Shown: positions 1 to 32,000 of the stretch, one piece after another
How positions within the stretch are numbered: position 1 is the stretch's first letter
How the letters are laid out: the number at the start of each line of letters is the position of its first letter
Assembly (NCBI RefSeq): GCF_000017845.1
Contig: NC_010546.1
Span: 1,530,001 to 1,562,000 of the forward strand
Direction of reading: 5' to 3'
DNA: 32,000 nt
DNA from: Crocosphaera subtropica ATCC 51142
GTDB taxonomy: Bacteria > Cyanobacteriota > Cyanobacteriia > Cyanobacteriales > Microcystaceae
Notes under the pieces: model-generated
What the model was told of the DNA's origin: nothing
What the model saw: only the letters and a program-made list of their open reading frames with translations
Databases searched by the model: none
Translations under genes and position numbers: made by a program

Positions 1-118
1 ATTCTTCTCAACAAGAATCAGTCAATTCCTATGCTAATGTTCCTGTTCTTTAACTGTTCAAAAGCTTGACTTTTCATTGCAATTGCCTTAAACCCTAATA
101 CAAAGAGAGTGAGCGTTT

Positions 119-2293
119 ATGTCTTCAGACTCCTTTAACTCAACATTATCTAACGGTGAAGTTAATCCCCCTATTAATATATTATTGGTTGAAGATGTGG
201 CCGAAGATGTAGAGTTAATTCTTCTCTCCCTTGATAACGCTGATCTCAAATTTACTTACGATGTTGCTGAAACTGTCACCATCTATGAAGAAAAACTACA
301 ACATAACACCTATGATGCGGTACTAGCCGATTATCGCCTTCCTGGATTTAATGGCTTAGAAGCCCTAGCAATTCTACAACAATCAGGGCAAAAAATCCCC
401 TTTATCCTCGTTACAGGAAGCTTAGGGGAAGAGGCAGCCGTCGAATGTATCAAAGCAGGGATTACAGATTATCTTCTCAAAGATCGTCTATTTCGCTTAC
501 CGAATATTTTAAAGCGATCGCTGGAGGAATTTGCCTTGCGTCGGCAACAACAACAGGCTACCCTTGAACGACAAAAAGCAGAAACAGCCCTGAGAGAAAG
601 TGAACAACGGTTTCGGGCCTTGATCGAAAATGCCATCGATATTATCCTTATTGTCTCTTCAGAAGGAAACTTGACTTATCTGAGTCCCTCAGTCAAACGA
701 ATCTTAGGTTATGATCCCGTCAGTTTAATGGGTCAAGGTTTTTGGGATTTGATTCATCCCGACGATCAAGAGGCTGTCAAACTGGTTTTTGATAGGATTA
801 AAGGCAAAGCCAATCAATCTACTGCTATATCCGAGTTTCGGGTTCAGACTGATGATAACCGTTGGATAATTTTAGAGGCGATCGCCAAAAACTTAGAGAA
901 TGATCCCACAGTGGCAGGATTTGTTATTAATTGCCACGATATTACCGAACGTCATTACACAGCCCAACAGCTAAGATATGATGCTTATCACGATAAATTG
1001 ACCGGTTTAGCTAATCGTTCGGCCTTACTAGAACAATTAAAACAAGCCATTACTCGAAACCAACGACGCAGAGAAGATCATTTTGCGCTTCTTTTTCTTG
1101 ATTTAGATCGCTTTAAAGTCATCAACGATAGTTTAGGCCATTTAATGGGAGATGAACTCCTGAAAAACACAGCCCAACGCCTTGAACACTGTCATCGAGA
1201 AGGGGACTTATTGGCAAGATTTGGAGGCGATGAATTTGTTTTTTTATTAAGAGATATTCAACAACCCCAAGAGGCTATTATCGTTGCCCAACGTATTCAT
1301 GAAGTTCTCAAAGCCCCTTTTACCCTCAATAATCGAGAAATTTTTATTTCTGCGAGTATTGGCATTACGATTAGTACGGATCGTTACGATCATCCTGAAC
1401 AAATATTGAGAGATGCGGATGCAGCCATGTATCGGGCTAAGGCAAAAGGAAAAGCTTGTCATGAAATTTTTGCCCCAACAATGCACCTATCAGCCCTCAA
1501 AGAATTACATTTAGAAAGTGATCTCAGACAAGCCATACAACGAAAAGAATTAGTCGTTTATTATCAACCAATTTTTCGTCTAGATACTCAACAAATTATT
1601 GGGGCTGAAGCCTTAGTTCGTTGGCATCCGCCAGGTAAATCGTTGATTCCCCCTAACGATTTTATTCCCATAGCCGAAGAAACCGGCTTAATTATTGATA
1701 TTGATCGTTGGGTTCTTCAATGTGCTTGTCAACAACTGCATCAATGGCAAAAAGAGTTTAAAGATTTAGCCCCCCATTTTATTAGTGTCAATCTTTCTCC
1801 AAAACAGTTTTCTGACCCTTATCTAACAAATACAATTACTGAAATTATCTCCGCAACGGAACTCCCTAAAGAATATTTGAAACTAGAAATTACAGAAACA
1901 GTGTTTTTAAAAAATTCTAATACTGTTTTAGAAATTTTATCTCAATTGCAACAATTAAATATTCAAATCTGTCTCGATGATTTTGGAACTGGTTATTCTT
2001 CTCTGAGTTATTTACATCGTTTTCCATTAAATAGTTTAAAAATTGATCGTTCTTTTGTCAGTCATTTAGGACAAACCACTAAAAATGATGCTATTGTTCG
2101 TATTGTGGGTAGTTTAGCCAATGAACTTGAGTTAGAATTAATTGCTGAAGGCATAGAAGAAAGCTATCAAATAGAAGCTTTGAATCATTTAGGTTATCAA
2201 TGGGGACAAGGTTATTATTTTTCTCCTCCAATTGATGATCAAGCTTTTAGTCTTTTATTAAAAAAAAATAGAATTTATACCCCTAATAAGTAG
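119..2293 (+). CDS. Multidomain c-di-GMP signalling protein: CheY-like receiver + PAS + GGDEF + EAL
   Basis: 724-aa ORF. Receiver signature: INILLVEDVAED, acceptor Asp in VLADYRLPG, LVTGS, KAGITDYLLK. PAS-like segment: RFRALIENAIDIILIV. Diguanylate cyclase motif RFGGDEF, preceded at canonical spacing by an RxxD I-site (REGD). EAL motifs: EALVRW, DDFGTGYSSLSYL, KIDRSF, AEGIE, QGYYFS. Confidence 0.92.
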   Translation: MSSDSFNSTLSNGEVNPPINILLVEDVAEDVELILLSLDNADLKFTYDVAETVTIYEEKLQHNTYDAVLADYRLPGFNGLEALAILQQSGQKIPFILVTGSLGEEAAVECIKAGITDYLLKDRLFRLPNILKRSLEEFALRRQQQQATLERQKAETALRESEQRFRALIENAIDIILIVSSEGNLTYLSPSVKRILGYDPVSLMGQGFWDLIHPDDQEAVKLVFDRIKGKANQSTAISEFRVQTDDNRWIILEAIAKNLENDPTVAGFVINCHDITERHYTAQQLRYDAYHDKLTGLANRSALLEQLKQAITRNQRRREDHFALLFLDLDRFKVINDSLGHLMGDELLKNTAQRLEHCHREGDLLARFGGDEFVFLLRDIQQPQEAIIVAQRIHEVLKAPFTLNNREIFISASIGITISTDRYDHPEQILRDADAAMYRAKAKGKACHEIFAPTMHLSALKELHLESDLRQAIQRKELVVYYQPIFRLDTQQIIGAEALVRWHPPGKSLIPPNDFIPIAEETGLIIDIDRWVLQCACQQLHQWQKEFKDLAPHFISVNLSPKQFSDPYLTNTITEIISATELPKEYLKLEITETVFLKNSNTVLEILSQLQQLNIQICLDDFGTGYSSLSYLHRFPLNSLKIDRSFVSHLGQTTKNDAIVRIVGSLANELELELIAEGIEESYQIEALNHLGYQWGQGYYFSPPIDDQAFSLLLKKNRIYTPNK

Positions 2294-2565
2294 AATCGTT
2301 CTGAGGAACGCACATCAAGAGAGGGAACAAATAATTTGTCTAAAATGTACTTTAATGACTTGCAAATTGCTGTAAAGTGCGGTTCGTTGTTAATGAACAG
2401 TGTAAAATGATTTATCAACTGGATAATGAAACTCTATACAGTAAGGCAAAAAGCTGGATAGAAGTTACTCCTGGTACTAAAATTTCTCTGAAATCAGAGA
2501 TAATAGGGATTAACAAGCAGGTTAATCAGGATAAGTAGTCTTGAAGTGTTATTAAGCCAAAATTG

Positions 2566-4119
2566 ATGAATCGAAAAACCCACGGGGCGATCGCAGCCGG
2601 ACATCCTAAAACGGCACAAGCTGGTCAAATCATGTTTGAATTGGGAGGGAATGCTTTTGATGGGGCGATCGCTGCGATGTTAGCCTCTTTTGTAGTGGAG
2701 TCTACGTTAACGTCTCCGGCTGGAGGGGGATTTTTGTTAGCCCATACCCAAGACAAAAAAAGTATGTTATTTGATTTTTTTTGTCAAACCCCTCGCCTTA
2801 AAAAATCGATTGAGGAGATTGATTTTTATCCCGTTAGTCTTAACTTTGGTGGGGCTATTCAAATGTTTCATATTGGTCGTGGTTCGGTGGCAATTCCTGG
2901 TAGTTTAATGGGATTGTTTGAAGTTCACCAAAAACTAGGTAAATTACCCTTCTCTGTGGTAATAGAACCGGCCATTAACTATGCTAGACATGGTTATGAA
3001 ATCACTCCCTATAATCGAGTTACTTTTGAAATCTTAGAACCCATTTTAAGGGCTTCCCATGAATCTCAAAAATTGTATTTATCCAATGATAAGTTATTAA
3101 GTATAGGAGAGAGAGGTTATCTTAAAGACTTTGCTAATGTTTTAGAAGAATTGGCTAAAAAAGGGATTCAAGAATTTTATCAAGGGGATATTGCTCAGCA
3201 AATGCTACAAGATATGAAAGAAGGAGGGTATTTAATCAAAGAAGATTTAGTTAACTATCGTGTCATTAAAAGAAAACCTCTGAAGATTAACTATAGAGGC
3301 TATGAATTATTAACCAATCCCCCTCCCAGTTCAGGAGGAATTTTGATCAATTATGCCCTAAAACTTCTAGAAACCGTTGATGTCAACTGCTTTAATTTTG
3401 GTAGCAACAAGCATCTACAATTATTAGCCACTGTGATGGCATTAACCAATGATGCTAGAAAAATAAACTATGATAATTATGTTTATGAAGAGAATATTAT
3501 TGAGCAATTTTTAAGTCACAAAAATCTTCTTGATTCTCAAAATAACTTACAAAAAGTCATTAATAAATGGGGAAGTACCACCCATATTAGTGTCATCGAT
3601 GAAGACGGTAATGCAGCGAGTGTAACTAATTCTAATGGAGAAGGGTCTTCTTATGTTATTCCCAACACGGGAATTATGCTCAATAATATGTTAGGAGAAG
3701 CAGATTTAAACCCCTTAGGATTTCATCGTTGGCGTTGTGATTGCCGTATTTCTTCAATGATGTCTCCTACCCTGATTCTTAAAGACGGAAAACCGGAAAT
3801 TGTCTTAGGTTCAGGAGGTTCAAATCGAATTAGAACCGCTCTTTTACAGGTAATTTCTAACTTATTAGATTTTGATTTTTCTCTAGAAGAAGCTATTAAT
3901 CAACCGAGAGTTCACTGGGAAAATAATCTTTTTAATGTAGAACCTAGAGAACAATTAGAAACCCTTGAAAACTTAAAACTACCTCCAGAAACAGAGACTA
4001 TTCTGTGGCAAGAACTCAGTATGTTTTTTGGAGGCGTTCACGGAGTGAGATTCAAGGACGATCATTCTTTAGAAGCCACAGGGGATATCCGCAGGGCAGG
4101 AGTTGGCATTGTTTGTTAA
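2566..4119 (+). CDS. ggt: Gamma-glutamyltranspeptidase
   Basis: Taken from ATG 2566; the track starts one codon earlier at TTG 2563. Family hallmarks: GGNAFDGAIAA near the N-terminus, PPPSSGG, nucleophile-Thr context GSTTHISVIDEDGNAAS, MLNNMLGE, GSGGSNRI. Confidence 0.85.
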   Translation: MNRKTHGAIAAGHPKTAQAGQIMFELGGNAFDGAIAAMLASFVVESTLTSPAGGGFLLAHTQDKKSMLFDFFCQTPRLKKSIEEIDFYPVSLNFGGAIQMFHIGRGSVAIPGSLMGLFEVHQKLGKLPFSVVIEPAINYARHGYEITPYNRVTFEILEPILRASHESQKLYLSNDKLLSIGERGYLKDFANVLEELAKKGIQEFYQGDIAQQMLQDMKEGGYLIKEDLVNYRVIKRKPLKINYRGYELLTNPPPSSGGILINYALKLLETVDVNCFNFGSNKHLQLLATVMALTNDARKINYDNYVYEENIIEQFLSHKNLLDSQNNLQKVINKWGSTTHISVIDEDGNAASVTNSNGEGSSYVIPNTGIMLNNMLGEADLNPLGFHRWRCDCRISSMMSPTLILKDGKPEIVLGSGGSNRIRTALLQVISNLLDFDFSLEEAINQPRVHWENNLFNVEPREQLETLENLKLPPETETILWQELSMFFGGVHGVRFKDDHSLEATGDIRRAGVGIVC

Positions 4120-4125
4120 ACTTCG

Positions 4126-4566
4126 TTACATTGGTTTCAAGACTCGAATAAACTCCAAGGGTAAACCATCCCGATCAGCAATAAAAGCCACCTCATAAAC
4201 GGTTTGGCCAATCATTTGCTGTTCAGGTTCAAGTAAAATCGTTAGGGGGCAAAATTGAGTCGGATCTTGCTGAGAACACTCAGTGAACTTAGTTTGTAAT
4301 GCTCCCAACCAAGTGGTCAGATCCGAGATGCGATCGCTTAAATCAAAAGAGAGATGATAGTACCCCACATAATGCTCATCCCCAAAAGCATCGGGGGCTG
4401 GTTTGGGTTCAGGAATTTGAATCAGTTCAATTCTGCCCCCTAACCCTTCCATCCAACAGGCTAGGGTATAACCCGTGGTAAACCGTTCTTTAACTGTAAA
4501 CCCTAATAGTTCATAAAAAGCGATCGCATGATGAATATTAGCCGTGCGAATGGAAGCATGGTGCAT
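4126..4566 (-). CDS. VOC (glyoxalase/bleomycin-resistance/dioxygenase) family protein
   Basis: 146-aa ORF. It begins MHHASIRTANIHHAIAFYELLGFTV, typical of the first beta-alpha-beta-beta-beta module of VOC proteins. It lies 2 nt downstream of the preceding minus-strand gene, so it is probably co-transcribed. Confidence 0.7.
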   Translation of the reverse strand: MHHASIRTANIHHAIAFYELLGFTVKERFTTGYTLACWMEGLGGRIELIQIPEPKPAPDAFGDEHYVGYYHLSFDLSDRISDLTTWLGALQTKFTECSQQDPTQFCPLTILLEPEQQMIGQTVYEVAFIADRDGLPLEFIRVLKPM

Positions 4567-4568
4567 GA

Positions 4569-5072
4569 TTATTCAAATAACCGAAAATAAGGATAACGCT
4601 TAGGAACCCCAGGCTCTTTTTCTAAGTCAAAATTAATAACCTCCCAATGGGGTTCTTTGGGAATATCGGGGCTAAATTCCACTGGCAAGCCATATAACCG
4701 AGGCACAGACTGAGAATTTCCACGCCAAGACGTGTTACGCTCTAAATAGGTACTGACCAAGTCTTTATAACGGTTGGCGATAATCACCTTGGTTGCTCGA
4801 TATCCTTGGGTATAGAGTCGATCCAGGGCTTCATGAATCTCAAAGCGAATGCCATCGGGGTGGGTATGTTGTCGGTACCATTCCCCTTCCCACCGTCTCC
4901 AGTGCCTACCAGACTGCAAATGAACTAACTCATTATTCTTCGGGTTAGCTTCAAAAGCACCATGACGAGGACATAGGTAGGTATCGGTCAAGGTTAAAGC
5001 AGGAATTACTTGACGACAATGGGGACATTGGATTTCTGGCCCATAAATAGGGTATTGTAAACTTAGAGTCAT
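4569..5072 (-). CDS. Conserved hypothetical protein with N-terminal zinc-ribbon-like CxxC...CxxH motif
   Basis: 167-aa ORF with no competing frame. It contains CPHCRQ...CPRHG near the N-terminus. I recognise no enzymatic motif. Confidence 0.6.
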   Translation of the reverse strand: MTLSLQYPIYGPEIQCPHCRQVIPALTLTDTYLCPRHGAFEANPKNNELVHLQSGRHWRRWEGEWYRQHTHPDGIRFEIHEALDRLYTQGYRATKVIIANRYKDLVSTYLERNTSWRGNSQSVPRLYGLPVEFSPDIPKEPHWEVINFDLEKEPGVPKRYPYFRLFE

Positions 5073-5298
5073 CTGTTTTTAGTTGTCTATAACTGCACTG
5101 GGTGGTCTAAATGCCTGTGCAAAATCGATTGTGTGTTGTGAGCAGCAGGGCAGACCAGAGTTTCTCAGCAGCAAGAAAAGGCAAAAAATTCTTGATTCAT
5201 GCTGGTGATCTCCTTAGACCCGTTGCTAGTAGCTATTATATCGACTAAATCCCAGTCGCCTCGATCCTACCGCGAGATTTTAGATTTAGCTTAGATTT

Positions 5299-5844
5299 AT
5301 GCCAGACCCCTTATTTCCCCTTCCTTCTTATTGGCCACCCCCTGATCTCTCTCAAGCTGCCTTTATTGCCCCCAATGCGGTGATTGTGGGTGAGGTGGAA
5401 ATTGCCCAAGGAGCAAGTATTTGGTATTCGGCAGTTCTACGGGGTGATGTAGAAAAAATAAAAATTGGAGCCTATACTAATATTCAAGATGGAGCGATTC
5501 TTCACGGTGATCCAGGGGAAATTACCTGTTTGGAAGAATACGTTACCATTGGTCACCGAGCCGTCATTCATGGGGCTTATATCGAAAGAGCTTGTCTCAT
5601 TGGCATTGGGGCGGTTATTTTGAACGGCATTAGAGTGGGAACTGGCAGTTTGATCGGTGCCGGTGCCATTGTTAATAAAGATGTGCCACCACGATCGCTT
5701 GTGGTGGGGGTTCCAGCCCGACGGGTTCGAGATTTATCGGAAAAAGAAGGGGAAAAAATCATCGAACACGCTAAACGCTATCAACAATTAGCCTTAGTCC
5801 ATGCTGACAAAGGGACAGATTTGGGATTCACAAATGAACCCTGA
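5299..5844 (+). CDS. Gamma-class carbonic anhydrase-like / left-handed beta-helix (hexapeptide repeat) protein
   Basis: 181-aa ORF with a YrdA/CaiE/PaaY-like pattern: FIAPNAVIVGEVEIAQGASIWYSAVLRGD, ILHGD, IGHRAVIHG, LIGIGAVILNG, VVGVPARRVR. Confidence 0.85.
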   Translation: MPDPLFPLPSYWPPPDLSQAAFIAPNAVIVGEVEIAQGASIWYSAVLRGDVEKIKIGAYTNIQDGAILHGDPGEITCLEEYVTIGHRAVIHGAYIERACLIGIGAVILNGIRVGTGSLIGAGAIVNKDVPPRSLVVGVPARRVRDLSEKEGEKIIEHAKRYQQLALVHADKGTDLGFTNEP

Positions 5845-5909
5845 TAAGCTATAAATAGAAACATAATTTTTTCATTAAAGTCCCATAACAAGTAACAGAG
5901 GAAAAAACA

Positions 5910-6029
5910 ATGGATTGGCGTGTTTTAGTAGTGTTAGGACCGATTCTCATTGCAGCCGGCTGGGCAGGTTTTAATATTGCTGCTGCAGCTATTAGACAAG
6001 TACAAGGGTTCTTTAATAAAGAAGCTTAA
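5910..6029 (+). CDS. psbY: Photosystem II protein Y
   Basis: 39-aa ORF that I translated by hand because it is below the ORF-track cutoff: [39 protein letters not shown]. It has the MDWRV start and a single TM helix, as in cyanobacterial PsbY. An AGAGGA Shine-Dalgarno lies about 8 nt upstream and a strong terminator follows. Confidence 0.82.
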
Positions 6030-6054
6030 TTTTCCATAATTACCCATTTTACTG

Positions 6055-6113
6055 AGAGGAGCGTTTAAAGGTCTGTCTTTTCTAGACTTACAAAAAAACG
6101 CTTCTCTTTTTTT
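6055..6113 (+). terminator. Rho-independent terminator after psbY
   Basis: A 12-bp stem pairs AGAGGAGCGTTT (6055-6066) with AAACGCTTCTCT (6096-6107), with one G-U pair. A run of T residues follows to about 6113. Confidence 0.6.
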
Positions 6114-6162
6114 AATATTTATAGCAGTTTCCATTTGCATAGATTCAACATGAAAATACAGA

Positions 6163-6225
6163 CTCCCTCTGCTTCCCCTCTCCCTACTCACTTCACAGTA
6201 ACGTTTATTTTTGTCTAGGTACTTA
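6163..6225 (+). repeat. Dispersed ~65-bp repeat, copy 1 (C/T-rich head + conserved core)
   Basis: Core CTCACTTCACAGTAACGTTTATTTTTGTCTAGGTACTTA (6187-6225) differs at 3 of 39 positions from the copy at 17843-17881. It is clearly related to the inverted copy at 30066-30128. All three copies are preceded by a C/T-rich tract. This copy ends 3 nt before the pyrF ATG. Confidence 0.75.
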
Positions 6226-6228
6226 TCG

Positions 6229-6927
6229 ATGTCTGTTACTGATAAAATTATTGTTCCCTTAGATGTTCCCACAGAAGCAGCGGCGATCGCTTTATTGGAT
6301 CGCTTGCCGGATGTGACGTTTTGGAAAGTGGGATTAGAATTATTTGTGGCCACAGGCCCAACTATCCTCAAAGAACTTAAAAAGCGACACAAAAAGATTT
6401 TTCTTGACCTAAAATTTCATGATATTCCCAACACCGTAGCAGGAGCTTGTGCTAGTGCTTCTGAGTATGGGGTTGATTTAATGACCCTTCATGCCACTGC
6501 TGGAAAAACTGCCCTCAACGCAGCCACCGAAGCCATTGCCAAAAGCCCCTCACCCCCCCAATTATTAGCCATCACCCTCCTCACGAGCCTCAATTCACGG
6601 GATCTGGCATTCGACCTAAAAATCCCCCTAGAACTCCCTGAATACGCACTACAGATGGCTTTACTTGCTAAAGATTCAGGCATTAATGGGGCGGTATGTT
6701 CCCCCCAGGAAGTCGCCCAACTCAGACAAGTGTGTGGTAAGGATTTTGTGTTAGTCTGTCCTGGGGTTCGTCCTAACTGGGCTAATACAGGAGATCAACG
6801 GCGAGTGATGACTCCCAAACAAGCTCTAGACGCAGGGGCTGATTATTTAGTGATTGGTAGACCCATTACAATGTCAGATGATCCTGTTATGGCCTGGAAT
6901 CGTATTATTGATGAAGTTAGCACTTAG
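6229..6927 (+). CDS. pyrF: Orotidine 5'-phosphate decarboxylase
   Basis: Motifs [41 protein letters not shown] prefer ATG 6229 over the track's TTG 6211, which lies inside the dispersed repeat. Confidence 0.9.
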
Positions 6928-7489
6928 AAATCAAAACCCAGACACAAGAATCAGAAAATTGCTCAATATTGCACTGATAACGGTTCTTAGCTTTGTTTCT
7001 GTTGCCTCACCCATACAAGCCTTTTCTAAACGCAGTGAAACTTGTCCCTCGGATGTGGAAACCTTAATGACTCGGATGTTAAAAGATTTACCCGGTTACA
7101 GCAACCGAGTGGCACAACGGTCTAGAATTGGCGATCGCAGTGTCGAGATTTATAACTACATTTTAGTGGCAGGAAACCCAGAATTTGAACCTTTGCCCTT
7201 AAGTAATTTACAATATGAACCTGAGTTACCCGATGAAACAAAACAGGTCTTTTTTACCACATTAGAACGACAATATACACCCACAGAAGCCATTTTATTA
7301 CAAAACTATTATTGGTTATTTTTAACCCCAACCTCTGAGGGATGGCGACTCGTTTTATTATTTTCTCAATTGGCTGATTTAGAACAGGGTGATCTCCCTT
7401 TACCTCCCCAAAATGCCATGAATGGAGCGATCGGTCAAGGGATAAAACTATGGTTAAAAGATTGTCGAGCCGGGGTTTTAAAACAGTAA
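6911..7489 (+). CDS. Hypothetical exported protein (signal peptide)
   Basis: Start moved to ATG 6911 (MKLALRNQ...), which overlaps the pyrF stop by 17 nt. The hydrophobic segment [23 protein letters not shown] looks like a signal peptide. No recognisable domain. Confidence 0.55.
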
Positions 7490-7501
7490 ACTTTATACAT
7501 T

Positions 7502-8281
7502 ATGATGATTGAACCTTCAGGTGAACAACGAGAGATCAAATCTTTAGGAAGTGCTTCTATCGATGGCACGCCTTTAGATTATATTGTGGTGATGTCGGCG
7601 GTGGTGACAGTGCTGGCGTTTATCCCTTTTTCGATTACCATTGGATCGGGTGGGATCTTTCCCCTCAGTCAAGGTATTTTTCCCCTTCTCGGCTGGATTT
7701 TAGGCCCGGTGGGGGGTGCATTAGCCAGTGGTATCGGAACGCTCATGGGGGTGTTCTTAGCCCCTCACACCGCAGGTATTCCTCCCGTGTCTATTTTTGG
7801 AGCAATGGTAGCCAGTTTTGCTGCTGGTTGTATGGTCATTGGCAACAAACGCCGATATTGGTGGTTTGGGATGACTATTTTGTTTGTTATTGCCTATTTT
7901 CTTTATATCTCTCGTGCCATGAATAATGGGGTTTCTCTGTCTGTGATTATTAAGGGATCTTTTATTGATTGGTCGGGGTTATTATTGTTTATTTTACCCA
8001 CTCGAATTTTATTTGCAAAATGGATTAATAGCGAGAATTTACGGTTGGTTTGGTTGGGTTTATTTTTTGGTAGTTGGACCATTGCAGGAGTTTATCATAT
8101 TGCTCAAATTGTTATTACTTACGCTATGTTTAACTGGCCTGAAGAAATTTGGATCTTTTTAATTCCCATTATGCCATTAGAAAATTTAGTGCGTTCTTTA
8201 GTGGGGGCATTTATTGGGGTTCGGGTTATTTCTGGACTTCGGGCAATTGGGATCATGAAACCTGAAGCAGCAATTTATTAA
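7502..8281 (+). CDS. Polytopic membrane protein, probable substrate-binding (S) component of the adjacent ECF transporter
   Basis: 259-aa ORF with about 6 hydrophobic helices and Gly-rich helix faces (GWILGPVGGALASGIGTLMGVFLAP), typical of ECF S components. It sits immediately upstream of the fused EcfA-EcfA and EcfT genes. The substrate cannot be inferred. Confidence 0.55.
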   Translation: MMIEPSGEQREIKSLGSASIDGTPLDYIVVMSAVVTVLAFIPFSITIGSGGIFPLSQGIFPLLGWILGPVGGALASGIGTLMGVFLAPHTAGIPPVSIFGAMVASFAAGCMVIGNKRRYWWFGMTILFVIAYFLYISRAMNNGVSLSVIIKGSFIDWSGLLLFILPTRILFAKWINSENLRLVWLGLFFGSWTIAGVYHIAQIVITYAMFNWPEEIWIFLIPIMPLENLVRSLVGAFIGVRVISGLRAIGIMKPEAAIY

Positions 8282-8284
8282 TTT

Positions 8285-8337
8285 TAGAATTTAGAATGTA
8301 GAATTTAGAAAAACTGAACACTGATAACTGAAAAACT
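8285..8337. repeat. Two abutting heptanucleotide tandem arrays (STRR-like)
   Basis: TAGAATT TAGAATG TAGAATT TAGAAAA (8285-8312) is followed directly by ACTGAAC ACTGATA ACTGAAA AACT (8313-8337). Together they fill nearly the whole spacer between the S-component stop and the ATPase ATG. Confidence 0.85.
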
Positions 8338-10062
8338 ATGGATATTATTGCTGGCTTAGATAAAGTTTCTTATTTTTATCCCAATTCAAAACAGCCGGTG
8401 TTAAGGGATATTTCGTTAGAGATTTATGAAGGGGAATTTTTAGGACTTATTGGTCCAACTGGTGCCGGTAAAACGACCCTTTGTTTAACATTGAATGGTA
8501 TTGTACCACAGTTTTATGGGGGTCGTTTTTTTGGTTATGTTACTGTTGCTGGTTTGGATACCTTGAAGCATCCGGTTAGTCATTTAGCTGGCTATGTTGG
8601 GGCGGTTTTTGAAGATCCAGAAACGCAATTAATTTCGACATCTGTAGAAAATGAGATCGCTTTTGCCTTGGAAAATTTATGTGTTGATCGAGATGAAATT
8701 ATAGATCGCATTCCTCATGTTTTAGAAGCCGTGAGATTAGAAGGAACAGAAAATAAACACCCTCAAGAATTATCTGGAGGACAAAAACAACGGTTAGCGA
8801 TCGCTGCGGCTTTGGCCTTACAACCTCGTTTATTAATATTAGATGAACCTACATCCCAACTCGATCCTATCGGGACAATGGAAGTGTTTTCAACCGTCAA
8901 AGAATTAAACAAAGAATTAGGGGTTACGATTGTTATGGTATCCCATGCAGCCGAAGAAATGGCCGAGTTTAGCGATCGCTTAATTTTACTCTCTGAAGGA
9001 GAAGTGATCGCCACAGGAAAACCCCATGAAATTTACTCAGAAATTGAGTTATTAGAACGTCATAATCTTCGTCCTCCTCAAGTAGCAAAAACGTTTTATG
9101 AGATTAAACAAAGAGGTTTAACTATCCCTAAAATACCGGTCACCTTAGAAGAAGGAAAAAAGGGATTAAAACAGTTACAAAATATCGCTTGTATTTCTCC
9201 TAAATTTGACTTTAAAACCATTCCTTATCGAGAGGATCAAATCCCTGTCTTATCAACGGAAAATTTAACCCATACTTATGAAGATGGAACTAAAGCATTG
9301 TATGGCATCTCTCTAAACATTTATGAGGGAGAATATTGTTTAATTATTGGACAAAATGGTGCAGGAAAAAGTACCCTTGTTAAACATTTTTTGAACTTGT
9401 TAAAACCCACTAAAGGAAGGGTGAGAATAAAAGATAAAGATACCAAAATTTTAACCGTTAGTGACTTAGCAAAATCCATCGGTTATGTAGCACAAAACCC
9501 CGATAATCAAATCTTTAGTATGACAGTAGGAGAAGAAGTCGCTTTTGCTTTAAATAATGTGGGATATGAAAAAGAAAAAATAGAAAAAAAAGTGACCCAA
9601 AGTCTCGAAGACATGGGGTTATTAGAATATAAAAAAGATCATCCCTTATCCTTACCCAAAGGTGATCGCGCTAGAATAATTATTGCTGCTATTTTAGCGA
9701 TGGAACCTGATATTATTATCTTCGATGAACCGACCACAGGACAAGATTATAAGGGATCTCGTGCTATTTTAGATGTGAGTCGTCAACTCCATCAAATGGG
9801 TAAAACCATTATTGTTATTACGCATCATTTATATTTAATGCCAGACTATACAGAACGAGTTATTTTGATGGGAAAAGGTACCGTATTATTAGATGCACCT
9901 ATTCGGCAAGCTTACCACAAAACAGACTTATTAGAATCCACTTATTTAACCCCTCCTCAAGCCGTTTTATTAGCTAAAACATTGAGTGAATTAAAGAATG
10001 AAAATTGTCTTTTATTAACCCCTAATGAACTAGCAGAGTGTTTCTATCATGATGAAGTTTGA
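8338..10062 (+). CDS. ECF transporter fused double ATPase (EcfA1-EcfA2 / CbiO-type)
   Basis: 574-aa ORF with two ABC nucleotide-binding domains. NBD1: GPTGAGKTT, LSGGQKQR, LLILDEPTSQLD. NBD2: GQNGAGKST, IIIFDEPTTGQD, but a degenerate signature (LSLPKGDRAR instead of LSGGQ). Confidence 0.92.
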   Translation: MDIIAGLDKVSYFYPNSKQPVLRDISLEIYEGEFLGLIGPTGAGKTTLCLTLNGIVPQFYGGRFFGYVTVAGLDTLKHPVSHLAGYVGAVFEDPETQLISTSVENEIAFALENLCVDRDEIIDRIPHVLEAVRLEGTENKHPQELSGGQKQRLAIAAALALQPRLLILDEPTSQLDPIGTMEVFSTVKELNKELGVTIVMVSHAAEEMAEFSDRLILLSEGEVIATGKPHEIYSEIELLERHNLRPPQVAKTFYEIKQRGLTIPKIPVTLEEGKKGLKQLQNIACISPKFDFKTIPYREDQIPVLSTENLTHTYEDGTKALYGISLNIYEGEYCLIIGQNGAGKSTLVKHFLNLLKPTKGRVRIKDKDTKILTVSDLAKSIGYVAQNPDNQIFSMTVGEEVAFALNNVGYEKEKIEKKVTQSLEDMGLLEYKKDHPLSLPKGDRARIIIAAILAMEPDIIIFDEPTTGQDYKGSRAILDVSRQLHQMGKTIIVITHHLYLMPDYTERVILMGKGTVLLDAPIRQAYHKTDLLESTYLTPPQAVLLAKTLSELKNENCLLLTPNELAECFYHDEV

Positions 10063-10900
10063 AACCGTTGAAAAAGATTCTATTTTTACTCGCTTAGATT
10101 TTCGGACAAAACTATTAATGATGGCAGTGATTACTATTATTGCATTTGTCTGGGAAAGTCCTGTAACTGGCGGAATATTAACCTTAATAGTTGGTATTTC
10201 TTGTCTGTTTGCAGGGGTAAAATTAGAATACCTCAACACTGTTTTTAAGGTGATGATTCCTTTTTATATTTTGATAATCATTGTGATGGGATTTTTTAAT
10301 GTTTCTCAAGTGCAGACATTGCTAAATACAGAGACATTAACCCCTATTTTTTCCGTTCCTGAAAATTGGTTTTGGATTGGTGGTTTAACCATGAATCAAG
10401 AAGGAATAGTTTACGGATTAAACATCGTTTTTAAAACATTAACAATGGTTTTAATTATTCCTTTAGGTATTTTTACAACCGATATCAACGACATGGTTGT
10501 AGGAATGGTAAAAGCAAAAATTCCTTATAAAGTTGTGTTTATTTTTTCATCAACATTGAGATTCTTTCCCTTATTATTAGAAGAAATACAAGGCATTTTA
10601 GAAGCGCAAAGATTACGGGGTTTAGCCTTAGAAAAAATGAGTATTTTTAAGAAAATTAGCGTTTATGCAACGATTGCTGTTCCTTTAATTTTAAATGCGA
10701 TGGCTAAATCTCAAAAATTAGAAGTTGTCTTACAATCAAAAGCATTTTCTGGTAGTTCAAAACGAACCTATTTACACGAATCAATTTTAACCCAAACGGA
10801 TTATATTTTTATAATCGGTTTTGTTTTATTGTTTATCATCGCAACTATTTTATATTTTCAATGGGGTGTCGGACAGTTTCCTTGGTTAATTTATTCATAA
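10049..10900 (+). CDS. ECF transporter transmembrane (T) component, CbiQ/EcfT family
   Basis: 283-aa polytopic ORF that overlaps the ATPase stop by 14 nt. A conserved Arg-Gly coupling-helix region is present (ILEAQRLRGLAL). Confidence 0.85.
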   Translation: MMKFETVEKDSIFTRLDFRTKLLMMAVITIIAFVWESPVTGGILTLIVGISCLFAGVKLEYLNTVFKVMIPFYILIIIVMGFFNVSQVQTLLNTETLTPIFSVPENWFWIGGLTMNQEGIVYGLNIVFKTLTMVLIIPLGIFTTDINDMVVGMVKAKIPYKVVFIFSSTLRFFPLLLEEIQGILEAQRLRGLALEKMSIFKKISVYATIAVPLILNAMAKSQKLEVVLQSKAFSGSSKRTYLHESILTQTDYIFIIGFVLLFIIATILYFQWGVGQFPWLIYS

Positions 10901-10907
10901 AAAATTG

Positions 10908-10934
10908 TAGGGGTTTAGCAATGCTAAACCCTTA
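10908..10934 (+). other. Hairpin-forming palindrome downstream of ecfT
   Basis: TAGGGGTTTAG CAATG CTAAACCCTTA. The stem is GGGTTTAG/CTAAACCC, extended by A-T and G-U pairs. There is no clear T-tract, so a terminator role is uncertain. Confidence 0.4.
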
Positions 10935-10952
10935 ACCCCAGTAAAAAAATAA

Positions 10953-10980
10953 TAGAATGAGGGCTATTTCTCTCATTCTA
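10953..10980 (-). terminator. Probable terminator for the convergent minus-strand gene 11026..11388
   Basis: A perfect 9-bp stem pairs TAGAATGAG (10953-10961) with CTCATTCTA (10972-10980). Read on the minus strand, the hairpin is followed by a T-run (plus-strand A-run 10944-10950). Confidence 0.5.
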
Positions 10981-11025
10981 CTTATCTAGAAATGTATTAA
11001 ATTGTTATATGGATGACGTTTTCTC

Positions 11026-11388
11026 TTAAAAATTACGAAAGCTTTGGAGTCTGAGATCAACCAAATCAAGGTAACCTTTATCATACAAAGTATTAGGAGA
11101 AACTCTACCTTCAGCAATAGCAGCAGTTACGAGGATTTCTGCGTTAACTTTTCCAGACATAACAGAACGAACAAGTCCTCCATGACTAGGAATACCTTGA
11201 TTTTTCAAAGATCCTTGATAGGCTAATTGAACAAGACTGGTTGCACCTAAACTATTAGTCGTTGTGTGATAATTACGATTAGAATCGAGATTAAGGTTAA
11301 TGGCAACATCTTCAGAAGATAATGCAGGAGAAGCTAAATTAAGCAACATAGCAGTAGAAAAACCACTAGCAATGATATATTTGATCAT
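11026..11388 (-). CDS. Hypothetical exported protein
   Basis: 120-aa ORF with a signal-peptide-like N-terminus (MIKYIIASGFSTAMLLNLASPALS). No recognised domain. Confidence 0.5.
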   Translation of the reverse strand: MIKYIIASGFSTAMLLNLASPALSSEDVAINLNLDSNRNYHTTTNSLGATSLVQLAYQGSLKNQGIPSHGGLVRSVMSGKVNAEILVTAAIAEGRVSPNTLYDKGYLDLVDLRLQSFRNF

Positions 11389-11585
11389 AGAGACTGGTTC
11401 CTAGAACTGGCAAGAATTAGAAGATACTATTTAACTTACAATGGTTAACTGAGCCTTTTCTTCATTCAATGGGATGAACAATAATAACCAATAGGATGAA
11501 CCAAGATAGCATTACGCATAATAATAGTCTGTCGATATATCGTTATGACTGGTTAACTCATGATAAATATCAAATAATTTTAACC

Positions 11586-12122
11586 ATGAATTTACCCACT
11601 TGGATCACAGTTTCTCGTTTAATAGGACTTCCTTTTTTGTTCTATTTTCTCAACACGCCTACCTCTTTTCATCGTTGGATATGCGTGGTTATTTTCCTCA
11701 TTGCAGCGTCAACAGACTGGGTAGATGGTTATTTAGCTAGAAAATTAAATCAAGTCACTGAATTAGGCAAATTTCTTGACCCTTTGGTGGATAAATTATT
11801 AGTCCTTGCACCCCTTTTAATTTTAAATTCTCTGCAACAAGTTCCTGCTTGGGGTGTGTTTTTAATATTAGGCCGAGAAATAGCGATCGCAGGATGGCGT
11901 ATTAACCCCAACTTAACTGGAAATACTACCATTCAAGGAGCAAATATCTGGGGAAAATTGAAAACCGTCAGCCAAATAACGGCCATCGCACTGTTGATCG
12001 CACCCCTACCCCAACCCTGGGAAACCATTTCTATTATGGTATTTTGGCTATCTGTGGTCTTAACTTTAGTTTCTGGGATGATTTACCTACTTCCTACAAA
12101 TAGCCCTGAAAAGATAAACTAG
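11586..12122 (+). CDS. pgsA: CDP-diacylglycerol--glycerol-3-phosphate 3-phosphatidyltransferase
   Basis: CDP-alcohol phosphatidyltransferase motif DWVDGYLARKLNQVTELGKFLDPLVDKLL. Start set at ATG 11586 (MNLPTWITVSRL), which matches normal PgsA N-termini. The track's 30-aa upstream extension is unlikely to be real. Confidence 0.85.
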   Translation: MNLPTWITVSRLIGLPFLFYFLNTPTSFHRWICVVIFLIAASTDWVDGYLARKLNQVTELGKFLDPLVDKLLVLAPLLILNSLQQVPAWGVFLILGREIAIAGWRINPNLTGNTTIQGANIWGKLKTVSQITAIALLIAPLPQPWETISIMVFWLSVVLTLVSGMIYLLPTNSPEKIN

Positions 12123-12147
12123 AAACGTTAAGAAAATATAATTAAAC

Positions 12148-13668
12148 ATGACTGGGAAATCAACGGCGATCGCAACACAAGACTACGATGTTATCATCAT
12201 TGGTTCAGGAATGGGGGGGTTAGTCACAGCCACCCAACTCGCTGCAAAAGGGGCCAAAGTATTAGTGTTAGAAAAGTATTTAATTCCTGGGGGAAGTGCC
12301 GGTTATTTTGAACGGGAAGGTTATCATTTTGATGTAGGTGCATCCATGATTTTTGGTTTTGGCAAGGAAGGTACAACCAACCTATTAACCCGTGCTTTAG
12401 ATGCTGTTAACGTCAGCCTAGAAACCATCCCCGATCCTGTACAAATACATTACCATTTACCTAACAATTTAGAGCTAAAAGTACACAAAAATTATGATAA
12501 ATTTATTGACGAATTAACCGCTAAATTTCCCCATGAAAAGAAAGGAATTCGTCGCTTTTATGATGAGTGCTGGAAAGTTTTTAATTGTCTTAATGCAATG
12601 GAATTACTTTCTTTAGAAGAACCTAGGTACTTGATGAGAGTGTTTTTCCAGCATCCTTTTGCCTGTTTAGGGTTAGTGAAATATTTACCTCAAAATGTAG
12701 GGGATATTGCCCGTCGTTACATCAGTGATCCTGAACTTTTAAACTTCATTGATATGGAATGTTATTGCTGGTCAGTGGTTCCTGCGGATAAAACCCCAAT
12801 GATCAATGCTGGTATGGTATTTTCAGATCGGCATTATGGAGGAATCAATTATCCCAAAGGAGGAGTCGGAACCATTGCAGAAAAATTAGTAGAAGGGTTA
12901 GAAAAGTTGGGAGGAGAAATTCAATATAAAGCCCGTGTTACTAACATTTTAATGGAAACAGGAAAAGCGGTCGGAGTCCGATTAGCCAATGGAAAAGAAT
13001 ATCGGGCAAAACGCATTGTTTCCAATGCCACTCGTTGGGATACCTTTGAAAAATTGTTGCCTAAAAATGAGATGCCTACAAAAGAAGAAAAATGGCAACA
13101 ACGCTATGAAAAATCCCCTAGTTTTCTGAGTCTTCATTTAGGAGTTAAATCTGATATTTTACCGATAGGAACTGAATGTCATCATATTCTCTTAGAACAA
13201 TGGGAAGCGATGGAAGATGAACAAGGAACCATTTTTGTCTCAATTCCTACCCTTCTTGATCCCAGTTTAGCACCAGAAGATCATCACATAATTCATACCT
13301 TCACCCCTAGTTATATGAAAGAATGGGAAGGACTTTCTTCTCAAGCGTATCACCATAAAAAGGAAGCAGCAGCCAGTCATTTAGTTGAACGATTAGAAAA
13401 GATTTTTCCTGGATTAATTGAAGGGTTAGACTATCAAGAAGTTGGAACCCCACGCACTCACCGACGCTTTTTAGGTCGAGATCAAGGGACTTATGGACCA
13501 ATTCCCCGTCGCAAGTTACCAGGGTTGTTAGGAATGCCTTTTAATCGCACTGTTATCCCTGGATTATACTGTGTAGGAGATAGTACCTTTCCAGGTCAAG
13601 GACTCAATGCTGTGGCTTTTTCTGGGTTTGCTTGTAGCCATCGTATTGCTGTCGATTTAGGGTTATAG
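12148..13668 (+). CDS. crtH: Carotenoid (prolycopene) cis-trans isomerase
   Basis: 506-aa ORF. It is collinear with plant CRTISO and cyanobacterial CrtH as I recall them: [100 protein letters not shown]. Confidence 0.92.
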
Positions 13669-13939
13669 GTCTTAACAATTCATTGTTATATTTATTTGCA
13701 GTTCTTTAAGTGAATCTACCCTTGAAGAATACAGACTTATTGTTGATGATAAGTATATGTTGGTATTTTCTAAAGTTTAGAGTTAATCATGTTTTTTATC
13801 AGTTAAGATGGAAATTGAAACTAACTACCAAAATAAAAGTGATCTTTATTTTTGCTAACCATGTAATTGATTTAAAAAAAGATAGTGTGAATTTTTATGA
13901 GACAATTCAATTTTTTATTAATAAAGTGCTGTTAGTACA

Positions 13940-15316
13940 ATGTTACATTCTAACCAAAATAATAATGTCGAGAAATCCCTGCTTAAAGAAATCCTAAACC
14001 CATCAAATTATGATACAAATCTACAAAACATCACTCAGATAATTGCCGATTTTTTCTTAGTAGATTTTTGTCTAATTATTTCTGATTTCAATCATTTAAG
14101 GTATTTTTATAACTTAAGAAATTCTCATGCCAATAATTTTAAAATTTCTCCAAGCAAACTATCTAATTTAATACAAATTCCTTGGATAATAGAATTAAGA
14201 AGTGAGTCAAGATTAAAATCAATTAGAGACTTAAACCACAAAAAATATCAAAAATTGTTACCTTTTTTTGAAGAAATTGGAATCAAGACTTTATTAGGAA
14301 AAAATACTAACTTTAAAGGACAAACCAATGGCATTATTATTTTAGGTAAACAAGATCCTCATCAATGGAGTCAGAAAGAGAAAACAAAATTAAACGAAGT
14401 AGCTAAGATTGTTGGTATTTTATGTCATTTAAGTCAAGTGAACATGATTCTTGATGAAAAAAATCTTAGTAAAGATTCATCCTTTTCTCTAAGCAATATC
14501 CCTAAACTTCTAGAAGAAAATCCCATTCTGAAACTATGGTGGCAAAGTACAAGAAAACAATTAGAAAAACAATTAGAGTGGAATAGAAAAGTTATTTATA
14601 ATATGATCACTATTATGAGTGATCAAACTCGTAATCCCTTAGCTATTATTAAAATGGGAATTACGATTTTACAAACTAGAGAATTGTCTTCAGAAGATTT
14701 CAACAAAAGAATAACAATGTTAGAAGAAGCCTGGAGTAATCTAAACGAGATTAATGAAAAAATATTACAACTAAAACATTTAAAATCCCAAAATCTTTAC
14801 TCTAACTTAGTTGACACTAATTTAAAAGAATTGATTGAAAAGATCACTAAGTCTTATTCAAAGCAATGGCAGGAAGACTCTAAAAAATCTATAAAATTGA
14901 CCACAAATTTCAATATTAACCAAGAGGAATTAATCAATACAGATATTCAACATCTAACCTATATTATAGAAGAACTATTAACAAATGCCAGTAAATTTTC
15001 AGTCCCTAACTCCACTGTGACTTTATCAGTTACCCAAGAAAATGACACTAATAACTCAGAGATTATTATCACCTTTTCTAATATTAGTGAGTATGGTTGC
15101 CAAGACAATATAAATGAATTTTTTGAACCGTTTTATCGAGAGCAAATTGTCATAGATACGGCCATTCCTGGTATTGGAGTTGGACTGAATATTGTTAAAG
15201 ATTTAGTAGGACTACTCCAGGGAAAAATTAGCGTTGATTGCCTTCCCACAGAAAACCCTAAACATTGTAAAATTGTATTTAGATTGGTTCTTCCTCAATC
15301 ATTATCCTCATCATAA
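13940..15316 (+). CDS. GAF + histidine-kinase-like protein with degenerate H-box and G1 box (likely pseudo-kinase)
   Basis: 458-aa ORF. The N-terminus is GAF-like (FLVDFCLIIS...GIKTLLGK...NGIIILGKQDPHQWSQKEKTKL). The DHp-like segment reads IMSDQTRNPLAII where kinases have SHELRTPL, so His is replaced by Asp. N-box ELLTNASKFS, F-box FEPFYR and G2 GIGVGLNIVK are present. The G1 DxGxG position reads SNISEYG. Confidence 0.75.
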   Translation: MLHSNQNNNVEKSLLKEILNPSNYDTNLQNITQIIADFFLVDFCLIISDFNHLRYFYNLRNSHANNFKISPSKLSNLIQIPWIIELRSESRLKSIRDLNHKKYQKLLPFFEEIGIKTLLGKNTNFKGQTNGIIILGKQDPHQWSQKEKTKLNEVAKIVGILCHLSQVNMILDEKNLSKDSSFSLSNIPKLLEENPILKLWWQSTRKQLEKQLEWNRKVIYNMITIMSDQTRNPLAIIKMGITILQTRELSSEDFNKRITMLEEAWSNLNEINEKILQLKHLKSQNLYSNLVDTNLKELIEKITKSYSKQWQEDSKKSIKLTTNFNINQEELINTDIQHLTYIIEELLTNASKFSVPNSTVTLSVTQENDTNNSEIIITFSNISEYGCQDNINEFFEPFYREQIVIDTAIPGIGVGLNIVKDLVGLLQGKISVDCLPTENPKHCKIVFRLVLPQSLSSS

Positions 15317-15328
15317 TTTAAAGGTTGT

Positions 15329-17011
15329 ATGCTAACGAAACGCGGTTCCTCTAAGTCACTGCGCTGGCAACATTCTCCATATTCGGCCATGGGTCGTCAA
15401 TGGGAAGTTTTCTTATTTACGTTTCAATTTTTACTCTTTCTATTATGGGATAAATTCTTAAGAAATAATAGTTCAAAACAACGGCAAAAAAGAGCAAGAT
15501 GGTTAGTTAAAAATTTGCTGCAATTAGGACCTACATTTATTAAAATTGGTCAATCTTTATCCACTCGTGCCGATTTAATTCCTTTAGAGTATATTCAAGA
15601 ATTAAGTCAACTTCAAGATAATGTTCCTCCATTTAGTACCGAGGAAGCGATCGCCATGATTGAAACAGAGTTAGGTCAACCTATTTATGATTTATTTGAC
15701 AGTTTTGAAACAGAACCCTTAGCCTCAGCCAGTTTAGGACAAGTTCATAGGGCAAAATTATATACAGGTAAAGAAGTTGTTGTTAAAGTACAAAGACCTG
15801 GATTAGAAAAAATATTTAATTTAGATTTTGAGGTTGTTCACCGTTTAATTCGTATCTTAACTCGATATTTTCAGTCCTTTAAAAAGTATAATTTAGAAGC
15901 GATTTACGAAGAATTTTTTGAACTGTTATTCCAAGAAATTGACTATATTCATGAAGGAAAAAATGCAGAAAGATTTCGTGATAATTTCCGAGGTTATTCT
16001 CAAATAAAAGTACCTAAAATTTACTGGAAATATAGCACCAAGAAAATTTTAACTTTAGAGTATTTACCAGGAATCAAAGTGGATGATCGAGCCGCATTAG
16101 AAGCGAATAATGTTAATTTAGATCGAGTAATTCAATTAGGAATCTGCTCTTATTTAAAACAGTTATTAATCGATGGTTTTTTTCAGTCTGATCCTCATCC
16201 TGGAAACATGGCAGTGAATCAACGGGGAGAACTAATTTTTTATGATTTTGGAACCATGGCCGAAGTTAAAACTTTTGCCAAAGATCAAATGATTCAAGTA
16301 TTTTTTGCTATCTTAAAAAAGGATACAGATAAAGTAGTTGACAATCTAGTTTACATGGGTTTAATTGAACCCTTAAACGATATGACTCCGGTGAAAAGAA
16401 TTGTCTCTTTTTTATTGGAGAATTTTCGTGATAAACCGGTTGATGTTCGTGCTTTTGAACAGATCAGTGATGAAGTGTATCTAATGTTCAAAAGTCAACC
16501 GTTTCGCTTACCCCCACAAATGACTTTTATCCTCAAATCTTTGACTACTTTAGATGGTATCGCTAGAGCATTAGACCCTGAGTATAATTTATTAGCAGCT
16601 AGTCAACCCTTCGTTAAGAATTTAGCCTTAAGTGGTAGTCGAGGTAGTTTAGTTACAGCAATCATTAAACAAGCAAAAGGTGTTATTAAAGATACTCTCA
16701 GTCAACCCAATACATCCGAGAAGTTTCTTAGAGGTTTAGAGGAAAGAATAGATAGAGGAGAATTACAGTTTAGAATTCGCTCTCTAGAAAGTGAAAGAGT
16801 ATTAAAACGTATTAATTTAGGAATAAAAAGTTTGATTTATGCCTGTTTGACTGGGTTTGCCTTATTGTCAGCATCTATTTTAATGACAACAATTTACATT
16901 AAATTTGCTTTAATTTGTTTTGGTTTTGCAGGACTTTTTAGTTTGTTTTTGTTTAAGTCCTTACTTTCTTTAATGCTACAAGAGAAAGTTGATAGATTAT
17001 TAGAGAAATAA
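15329..17011 (+). CDS. ABC1/UbiB-family atypical protein kinase
   Basis: 560-aa ORF with motifs GPTFIKIGQSLSTRADL, PLASASLGQVHRAKL, VVKVQRPG, EIDYIHEGKNAERF, FFQSDPHPGN, YDFG. It has a C-terminal hydrophobic tail. Confidence 0.9.
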   Translation: MLTKRGSSKSLRWQHSPYSAMGRQWEVFLFTFQFLLFLLWDKFLRNNSSKQRQKRARWLVKNLLQLGPTFIKIGQSLSTRADLIPLEYIQELSQLQDNVPPFSTEEAIAMIETELGQPIYDLFDSFETEPLASASLGQVHRAKLYTGKEVVVKVQRPGLEKIFNLDFEVVHRLIRILTRYFQSFKKYNLEAIYEEFFELLFQEIDYIHEGKNAERFRDNFRGYSQIKVPKIYWKYSTKKILTLEYLPGIKVDDRAALEANNVNLDRVIQLGICSYLKQLLIDGFFQSDPHPGNMAVNQRGELIFYDFGTMAEVKTFAKDQMIQVFFAILKKDTDKVVDNLVYMGLIEPLNDMTPVKRIVSFLLENFRDKPVDVRAFEQISDEVYLMFKSQPFRLPPQMTFILKSLTTLDGIARALDPEYNLLAASQPFVKNLALSGSRGSLVTAIIKQAKGVIKDTLSQPNTSEKFLRGLEERIDRGELQFRIRSLESERVLKRINLGIKSLIYACLTGFALLSASILMTTIYIKFALICFGFAGLFSLFLFKSLLSLMLQEKVDRLLEK

Positions 17012-17250
17012 AGGCATAACCTATGAATATGTCTGATCAGCAGGGGGATTTTCCTATCGTTTTTGAATTTTTGCAGATGCTAGTTATGTATTTTTACTTA
17101 CAATATATAAAAACCTATGTCAAGTATATGTAATACTTATTTGCAGAACGTAAAAAAAAGTTACATAATAGAAAGGGAAAAGAGCAAGGCACTTTAAAAA
17201 CGCCTCACTCTCAACTAACTATCAAGTGTACAAAGATTCCAAGAGAAATC

Positions 17251-17736
17251 ATGGTATATACAGCACCCAATTTTAACACTCAGGCTATTGATGTTACTTC
17301 TGTCACCGAGCAATTTCAAAGCCTCAGCACCGATGATAAGCTAGGTTTACTTTGGGTAGCTTATACAGAAATTGGACGCTCCATTACGCCAGCAGCACCT
17401 GGTGCAGCCCGTTTACAGTTTGCTCAAGGGCTAATTGACCAGATTAAAAATATGTCCCAAGATCAGCAACTGCAAGCAATGCGGGACTTAGCGAACAAAG
17501 TTAGTACTCCTGTTACCCGTGCTTATGGTGTTCTGACCAATAACACTAAATTAGCCTTCTGGTATCAATTAGCTGAATTAATGGAAGCAGGAGTTGTAAT
17601 TCCTGTTCCCCCTTCTTATCAGTTAACTGAAAAAGCAAACAACACCTTACTTGCTATTCAGAGTCTCGACTTTAACCAACAAATTACTGTTTTACGCAAT
17701 GCAGTTTGTGACATGGGTATCGATCCCCTAGCATAG
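17251..17736 (+). CDS. Helical carotenoid protein (stand-alone homologue of the orange carotenoid protein N-terminal domain)
   Basis: 161-aa ORF collinear with the OCP N-terminal domain: DDKLGLLWVAYTEIGRSITPAAPGAA, AMRDLANKVSTPVTRAY, KLAFWYQLAELMEAGVVIPVPPSYQL, QQITVLRNAVCDMG. It has no NTF2-like C-terminal domain. Confidence 0.9.
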   Translation: MVYTAPNFNTQAIDVTSVTEQFQSLSTDDKLGLLWVAYTEIGRSITPAAPGAARLQFAQGLIDQIKNMSQDQQLQAMRDLANKVSTPVTRAYGVLTNNTKLAFWYQLAELMEAGVVIPVPPSYQLTEKANNTLLAIQSLDFNQQITVLRNAVCDMGIDPLA

Positions 17737-17762
17737 CATTTTTCCCTAATCTCCTAACAGCA

Positions 17763-17790
17763 AAAGAGCAGAAAATCTGCTCTTTTTTTT
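17763..17790 (+). terminator. Rho-independent terminator after the HCP gene
   Basis: AAAGAGCAG AAAAT CTGCTCTTT followed by TTTTT. The 9-bp stem is perfect. Confidence 0.8.
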
Positions 17791-17815
17791 ATATAGCCAG
17801 TTAAATAAGTCGTAA

Positions 17816-17881
17816 CCCCTCTCCCTTCTCCCCACTCCCCCGCTCACTTGACAGTAACGTTTATTTTTGTCCAGGTGCTTA
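17816..17881 (+). repeat. Dispersed ~65-bp repeat, copy 2
   Basis: C-tract head CCCCTCTCCCTTCTCCCCACTCCCCCG, then core CTCACTTGACAGTAACGTTTATTTTTGTCCAGGTGCTTA. It lies between the HCP terminator and the 3' end of the convergent GT39 gene. Confidence 0.75.
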
Positions 17882-17908
17882 GCTATAGATATCTAAATTA
17901 ATGTCTAT

Positions 17909-19747
17909 TTAACGACTCTTGTATCTTTTGATAACCGTCTGTTTATTGACTCGAATTAATTTATAAACCCCTTCTTGTTTTATTAAAGTGTAATCAGATT
18001 TGTCTAATCCTAACTTATTGAGATATTTTTGTTCACTAATCATTAATAAAGTGTCAGGACTATCTATTCGTTGGAAATAGTCTAAAGCTGGACCATTATC
18101 AATATCGGCTTCTGTGACAGAATCAACCACCTCTTGAGTATAAAAGACCAAAGTAGGACGCATAAAACCTAAAAAGGCTAATCTTTCTTCTGGTTGTCTT
18201 TCTGCTTTAACAGTAGTAGACAATTCTCGCAAAGGTAACTGTCTTTGATTATCGACGATTTGAGCTACTGGTAGCCCTACCCAAGAGAAAAATGCCAAAA
18301 ACCCCAATAAATTCGCTACCCATAACCAGCGACGATAATGACGTAAAAAGAGAAATAATAAACAGAAAAAGGCAGCAGATGACCAAATTATTCCCCCTTT
18401 AATACTCAAATTTGAAGCCTGTAAAAGCTCCTTAAATTGAGGCATCATGGCATCTTCCCCAATTAATTGAGGAGTCAAAAAACTGGCCACCCCTAAACCC
18501 ACTAAAATACCAACATTAGCAATCGCACTTAATAAAAATAAGAAAGACCAAATTCCCGATGATTCTTCTGATTTGGTTTCAACTTGTTCACTCCAAAATA
18601 AAGCAATCATAATAGCAGCAGCCGGCATTAAAGGAAGGACATAACCAGCTAATTTAGTAACAGAACTAGAGAAGAAAATAAGAACTACTAAAAACCAACA
18701 TAAACAGAAAATTCCTAGATGGGTAGAACGGGGTGAGTGTATCCATTGTTGTCGCTGCCAAACCCTTAATTTAGCGATCGCTAAGGGTAAATAAATTGAC
18801 CAAGGTAATAATCCCACCATAATCACAGGAATATAATAATACCAAGCTCCAGGATGGCGACTGACAACGCTAGTAAATCGCTGTACATTATGGAGGCCAA
18901 AAAACGTATTAATATATTCTTGTCCATGTTCAATGGTTACCAAGACAAACCAAGGAACTGAGATCAGTAAAAAACTACTAATTCCCAATACCCAAGGGGT
19001 TTCTTTGACAACTTCAATAAACCGTCCAACATACAGCAGAAAAACAATAACAGTTAAACCAGGTAAAACTAAGGCTACAGGACCTTTAGCTAATACCCCT
19101 AACGCCATAAAAACCCAGTAACCAATGTACCACCATCGTGAAATTGATAAGCCAAAATAGGATTTAGAATTTGTTTCAGAGTAGCCATATCCTAAGAAAA
19201 AAGATAATAACGCTAAAGCAATTCCACTGGAGAGAAACATATCAGAAACCCCTGTTCTTCCCCAAGCAATCCAAAAAGGATTTAAAGCTATAATTCCTGC
19301 TCCTATCCAAGCTGAAAACCAAAATTTTGTTGAGGTTTGAGTTATTTCTTTTGCCCGTGAAAAACCAAAATTTTTTAGGGTATAAAATCCCAAAATCACA
19401 ACAGCGATCGCAGCTAAAGCGGAGGGGATTCTTGCCCCCCATTCATTAATACCAAATAATTGAAAAGATAATCCCACCAACCAATAGGTCAATGGTGGTT
19501 TATCAAAACGAGTTTCTCCATTCCAATAGGGAGTTACCCAATCTCCTGTTATGAGCATTTGACGGGCAGCTTCTACAAACATAGGTTCTGTCTTATCCAT
19601 CAAACCGATGCTGCCTAAATTAGCTATAAATGCAATAAAACTAATTACAAATAGCCATAAAACAGAAAAAAACCAGAGGGCTTTAGGATCTTTTTTCCAA
19701 GCAGCAATAATTTGATTATTTTTATTTTTTATAAGTGTCTTATTCAT
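17909..19747 (-). CDS. ArnT/PMT-like glycosyltransferase (GT39/GT83-type, lipid-linked sugar donor)
   Basis: 612-aa polytopic ORF. The first extracytoplasmic loop carries ETRFDKPPLTYW, characteristic of the ArnT/PMT_2 family. There are more than 10 predicted TM helices and a soluble C-terminal domain. Confidence 0.82.
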   Translation of the reverse strand: MNKTLIKNKNNQIIAAWKKDPKALWFFSVLWLFVISFIAFIANLGSIGLMDKTEPMFVEAARQMLITGDWVTPYWNGETRFDKPPLTYWLVGLSFQLFGINEWGARIPSALAAIAVVILGFYTLKNFGFSRAKEITQTSTKFWFSAWIGAGIIALNPFWIAWGRTGVSDMFLSSGIALALLSFFLGYGYSETNSKSYFGLSISRWWYIGYWVFMALGVLAKGPVALVLPGLTVIVFLLYVGRFIEVVKETPWVLGISSFLLISVPWFVLVTIEHGQEYINTFFGLHNVQRFTSVVSRHPGAWYYYIPVIMVGLLPWSIYLPLAIAKLRVWQRQQWIHSPRSTHLGIFCLCWFLVVLIFFSSSVTKLAGYVLPLMPAAAIMIALFWSEQVETKSEESSGIWSFLFLLSAIANVGILVGLGVASFLTPQLIGEDAMMPQFKELLQASNLSIKGGIIWSSAAFFCLLFLFLRHYRRWLWVANLLGFLAFFSWVGLPVAQIVDNQRQLPLRELSTTVKAERQPEERLAFLGFMRPTLVFYTQEVVDSVTEADIDNGPALDYFQRIDSPDTLLMISEQKYLNKLGLDKSDYTLIKQEGVYKLIRVNKQTVIKRYKSR

Positions 19748-19754
19748 TTTAAAA

Positions 19755-20429
19755 TTAAAAATTACGATATTTTTTGCTAATTGATTTTAGGAGGGTAATG
19801 CAAAAAAGAAAGCCTAAATAAGCAATACAAACACCTCCAATCAAATCCGTAAACCAATGAATATTTAAGTAGATACTAGCCCAACCCATCATCGCTACTA
19901 AAATAGTAGAGATCACATAAAGAAACGTCCCCCATTTTGGAAAATGAAAGGAAACTAAATAGGAAAGATACAAATATAACATTAAATTTCCAGAAACGTG
20001 ACCACTAGGATAACTTTTTCCGTGGACATCAATTAACCCAGGTGCAGGACGAACTCGACCAAACCAAGGTTTTAAAATTTGATCAATTAATATTAAAACA
20101 CCCATGGCTGATATGGCTAAAACTTGGGCTTCTTTCCAATAACGTTTCCAACATAAAAACCCTAACCCGGCGATAACAATAAAGACAGCAACTTCTGCTT
20201 CTCCTAAAAAGTAGGATACTCTGGCCAAAATCATTAAACTAGGATGGTGAAAGTGACGAACCCAGTCTAAAAAAGTTGCGTCCCAAGCATCAAGACTCCC
20301 TGAAACAACAGCGACGGTTAAGGCAATAAATAAAAGCAAAATAATAATAAAGATAATGACAGTATTATTGAGTCCATCCCAGGCATATTGTTTCAGTTTG
20401 AGCTTCATACTGTTCGCAGATTTAATCAA
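19755..20429 (-). CDS. PAP2-family (type 2 phosphatidic acid / lipid phosphate) phosphatase
   Basis: 224-aa membrane ORF with the tripartite PAP2 motif: KPWFGRVRP, YPSGH, and IYLNIHWFTDLIGG (the SRxxxxxHxxxD equivalent). It lies 7 nt upstream of the GT39 gene on the same strand. Confidence 0.85.
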   Translation of the reverse strand: MIKSANSMKLKLKQYAWDGLNNTVIIFIIILLLFIALTVAVVSGSLDAWDATFLDWVRHFHHPSLMILARVSYFLGEAEVAVFIVIAGLGFLCWKRYWKEAQVLAISAMGVLILIDQILKPWFGRVRPAPGLIDVHGKSYPSGHVSGNLMLYLYLSYLVSFHFPKWGTFLYVISTILVAMMGWASIYLNIHWFTDLIGGVCIAYLGFLFCITLLKSISKKYRNF

Positions 20430-20742
20430 AAGTTAAGTATCATCATATGATAACACCTAGATTTTGAAAAAGCTTTAACCCTGTTTAACCTAAAGTCGTT
20501 ATCATTAATTTTGTTATTTTTATCAATTTATATAAAAGATTAGTTTTTTCAATATTAAACATAAACTAATATCATAGAAAAGTTAAGCGATCGCACTACA
20601 ATGGTTACTATGATTGGGTTGCCTAGTGATTCTTGAGAAACTTCTCCCATAGAGACGAAGAATCCTTAAAATTAGTTCCCATTGTTAAATATAATCATCA
20701 ACCTATAGACCGTAAGTTTCGTTAATTCACAGAGTAACCATT

Positions 20743-21444
20743 ATGGCAAAATTAATCTTACTACGTCATGGACAAAGTCTTTGGAATGCTGCTAATAAAT
20801 TTACTGGGTGGGTTGATGTTCCCTTGAGTGAAAGAGGACGTGCAGAAGCAACGGTAGCCTCTTGTAAATTACGGGATAAAGGTTATAAAATTGACGTTTG
20901 TTTTACCAGTTTACTAATTAGAAGTATTGAAACTGCTGTCATTTGTTTAACGGAATGTGACCAAATTTGTGGTGAAAAAATTCCTATTATTCAACATGAT
21001 TCTGATGATCCTGATTGGCACGGTTGGGATAAATATGCTGGTAATTTTTATCAAGAATTACCCATTTTTACTTCCCAAGCTTTAGATGAGCGTTATTATG
21101 GCAATTTGCAAGGATTAAATAAAGCAGAAACAGCCGAAAAATTTGGTGAAGAAAAAGTCCATGAGTGGCGGCGTTCCTACTCCTCTCGTCCTCCCGGTGG
21201 GGAAAGTTTGGAAGATACAAAAAATCGAGTTATTCCCTATTTTCAAAGCCGAATTTCAGACCATATTAAGCGAGGACAAACGGTTTTAGTCGCTGCTCAT
21301 GGCAACTCCTTAAGGGCGATGGTTATGGCATTAGACAACCTTGAACCCGATGAAGTTCCAGGGTTAGAATTGACCACTGGAGTCCCCATTATTTACGATT
21401 TTGATGATCAGGGCAACGTATTAGAAAAAACAATATTAACTTAA
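20743..21444 (+). CDS. gpmA: 2,3-bisphosphoglycerate-dependent phosphoglycerate mutase
   Basis: LLRHGQSLWNAANKFTGWVDVPLSERG, ERYYG, HEWRRSY, AAHGNSLRA. Confidence 0.85.
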   Translation: MAKLILLRHGQSLWNAANKFTGWVDVPLSERGRAEATVASCKLRDKGYKIDVCFTSLLIRSIETAVICLTECDQICGEKIPIIQHDSDDPDWHGWDKYAGNFYQELPIFTSQALDERYYGNLQGLNKAETAEKFGEEKVHEWRRSYSSRPPGGESLEDTKNRVIPYFQSRISDHIKRGQTVLVAAHGNSLRAMVMALDNLEPDEVPGLELTTGVPIIYDFDDQGNVLEKTILT

Positions 21445-21486
21445 CCATTTGGCTTTGCTCAGTGTGAATATTGGAGCATAAAAAAA

Positions 21487-21506
21487 CTGGATCTTAAAAA
21501 ATCCAG
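21487..21506. terminator. Short hairpin between convergent gpmA and hli genes
   Basis: CTGGAT cttaaaaa ATCCAG, with A/T runs on both sides. The stem is only 6 bp. Confidence 0.35.
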
Positions 21507-21545
21507 CTAAAGCAATGAGATTGACAAAGATGAAGGATATTCTAC

Positions 21546-21698
21546 TTAGAGTAAACCCCAAAAGTGTAATACCCCTTGACCCGTTACTAATTCCACGATT
21601 AAAGCGGAAATAAAGCCAATCATAGCTAGGCGGCCATTCCAGTTTTCAGCATAGCCGGTAAAGCCGAATTTCCCTTCGTTTTGGTTGTTGCTTTTCAT
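21546..21698 (-). CDS. hli: High-light-inducible protein (HLIP/Scp, one-helix CAB family)
   Basis: 50-aa ORF that I translated by hand because it is below the track cutoff: [50 protein letters not shown]. It carries the chlorophyll-binding ENWNGRxAMxGF motif. Confidence 0.88.
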
Positions 21699-21722
21699 TC
21701 GAGTTAGCAGAAGATACAGGTT

Positions 21723-21740
21723 TCTGTAAAGTATTGTAAA
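21723..21740 (-). promoter_or_regulatory. HLR1-type direct repeat (RpaB-binding motif) upstream of hli
   Basis: The minus strand reads TTTACAAT AC TTTACAGA. This fits the HLR1 consensus (G/T)TTACA(T/A)(T/A)NN(G/T)TTACA(T/A)(T/A) at all but one position. It ends 24 nt upstream of the hli ATG. A TATCTT -10-like hexamer lies 18 nt downstream of the first TTTACA. Confidence 0.6.
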
Positions 21741-21923
21741 TAAATGTTAACAATTTAGCAACACCTGGGGAAACTTAAGGGTAGTTGCAAAGAAAATTTA
21801 GGGTTCGTTGTGTCATTGTTCAACCATTGATCAACTTATACATGAAAGCTGACATGAAAGCTAACACACACCCTTTAGACTAATAGTCAATAACCATTGT
21901 TAATAAATTGAGAGGATAGAACA

Positions 21924-22088
21924 ATGACTTGTGAGCAACTTCAAAAATCTTATCAACAACAACTGGTTAAAGCGGGTGTGTCTCAGCACAAGGCCGAACA
22001 AGCTGCTAAAACCTTAAGTTTTCAAGAACTACAAATCATTGGGGAAATTTGGCAAGACTGGGGTAAGGTCGTTGCTCGCTTAGGCTAA
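21924..22088 (+). CDS. Small hypothetical protein (54 aa)
   Basis: Hand-translated: MTCEQLQKSYQQQLVKAGVSQHKAEQAAKTLSFQELQIIGEIWQDWGKVVARLG. A GAGAGGA Shine-Dalgarno lies about 9 nt upstream. The intergenic region is otherwise empty, and there is no homology evidence. Confidence 0.4.
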   Translation: MTCEQLQKSYQQQLVKAGVSQHKAEQAAKTLSFQELQIIGEIWQDWGKVVARLG

Positions 22089-22203
22089 GTGAGAAGACTT
22101 AACATATAATATTAACCTTAGTTGAGGTCAGGGTTTCTCAATTCCATTGAGATCATTCAAAGATAAAATCAAAACAGCTAACCTTAACTATAAACAAAGT
22201 AAT

Positions 22204-23466
22204 ATGACAATCCCTCCTGAGTCTTCTTCTGTTTCATCTTCAGAAGCTAATGGCAAAGAAGAGATTAATCCCTCCCCCTCATTAAATCCTTCCAAGACCT
22301 CATCATCATCCTCTATTAATTTGGTGTCACCATCCACGTCACCAAAACCCCTATATCTTCAAGAAGTTAAGTCCTCGAATCCTTGGTTACTCTTGACCAC
22401 CATTGGTGTTATGGGGATAGGACTACTCTTACAATTACCCTGGGTTGGGTTAACCAGTGCCATCGTTGCCCTAATTTTGTCCCTAAGAGTAATCCTTCCC
22501 TCTCTCAAAAATTGGTTTCTACGATATCTCACCCCCCAAGAGAGGGAAACCTTAACTGGTTTTACGGTTTTCGCCCTCTCCTTAGCAGGTATTTTCTACT
22601 ATTTCGGTATTTATCAAACCATTGGTAATTGGCTTAATCAGTTTAAATATGATGAGTTTGGGTCTTGGGCGGAATGGGTTGGGGCTTTAGGACAGATTAT
22701 GATTGCTATTTTAGCTGTGTATGTTGCTTGGGCGCAGTACGTCATCTCCAAAGACTTAACTCTACAGCAAAACCTGATTACCCAACAGCAAACCATTGAT
22801 ACCTATTTTCAAGGTATTTCCGATTTAGTTTTAGACGGAGAAGGAATGTTAGAAGACTGGCCGCAAGAACGTTCCATTGCCGAAGGACGAACCGCAGCCA
22901 TTCTTAGCAGTGTCGATGGGGTAGGAAAAGCCAAAATTTTGCGGTTTCTTTCTCAATCACGATTACTCACCCCCTTAATGCGAGATAGTCGTCTGGGAAG
23001 ACCGATGTTAGATGGAGTTGGGGGTTATGCTGAAGATCGAGCTTATGGACTACGGGTCATTAATTTAGGGGTTATGTTAGCCGGTGCTAATTTATCGAAT
23101 CAAGATTTACGTTGGACTGATTTAAGTGAAGCCAATCTGGTTCGTGCGAATTTAAGCGGTTGCGATTTAGTTAAAGCGAATTTATCCCGTACCGTTTTAT
23201 ACGATGCTAATCTCAAAGGGGCTGATCTCAAAAGCACTCGTTTATTCTACGGTTCAGCAGAAACCGCTAGTCCACGTTCAAGAACCCATACCCCTGATTA
23301 CACCACTGGTGCCTATACAGGGGTGGTGATTGAAAACTGTAACTTGGCTGAGGTGAAAAATTTGACCCCAGAACAACATTATTATCTGTGCGCTTGGGGG
23401 GGAGAACAGAGTCGTGCTACCATTCCAGGGGGTTGTAAAGGAATTCCTAATAAGTTGAATCGATAA
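22204..23466 (+). CDS. Membrane-anchored pentapeptide-repeat protein
   Basis: Start set at ATG 22204; the track uses TTG 22147. It has a Ser/Pro-rich N-terminus, 3-4 hydrophobic helices and then clear pentapeptide repeats (ANLSNQDLRWTDLSEANLVRANLSGCDLVKANLSRTVLYDANLKGADLKS). Confidence 0.8.
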   Translation: MTIPPESSSVSSSEANGKEEINPSPSLNPSKTSSSSSINLVSPSTSPKPLYLQEVKSSNPWLLLTTIGVMGIGLLLQLPWVGLTSAIVALILSLRVILPSLKNWFLRYLTPQERETLTGFTVFALSLAGIFYYFGIYQTIGNWLNQFKYDEFGSWAEWVGALGQIMIAILAVYVAWAQYVISKDLTLQQNLITQQQTIDTYFQGISDLVLDGEGMLEDWPQERSIAEGRTAAILSSVDGVGKAKILRFLSQSRLLTPLMRDSRLGRPMLDGVGGYAEDRAYGLRVINLGVMLAGANLSNQDLRWTDLSEANLVRANLSGCDLVKANLSRTVLYDANLKGADLKSTRLFYGSAETASPRSRTHTPDYTTGAYTGVVIENCNLAEVKNLTPEQHYYLCAWGGEQSRATIPGGCKGIPNKLNR

Positions 23467-23558
23467 GATTGAGCGACTGTTTTTTCCTTTACGTCTAGTC
23501 CTCTAGGAAACCTTAAAATAAATTAAACTATCGTTTTTTTTACACGGAGTACGGCGTT

Positions 23559-23930
23559 GTGACCTTTCAAGAGTTTTGTTTATTGTTAGTTTCGGTGTTA
23601 ACCAGTGCTATGGGGCAATTATTCCTAAAAATGGGAGCCACCAAATTAGGAAAAGTGGATGCTAGTAATGCAGTGAGTCATATTTTAAATATCATTTTAA
23701 CGCCAGAACTCATCTTAGGACTCTCCTGTTATGGCTTGGGAGCGATCGCTTATATTCTCTTATTAACTCGTGTTAATTTAAGCGTTGCTGGTCCTTCGGC
23801 TTCGATTATTTACGTCTTCTCGGTCTTAATTGGTTATTTTGTCTTTAAAGAAACGATCCCTATTCATCGAGCTTTTGGCTTAGGGTTTATTGTCTGTGGG
23901 GTAGTTTTAGTGGTTTGGAAAGCCAATTAA
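23559..23930 (+). CDS. Small 4-TM EamA/SMR-like (DMT superfamily, ArnE/ArnF-like) membrane protein
   Basis: 123-aa ORF with a GTG start and four hydrophobic helices. Its size and pattern match half-size DMT transporters. Confidence 0.65.
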   Translation: MTFQEFCLLLVSVLTSAMGQLFLKMGATKLGKVDASNAVSHILNIILTPELILGLSCYGLGAIAYILLLTRVNLSVAGPSASIIYVFSVLIGYFVFKETIPIHRAFGLGFIVCGVVLVVWKAN

Positions 23931-23951
23931 AAAGAATTTTCTTTTACCCCC

Positions 23952-23981
23952 TTGCGTAAGTCTCATTAGCTGTGCTACGAT
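23952..23981 (+). promoter_or_regulatory. Candidate sigma70-type promoter for tRNA-Arg
   Basis: TTGCGT (23952-23957), an 18-nt spacer, then TACGAT (23976-23981). This lies about 22 nt upstream of the mature tRNA 5' end. It is a sequence-pattern call only. Confidence 0.3.
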
Positions 23982-24003
23982 AATTAATCGTTGAGAAAAA
24001 CAA

Positions 24004-24077
24004 GGGCTTGTAGCTTAGTGGATTAGAGCGTGTGGCTACGGACCACAAGGTCGGGGGTTCGAGTCCCTCCAAGCCCG
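24004..24077 (+). tRNA. tRNA-Arg (anticodon ACG)
   Basis: I folded the 74-nt cloverleaf by hand. Acceptor stem GGGCTTG/CAAGCCC with discriminator G. D-arm GCTT/GAGC. Anticodon arm TGTGG-CTACGGA-CCACA. Variable loop AGGTC. T-arm GGGGG-TTCGAGT-CCCTC. CCA is not encoded. Confidence 0.95.
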
Positions 24078-24092
24078 TCAAGATTAAACAAA

Positions 24093-24488
24093 ATGAGTAA
24101 TATGCGAGTGATTTCTACTGATAACGCTCCTGCTCCTGTGGGTCCCTATAATCAGGCGATCGCAGCACAAGGAGAGTTATTATTTATCTCTGGACAAATT
24201 CCCTTAGACCCCAAAACGGGGCAACTGGTTGGGGACACTGATATTAGTCAGCAAACCCAACAAGTGATGAAAAATATAGAAGCGATATTAAAAGCAGCGG
24301 GGGCAAATTGGCAGAATGTGGTTAAAACCACTGTTTTTCTGAGCAATTTAGAAAACTTCGCCCCTATGAATCAAGTTTATGCTCAATATTTCCCAGAAGC
24401 GACCGCACCGGCTCGAGCTTGTGTAGAAGTATCCCGTCTTCCTAAGGATGTTTTAGTCGAGATTGAATGTATTGCGGTCATTTCTTAG
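24093..24488 (+). CDS. ridA: RidA (YjgF/YER057c/UK114) family reactive-intermediate deaminase
   Basis: [56 protein letters not shown]. The track ORF starts at 24030 inside the tRNA, so I trimmed it to ATG 24093. Confidence 0.9.
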
Positions 24489-24503
24489 GTTACACCGTCA
24501 GGG

Positions 24504-24680
24504 TTAAATTAAATCAAACTGATGGCAAATCACCCCACACACAGCAGCTAAGACGGTAATTCCTAGAGCAAGAAACGGGTTTTGGCCTTGGGCAACCGCA
24601 AAGGAAGTAACAATACCAGCACCTAAACCAGCCGTTAAAGCAGCACTGACGTAGTCTTTATCTGTGTTTTTCTTATACAT
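24504..24680 (-). CDS. Small 2-TM glycine-zipper-like membrane protein (hypothetical)
   Basis: The ORF runs to TTG 24707, but I prefer ATG 24680 (MYKKNTDKDYVSAALTAGLGAGIVTSFAVAQGQNPFLALGITVLAAVCGVICHQFDLI). It has two short Gly/Ala-rich hydrophobic helices. Confidence 0.4.
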   Translation of the reverse strand: MYKKNTDKDYVSAALTAGLGAGIVTSFAVAQGQNPFLALGITVLAAVCGVICHQFDLI

Positions 24681-24829
24681 AGAGTTTGCTCGATTGCTTT
24701 CATACAATATTTTTGACGTTGCTCAAACGTAACATTCTCTTGCCCCGGACTGTAAGGAAATGGGTCGAATTGCAATCAAGCTTTAAATTTAGCCATATTT
24801 CTTAACAATAGCTGACCATAGAAAATCCT

Positions 24830-25108
24830 CTATTTCAAAACCGATGTAATAATAACCGTAATGGTTGCACTGGCAATTAAAGTAAAAGCAAGTTGCACAA
24901 CCCATTGTGTTGCTTGTCGATAGTCAGAAAAACGTTCATCAAACCGCTTCATTTCGGATGATAAGGTTTCAACATCGGATGCTAAGTGTTCGACATCAGA
25001 GGATAAGTGTTCAACATCAGATGTCAGTTTTTCTACATTACCTGTAAGTTTATCCAGTTTTTGGATGACATCGGTTAAAGTGGGTTCTGGGTTAGGGGTT
25101 GTGGTCAT
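24830..25108 (-). CDS. Tail-anchored coiled-coil protein (XhlA-like architecture), hypothetical
   Basis: Start set at ATG 25108 (MTTTPNPEPT...); the track uses TTG 25156. It has heptad repeats (LTSDVEHLSSDVEHLASDVETLSSEMKRF) and a single C-terminal TM helix (WVVQLAFTLIASATITVIITSVL). Confidence 0.6.
   Translation of the reverse strand: MTTTPNPEPTLTDVIQKLDKLTGNVEKLTSDVEHLSSDVEHLASDVETLSSEMKRFDERFSDYRQATQWVVQLAFTLIASATITVIITSVLK
24956..25039 (-). repeat. Four in-frame imperfect 21-bp tandem repeats inside the coiled-coil gene
   Basis: Plus-strand units are GGATGATAAGGTTTCAACATC, GGATGCTAAGTGTTCGACATC, AGAGGATAAGTGTTCAACATC and AGATGTCAGTTTTTCTACATT. Each encodes one heptad (SDVEHLx). Confidence 0.75.
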
Positions 25109-25162
25109 TATTATTTCTACTCTTAAAATTTTCTTTTTTTTACTATTATATAGCAAAATTTA

Positions 25163-25184
25163 GGGACATAATCTATTATGTCCC
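25163..25184. other. Perfect 10-bp inverted repeat (hairpin/operator candidate) between the ParB-like and coiled-coil genes
   Basis: GGGACATAAT ct ATTATGTCCC. On the minus strand it follows the ParB-like stop (25219) and is followed by TAAATTTTG. Confidence 0.5.
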
Positions 25185-25218
25185 TGTTGTTATTAATTGA
25201 TTTAATCAGTATCTAATC

Positions 25219-25932
25219 TTATTGATTAGAAAAGTGATCAATGATTTTTATCATTCTTTTCTCTGCTATACCGTCTACTCGACTAACTACATCACTACAA
25301 GACTTAAACATTCCATTTTTTTCTCGTTCATTGATAATTTTTTCAGGAATATTCTTGGGAACTTTAATACGACGTAAATGAGATATAAGCGTTGATAATT
25401 CAAAGGTATTAAGTGCTTCTAAACAGTCAATGGGTTTAGGAAGACGTTCTTTGATTTCTGTGAGTTGCATATTTAGTATTTCAATTTCCCTTTTATAATT
25501 ATCTTTTACCTCTTTAAGTTGTCTTTCAAACCTCGCCTCAATATTATTTAAACGAGATTCCATATTTAAGAGTTTTTGATCGGAATTATCGTTTACTGTT
25601 GGTATAGGTGGTAAAATTTGAGCAGATTTTCGGAAAATTTCTATCTGTGTTTTGATCGCATCTTCTTTGTTGTCTTCAATAATAAAAGCACTGATCATTT
25701 CTCCCTTTCTGGGATCAATTTCTCTTGCTCTTACAGCAGTATAATATTCAAAATATCCAGAGATAACCTGATAAGATTCTGAATTGTTTCCCTCTAATAT
25801 AATAGGGTTAATAATGCCTTCTGCGCTTAAAATTGCTTGGGCAGCTTTGTCGATGTCATCTTCATTAAATTGAGAACGTTCTACTGATGATTGAATTCGT
25901 TTTACAGACACCAATGAAATTAGCAATTTCAT
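25219..25932 (-). CDS. Degenerate ParB N-terminal-domain protein + coiled coil + ComEA-like helix-hairpin-helix domain
   Basis: 237-aa ORF. The N-terminus is collinear with ParB/Spo0J box I-II (VSVKRIQSS..RSQFNEDDIDKAAQAILSAEGIINPIIL....YQVISG), but the GERRxRA arginine patch reads GYFEYYTA. The central coiled coil is LLNMESRLNNIEARFERQLKEVKDNYKREIEILNMQLTEIKERL. The C-terminal HhH pattern is LNTFELSTL...IPEKIINEREKNGMFKSCSDVVSRVDGIAEKRMIKIID. An AGGAGA Shine-Dalgarno lies within the 3' end of the upstream gene. Confidence 0.75.
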   Translation of the reverse strand: MKLLISLVSVKRIQSSVERSQFNEDDIDKAAQAILSAEGIINPIILEGNNSESYQVISGYFEYYTAVRAREIDPRKGEMISAFIIEDNKEDAIKTQIEIFRKSAQILPPIPTVNDNSDQKLLNMESRLNNIEARFERQLKEVKDNYKREIEILNMQLTEIKERLPKPIDCLEALNTFELSTLISHLRRIKVPKNIPEKIINEREKNGMFKSCSDVVSRVDGIAEKRMIKIIDHFSNQ

Positions 25933-25934
25933 AA

Positions 25935-27281
25935 TTATTCTCCTATTTTTTCTAATATTTCATCTGCTAAAATTTCAAACTCTTGTGCTGATTTAGAATT
26001 GGGTTTAAAGTCTAAAACTGAGATAGGTTCAGGAATCTCTATATCTCCTACAATTTGCATTTTTTCAGAACATTTAGCTAAATCATCCCTATCATAAATT
26101 ACAGTTTCCATCATCGGTATTTGATAACGTTGAGGAATAACTTCTAAACGTTTTCTTAGAGTAGATTGTACAAATCTTGCGTTAGTAGATATTTTACAAG
26201 CTAAAATTCCTAAAACTTCGATAGAGTCTTTCTTTATAAATCTTTTTGAACCATCATTTTGCTTAATAAAGTTTTTTACATTTGTGAGTCCCTGATTAGC
26301 AAAAGGTTTTAAATCAGAAGGAATAATTAAATAGTCAGCAGTAATTAAAGCAATACTAGCATATAAATTTAAAGAGGGAGGAGTGTCTATAAGTACAATA
26401 TCATATTTATCTTTTACTTTTTCTAGTTTTTCATTTAAAATAAACCGACTTTGTGCAATAGGAATAAGTTGTTTTTCATATTCCATCAAGTCAATATGAG
26501 AAGGAATAACATGAATCTCAGGATCAGAAAATTGAGATTTTATAGCAACTTCTTCAATACTATAAAAATCTTCTGATTGTAAGATATGAAGAATATTACA
26601 ATCTTTAATATTATCAAATTCTTCATCTTCAAATTTGACTAAACCAGTGGCAAAAGTTGTATTAGCTTGACTATCTAAATCAATGACTAAAACTCGTTTT
26701 CCTTTCTTGCTAAAAGCAGCAGCTAAATTAACAACAGTAGTTGTTTTTCCAACACCACCCTTATTATGATAAACGGCAATAACTTTCATGGGTAATTTTT
26801 TAGACTCCTTAATAGATGTTTGAGAAACTTTAGGAATAGAAAGGGATGAAGAAGTAGAGAACTTTTGACTTAAACTCTCCTTACCAATTAAAGCATTTAT
26901 TTTGCTGATATTGTTAGCAAGGTTTTCCCCTTGACAATAAAAGATAAACTTTAATTTATCTTTTTGCCGTTGATAAATTCGGAATTCTTTACCATTGGTT
27001 AATACCCCATAAAAACTTTGCGTTTGAATCAAATAATGTCCCAAACGACGCACATGATGATCTAAATTTTCTTGAGGGTGTTTCGCTTCAATGACAACAC
27101 AAGAAGAAAAATTCTTCATTTTTTTAGAAGCAACTGTCAAGAAATCTAAGCGAATATTGCCATAGATAACTTCTTGATGCCAATTATCAGAAGAATAACC
27201 TAATTTTGGGAGTAAATATTGAACAATTAGCTTACTCTCTACTTCCCTTTCATTACGACAGGATTTAGGATGAAATTGCAA
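25935..27281 (-). CDS. Fusion protein: HsdR_N-like PD-(D/E)xK restriction-endonuclease-fold domain + ParA/MinD-family deviant Walker-A ATPase
   Basis: 448-aa ORF with a TTG start. Residues ~10-105 read NEREVESKLIVQYLLPKLGY...IRLDFLTVA...CVVIEAKHPQ...YGVLTNGKEFRIYQ. This fits the HSDR_N_2 pattern, with the D...E-x-K residues present. Residues ~165-448 carry KVIAVYHNKGGVGKTTTVVNLAAA (KGGxxGKT), VLVIDLDSQANTT and YDIVLIDTPPSL. Its stop lies 2 nt from the ParB-like start. Confidence 0.8.
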   Translation of the reverse strand: MQFHPKSCRNEREVESKLIVQYLLPKLGYSSDNWHQEVIYGNIRLDFLTVASKKMKNFSSCVVIEAKHPQENLDHHVRRLGHYLIQTQSFYGVLTNGKEFRIYQRQKDKLKFIFYCQGENLANNISKINALIGKESLSQKFSTSSSLSIPKVSQTSIKESKKLPMKVIAVYHNKGGVGKTTTVVNLAAAFSKKGKRVLVIDLDSQANTTFATGLVKFEDEEFDNIKDCNILHILQSEDFYSIEEVAIKSQFSDPEIHVIPSHIDLMEYEKQLIPIAQSRFILNEKLEKVKDKYDIVLIDTPPSLNLYASIALITADYLIIPSDLKPFANQGLTNVKNFIKQNDGSKRFIKKDSIEVLGILACKISTNARFVQSTLRKRLEVIPQRYQIPMMETVIYDRDDLAKCSEKMQIVGDIEIPEPISVLDFKPNSKSAQEFEILADEILEKIGE

Positions 27282-27617
27282 TGGACTATTTCCTCAATAA
27301 CACAAGATAGAGGATAAAATTAAATAAGAATAAGAGTTAGGAACAAGTAAGAATGCAAAATCAACTACTTTTCAACAGTTTATAATTACTATTATCTCTA
27401 AGTATCTACTGAATAGAAAATGGTAAGATTGCTGAAGATTTTAACAGTTTTTTGAGTCTTCCTAAGTAGTTATACATAAACCAGAGAAGTTATATTAAGA
27501 ATGACGACACAGTTAACACACAATCTTAATTTGCTCTTTTTTAGATGATAGTTAACTTAGTTAAATTCCTCATGTTATACTAATTCGTAACTTTTACCAT
27601 AGAGGAGATTAAACTTA

Positions 27618-29750
27618 ATGTCCAGAAAAGAGGCAGATTTTTCCTTAGACGAAGTAGAAGAAAAATATAGAAAATTAGTTCACTTAAATCCCGAAAAAGC
27701 TGAATATCGATATTTCTTAGCAAAAGTATTGTGGGAAAAAGGAGATAAACAAGGAGCTTTTGCTGCTTATCAAAAAACCTTTGCCTTACCCTCTCCTCCT
27801 ACTGAAGCTTATAGAGATTTTGGTAAAATTTTACAAAAAGAATATAATCTCAAAAGATTGATCAATTTTTATACAGAAGGATTAGAACTTCCTTACACAA
27901 AAGTCTTACAATACTTGGATTTCTTAGAAGTTAAAGATTATGAAAAAATCGGAGAAATCTTTGAAAATAAAAAAGAAACTGCTAAACTATGGACAACGTA
28001 TCTGATAGGAATTCAACATCATCCTAGTGCTAAGAGTCTGTATCTTAAATTAATAAAATTGTTTTTAAAAACAGTAGAAACTCTAAATAATAAGTTTAAT
28101 AGACACTTCAAATTAAAACAAACCAATTCAGACCAAAAAACTAAAAAATTAAATTCTCATTCTTTACAAAATGAAGAAATTTGGAACTTGATCAATAGCC
28201 CAAACTTAATGATCAAACAAAATACTACAAAAACAGAAAACAAAAAGCTTGTAAAAAGTTTAATCGTTAACTGTAACTATACAATCATTAACTTAGATAA
28301 TATAACAGATTTACAAAGAAACGAATTAAAGTTATTAGGGATTGAGACTAATTATTTAAAACAAAATCAATATAGTGAACTCATAAAAAGTAAACAAAAA
28401 AATAGTTCCAGCCATGACAATAAACCTCTTGTTGCTGTAGAAGCTGATCAACGTAATCAATTTCAACTATCTTCAATTATTAATCAATATTTTAGTGCTA
28501 TTTGTCCTTATACCGGAAAGGATTTATCTTCTAACCAATCTTTGTTAGTCTTACCTCAAGGATATAACTCTTGGATATTTTATCGTTTTGTAAGTCAGAA
28601 GAATGTTTTTTATATTGCTACAGGAAAACCCGATAGTGGTTTTCCAAAATCTTTTATTTATTTTCCAAAAGAAGAAATAGCGATTATATTATTTGATCAA
28701 TTTAATGAAAAAGACATTAAAGAAGCTATTGAACTCTTCAAAAGAAGCGTGTTCAAAAATTGGAATGATATCAAAAAATACCTTAATAATTCTCTACATA
28801 AACAAGTTATTATCCCGATTAGTTTTTGGCATTTTGCTCATCATTATTGGAATGAGTTAACAGGAATTTATAAACTCTATGATAATGATGTTTTAGAACA
28901 AGTAGATAAATTTTTAGTAGGTACAGAACATTATGGTGAGATTAAAGATATTTTTCCTGAAATACCAGAAAATAAAATTGATAAAATATCGTCTAAATAT
29001 CTGAACAAAGAAATACTTAAAAATAATTATTTTGCTCTAAGAGTCGGTTCAAATTTCATAACAGAAGACTTAGCAAACCGTATTTATAAAGTTTCACGAC
29101 AACAAGCGACCCCTCAGTTTTTATCTGAAATTGAAAGCATCAAAAAAAAGCATTTTCCTTTATTATTAGTCACTATACGATTAGATACAAGGGTTTGGAT
29201 TTCTCAAATTAATGGAATTGTAAATATTGTTAAAAAATTAGCTGAAGACTTTCCTAAAATTGGACTCGTTATCGATGGGTTTTCTTTACCTTGTGGTTTA
29301 GTTGGATTATCTTGGTATTGGGCGCAAAAGTGTATTGAAAAAGAAACACAAGCTAGTTTAGAAATTCGTTCTTTATTACCTGCTGAGATTCCTGTCTATG
29401 ATATTGTTGGTTCTACTTTATACGAAAATGTTATTTGGAATCATGTTATAGATTTATATTTAGCACAACATGGTTCAGCCCAACATAAAATTGGTTGGAT
29501 TGCTAATAAACCAGGGGTTATTCATACTAATAAATCAACTTTTTCTGCTCCTCACTTATTATCAGTAACGACTACAGCAAAAGAAAATAGCATTGAGCCG
29601 ATTCTTATTCCTGAAGAACATATTATTGCTTTAGAAGAAATCCATAAACCAAATAAAAATGATAAACGAAAAAATTTAGAAAACTATGATTGTAATTGGG
29701 AAATTATGTATAATGAACTGTTTAAATTAATTCAAAAAATTAATAATTAG
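27618..29750 (+). CDS. Large orphan protein: N-terminal TPR-like helices, Lys/Asn-rich linker, uncharacterised ~430-aa C-terminal region
   Basis: 710-aa ORF with a strong Shine-Dalgarno (AGAGGAG, 27601-27607). It is transcribed divergently from the nuclease-ParA gene. TPR-like segment: EKYRKLVHLNPEKAEYRYFLAKVLWEKGDKQGAFAAYQKTFAL. I could not assign a family to the C-terminal part. Its motifs FWHFAHHYWNELTG and LLLVTIRLDTRVWISQINGIV...KIGLVIDGFSLP loosely recall GT-B-type transferases. Confidence 0.7.
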   Translation: MSRKEADFSLDEVEEKYRKLVHLNPEKAEYRYFLAKVLWEKGDKQGAFAAYQKTFALPSPPTEAYRDFGKILQKEYNLKRLINFYTEGLELPYTKVLQYLDFLEVKDYEKIGEIFENKKETAKLWTTYLIGIQHHPSAKSLYLKLIKLFLKTVETLNNKFNRHFKLKQTNSDQKTKKLNSHSLQNEEIWNLINSPNLMIKQNTTKTENKKLVKSLIVNCNYTIINLDNITDLQRNELKLLGIETNYLKQNQYSELIKSKQKNSSSHDNKPLVAVEADQRNQFQLSSIINQYFSAICPYTGKDLSSNQSLLVLPQGYNSWIFYRFVSQKNVFYIATGKPDSGFPKSFIYFPKEEIAIILFDQFNEKDIKEAIELFKRSVFKNWNDIKKYLNNSLHKQVIIPISFWHFAHHYWNELTGIYKLYDNDVLEQVDKFLVGTEHYGEIKDIFPEIPENKIDKISSKYLNKEILKNNYFALRVGSNFITEDLANRIYKVSRQQATPQFLSEIESIKKKHFPLLLVTIRLDTRVWISQINGIVNIVKKLAEDFPKIGLVIDGFSLPCGLVGLSWYWAQKCIEKETQASLEIRSLLPAEIPVYDIVGSTLYENVIWNHVIDLYLAQHGSAQHKIGWIANKPGVIHTNKSTFSAPHLLSVTTTAKENSIEPILIPEEHIIALEEIHKPNKNDKRKNLENYDCNWEIMYNELFKLIQKINN

Positions 29751-30065
29751 CCTTTCAGCTTATCCCGAACTCACGTTACTATGGTAAATTACTCAAGTAA
29801 TAACCGTGATATTAAGCGTTAAACAATAATTGTTGAATATTCAACCTTTAGAGAGAGGAATCAGTGTTTTAGGATTGCTATAAATAATTCATAAGCTGGC
29901 TTTGTCTTTCATCCAAAGCTACTTAGCTATTAAACCCATGAATACCAAAAATTGCGAGCATGGTCCGATTATTATTATACCAAATCCGCTTATCATCGTA
30001 GAGTAATCTTCTTTCTCCCTCTGCCTTCTCAAGATGATTGTCTACTATCTAAAGCGGATCTAGTA

Positions 30066-30128
30066 TAAGTACCTGGACAAACAAAACGTTACTGGTTGAG
30101 TGAGGGAGCGGAGGGGTGGGGAGAAGAG
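30066..30128 (-). repeat. Dispersed ~65-bp repeat, copy 3 (inverted orientation)
   Basis: The reverse complement reads CTCTTCTCCCCACCCCTCCGCTCC CTCACTCAACCAGTAACGTTTTGTTTGTCCAGGTACTTA. It is more diverged than copies 1 and 2 but clearly homologous. It lies in the 447-nt gap between the AT-rich block and the bactofilin-like gene. Confidence 0.7.
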
Positions 30129-30197
30129 TTCCGGCTTAGTTACATTTCTTAAGATAGTTAATTTTATTTATGTCCGACCACTTAGGAGCGATCCAAA

Positions 30198-31514
30198 ATG
30201 AAACGATCATCGGTGGCAATTAGACAAAAGCTTTTAATTCTCGTTAGTTTAGTGCTTCTAGTCGGACTGTTTTTAGTTTCATCCCTTGGAGCGATGAAAA
30301 ATCGAAGAGGAGAACAGATCACCATCGCTCAAAATGAAATTATTGACGACGATCTATATGTGTTTGGTGCGATGGTAACAATCGACGGTACGGTAAGAGG
30401 GGATGTTATTGGAGCGGGTCGGCAAATTACCGTTAATGGCACGGTTGAAGGGGATCTCGTTGCTGCAGGTCAGGCCATAGTGATCAACGGCACCGTCAAT
30501 GACGACGCACGAATTGCGGGTCAGGTTTTGCAGATAGGCACTAATGCTCGCATTGCTGATGATCTCGTGGCAGCTGGTGGCAGTTTCGAGAGCAAAACCG
30601 GTAGCACGATCGCCGGAGATTTGTCATTTGCAGCGGCGCAAGCACGGTTAATGGGAACGGTACAGCAGCAGGTGAAAGGGACAATGGCTGCTCTGGAACT
30701 AGGGGGTACGGTCGGTCAAAATATGAATGTTACTATAGGTAGCGATCGCCCTTTAGTCGATCCTCCCTTCACTCCACCCTCTCCTGTTGCCATTCCAGTC
30801 GTCGCAACCGGGTTAACTATTACTGACTTCGCTCAAATTGGAGGCGAGTTAAACTACCGCTCTGGCAGTGAAGCAACCATCAGTTCGGCTGCCCAAATTG
30901 CAGGAGGAGTTAATCGAGAGGGGATCAAACCTGCAACCGCTAGACATACAGTTGAACCTGCTTTAGTGGTATGGGGAAACGTGCAACGTTGGATTACATT
31001 GTTCTTGGTTGGCGTATTGGGATTGTGGCTGGTTCCAGGTTGGATTCAACAGCTAGGCACCACGGTTCAGGCTAAACCCTTACCTAGCCTCGGTTGGGGA
31101 ATAGTGACGGGTTTGATTGTTGGGACTTTGGCGATCGCCGTTCCCGTGATAACCATTATCCTGACAGCTATTTTAGGCTCCTTCCTCTGGAATCTAGTGC
31201 CGTTAATTATGGGTGTTGGACTGTTAACCAATTCAATCTTGGTGATTGGTTTCTTGTTATTTATCAGTTATGTGCCTCCTATTGTTGTTAGTTTTCTGGG
31301 GGGACAATGGTTATTGCACTCCGTTAAGGGCAATGGGTTCTCGAAGCGGATTGTTAAACTTGCTGTTGGCCTACTAATATTCGTATTCCTAAGTGCCATT
31401 CCTCTGTTGGGGGGATTAATTTATCTGATTGTCATCCTGCTTGGTTTAGGCTCACTCTGGATTTTGCTGCAAAACCGTTCCCCATCCAGTCTCAATTATA
31501 GAGAAAATTATTGA
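30198..31514 (+). CDS. Membrane-anchored bactofilin-like (polymer-forming beta-helix repeat) protein
   Basis: 438-aa ORF with a TAGGAG Shine-Dalgarno. It has an N-terminal TM helix and about 200 aa of bactofilin/DUF583-like repeats (VFGAMVTIDGTVRGDVIGAGRQITVNGTVEGDLVAAGQAIVINGTVNDDARIAGQVLQIG). About 5 C-terminal TM helices follow. Confidence 0.75.
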   Translation: MKRSSVAIRQKLLILVSLVLLVGLFLVSSLGAMKNRRGEQITIAQNEIIDDDLYVFGAMVTIDGTVRGDVIGAGRQITVNGTVEGDLVAAGQAIVINGTVNDDARIAGQVLQIGTNARIADDLVAAGGSFESKTGSTIAGDLSFAAAQARLMGTVQQQVKGTMAALELGGTVGQNMNVTIGSDRPLVDPPFTPPSPVAIPVVATGLTITDFAQIGGELNYRSGSEATISSAAQIAGGVNREGIKPATARHTVEPALVVWGNVQRWITLFLVGVLGLWLVPGWIQQLGTTVQAKPLPSLGWGIVTGLIVGTLAIAVPVITIILTAILGSFLWNLVPLIMGVGLLTNSILVIGFLLFISYVPPIVVSFLGGQWLLHSVKGNGFSKRIVKLAVGLLIFVFLSAIPLLGGLIYLIVILLGLGSLWILLQNRSPSSLNYRENY

Positions 31515-31531
31515 AATCAAGGAGACTAACT

Positions 31532-31891
31532 ATGATTGAATACCGAAACAATCCTGACAACAACATTGTGGAAATTAGCGTCGCAGGAAAAATTACCGAA
31601 CAAGACCTTGATCAGATTGTCTCTCGCTTAAAAACTGATATTGAGAAACATGACAAACTGAGAATTCTTGAAGAAATTCGCAGCTTTGATGGCATTGATC
31701 CCATCGCCCTTTGGAAAGATGTGCGATTTGGGTTTGGCTACATCAATAATTTTACCCATGCGGCTGTTGTCGCTGATGCCAAGTGGATGCGAACCTTTGC
31801 CGAAGCAGTGGGCAGCATTTTGTCTGCGGAGGTGAAAGCCTTTGAAACTTCAGAAATAGAAACTGCCAGAATGTGGCTTTCTAAATCATAA
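31532..31891 (+). CDS. STAS/SpoIIAA-like (SEC14-type, DUF3478-like) domain protein
   Basis: Start set at ATG 31532, preceded by AAGGAG; the track uses TTG 31511. MIEYRNNPDNNIVEISVAGKITEQDLDQIVSRLKTDIEKHDKLRILEEI..FDGI...WKDVRFGF..INNFTHAAVVADAKWM matches the SpoIIAA-like family pattern. Confidence 0.7.
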   Translation: MIEYRNNPDNNIVEISVAGKITEQDLDQIVSRLKTDIEKHDKLRILEEIRSFDGIDPIALWKDVRFGFGYINNFTHAAVVADAKWMRTFAEAVGSILSAEVKAFETSEIETARMWLSKS

Positions 31892-31922
31892 ACGGTTGAT
31901 TATTCACAAGAAGGTAATAAAG

Positions 31923-32000
31923 ATGACGAATCTACAAGTAAAAAAAGTAATAGGAAAGAAATTTACTTTAAATGAGAAGGTTATTAAGACATTTCAAGAA
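31923..32000 (+). CDS. 5' fragment of an unidentified ORF running off the window
   Basis: ATG at 31923 (MTNLQVKKVIGKKFTLNEKVIKTFQE...), open to the window end. Only 26 codons are visible. Confidence 0.25.
   Translation, partial: MTNLQVKKVIGKKFTLNEKVIKTFQE

Follow-up and report, generated by a model that had tools for sequence, protein, structure and literature searches.

The AT-rich stretch free of HIP1 octamers that holds genes cce_1547 to cce_1551 of Crocosphaera subtropica ATCC 51142 is probably not a genomic island but a set of three independent units, the core of which would be an old parAB operon restricted to cyanobacteria. The first unit would comprise the small membrane-protein genes cce_1547 and cce_1548; the second, the two-gene operon cce_1550-cce_1549, known only from this phylum; and the third, cce_1551 as a single-gene indel. 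The window analysed here is the whole 32-kb stretch of DNA around these genes, and its relevant features are listed in Table 1. A literature search on the parAB operon found no experiment, expression data or paper.

Table 1. Features of the cce_1547-cce_1551 locus and its edges (positions within the window).
Feature	Position	Strand	Evidence or remark
tRNA-Arg(ACG)	24004..24077	+	ARAGORN; Rfam tRNA 66.6 bits; context only
ridA, RidA/L-PSP family, 128 aa	24102..24488	+	Pfam Ribonuc_L-PSP 5.8e-47; context
cce_1547, small two-TM protein, 58 aa as called	24504..24680	-	ORF extends to 24707 (67 aa)
cce_1548, ssr2422-family thylakoid membrane protein, 92 aa as called	24830..25108	-	ORF extends to 25156
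Hairpin with T-run, terminator-like	25161..25186	.	terminator scan, both strands; stem 10-11 bp
cce_1549, ParB-like partner, 237 aa	25219..25932	-	Pfam ParB_N, HHH_6 (weak matches)
cce_1550, ParA-type ATPase domain, residues 164-448	25935..26792	-	Pfam AAA_31 6.3e-60, CbiA 3.2e-19
cce_1550, low-complexity, variable linker, residues 136-163	26793-26876	-	
cce_1550, N-terminal PD-(D/E)xK (HSDR_N_2-like) nuclease-fold domain, residues 1-135	26877..27281	-	Pfam HSDR_N_2
parA leader/promoter region, conserved, ~200 nt	27282..27496	-	six Crocosphaera-lineage upstream regions aligned
cce_1551 (orf710), 710 aa	27618..29750	+	divergent from parA; Pfam TPR_16 only
G-rich intergenic repeat element	30066..30128	.	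distal edge of block

The ATPase part of cce_1550 carries a Walker A motif of the signature-lysine type (KGGVGKT) and finds its best PDB sequence matches in Soj/ParA (6iub, 1.7e-20), with K174, K179, D201, D203 and D299 invariant in 120 out of 120 homologues. The nuclease-fold domain ahead of it reaches 25.4 bits for HSDR_N_2, right at the threshold of 25, matches HsdR-N-domain proteins by tblastn at 29-33% identity, and has D46, E65 and K67, plus E11/E13/E15, invariant in the same 120 homologues. Only 101 matching proteins were found for this domain among 1.84 billion representatives, and KGGVGKT is present in 24 of the 26 matches of at least 430 aa. Upstream of the gene, the conserved leader contains a short CCTC...GAGG inverted repeat overlapping the ribosome-binding site.

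The N-terminal extension of type Ia ParAs binds DNA specifically for autoregulation. cce_1550 resembles these proteins (P1 ParA, F SopA) in having an extension ahead of the ATPase domain; however, here it is a restriction-endonuclease fold with its D...ExK triad intact instead of a winged HTH, the NCBIfam SopA and RepA scores are far under their cut-offs, and the family is chromosomal only, with no close homologue among 72,556 plasmids. The N-terminal nuclease domain of HsdR (HSDR_N/HSDR_N_2; EcoR124I class, PMC3424549) shares with it the HSDR_N_2 match and the conserved D...ExK, but in cce_1550 the domain is fused to a dimerising ParA ATPase rather than to an SF2 translocase, has no methylase or specificity subunit nearby, and belongs to a tight subfamily that occurs almost only as a ParA fusion.

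The start codon of cce_1549 lies 2 nt past the parA stop, and both genes are translationally coupled; the hairpin between parB and cce_1548 would mark the end of their transcription unit. Residues 1-104 of cce_1549 have a ParB/Srx fold, followed by a long helix (residues 117-163) and a tandem helix-hairpin-helix (HhH; residues 170-236), and an alignment of 30 sequences shows G-x-F-E-Y-Y-A-A in place of the Box II GxxR. The top Foldseek matches of its AF2 model (pLDDT 84), all with prob 1.0, are ParB (7bnk), Noc (7ol9), KorB, Spo0J and PadC, and the HhH part matches TEFM/KIF22. The pair shares with chromosomal ParABS (Soj/Spo0J) the parA-then-parB operon, the deviant Walker A with its signature lysine, Soj/ParA as best PDB matches, and the ParB/Srx fold at the cce_1549 N-terminus. 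Unlike those systems, cce_1550 has the extra PD-(D/E)xK domain, and in cce_1549 neither the Box II GxxR nor the LG-R/K-GL peptide that binds ParA nor the HTH domain that binds parS is present, their place being taken by the coiled coil and HhH (Rho_N/SAP or DUF655 in other members); no parS was identified for the operon. PadC, Noc and KorB also reuse the ParB-CTPase fold with lineage-specific C-terminal modules (PMC12704722), but they keep the NTP-binding motifs, whereas cce_1549 is devoid of GxxR; the main text of that paper does not mention an HhH fusion (terms helix-hairpin-helix, HhH, ComEA). A PadC-like link to the bactofilin-like gene at 30198-31514 is not supported, since this gene is not a conserved neighbour of parAB.

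At least 569 relatives were confirmed in species-representative genomes, and all named members are cyanobacteria, ranging from Thermosynechococcaceae, Leptolyngbyaceae and Pseudanabaena to Nostocales. In every one of 80 loci (Chroococcales, Nostocales, Oscillatoriales and others), parA is followed immediately by the ParB-like gene; this is a phylogenetically redundant set in which around 40 loci come from Microcoleus or close relatives, so that its statistics overstate independence. Within Crocosphaera, ParA is 77-91% identical, a figure that drops to 62-65% for Nostocales and to 57-59% for Microcoleus. ParB, which evolves fast, reaches 32-50% where ParA stands at 57-65%.

Low GC, very low GC3 and a near-absence of HIP1 are a trait of the parAB family in every lineage examined. 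In all 72 loci compared, the pair has a lower GC than its flanks (mean difference 0.068), in 49 of them it represents the local minimum, and the GC3 of parA is lower than that of 626 out of 687 flanking ORFs. HIP1 density is 0.025/kb in parAB against 0.757/kb in the flanks, around 30-fold poorer, and a parAB pair holds 0.05 HIP1 where GC-matched flank windows hold 0.745 per 2 kb. The GC of the pair (0.30 in Crocosphaera, 0.40 in Microcoleus) follows that of the host at a constant offset. Because each lineage shows this AT-richness and lack of HIP1 anew, they are not evidence of recent import. Their persistence would also fit a cassette circulating horizontally among cyanobacteria.

This leads to a reading that we consider unlikely, in which the pair would be a selfish or conflict cassette (a nuclease-armed defence or addiction-like system) under frequent lateral replacement, mostly among relatives, a process that would permanently maintain its AT-richness and its scarcity of HIP1. 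It would account for an AT-richness and HIP1 depletion that exceed the GC-matched controls in every lineage, for the invariant nuclease catalytic triad and for the fast evolution of ParB. It also finds support within Crocosphaera, where the flanks differ, the ssr2422-parB-parA-orf710 segment having different ones in another Crocosphaera MAG, and where the alleles of C. chwakensis CCY0110 and "unicellular cyanobacterium SU3" are chimeric. Their N-domain and that of Cyanothece BG0011 share 97-99% identity, whereas their ATPase module reaches only 49-54% with each of the other members of the family, and parB varies along with it. In both species, a divergent version has clearly taken the place of parB and the ATPase module at this very locus. 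Nevertheless, no second copy was found in any locus examined, identities follow taxonomy, and the GC of the pair tracks that of the host, all of which counts against such a cassette. Besides its absence from the plasmids, the pair was found in a single locus among 2.9 million viral contigs, it matches none of the PADLOC defence models beyond the Walker A motif, and its neighbour genes have no recurrent defence-island context.

Far less probable is the original prediction, according to which the five genes would be one horizontally acquired module beside tRNA-Arg, whether as a defence island or as what is left of the maintenance region of a mobile element. The atypical composition on which it was built is real. 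Within the 32-kb window of the C. subtropica genome, to which all these ranks refer, 25219-29750 is the 4.5-kb segment of lowest GC (0.290 against 0.378 in the remainder), the two lowest GC3 values are those of parA (0.167) and orf710 (0.177), with 0.214 in parB and 0.19-0.43 in the other genes, and the GC-normalised tetranucleotide profile deviates most strongly at 25-28 kb (r = 0.57-0.64), that at 13-15 kb being nearly as deviant (r = 0.64-0.68). The GC of single lines was reproduced as well, both in the block (21.7% at line 26401, 30% at line 28801) and in the flanking genes (30/43/37% at 9301/12241/18301). A second low-GC patch at 13.5-15.3 kb (GC 0.26-0.29) contains an ordinary histidine-kinase-like gene. 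The description as an AT-rich block applies to only three of the five genes and not to the 58/67-aa gene cce_1547 (0.417) or the ssr2422-family gene cce_1548 (0.355). The HIP1 octamer GCGATCGC has exactly 20 sites in the window, as first counted, and none between those at 24156-24163 and 30742-30749. Even though this gap of 6586 nt is the largest (the next one has 3481 nt), it is not significant by itself (P≈0.2), since gaps of at least that size appear in 21% of trials when 20 sites are placed randomly in 32 kb.

A comparison of synteny, which the original prediction itself named as a way to refute it, also goes against an island and on that criterion refutes the single module. C. chwakensis (L094) and SU3 (L014) have the gene order EamA - tRNA-Arg(ACG) - ridA - small TM gene - ssr2422 gene - parB - parA, so that synteny with these two sister species extends to four of the five genes, and the ridA protein is 95% identical in SU3. 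The tRNA does lie 430 nt upstream of the block, as predicted, but it sits between EamA and ridA in both relatives and is not an integration site. A 152-aa ORF starting at 24030 overlaps this tRNA; ridA as called has 128 aa. The block contains neither an integrase nor direct repeats, whether at its flanks or derived from the tRNA, in agreement with the initial caveat. Regarding the repeat at the distal edge, which had been described as dispersed, partial copies do exist, but they are short (~30 nt at 90%, at 6196-6226 and 17825-17881); no matching repeat is present at the other edge, and the element is no boundary of a mobile element. Thus, a single module would be favoured by the atypical composition, the 6.6-kb gap without HIP1 (P≈0.21), the nearby tRNA and the patchy distribution of orf710. 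It is opposed by the synteny next to the same tRNA, the normal GC of two of the five genes, a parAB pair conserved deep into the phylum and equally AT-rich everywhere, and the lack of an integrase, att repeat, plasmid match or PADLOC system, with just one viral-contig locus; moreover, orf710 and parAB do not travel together beyond the nearest relatives. From the candidate functions, a DNA-handling system fits parAB, whereas defence, with no PADLOC model, and a mobile-element remnant, given the plasmid and viral counts, are not supported.

The remaining genes behave as separate units. cce_1547 and cce_1548 encode small membrane proteins conserved in cyanobacteria, and the composition of both genes is normal. 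The former has cluster members in C. chwakensis and other Crocosphaera MAGs, and in SU3 it occupies the same position with 92% identity. The latter matches NCBIfam NF053525 with 111.2 bits (cut-off 38), has SDVEHL heptads forming a coiled coil as well as a TM helix at its C-terminus, has 21-nt tandem repeats in its gene at 24960-25019, and is 78-80% identical in SU3 and in locus L008. It belongs to the ssr2422 family of thylakoid membrane proteins. The claim that no product of the block is housekeeping is not borne out.

cce_1551 (GC 0.279) is the sole accessory gene of the block and is patchily distributed. It represents an indel of one gene where synteny breaks off, immediately upstream of the parA leader; DNA homology with relatives lacking orf710 stops at 27419-27480. 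Its description as an orphan is not borne out. The homologues number only 20 (identity 61-72% in a few Crocosphaera and 27-40% elsewhere); the distant ones are found in sugar-nucleotide, GT4 and sulfotransferase clusters, not beside parAB. None of the 80 parAB loci contains the gene, nor does the corresponding position in SU3 or C. chwakensis, and there is no linkage to parAB outside the closest Crocosphaera. The protein is a putative glycosyltransferase with an OGT/SPINDLY-like arrangement of TPR and GT-B-like parts. As in those proteins (TPR + GT41 GT-B), an N-terminal TPR superhelix (~residues 1-190) precedes two Rossmann-like α/β domains (~residues 290-710), the top Foldseek matches of its AF2 model (pLDDT 83.6) are human OGT (E = 8e-8, ~750 columns) and SPINDLY, and its relatives lie in glycan-modification clusters; unlike them, its sequence profile reaches PDB entries through the TPR part only, the rest matching no GT family in Pfam or PDB, and the TM-scores with OGT are low (about 0.17-0.2). 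The domain calls of the original prediction hold throughout the block: nuclease-ParA fusion, ParB-HhH, tail-anchored coiled-coil and TPR proteins.

Coming back to the parAB pair, it is most improbable that it would be an McdAB system for carboxysome positioning, or another ParA/MinD system for protein cargo, since, even though McdA is a ParA-type ATPase widespread in β-cyanobacteria, with the signature lysine in type 2 McdA (PMC7182216), and cce_1549 has a central coiled coil, the ParB/Srx fold and HhH of the latter differ from the disordered McdB architecture (PMC7182216), the cce_1550 ATPase is far closer to Soj (6iub 1.7e-20) than to the McdA-like 6non/6noo (~2e-8), and carboxysome genes are not recurrent among the neighbours.

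The old cyanobacterial parAB operon, as far as its sequence allows us to infer, would act on the nucleoid or chromosome. In the proposed mechanism, ATP-bound dimers of ParA would bind nucleoid DNA, and the dimeric ParB-like protein would stimulate ATPase turnover and bind DNA non-specifically via its HhH. cce_1549 would have lost the CTP-binding GxxR, and its coiled coil and non-specific HhH DNA-binding module would replace the HTH that reads parS. The fused nuclease-fold domain, sitting where type Ia ParAs have their N-terminal DNA-binding domain, may recognise DNA by site or by structure and possibly cleave it. The whole would constitute a non-canonical system positioning or processing the multi-copy chromosome, an unstudied pair in a phylum described as lacking classical ParABS.

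The AT-rich stretch downstream of tRNA-Arg and ridA contains a conserved, uncharacterised variant ParA/ParB-like operon (parAB; cce_1550 and cce_1549) with an intrinsically odd composition; next to it lies a single true accessory gene, cce_1551 (orf710). The original prediction had taken the five genes cce_1547 to cce_1551 as a single functional module; we find instead three unrelated units. The observation behind it is real, yet meaningful as stated only in part. Our count confirms the 20 GCGATCGC (HIP1) sites of the window, none of them within 24163-30742, and the earlier single-line GC values were reproduced on recount. The HIP1 gap was dropped as stand-alone evidence, since random placement of 20 sites in the window gives a gap of at least 6586 nt in 21% of cases (P = 0.21). 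The composition is atypical, as had been claimed: the GC content of 25219-29750 is 0.290 against 0.378 in the remainder, lower than in any other 4.5-kb stretch of the window, and the GC-normalised tetranucleotide profile reaches its maximum deviation at 25-28 kb. GC3 is 0.214 in parB, 0.167 in parA and 0.177 in orf710, the last two being the lowest of the window, where the remaining genes range from 0.19 to 0.43. GC is normal in the two small genes at 24504-25156 (0.417 and 0.355), and the codon-usage (RSCU) distance within the window was driven by gene length and uninformative. These C. subtropica statistics were computed over the 32-kb window. Another low-GC patch (GC 0.26-0.29), tetranucleotide-deviant and accompanied by a separate 3.5-kb HIP1 gap, comprises a 95-aa ORF plus a plain histidine-kinase-like gene (HATPase_c), so that the compositional patchiness of this genome extends beyond the block.

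The same composition is found throughout the family. Among the 72 loci with enough flank for the comparison, the GC of the pair lies below that of its ~20-kb surroundings in every case (mean difference -0.068, range -0.035 to -0.100), and in 49 of the 72 the pair forms the AT-richest 2-kb stretch of the neighbourhood. Its GC tracks that of the host (0.30 in Crocosphaera, 0.32-0.35 in Nostocales, about 0.40 in Microcoleus), and in a comparison with 687 flanking ORFs (at least 200 aa) parA has the lower GC3 in 626 cases, its value being the locus minimum in 31 of 71. HIP1 density is 0.025/kb within the pairs (4 sites in ~158 kb) versus 0.757/kb in the flanks; GC-matched 2-kb flank windows hold 0.745 sites each and lack any site in 51% of cases, as compared with 76 of 80 pairs. 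In every lineage the operon is depleted in HIP1 by ~15-30-fold. The loci are not phylogenetically independent because about half of them are Microcoleus-like, and the low-GC, HIP1-poor pattern holds in every order sampled, which argues that the AT-rich, HIP1-free signal is inherited with the operon. As the GC offset is common to all 72 orthologous loci, the atypical composition is no sign of recent transfer.

At least 569 fusion relatives of cce_1550 were confirmed by scanning one genome per species. Eighty loci were retrieved from Crocosphaera, Nostoc, Calothrix, Fischerella, Scytonema, Microcoleus, Tychonema, Symploca, Floridaenema, Aphanothece and others. The expectation that the genes of the block travel together is borne out for parA and parB, the ParB-like gene lying directly downstream of parA in 80 of 80 loci, and not for orf710, whose homologues occur in none of the 80; the ParB-like gene was the only universal neighbour in the conserved-neighbour analysis, and no second copy of the pair was present in the loci examined. 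ParA identity follows taxonomy (77-91% in Crocosphaera, 62-65% in Nostocales, 57-59% in Microcoleus). All 117 named ParB-like matches are cyanobacterial, including Pseudanabaena, Leptolyngbyaceae and Spirulina, as are the most distant named fusions (Myxacorys, Pseudocalidococcus of the Thermosynechococcaceae, and an Oscillatoriales MAG). When the N-terminal domain alone was searched, filter-free, against 1.84 billion representatives, only 101 proteins matched, and KGGVGKT is present in 24 of the 26 matches of at least 430 aa. The 2.9 million viral contigs gave one match, to the ParB-like protein, on a contig from the viral set whose viral nature is putative (L093, IMGVR_UViG_3300042471_001765); the ORF upstream of this gene is only 233 aa long, so it may encode a ParA without the nuclease domain.

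Some loci carry additional partition-like genes. Thirty-seven loci among L023-L086, from Microcoleus, Tychonema and other Oscillatoriales, have a further ParB_N-like gene (~370 aa) in the same orientation, one or two genes downstream of parB (for example L072 d1), the operon there being parA-parB-parB2. Sixteen loci, several of them from Nostocales, Floridaenema and Aphanothece (for example L031, L009, L012, L050, L056 and L061), have a second, ordinary ParA-like ATPase of ~313 aa (MGLIVATVNMKGGVGKT...) directly upstream of the fusion gene, divergent and on the opposite strand.

The two proteins have an unusual build. Residues 1-135 of cce_1550 match HSDR_N_2 (PF13588, PD-(D/E)xK) marginally, with 25.4 bits against a cut-off of 25, and are followed by a variable linker and a ParA ATPase domain (AAA_31, 6e-60), Soj/ParA being the closest PDB sequence relatives. 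D46, E65 and K67 (the D...ExK triad), together with E11, E13 and E15, are invariant in 120 of 120 homologues, as are the signature lysine K174 and K179 of the deviant Walker A motif (K174-GGVG-K179-T), D201, D203 and D299. On the basis of this profile match and the conserved motif, the N-terminal domain is assigned to the PD-(D/E)xK nuclease superfamily and is a predicted nuclease. The cce_1549 gene starts 2 nt past the parA stop codon, and the AF2 model of its product (pLDDT 84) has a ParB/Srx fold (residues 1-104), a 47-residue helix and a tandem HhH. Foldseek matched the N-terminal domain to ParB, Noc, KorB, Spo0J and PadC (probability 1.0 over ~95-108 residues for ParB, Noc, Spo0J and KorB), and the C-terminus to the HhH domains of TEFM and KIF22. 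At the Box II position, nearly all of the 30 aligned family members have G-[DYH]-F-E-Y-Y-A-A, and none of the 30 has the arginine of the GxxR (GERRxR) NTP phosphate motif as this is described in a ParB-fold survey (PMC12704722). Neither the alignment of 30 nor the AF2 model reveals an HTH or an N-terminal LG-R/K-GL (LGRGL-type) peptide. The C-terminal module differs among members, being HhH, DUF655 or Rho_N/SAP, a variety that fits a need for generic, not sequence-specific, nucleic-acid binding. Upstream of parA lies a conserved stretch in which an inverted repeat, CCTC...GAGG, overlaps the ribosome-binding site; this stretch may be an operator or regulatory leader.

With canonical ParABS, the pair shares a ParA with deviant Walker A, signature lysine and conserved Asp, and a partner with the ParB/Srx (CTPase) fold; it differs in that the cce_1549 family has no GxxR, no parS-reading HTH and no LG-R/K-GL peptide. 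In type Ia ParAs, the place of the nuclease-fold domain of cce_1550 is taken by a domain that binds DNA specifically. Those of plasmids (P1 ParA/SopA) have an N-terminal HTH and a plasmid or prophage location, whereas the N-terminal domain of cce_1550 is of the PD-(D/E)xK type and none of the 72,556 plasmids carries the fusion; the NCBIfam SopA model scores 50 bits on cce_1550 against a cut-off of 725. Identity with McdAB was rejected on the partner architecture and on the closer match of the ATPase to Soj: the McdB-type partner, according to the McdAB survey (PMC7182216), is disordered and lacks a ParB fold, whereas cce_1549 is well folded and combines a ParB fold with HhH. Carboxysome genes are not recurrent in the surroundings of parAB. 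The parA-parB pair is not described in the accessible parts of these two surveys (PMC7182216 and PMC12704722), and the full-text literature yielded nothing on an HSDR_N-ParA fusion, the cce_ genes or ssr2422, many subscription papers lying outside that coverage, so that an earlier description is possible.

The parA alleles of the unicellular cyanobacterium SU3 and of C. chwakensis CCY0110 are chimeric. Their N-terminal domain shares 97-99% identity with that of Cyanothece BG0011, whereas their ATPase domain has only 49-54% identity to every other family member (for Nostoc ATPase domains, identity to the one in the window is 71-75%). Their ParB (273-277 aa) co-diverges with the ATPase, having ~40% identity in its N-terminal part only. 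Recombination in the linker appears to have exchanged the ATPase-plus-ParB module and left the nuclease domain in front of it unchanged. P0012 represents a third, intermediate variant of the allele, and ParB diverges much faster than ParA in all lineages. These chimeric alleles, the fast ParB and the persistent AT-richness would fit a swappable specificity cassette, and parAB might accordingly be a mobile or conflict cassette, which we consider decidedly unlikely. We favour a function in positioning or processing the chromosome or nucleoid, because the pair is chromosome-only, is single-copy in each examined locus, is confined to the phylum yet deep within it, and is under strong purifying selection. 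Under this positioning or processing role, ParA would dimerise in an ATP-dependent manner on nucleoid DNA, and the ParB-like protein, as a coiled-coil dimer bound to DNA non-specifically, would speed up ParA turnover. The nuclease-fold domain would provide recognition of a site or structure, and perhaps ATP-gated cleavage once the dimer pairs two such domains.

The interpretation of the block as an island, a defence system or a plasmid remnant fails for four of the five genes. C. chwakensis and SU3 have the order EamA, tRNA-Arg(ACG), ridA, TM gene (cce_1547), ssr2422 gene (cce_1548), parB and parA, followed by a small nucleotidyltransferase gene and ilvD, with orf710 and the bactofilin-like gene absent. 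This common order implies that the arrangement from the tRNA to parA is older than the split of these species. An acquired block should be missing from the same site in close relatives, and these two lack orf710 only; the synteny with relatives that would speak against acquisition is thus found for the other four genes. Neither does the tRNA-linked context bear out an island: no ORF or Pfam match to an integrase or recombinase occurs in 24004-30200, tRNA-derived or flanking direct repeats (attL/attR) in 23500-30400 are limited to short, AT-rich, chance-like matches, and tRNA-Arg(ACG) is the only structured RNA in 23.5-30.5 kb. As for plasmid maintenance, none of 72,556 plasmids has the fusion, the N-terminal domain joined to ParA, or the ParB-like protein, and no plasmid homologue exceeds 35% identity, the matches being confined to the ATPase domain. 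Against the defence-system models of PADLOC-DB v2, the proteins of the block give only Walker-A-local matches, namely PDC-M28B at residues 158-204, with none for the ParB-like protein or orf710.

The remaining gene, orf710, is a genuine accessory gene, predicted from its structural model to encode a TPR protein with an OGT-like fold. DNA homology with relatives devoid of orf710 ends at ~27420-27480, just past the conserved 200-nt parA leader, and these homology endpoints, together with the absence of orf710 in relatives, point to a single-gene indel at a synteny breakpoint. Homology with an orf710-bearing Crocosphaera MAG spans 24832-29743 and is broken on both sides, so both edges of the ssr2422-parB-parA-orf710 segment are rearrangement points within the genus. 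The segment lies in this MAG between different flanks, with two 71-aa ssr2422-like genes and a ParE toxin gene on one side, and MoeB-like, radical-SAM and DEAD-helicase genes on the other. Pfam gives a single weak TPR on orf710. Its AF2 model (pLDDT 83.6) shows a TPR superhelix and two Rossmann-like domains, and the top Foldseek matches are human OGT and plant SPINDLY (E = 1e-7 over ~750 columns, with a TM-score of only ~0.17-0.2); the sequence profile matches PDB entries in the TPR part alone. The protein, 100% identical to a Crocosphaera subtropica protein, has 20 homologues among 5.8 billion proteins, with 61-72% identity in a few Crocosphaera and 27-40% elsewhere, and the distant relatives lie among genes for NDP-sugar synthesis, epimerases, GT4 glycosyltransferases and TPR-sulfotransferases, not adjoining parAB. 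RefSeq annotates 673 aa (WP_243397393) and GenBank 710 aa; the ATG at 27618 is conserved in a 707-aa homologue (Crocosphaera MAG, L087), an argument for the longer form.

Of the two small genes, cce_1548 belongs to the ssr2422 family of thylakoid membrane proteins (NCBIfam NF053525, 111.2 bits, cut-off 38), and both keep their order in SU3 with 80-92% identity. The 21-nt tandem repeats in cce_1548 are apparently present in more copies in its homologue in locus L008. The mechanically delimited 152-aa ridA ORF begins at 24030, inside tRNA-Arg, the real start being the ATG at 24102 (128 aa) according to public assemblies. On the far side of orf710, a GC-rich gene (0.47) encodes a protein of 438 aa whose N-terminal half is a weak bactofilin/FapA β-solenoid match and whose C-terminal half is a polytopic membrane region; a PadC-like link to this gene was rejected, as it neighbours parAB in 0 of 80 loci. 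Elsewhere the window has the content of an ordinary chromosome, with genes for a GGDEF/EAL regulator, a gamma-glutamyltranspeptidase, an ECF-type ABC transporter, an ABC1 kinase, a PMT_2 glycosyltransferase, PAP2, a pentapeptide protein, an EamA-like protein, RidA and a SpoIIAA-like protein.

Coordinates of the features discussed (positions in the window unless a locus of a relative is named)
Feature	Position	Strand	Remarks
cce_1547 to cce_1551		- (cce_1547 to cce_1550), + (cce_1551)	GenBank ACB50897 to ACB50901 of C. subtropica (Cyanothece) ATCC 51142, exact look-ups
Conserved parA leader, ~200 nt	27282-27496	-	Common to Crocosphaera loci, including divergent ATPase alleles
Chimeric parA allele, SU3 (L014)	10001-12198 of L014		Compared with window 25219-27281
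Chimeric parA allele, C. chwakensis CCY0110 (L094)	10001-12189 of L094		Compared with window 25219-27281
Terminator-like hairpin	25161-25186		Between parB and cce_1547/cce_1548
Three 21-nt tandem repeats	24960-25019		In cce_1548; encode SDVEHL-type heptads
tRNA-Arg	24004-24077		
Second low-GC patch	13500-15316		
Stretch differing between cce_1551 annotations	27618-27728		
Bactofilin-like gene	30198-31514		
ssr2422-parB-parA-orf710 segment, Crocosphaera MAG	L087 22-876, L088 795-1649		
ParB-like match, contig from viral set (L093)	8001-8510 of L093		

The significance of this locus is carried by the parAB operon, not by the island claim, and the case calls for caution: a patch rich in AT and free of HIP1, next to a tRNA, resembled an island, yet the anomaly belongs to an ancient, vertically held operon. 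The analysis reveals a conserved, chromosome-only ParA/ParB-like pair of unusual build, with a nuclease fold with an invariant triad on ParA, a ParB fold devoid of the CTP motif, and interchangeable, non-specific DNA-binding tails; it is a concrete target for knock-out and localisation in tractable strains. According to a 2020 review, cyanobacteria have no classical ParA/B/S-based segregation mechanism (PMC7766704). It is possible, if doubtful, that the PD-(D/E)xK-ParA/ParB-HhH operon is the long-missing dedicated system by which cyanobacteria organise or segregate their multi-copy chromosomes, or that it processes these via an ATP-gated dimeric nuclease, where ParA would recognise or cut DNA and the ParB-like protein would be its non-specific, DNA-bound activator. 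If this were true, the HIP1 avoidance and locally minimal GC of the operon would reflect a functional tie to its own DNA locus or to HIP1, not gene transfer. The local low GC and HIP1 depletion of parAB, together with the ATPase-parB swaps in some Crocosphaera, are relevant to how HIP1 and GC are maintained in the genomes of cyanobacteria.

What the first reader, a model, noticed from the sequence alone, without database searches (positions are those of the whole stretch)
25935..27281. Restriction-endonuclease-fold (HsdR_N-like) domain fused to a ParA/MinD ATPase, with catalytic residues of both halves apparently intact
ParA partition ATPases normally have at most a short HTH or basic N-terminal extension. 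This ORF instead carries about 150 N-terminal residues that fit the HSDR_N_2 / PD-(D/E)xK pattern: helix-1 Glu in NEREVESKLI, Asp in IRLDFL, E-x-K in VVIEAKH, and the family-typical LTNGKEFRIYQ. A Ser-rich linker follows, and then a complete deviant Walker-A ParA core (KGGVGKTT, DLDSQAN, LIDTPP). This would physically couple a DNA-cleaving or DNA-end-recognising fold to an ATP-dependent, DNA-binding dimerisation switch. That arrangement is closer in logic to ATPase-nuclease defence effectors than to plasmid partition. Its genomic setting points the same way: an AT-rich, HIP1-free block with no replication or partition cargo visible.
Basis: partly seen in the sequence, partly recalled or inferred. 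Interest (0 to 1): 0.75.

Follow-up and report, generated by a model that had tools for sequence, protein, structure and literature searches.

The report
Nuclease-tipped ParA ATPase of cyanobacteria
A DNA-partition-type ATPase carrying a restriction-enzyme-like nuclease domain, always followed by a ParB-like DNA-binding partner gene, sits on the chromosomes of hundreds of cyanobacterial species; it is real and unusual, no study of it was found, and it is neither a plasmid-partition gene nor a typical mobile defence gene.

Summary
ORF 25935-27281 (-) encodes 448 aa: an HsdR-type PD-(D/E)xK domain (1-140), a Ser-rich linker, and a Soj/ParA deviant-Walker-A ATPase (165-448). All listed motifs are present. 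E11, D46, E65, K67 and the Walker motifs are invariant in 24 orthologues.

The gene is the first of a translationally coupled pair. In 84 of 84 related loci the next gene encodes a ParB/Srx-like N-domain that lacks the GERRxRA arginine patch, then a coiled coil, then a C-terminal HhH.

The pair occurs in hundreds of cyanobacterial species, on multi-Mb chromosomes, and its tree follows taxonomy. Recurrent neighbours are housekeeping genes. It is absent from plasmid, phage and viral collections and gives no specific PADLOC hit. A second clade, including Tll1395 of Thermosynechococcus, has the same fusion.

Best reading: an ancient chromosomal ParA/ParB-like DNA-handling module. ATP-driven dimerisation would pair two nuclease domains on DNA. 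Its biological role is unknown.

One finding is unexplained. In every genome the operon is AT-rich (GC3 about 11 points below flanking genes) and about 10-fold poorer in HIP1 than composition-matched neighbours.

It is a new variant of a known kind. No paper on it was found.

The parts
25935..27281 (-). Gene A: 448-aa fusion protein (HsdR-type nuclease-fold domain + linker + ParA/Soj ATPase), TTG start, stop at 25935-25937
   Evidence: ORF list. Pfam AAA_31 6e-60, CbiA, HSDR_N_2 1.6e-5. Full-length homologues at 57-91% identity.
26862..27281 (-). N-terminal PD-(D/E)xK domain of the HSDR_N_2 type, residues 1-140. Candidate active site: E11/E13/E15 in helix 1, D46 (27144-27146), E65 (27087-27089), K67 (27081-27083). 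R79...Y83 stands in place of the HsdR QxxxY motif. T95-N96-G97 follows.
   Evidence: AF2 model pLDDT 95.8 with the canonical topology. Foldseek top hit is HsdR fragment 3h1t. HSDR_N_2 matched in 24/24 orthologues. Residues invariant in A1/A3 and at least 90% conserved in the wider family A4. tblastn to type IIG restriction-modification enzymes.
26790..26861 (-). Ser-rich flexible linker, residues about 141-164; length varies from about 20 to about 70 aa among orthologues
   Evidence: pLDDT below 50 for residues 143-162 in the full-length model. Gap-rich, unconserved columns 157-220 of alignment A1.
25938..26789 (-). ParA/Soj-type ATPase core, residues 165-448. Deviant Walker A KGGVGKTT with signature Lys174 (26739-26762), Walker A' D201/D203, Walker B D299.
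   Evidence: Pfam and NCBIfam ParA-family hits. PDB sequence hits to Soj/ParA at 1e-25 to 1e-19. Foldseek to Soj/ParA structures with TM (target) 0.89-0.90. Motifs invariant in 24 orthologues.
25219..25932 (-). Gene B: 237-aa partner. It starts 2 nt after the stop of A here and overlaps A by 1-4 nt in most orthologous loci.
   Evidence: Present directly downstream in 84/84 loci. The only gene family besides A shared by all 85 loci, the window included.
25663..25896 (-). B N-terminal ParB/Srx-like domain, residues about 13-90. It keeps the PR..F and G.INPIVVR...YEV.G motifs. The GERRxRA arginine patch is replaced by G-x-F-E-Y-Y (GYFEYYTA here).
   Evidence: Pfam ParB_N 8.7e-5, below the gathering score for this protein, but matched in 25/25 orthologues, best 1e-10. 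The family profile hits Noc, Spo0J and ParB structures, and the printed alignment shows the replaced arginines.
25423..25620 (-). B central predicted coiled-coil region, residues about 105-170; poorly conserved and variable in length
   Evidence: Weak hits to coiled-coil families and structures. Variable columns of alignment A2.
25240..25377 (-). B C-terminal helix-hairpin-helix DNA-binding module, residues about 186-231
   Evidence: HHH_6 1.4e-4, HHH_3, ComEA HhH models. HHH_6 in 13, DUF655 in 12 and HHH_3 in 5 of 25 orthologues; replaced by a Rho_N/SAP-like domain in 3.
25161..25186 (.). Terminator-like GC-rich hairpin 33 nt downstream of gene B; probable end of the two-gene operon
   Evidence: Consensus scan, a match on both strands. 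This is a pattern match only.
27282..27617 (.). AT-rich (27% GC) intergenic region between gene A and the divergent 710-aa ORF; presumed promoter region. No repeat array or conserved motif was found.
   Evidence: Sequence. Repeat search. k-mer and palindrome comparison across 28 diverse loci gave only coding-derived words.

Best explanation
Gene A and the next gene B form an ancient, vertically inherited, chromosomal two-gene module that has so far been found only in cyanobacteria. It is built on the ParA/ParB plan, but both halves are modified.

A is a Soj-type deviant-Walker-A ATPase. A flexible linker tethers an HsdR-type PD-(D/E)xK nuclease domain to its N-terminus, and the catalytic-type residues of that domain are under strict purifying selection.

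B has a ParB/Srx-fold N-domain that lacks the CTP-binding arginine patch, then a coiled coil, then a generic DNA-binding C-terminus (HhH, or Rho_N/SAP-like in some lineages).

Proposed mechanism (inferred, not shown):
1. ATP binding makes the ParA cores form the usual sandwich dimer on DNA.
2. This brings two otherwise monomeric nuclease domains together on the duplex. DNA cleavage, nicking or tight site/structure binding is thereby gated by the ATP switch.
3. B binds DNA through its C-terminus and oligomerises through its coiled coil.
4. B contacts A through its basic N-terminal peptide and ParB-like domain. It stimulates ATP hydrolysis and so resets or localises A.

The biological role is most likely a housekeeping DNA transaction on the cyanobacterial, often polyploid, chromosome. 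It is unlikely to be plasmid partition or a mobile anti-phage system.

Shown: the domain architecture, motif conservation, operon structure, phyletic distribution, chromosomal housekeeping context, and absence from mobile-element collections.

Inferred: ATP-dependent dimerisation, DNA binding, nuclease activity, the A-B interaction, and the role.
For: Architecture and fold.

Catalytic-type residues:
- E11, E13, E15, K17, D46, E65, K67, Y83, T95 and N96 are invariant in 24 orthologues from Nostocales, Oscillatoriales, Coleofasciculaceae and Chroococcales.
- E11, D46, E65, K67, Y83, T95 and N96 are at least 90% conserved across the wider N-domain family.
- Walker A, A' and B are invariant.

Partner gene:
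- It lies directly downstream in 84/84 loci, mostly with a 1-4 nt overlap.
- It matches ParB_N in 25/25 orthologues.
- The alignment to Noc and Spo0J shows GERRxRA replaced by G-x-F-E-Y-Y.

Distribution and inheritance:
- 546 confirmed pattern matches in a one-genome-per-species collection. All of the best 80 are cyanobacteria, and many lie on 5-10 Mb replicons.
- Nearest neighbours of A follow taxonomy.
- Synteny is conserved within Nostocales and within Microcoleus, and the shared neighbours are housekeeping genes.

Exclusions:
- No plasmid match covers both domains; every plasmid match is below 60% identity and essentially confined to the ATPase part.
- No phage match to B, and only restriction-enzyme matches to the N-domain.
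- No viral contig carries the fusion.
- PADLOC gives only a Walker-A-local match.

A second clade (Tll1395, about 29% identical over both domains) keeps the same fusion and an overlapping downstream partner. This argues that the fusion itself is functional and old.
Against: - No biochemical or genetic data exist, and none of 8 literature searches found a paper on the fusion.
- Structural similarity of the N-domain to solved nucleases is only modest. The best Foldseek E-value is 0.012 and none is at or below 0.001. A sequence-profile search of the PDB found nothing.
- In this clade the HsdR QxxxY motif has Arg/Lys in place of Gln (R79...Y83). Activity could therefore be altered.
- At least one divergent member has lost D and K (P0162). 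Catalysis is therefore dispensable in some lineages.
- The operon looks compositionally foreign in every genome: GC3 about 11 points lower and HIP1 about 10-fold depleted beyond composition. A housekeeping reading does not predict this.
- Within Crocosphaera the same N-domain (90% identity) is combined with ATPase domains only 49-52% identical, and with a divergent B. This is cassette-like diversification of the kind more usual in conflict systems.
- The cargo or target is unknown. No centromere-like site was detected.
Confidence: 0.5

Rival explanations
1. Defence or conflict effector. An ATPase-gated nuclease destroys invading DNA or triggers abortive infection, and B acts as sensor or antitoxin-like regulator. 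It may be an old system that became fixed in cyanobacterial chromosomes.
For: - The logic of a nuclease joined to an ATPase switch fits defence effectors.
- The closest non-fusion relatives of the N-domain include N-terminal effector domains of NACHT/STAND-HEAT proteins (P0218) and restriction enzymes.
- One variant carries an added RloB domain (P0152).
- The operon is AT-rich and HIP1-poor in all 79 loci tested, like foreign DNA.
- In Crocosphaera the ATPase and B vary as a cassette behind a constant N-domain.
- Flanks differ between lineages, and even between the window and a congeneric genome.
Against: - Inheritance is broadly vertical, and sequence conservation is very high (N-domain mean column identity 79% across orders).
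- It is present in hundreds of species rather than patchily.
- Conserved neighbours are housekeeping genes, and none of the pair or its neighbours gives a specific PADLOC hit.
- It is absent from plasmids, phages and viral contigs.
- Synteny is stable within Nostocales and within Microcoleus.
Confidence: 0.17
2. An essentially ordinary DNA-partition system (chromosome, chromid or integrated-element ParAB). The nuclease-fold domain is a non-catalytic DNA-binding or autoregulatory appendage, analogous to the N-terminal HTH domain of type Ia ParA proteins. B is the centromere-binding protein.
For: - The parA-parB operon layout with translational coupling holds in 84/84 loci.
- The ATPase is closest in sequence and fold to chromosomal Soj/ParA.
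- B has a ParB_N-like domain and a DNA-binding C-terminus.
- Two paralogous clades exist, as with multiple par systems.
Against: - B lacks the GERRxRA CTP-binding patch and the HTH of canonical ParB.
- No canonical parS occurs in the window above chance, and none in 86 loci.
- No repeat array or conserved motif lies around the operon.
- It is not on plasmids and not next to replication genes.
- Strict invariance of the acidic and Lys residues of a nuclease active site is not expected for a purely structural DNA-binding domain.
Confidence: 0.23
3. A ParA/MinD-type positioning system for a non-DNA cargo, similar to McdAB for carboxysomes. B would be the cargo adaptor, and the N-domain would merely strengthen nucleoid attachment.
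For: Cyanobacteria use ParA-like ATPases with unrelated small partners for carboxysomes (PMC6328274, PMC7182216). The partner proteins of the two fusion clades are highly diverged from each other. An extra orphan ParA-like gene lies next to the operon in 24 loci.
Against: Every recognisable module of B is a nucleic-acid-related fold: ParB/Srx, and HhH or Rho_N/SAP. No organelle or structural genes are conserved nearby. The active-site conservation is left unexplained.
Confidence: 0.06

Closest known systems
Chromosomal ParABS (Soj/ParA with Spo0J/ParB)
   Same: - Two-gene operon with the ATPase first.
- ATPase with the deviant Walker A KGGVGKT and the signature lysine.
- Best sequence and fold matches are H. 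pylori, T. thermophilus and other Soj/ParA structures.
- The partner begins with a ParB/Srx-type domain.
   Different: - The ATPase carries a 140-aa PD-(D/E)xK domain.
- The partner lacks the GERRxRA CTP-binding motif and the HTH domain, and ends in HhH.
- No parS was found.
Nuclease domain of type I restriction subunit HsdR (EcoR124I; Pfam HSDR_N / HSDR_N_2) and of type IIG enzymes (BpuSI)
   Same: - Same fold family by Pfam (24/24 orthologues), by Foldseek top hits and by tblastn.
- D...ExK lies on strands 2 and 3, with a following helix bearing xxxY and a TNG strand.
   Different: - No SF2 helicase motor, methyltransferase or specificity subunit is present. The motor is a ParA-type dimerisation switch.
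- The Gln of the QxxxY motif is Arg/Lys in this clade.
- Structural E-values are weak, 0.01 or higher.
Type Ia plasmid ParA proteins (P1 ParA, F SopA) with an N-terminal DNA-binding extension
   Same: The concept of a ParA core with an extra N-terminal DNA-interacting domain. NCBIfam SopA and RepA models give partial hits to the core.
   Different: The extension here is a nuclease fold, not a winged HTH. The gene is chromosomal, and no plasmid in PLSDB carries the fusion.
McdAB and other ParA/MinD cargo-positioning pairs of cyanobacteria
   Same: A ParA-like ATPase plus a fast-evolving partner with a central coiled coil, encoded as a pair on the chromosome. Cyanothece McdA is among the structural matches.
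   Different: McdA has no N-terminal domain. McdB has no ParB-like or HhH module. No link to carboxysome genes was seen.
ATPase-nuclease defence effectors (OLD/Gabija, Wadjet, STAND NTPases with restriction-endonuclease effector domains)
   Same: A nucleotide switch coupled to a nuclease. Relatives of the N-domain occur at the N-terminus of NACHT-HEAT STAND proteins (P0218).
   Different: - The ATPase class is different.
- No PADLOC family match beyond the P-loop.
- Inheritance is vertical, conservation is near housekeeping level, and the context is housekeeping.
Tll1395-type fusion proteins (Thermosynechococcus vestitus BP-1, Synechococcus PCC 6312, and some Nostoc, Calothrix and Anabaena)
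   Same: - Same HSDR_N_2 + ParA architecture, 29% identity over both domains, with D/ExK retained.
- An overlapping downstream partner of about 260 aa shows, by eye, the same ParB-like / coiled-coil / HhH layout.
   Different: - It is a separate, deeply diverged clade.
- It keeps the QxxxY Gln.
- The partner is not detectably homologous to B by hhalign.
- It is also uncharacterised; no paper mentions tll1395.

Membership tests
ParA/MinD (deviant Walker A) ATPases | Deviant Walker A KGGxxK[ST] with the N-terminal signature lysine | tested here: met
   KGGVGKTT at 174-181. Invariant in 24 orthologues.
ParA/MinD (deviant Walker A) ATPases | Walker A' and Walker B aspartates, and the Soj/MinD fold | tested here: met
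   D201/D203 and D299 are invariant. AAA_31 6e-60 and CbiA 3e-19. Foldseek to Soj/ParA with target TM 0.89-0.90.
ParA/MinD (deviant Walker A) ATPases | ATP-dependent sandwich dimerisation and matrix (DNA) binding | not testable with these tools
   Inferred from family membership only.
ParA/MinD (deviant Walker A) ATPases | A cognate partner protein encoded next to the ATPase | tested here: met
   Gene B lies directly downstream in 84/84 loci, mostly overlapping the stop codon.
PD-(D/E)xK nucleases, HSDR_N_2 / HSDR_N branch | Significant match to the family profile | tested here: met
   This protein scores 25.4 bits against a gathering score of 25 (E=1.6e-5), a marginal pass. 24/24 orthologues match HSDR_N_2 (best 9.5e-8) and 22/24 match HSDR_N.
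PD-(D/E)xK nucleases, HSDR_N_2 / HSDR_N branch | Alpha-beta-beta-beta-alpha-beta core, with Asp at strand 2 and (D/E)xK at strand 3 | tested here: met
   AF2 model, pLDDT 95.8: helix 11-26, strands 34-40, 43-50 (D46) and 61-66 (E65; K67 just after), helix 73-87, strand 91-95. The residues are invariant or at least 90% conserved. Atomic geometry could not be inspected.
PD-(D/E)xK nucleases, HSDR_N_2 / HSDR_N branch | Structural similarity to solved HsdR nuclease domains | tested here: inconclusive
   The top Foldseek hit is HsdR fragment 3h1t (E=0.012, prob 1.0, query TM 0.56). EcoR124I HsdR and BpuSI are also listed. No hit has E at or below 0.001. The profile-versus-PDB sequence search found nothing.
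PD-(D/E)xK nucleases, HSDR_N_2 / HSDR_N branch | QxxxY motif after the ExK strand. My recollection is that this motif was described for EcoR124I HsdR; this was not checked in a paper here. | tested here: not met
   The window protein has R79-L-G-H-Y83. The main clade has R/K at the Gln position. The Gln is kept in the Tll1395-type clade and in stand-alone relatives.
PD-(D/E)xK nucleases, HSDR_N_2 / HSDR_N branch | Metal-dependent phosphodiesterase activity | not testable with these tools
   Needs biochemistry.
Type I restriction enzyme R subunit (HsdR) | SF2 helicase/translocase motor domains and association with HsdM/HsdS | tested here: not met
   No helicase domains in the protein. ResIII appears only as a chance-level P-loop hit (E=0.16). 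No hsdM or hsdS is among the conserved neighbours.
Canonical ParB (partner gene B) | ParB/Srx N-terminal domain | tested here: met
   ParB_N matched in 25/25 orthologues, best 1e-10. The window protein alone is below the gathering score (22.9 against 26.3). The profile hits Noc, Spo0J and ParB structures.
Canonical ParB (partner gene B) | GERRxRA arginine patch. That this patch mediates CTP binding and sliding-clamp formation is stated from my own knowledge. | tested here: not met
   In the alignment to Spo0J the GERRFRAA stretch is aligned with G-d-f-E-Y-Y-A-A. E62, Y63 and Y64 are invariant.
Canonical ParB (partner gene B) | Central HTH parS-binding domain, and parS sites nearby | tested here: not met
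   No HTH family hit; the C-terminus is HhH. The parS consensus gives one 3-mismatch match in the window against 0.92 expected, and none in 86 loci.
Plasmid partition systems | Located on a plasmid or next to replication genes, with centromere repeats | tested here: not met
   No PLSDB plasmid match covers both domains; every match is below 60% identity. Homologues lie on 5-10 Mb replicons. The window holds ordinary chromosomal genes. No repeat arrays were found.
Known anti-phage defence systems (PADLOC-DB 2.0) | Match to a defence-protein model over most of its length, and location in defence islands | tested here: not met
   The only match is a 47-residue Walker-A stretch, to PDC-M28B. B has no hit. 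Recurrent neighbours have no hits, except a Uma2 protein matching candidate PDC-S03.

The most novel reading that the evidence does not exclude
The fusion defines a new functional class of ParA/MinD systems. In this class the ATPase is itself an enzyme that acts on the matrix it binds: an ATP-gated, ParB-like-regulated nuclease. It would have been kept for the whole cyanobacterial radiation, in two paralogous clades, as part of chromosome biology. Possible roles are control or turnover of chromosome copies in polyploid cells, or processing of DNA ends or junctions during segregation. The persistent AT-richness and HIP1 avoidance of its own genes would be functionally linked to this role, for example by keeping a dangerous enzyme at low expression or by marking its own locus.
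Probability: 0.22. Interest if true: 0.85.

Novelty: new variant of a known kind. Interest (0 to 1): 0.64.

Why it matters
ParA/MinD ATPases are the general positioning machines of bacteria. Known members differ in their partners and cargos, not in carrying an enzyme domain.

Here a ParA carries a strictly conserved restriction-type active site. Its ParB-like partner has lost the CTP switch. The pair is present in hundreds of cyanobacterial species, in two old clades. It would therefore be a distinct branch of the family that no paper in the searched library describes.

Cyanobacterial chromosome segregation and ploidy control are poorly understood. To my knowledge (not tested here), some model cyanobacteria lack a canonical ParABS system.

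The system is directly testable. Orthologues occur in Nostoc, Anabaena, Fischerella, Chlorogloeopsis, Crocosphaera/Cyanothece and Thermosynechococcus (tll1395). My understanding, not checked here, is that several of these can be manipulated genetically.

The constant compositional anomaly of the operon, if confirmed with phylogenetic controls, also bears on how HIP1 and genome composition are maintained.

Tried and rejected
- N-domain profile against PDB sequences: 0 hits even at E=10.
- Foldseek with the full-length model returned only ParA-type hits, so the N-domain was modelled separately.
- Search for a centromere or operator: repeat finder on 24.4-30.2 kb, shared k-mers upstream of A in 28 diverse loci and shared palindromes in and around the operon. 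These gave only words explained by conserved codons.
- The canonical parS consensus was at chance level in the window and absent from 86 loci.
- Genomic-island test: tRNA-Arg lies at 24004-24077, but its 3' end is not repeated elsewhere in the window.
- Mobile-element origin: the plasmid collection has no match covering both domains; the phage collection has no B match, and the N-domain matches only restriction enzymes; IMG/VR has no fusion.
- Defence classification: PADLOC on A, B, the 710-aa neighbour and 10 recurrent neighbours was negative, apart from a P-loop-local match and one Uma2 protein.
- Recent horizontal transfer as the cause of low GC was rejected. The deficit is present in 79/79 loci, while the A tree follows taxonomy and synteny is kept within orders.
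- Low GC alone as the cause of HIP1 depletion was rejected. Flank ORFs with the same GC deficit still carry 0.34 sites per kb, against 0.03-0.06 in A and B.
- hhalign of the Tll1395 partner against the B family was not significant. The resemblance rests on inspection of the sequence.
- The contig look-up for a Nostoc member of the second clade was not on record. Co-occurrence of both clades in one genome is therefore untested.
- Eight literature searches found no paper on this fusion. Two further search attempts were rejected for term syntax. Two ParA/McdA papers that were read do not mention it.


Full report
**1.

The ORF is at 25935..27281 on the minus strand. It is 448 aa long and starts with TTG. 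A GAGGAA motif lies a few bases upstream of the start.

Pfam gives AAA_31 (6e-60, residues 165-341) and CbiA for the C-terminal half. For residues 17-114 it gives HSDR_N_2 at E=1.6e-5. That is 25.4 bits against a gathering score of 25, so this single sequence passes only marginally. HSDR_N is below threshold.

Several independent results strengthen the nuclease-fold call:
- All 24 diverse orthologues match HSDR_N_2 on their own (best 9.5e-8), and 22 match HSDR_N.
- tblastn aligns residues 10-106 to the nuclease end of type IIG restriction-modification enzymes of haloarchaeal viruses (E=3e-6).
- An AlphaFold2 model of residues 1-141, built on a 32-sequence family alignment, is very confident (pLDDT 95.8, pTM 0.90). 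It has the canonical alpha-beta-beta-beta-alpha-beta core. D46 is in strand 2 (43-50). E65 and K67 are at the end of strand 3 (61-66). The acidic E11/E13/E15 lie on helix 1.
- The best Foldseek match in the PDB is the HsdR fragment 3h1t (prob 1.0, query TM 0.56). BpuSI, EcoR124I HsdR and other restriction-endonuclease-like proteins follow. The E-values are weak, 0.012 and above. A sequence profile found nothing in the PDB.

I could not inspect the atomic geometry. The fold and motif placement are therefore shown, but catalysis is not.

The ATPase half is an ordinary complete ParA core. Its best sequence and fold matches are chromosomal Soj/ParA proteins, with target TM 0.89-0.90.

**2. What surrounds it**

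The 237-aa ORF at 25219..25932 starts two bases after the stop of gene A. A terminator-like hairpin follows it.

I fetched 80 loci from a one-genome-per-species collection, plus four from contig look-ups. In all 84 a homologue of this second gene (B) lies directly downstream. In most loci it overlaps the stop codon of A by 1-4 nt. When all flanking ORFs were clustered, A and B were the only families shared by all 85 loci, the window included.

B has three parts:
- An N-terminal ParB/Srx-like domain. ParB_N is matched in 25/25 orthologues, best 1e-10. The family profile hits Noc, Spo0J and ParB structures.
- A variable coiled-coil middle.
- A C-terminal helix-hairpin-helix module. In three lineages a Rho_N/SAP-like domain replaces it, which suggests the requirement is generic nucleic-acid binding.

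The printed alignment to Spo0J shows that GERRFRAA corresponds to G-x-F-E-Y-Y-A-A in B. E62, Y63 and Y64 are invariant. B therefore lacks the arginine patch that canonical ParB uses for CTP; that use is stated from my own knowledge of the ParB literature. No HTH was detected.

**3. Distribution**

Full-length homologues are 57-91% identical. They occur in Crocosphaera/Cyanothece, Nostoc, Anabaena, Calothrix, Fischerella, Chlorogloeopsis, Scytonema, Microcoleus, Tychonema, Oscillatoria, Allocoleopsis, Symploca, Halothece, Aphanothece and others. Many lie on replicons of 5-10 Mb.

Two patterns are used per gene, so this means at least a few hundred species. Every named source is a cyanobacterium, except one metagenome bin labelled Actinomycetota.

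Nearest neighbours of A follow taxonomy. Synteny is kept within Nostocales (a family-2 glycosyltransferase downstream, IleRS upstream) and within Microcoleus (a desaturase, a PLP enzyme, a formyltransferase). These neighbours are housekeeping genes.

The following searches were negative:
- No plasmid in PLSDB has a match covering both domains; every match is below 60% identity.
- No phage genome matches B.
- No IMG/VR contig carries the fusion.
- PADLOC gives only a 47-residue Walker-A match for A. It gives nothing for B or for the recurrent neighbours, apart from one Uma2 protein.

The window itself encodes ordinary chromosomal functions: c-di-GMP signalling, gamma-glutamyltranspeptidase, an ECF-type transporter, kinases and tRNA-Arg.

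The pair is therefore neither a plasmid partition system nor a gene of a mobile defence island.

**4. The family is older and wider than one clade**

A profile of the N-domain, searched against 1.84 billion cluster representatives, finds only 256 proteins at E up to 0.001.
- The strong hits are the same fusion.
- All eight weaker hits (E about 1e-24 to 1e-9) that I scanned with Pfam are again N-domain+ParA fusions (P0162, P0163, P0181, P0182, P0186, P0188, P0191, P0200). The named cluster members come from other cyanobacterial lineages, such as Myxacorys and Pseudocalidococcus.
- The remaining hits range from about 160 to 1,360 aa. They include proteins of about 160-270 aa that I did not scan. 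One protein of about 1,100 aa is a NACHT/STAND-HEAT protein with the domain at its N-terminus (P0218).

A search seeded with one divergent fusion recovers a second clade. It contains Tll1395 of Thermosynechococcus vestitus BP-1 and Synechococcus PCC 6312, and also Nostoc, Calothrix, Anabaena and Rivularia members. This clade is about 29% identical to the window protein over both domains. It retains D, ExK and even the QxxxY Gln.

In BP-1 the next gene overlaps tll1395 and encodes 262 aa. By eye it shows the same three-part layout: '...LIPLIIRS...YEVVFG...', a coiled coil, and a 'VPGLTIDEAQVVIG' HhH. hhalign against the B family is not significant, however.

Across the wider N-domain family, E11, D46, E65, K67, Y83, T95 and N96 are at least 90% conserved. 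One divergent member has lost D and K (P0162).

**5. How it most likely works**

Shown:
- A nuclease-fold domain with a conserved active-site signature, tethered by a disordered linker of variable length to a complete ParA switch.
- A translationally coupled ParB-like/HhH partner.
- Chromosomal, vertical, phylum-wide inheritance.

Inferred from the established behaviour of ParA/MinD ATPases and PD-(D/E)xK enzymes:
1. ATP drives sandwich dimerisation of the cores on DNA.
2. This places two nuclease domains side by side. DNA cleavage, nicking or tight binding would then be gated by the ATP cycle.
3. B sits on DNA through its C-terminus and is multimerised by its coiled coil.
4. B engages A through its basic N-terminus (MKL..VAVKKI..R) and ParB-like domain. 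It stimulates hydrolysis and so resets or localises A.

I commit to this as the most likely mechanism, with confidence about 0.5. The role would be a housekeeping DNA transaction on the chromosome. The actual substrate and purpose remain unknown.

The main rivals are these:
- A largely ordinary partition system in which the nuclease fold is a non-catalytic DNA-binding appendage (0.23). The invariant active site, the missing CTP and HTH features and the absence of any centromere-like element weaken it.
- A fixed defence or conflict system (0.17). The nuclease-ATPase logic, the relatives of the N-domain and the two anomalies below favour it. Distribution, conservation and context weaken it.

**6. 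Two unexplained anomalies**

First, the composition is odd everywhere.
- In 79 of 79 loci the operon is less GC-rich than its flanks (mean -7.2 points).
- GC3 is 0.28, against 0.39 in flanking genes. A is lower in 73 of 73 loci and B in 72 of 73.
- HIP1 (GCGATCGC) occurs 3 times in 119 kb of A genes and 4 times in 64.5 kb of B genes. Flank ORFs carry 0.77 sites per kb, and flank ORFs with the same GC deficit still carry 0.34 per kb.
- In the window there is no HIP1 site between 24156 and 30742.

The locus is syntenic within orders and its tree follows taxonomy. This is therefore not recent transfer. Something keeps these genes AT-rich and HIP1-poor. The BP-1 paralogue shows a weaker trend in the same direction. 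The loci are phylogenetically related, so the counts are not independent.

Second, within Crocosphaera the N-domain of some proteins (P0014, P0050) is 90-91% identical to the window protein. Their ATPase domain is only 49-52% identical, which is less than the 70-75% seen against Nostoc. Their B partner is correspondingly divergent. This implies cassette exchange or rapid co-evolution of the ATPase-partner pair behind a constant N-domain.

**7. Comparison with what is known, and novelty**

The module works like a ParA/ParB pair and contains an HsdR-type domain, but it fails defining features of each named system.
- It is not an HsdR: it has no helicase motor.
- Its partner is not a canonical ParB: it has no GERRxRA patch, no HTH and no parS.
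- It is not a plasmid par locus.
- It matches no catalogued defence family.

Automated annotation already notices both halves. JGI names some members 'BcsQ/predicted type IV restriction endonuclease'. The architecture is therefore in databases.

Eight full-text searches, including one for tll1395, found no study of it. Two ParA/McdA papers that I read do not mention it.

I rate it a new variant of a known kind, with interest 0.64. The finding is genuine, conserved, testable and surprising for the ParA/MinD field.

Noticed in passing
window 24500-30000; loci L001-L084, operon against flanks: The A-B operon is AT-rich in every genome examined (GC -7 points in 79/79 loci; GC3 0.28 against 0.39). 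It is about 10-fold poorer in HIP1 (GCGATCGC) than flank ORFs of matched GC. The locus is nevertheless vertically inherited and syntenic within orders. No explanation was found.
   Followed up: partly
P0014, P0050; loci L016, L028 compared with window 25219-27281: Domain mosaic within Crocosphaera. The N-domain is 90-91% identical to the window protein, but the ATPase domain is only 49-52% identical (against 70-75% to Nostoc). It is paired with a divergent 276-277-aa partner. This suggests cassette swapping or fast co-evolution of the ATPase-partner pair.
   Followed up: partly
L087 6001-8149 (Thermosynechococcus vestitus BP-1, tll1395 and the next gene); proteins P0286-P0403: A second, deeply diverged clade of the same HSDR_N_2-ParA fusion (about 29% identity) has its own overlapping partner of about 260 aa. 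It is found in Thermosynechococcus and Synechococcus PCC 6312, and also in Nostoc, Calothrix and Anabaena. Co-occurrence with the first clade in one genome was not tested.
   Followed up: partly
24 of 85 loci, e.g. L022 4697-5581 (-), L062 4732-5628 (-); absent from the window: In Nostocales and a few other lineages (Kastovskya, Floridaenema, Aphanothece), an additional stand-alone ParA-like gene of about 294-318 aa lies upstream of gene A on the opposite strand. In the one locus inspected (L062) there is no partner ORF beside it.
   Followed up: partly
L040, L083, L079 (partner gene B, C-terminus): In three lineages the C-terminal HhH of B is replaced by a Rho_N/SAP-like domain (Pfam Rho_N, best 1.1e-8). 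The C-terminus therefore seems to need only generic nucleic-acid binding.
   Followed up: no
PDB 9k3a chain B against the B family profile: The best PDB sequence hit of the B family (E=5e-5) is a stretch of about 70 residues (1335-1404) of a 1717-aa phage 'Tail protein'. It shares the motif ...Y.VVD......AA..ARE.DPRK.E... with B. The origin of that entry was not looked up.
   Followed up: no
P0152 (650 aa) and P0218 (1111 aa): Two variant architectures carry the same N-domain. One is RloB + HSDR_N + ParA in a single protein. The other has the HSDR_N_2-like domain at the N-terminus of a NACHT/STAND NTPase with HEAT repeats.
   Followed up: no
window 27618-29750 (+): A 710-aa ORF lies divergent from gene A, at 28% GC, inside the same HIP1-free block. 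It gives only a weak N-terminal TPR hit and no NCBIfam or PADLOC family. It was not found next to the operon in any of the 84 other loci.
   Followed up: partly
window 24830-25156 (-), with tandem 21-nt repeats at 24954-25037: A 108-aa ORF downstream of gene B matches the ssr2422 family of thylakoid membrane proteins (NCBIfam 2.4e-32). It contains 21-nt (heptad) tandem repeats encoding SDVEHL-type units. A similar LPP/FAZ1_C-like gene lies upstream of A in the Crocosphaera locus L004.
   Followed up: no
window 24004-24077 (+) and ORF 24030-24488: tRNA-Arg(ACG). The mechanically listed 152-aa ORF starts inside the tRNA. Its real start is probably the Met of MSNMRVIS at about 24094; by eye the protein looks like a RidA/YjgF-family protein. 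No repeat of the tRNA 3' end occurs elsewhere in the window.
   Followed up: partly
window 13500-16500: A second AT-rich stretch (GC 0.27-0.33) covers a histidine-kinase-like ORF (13940-15316) and the start of an ABC1-kinase ORF (15329-17011).
   Followed up: no
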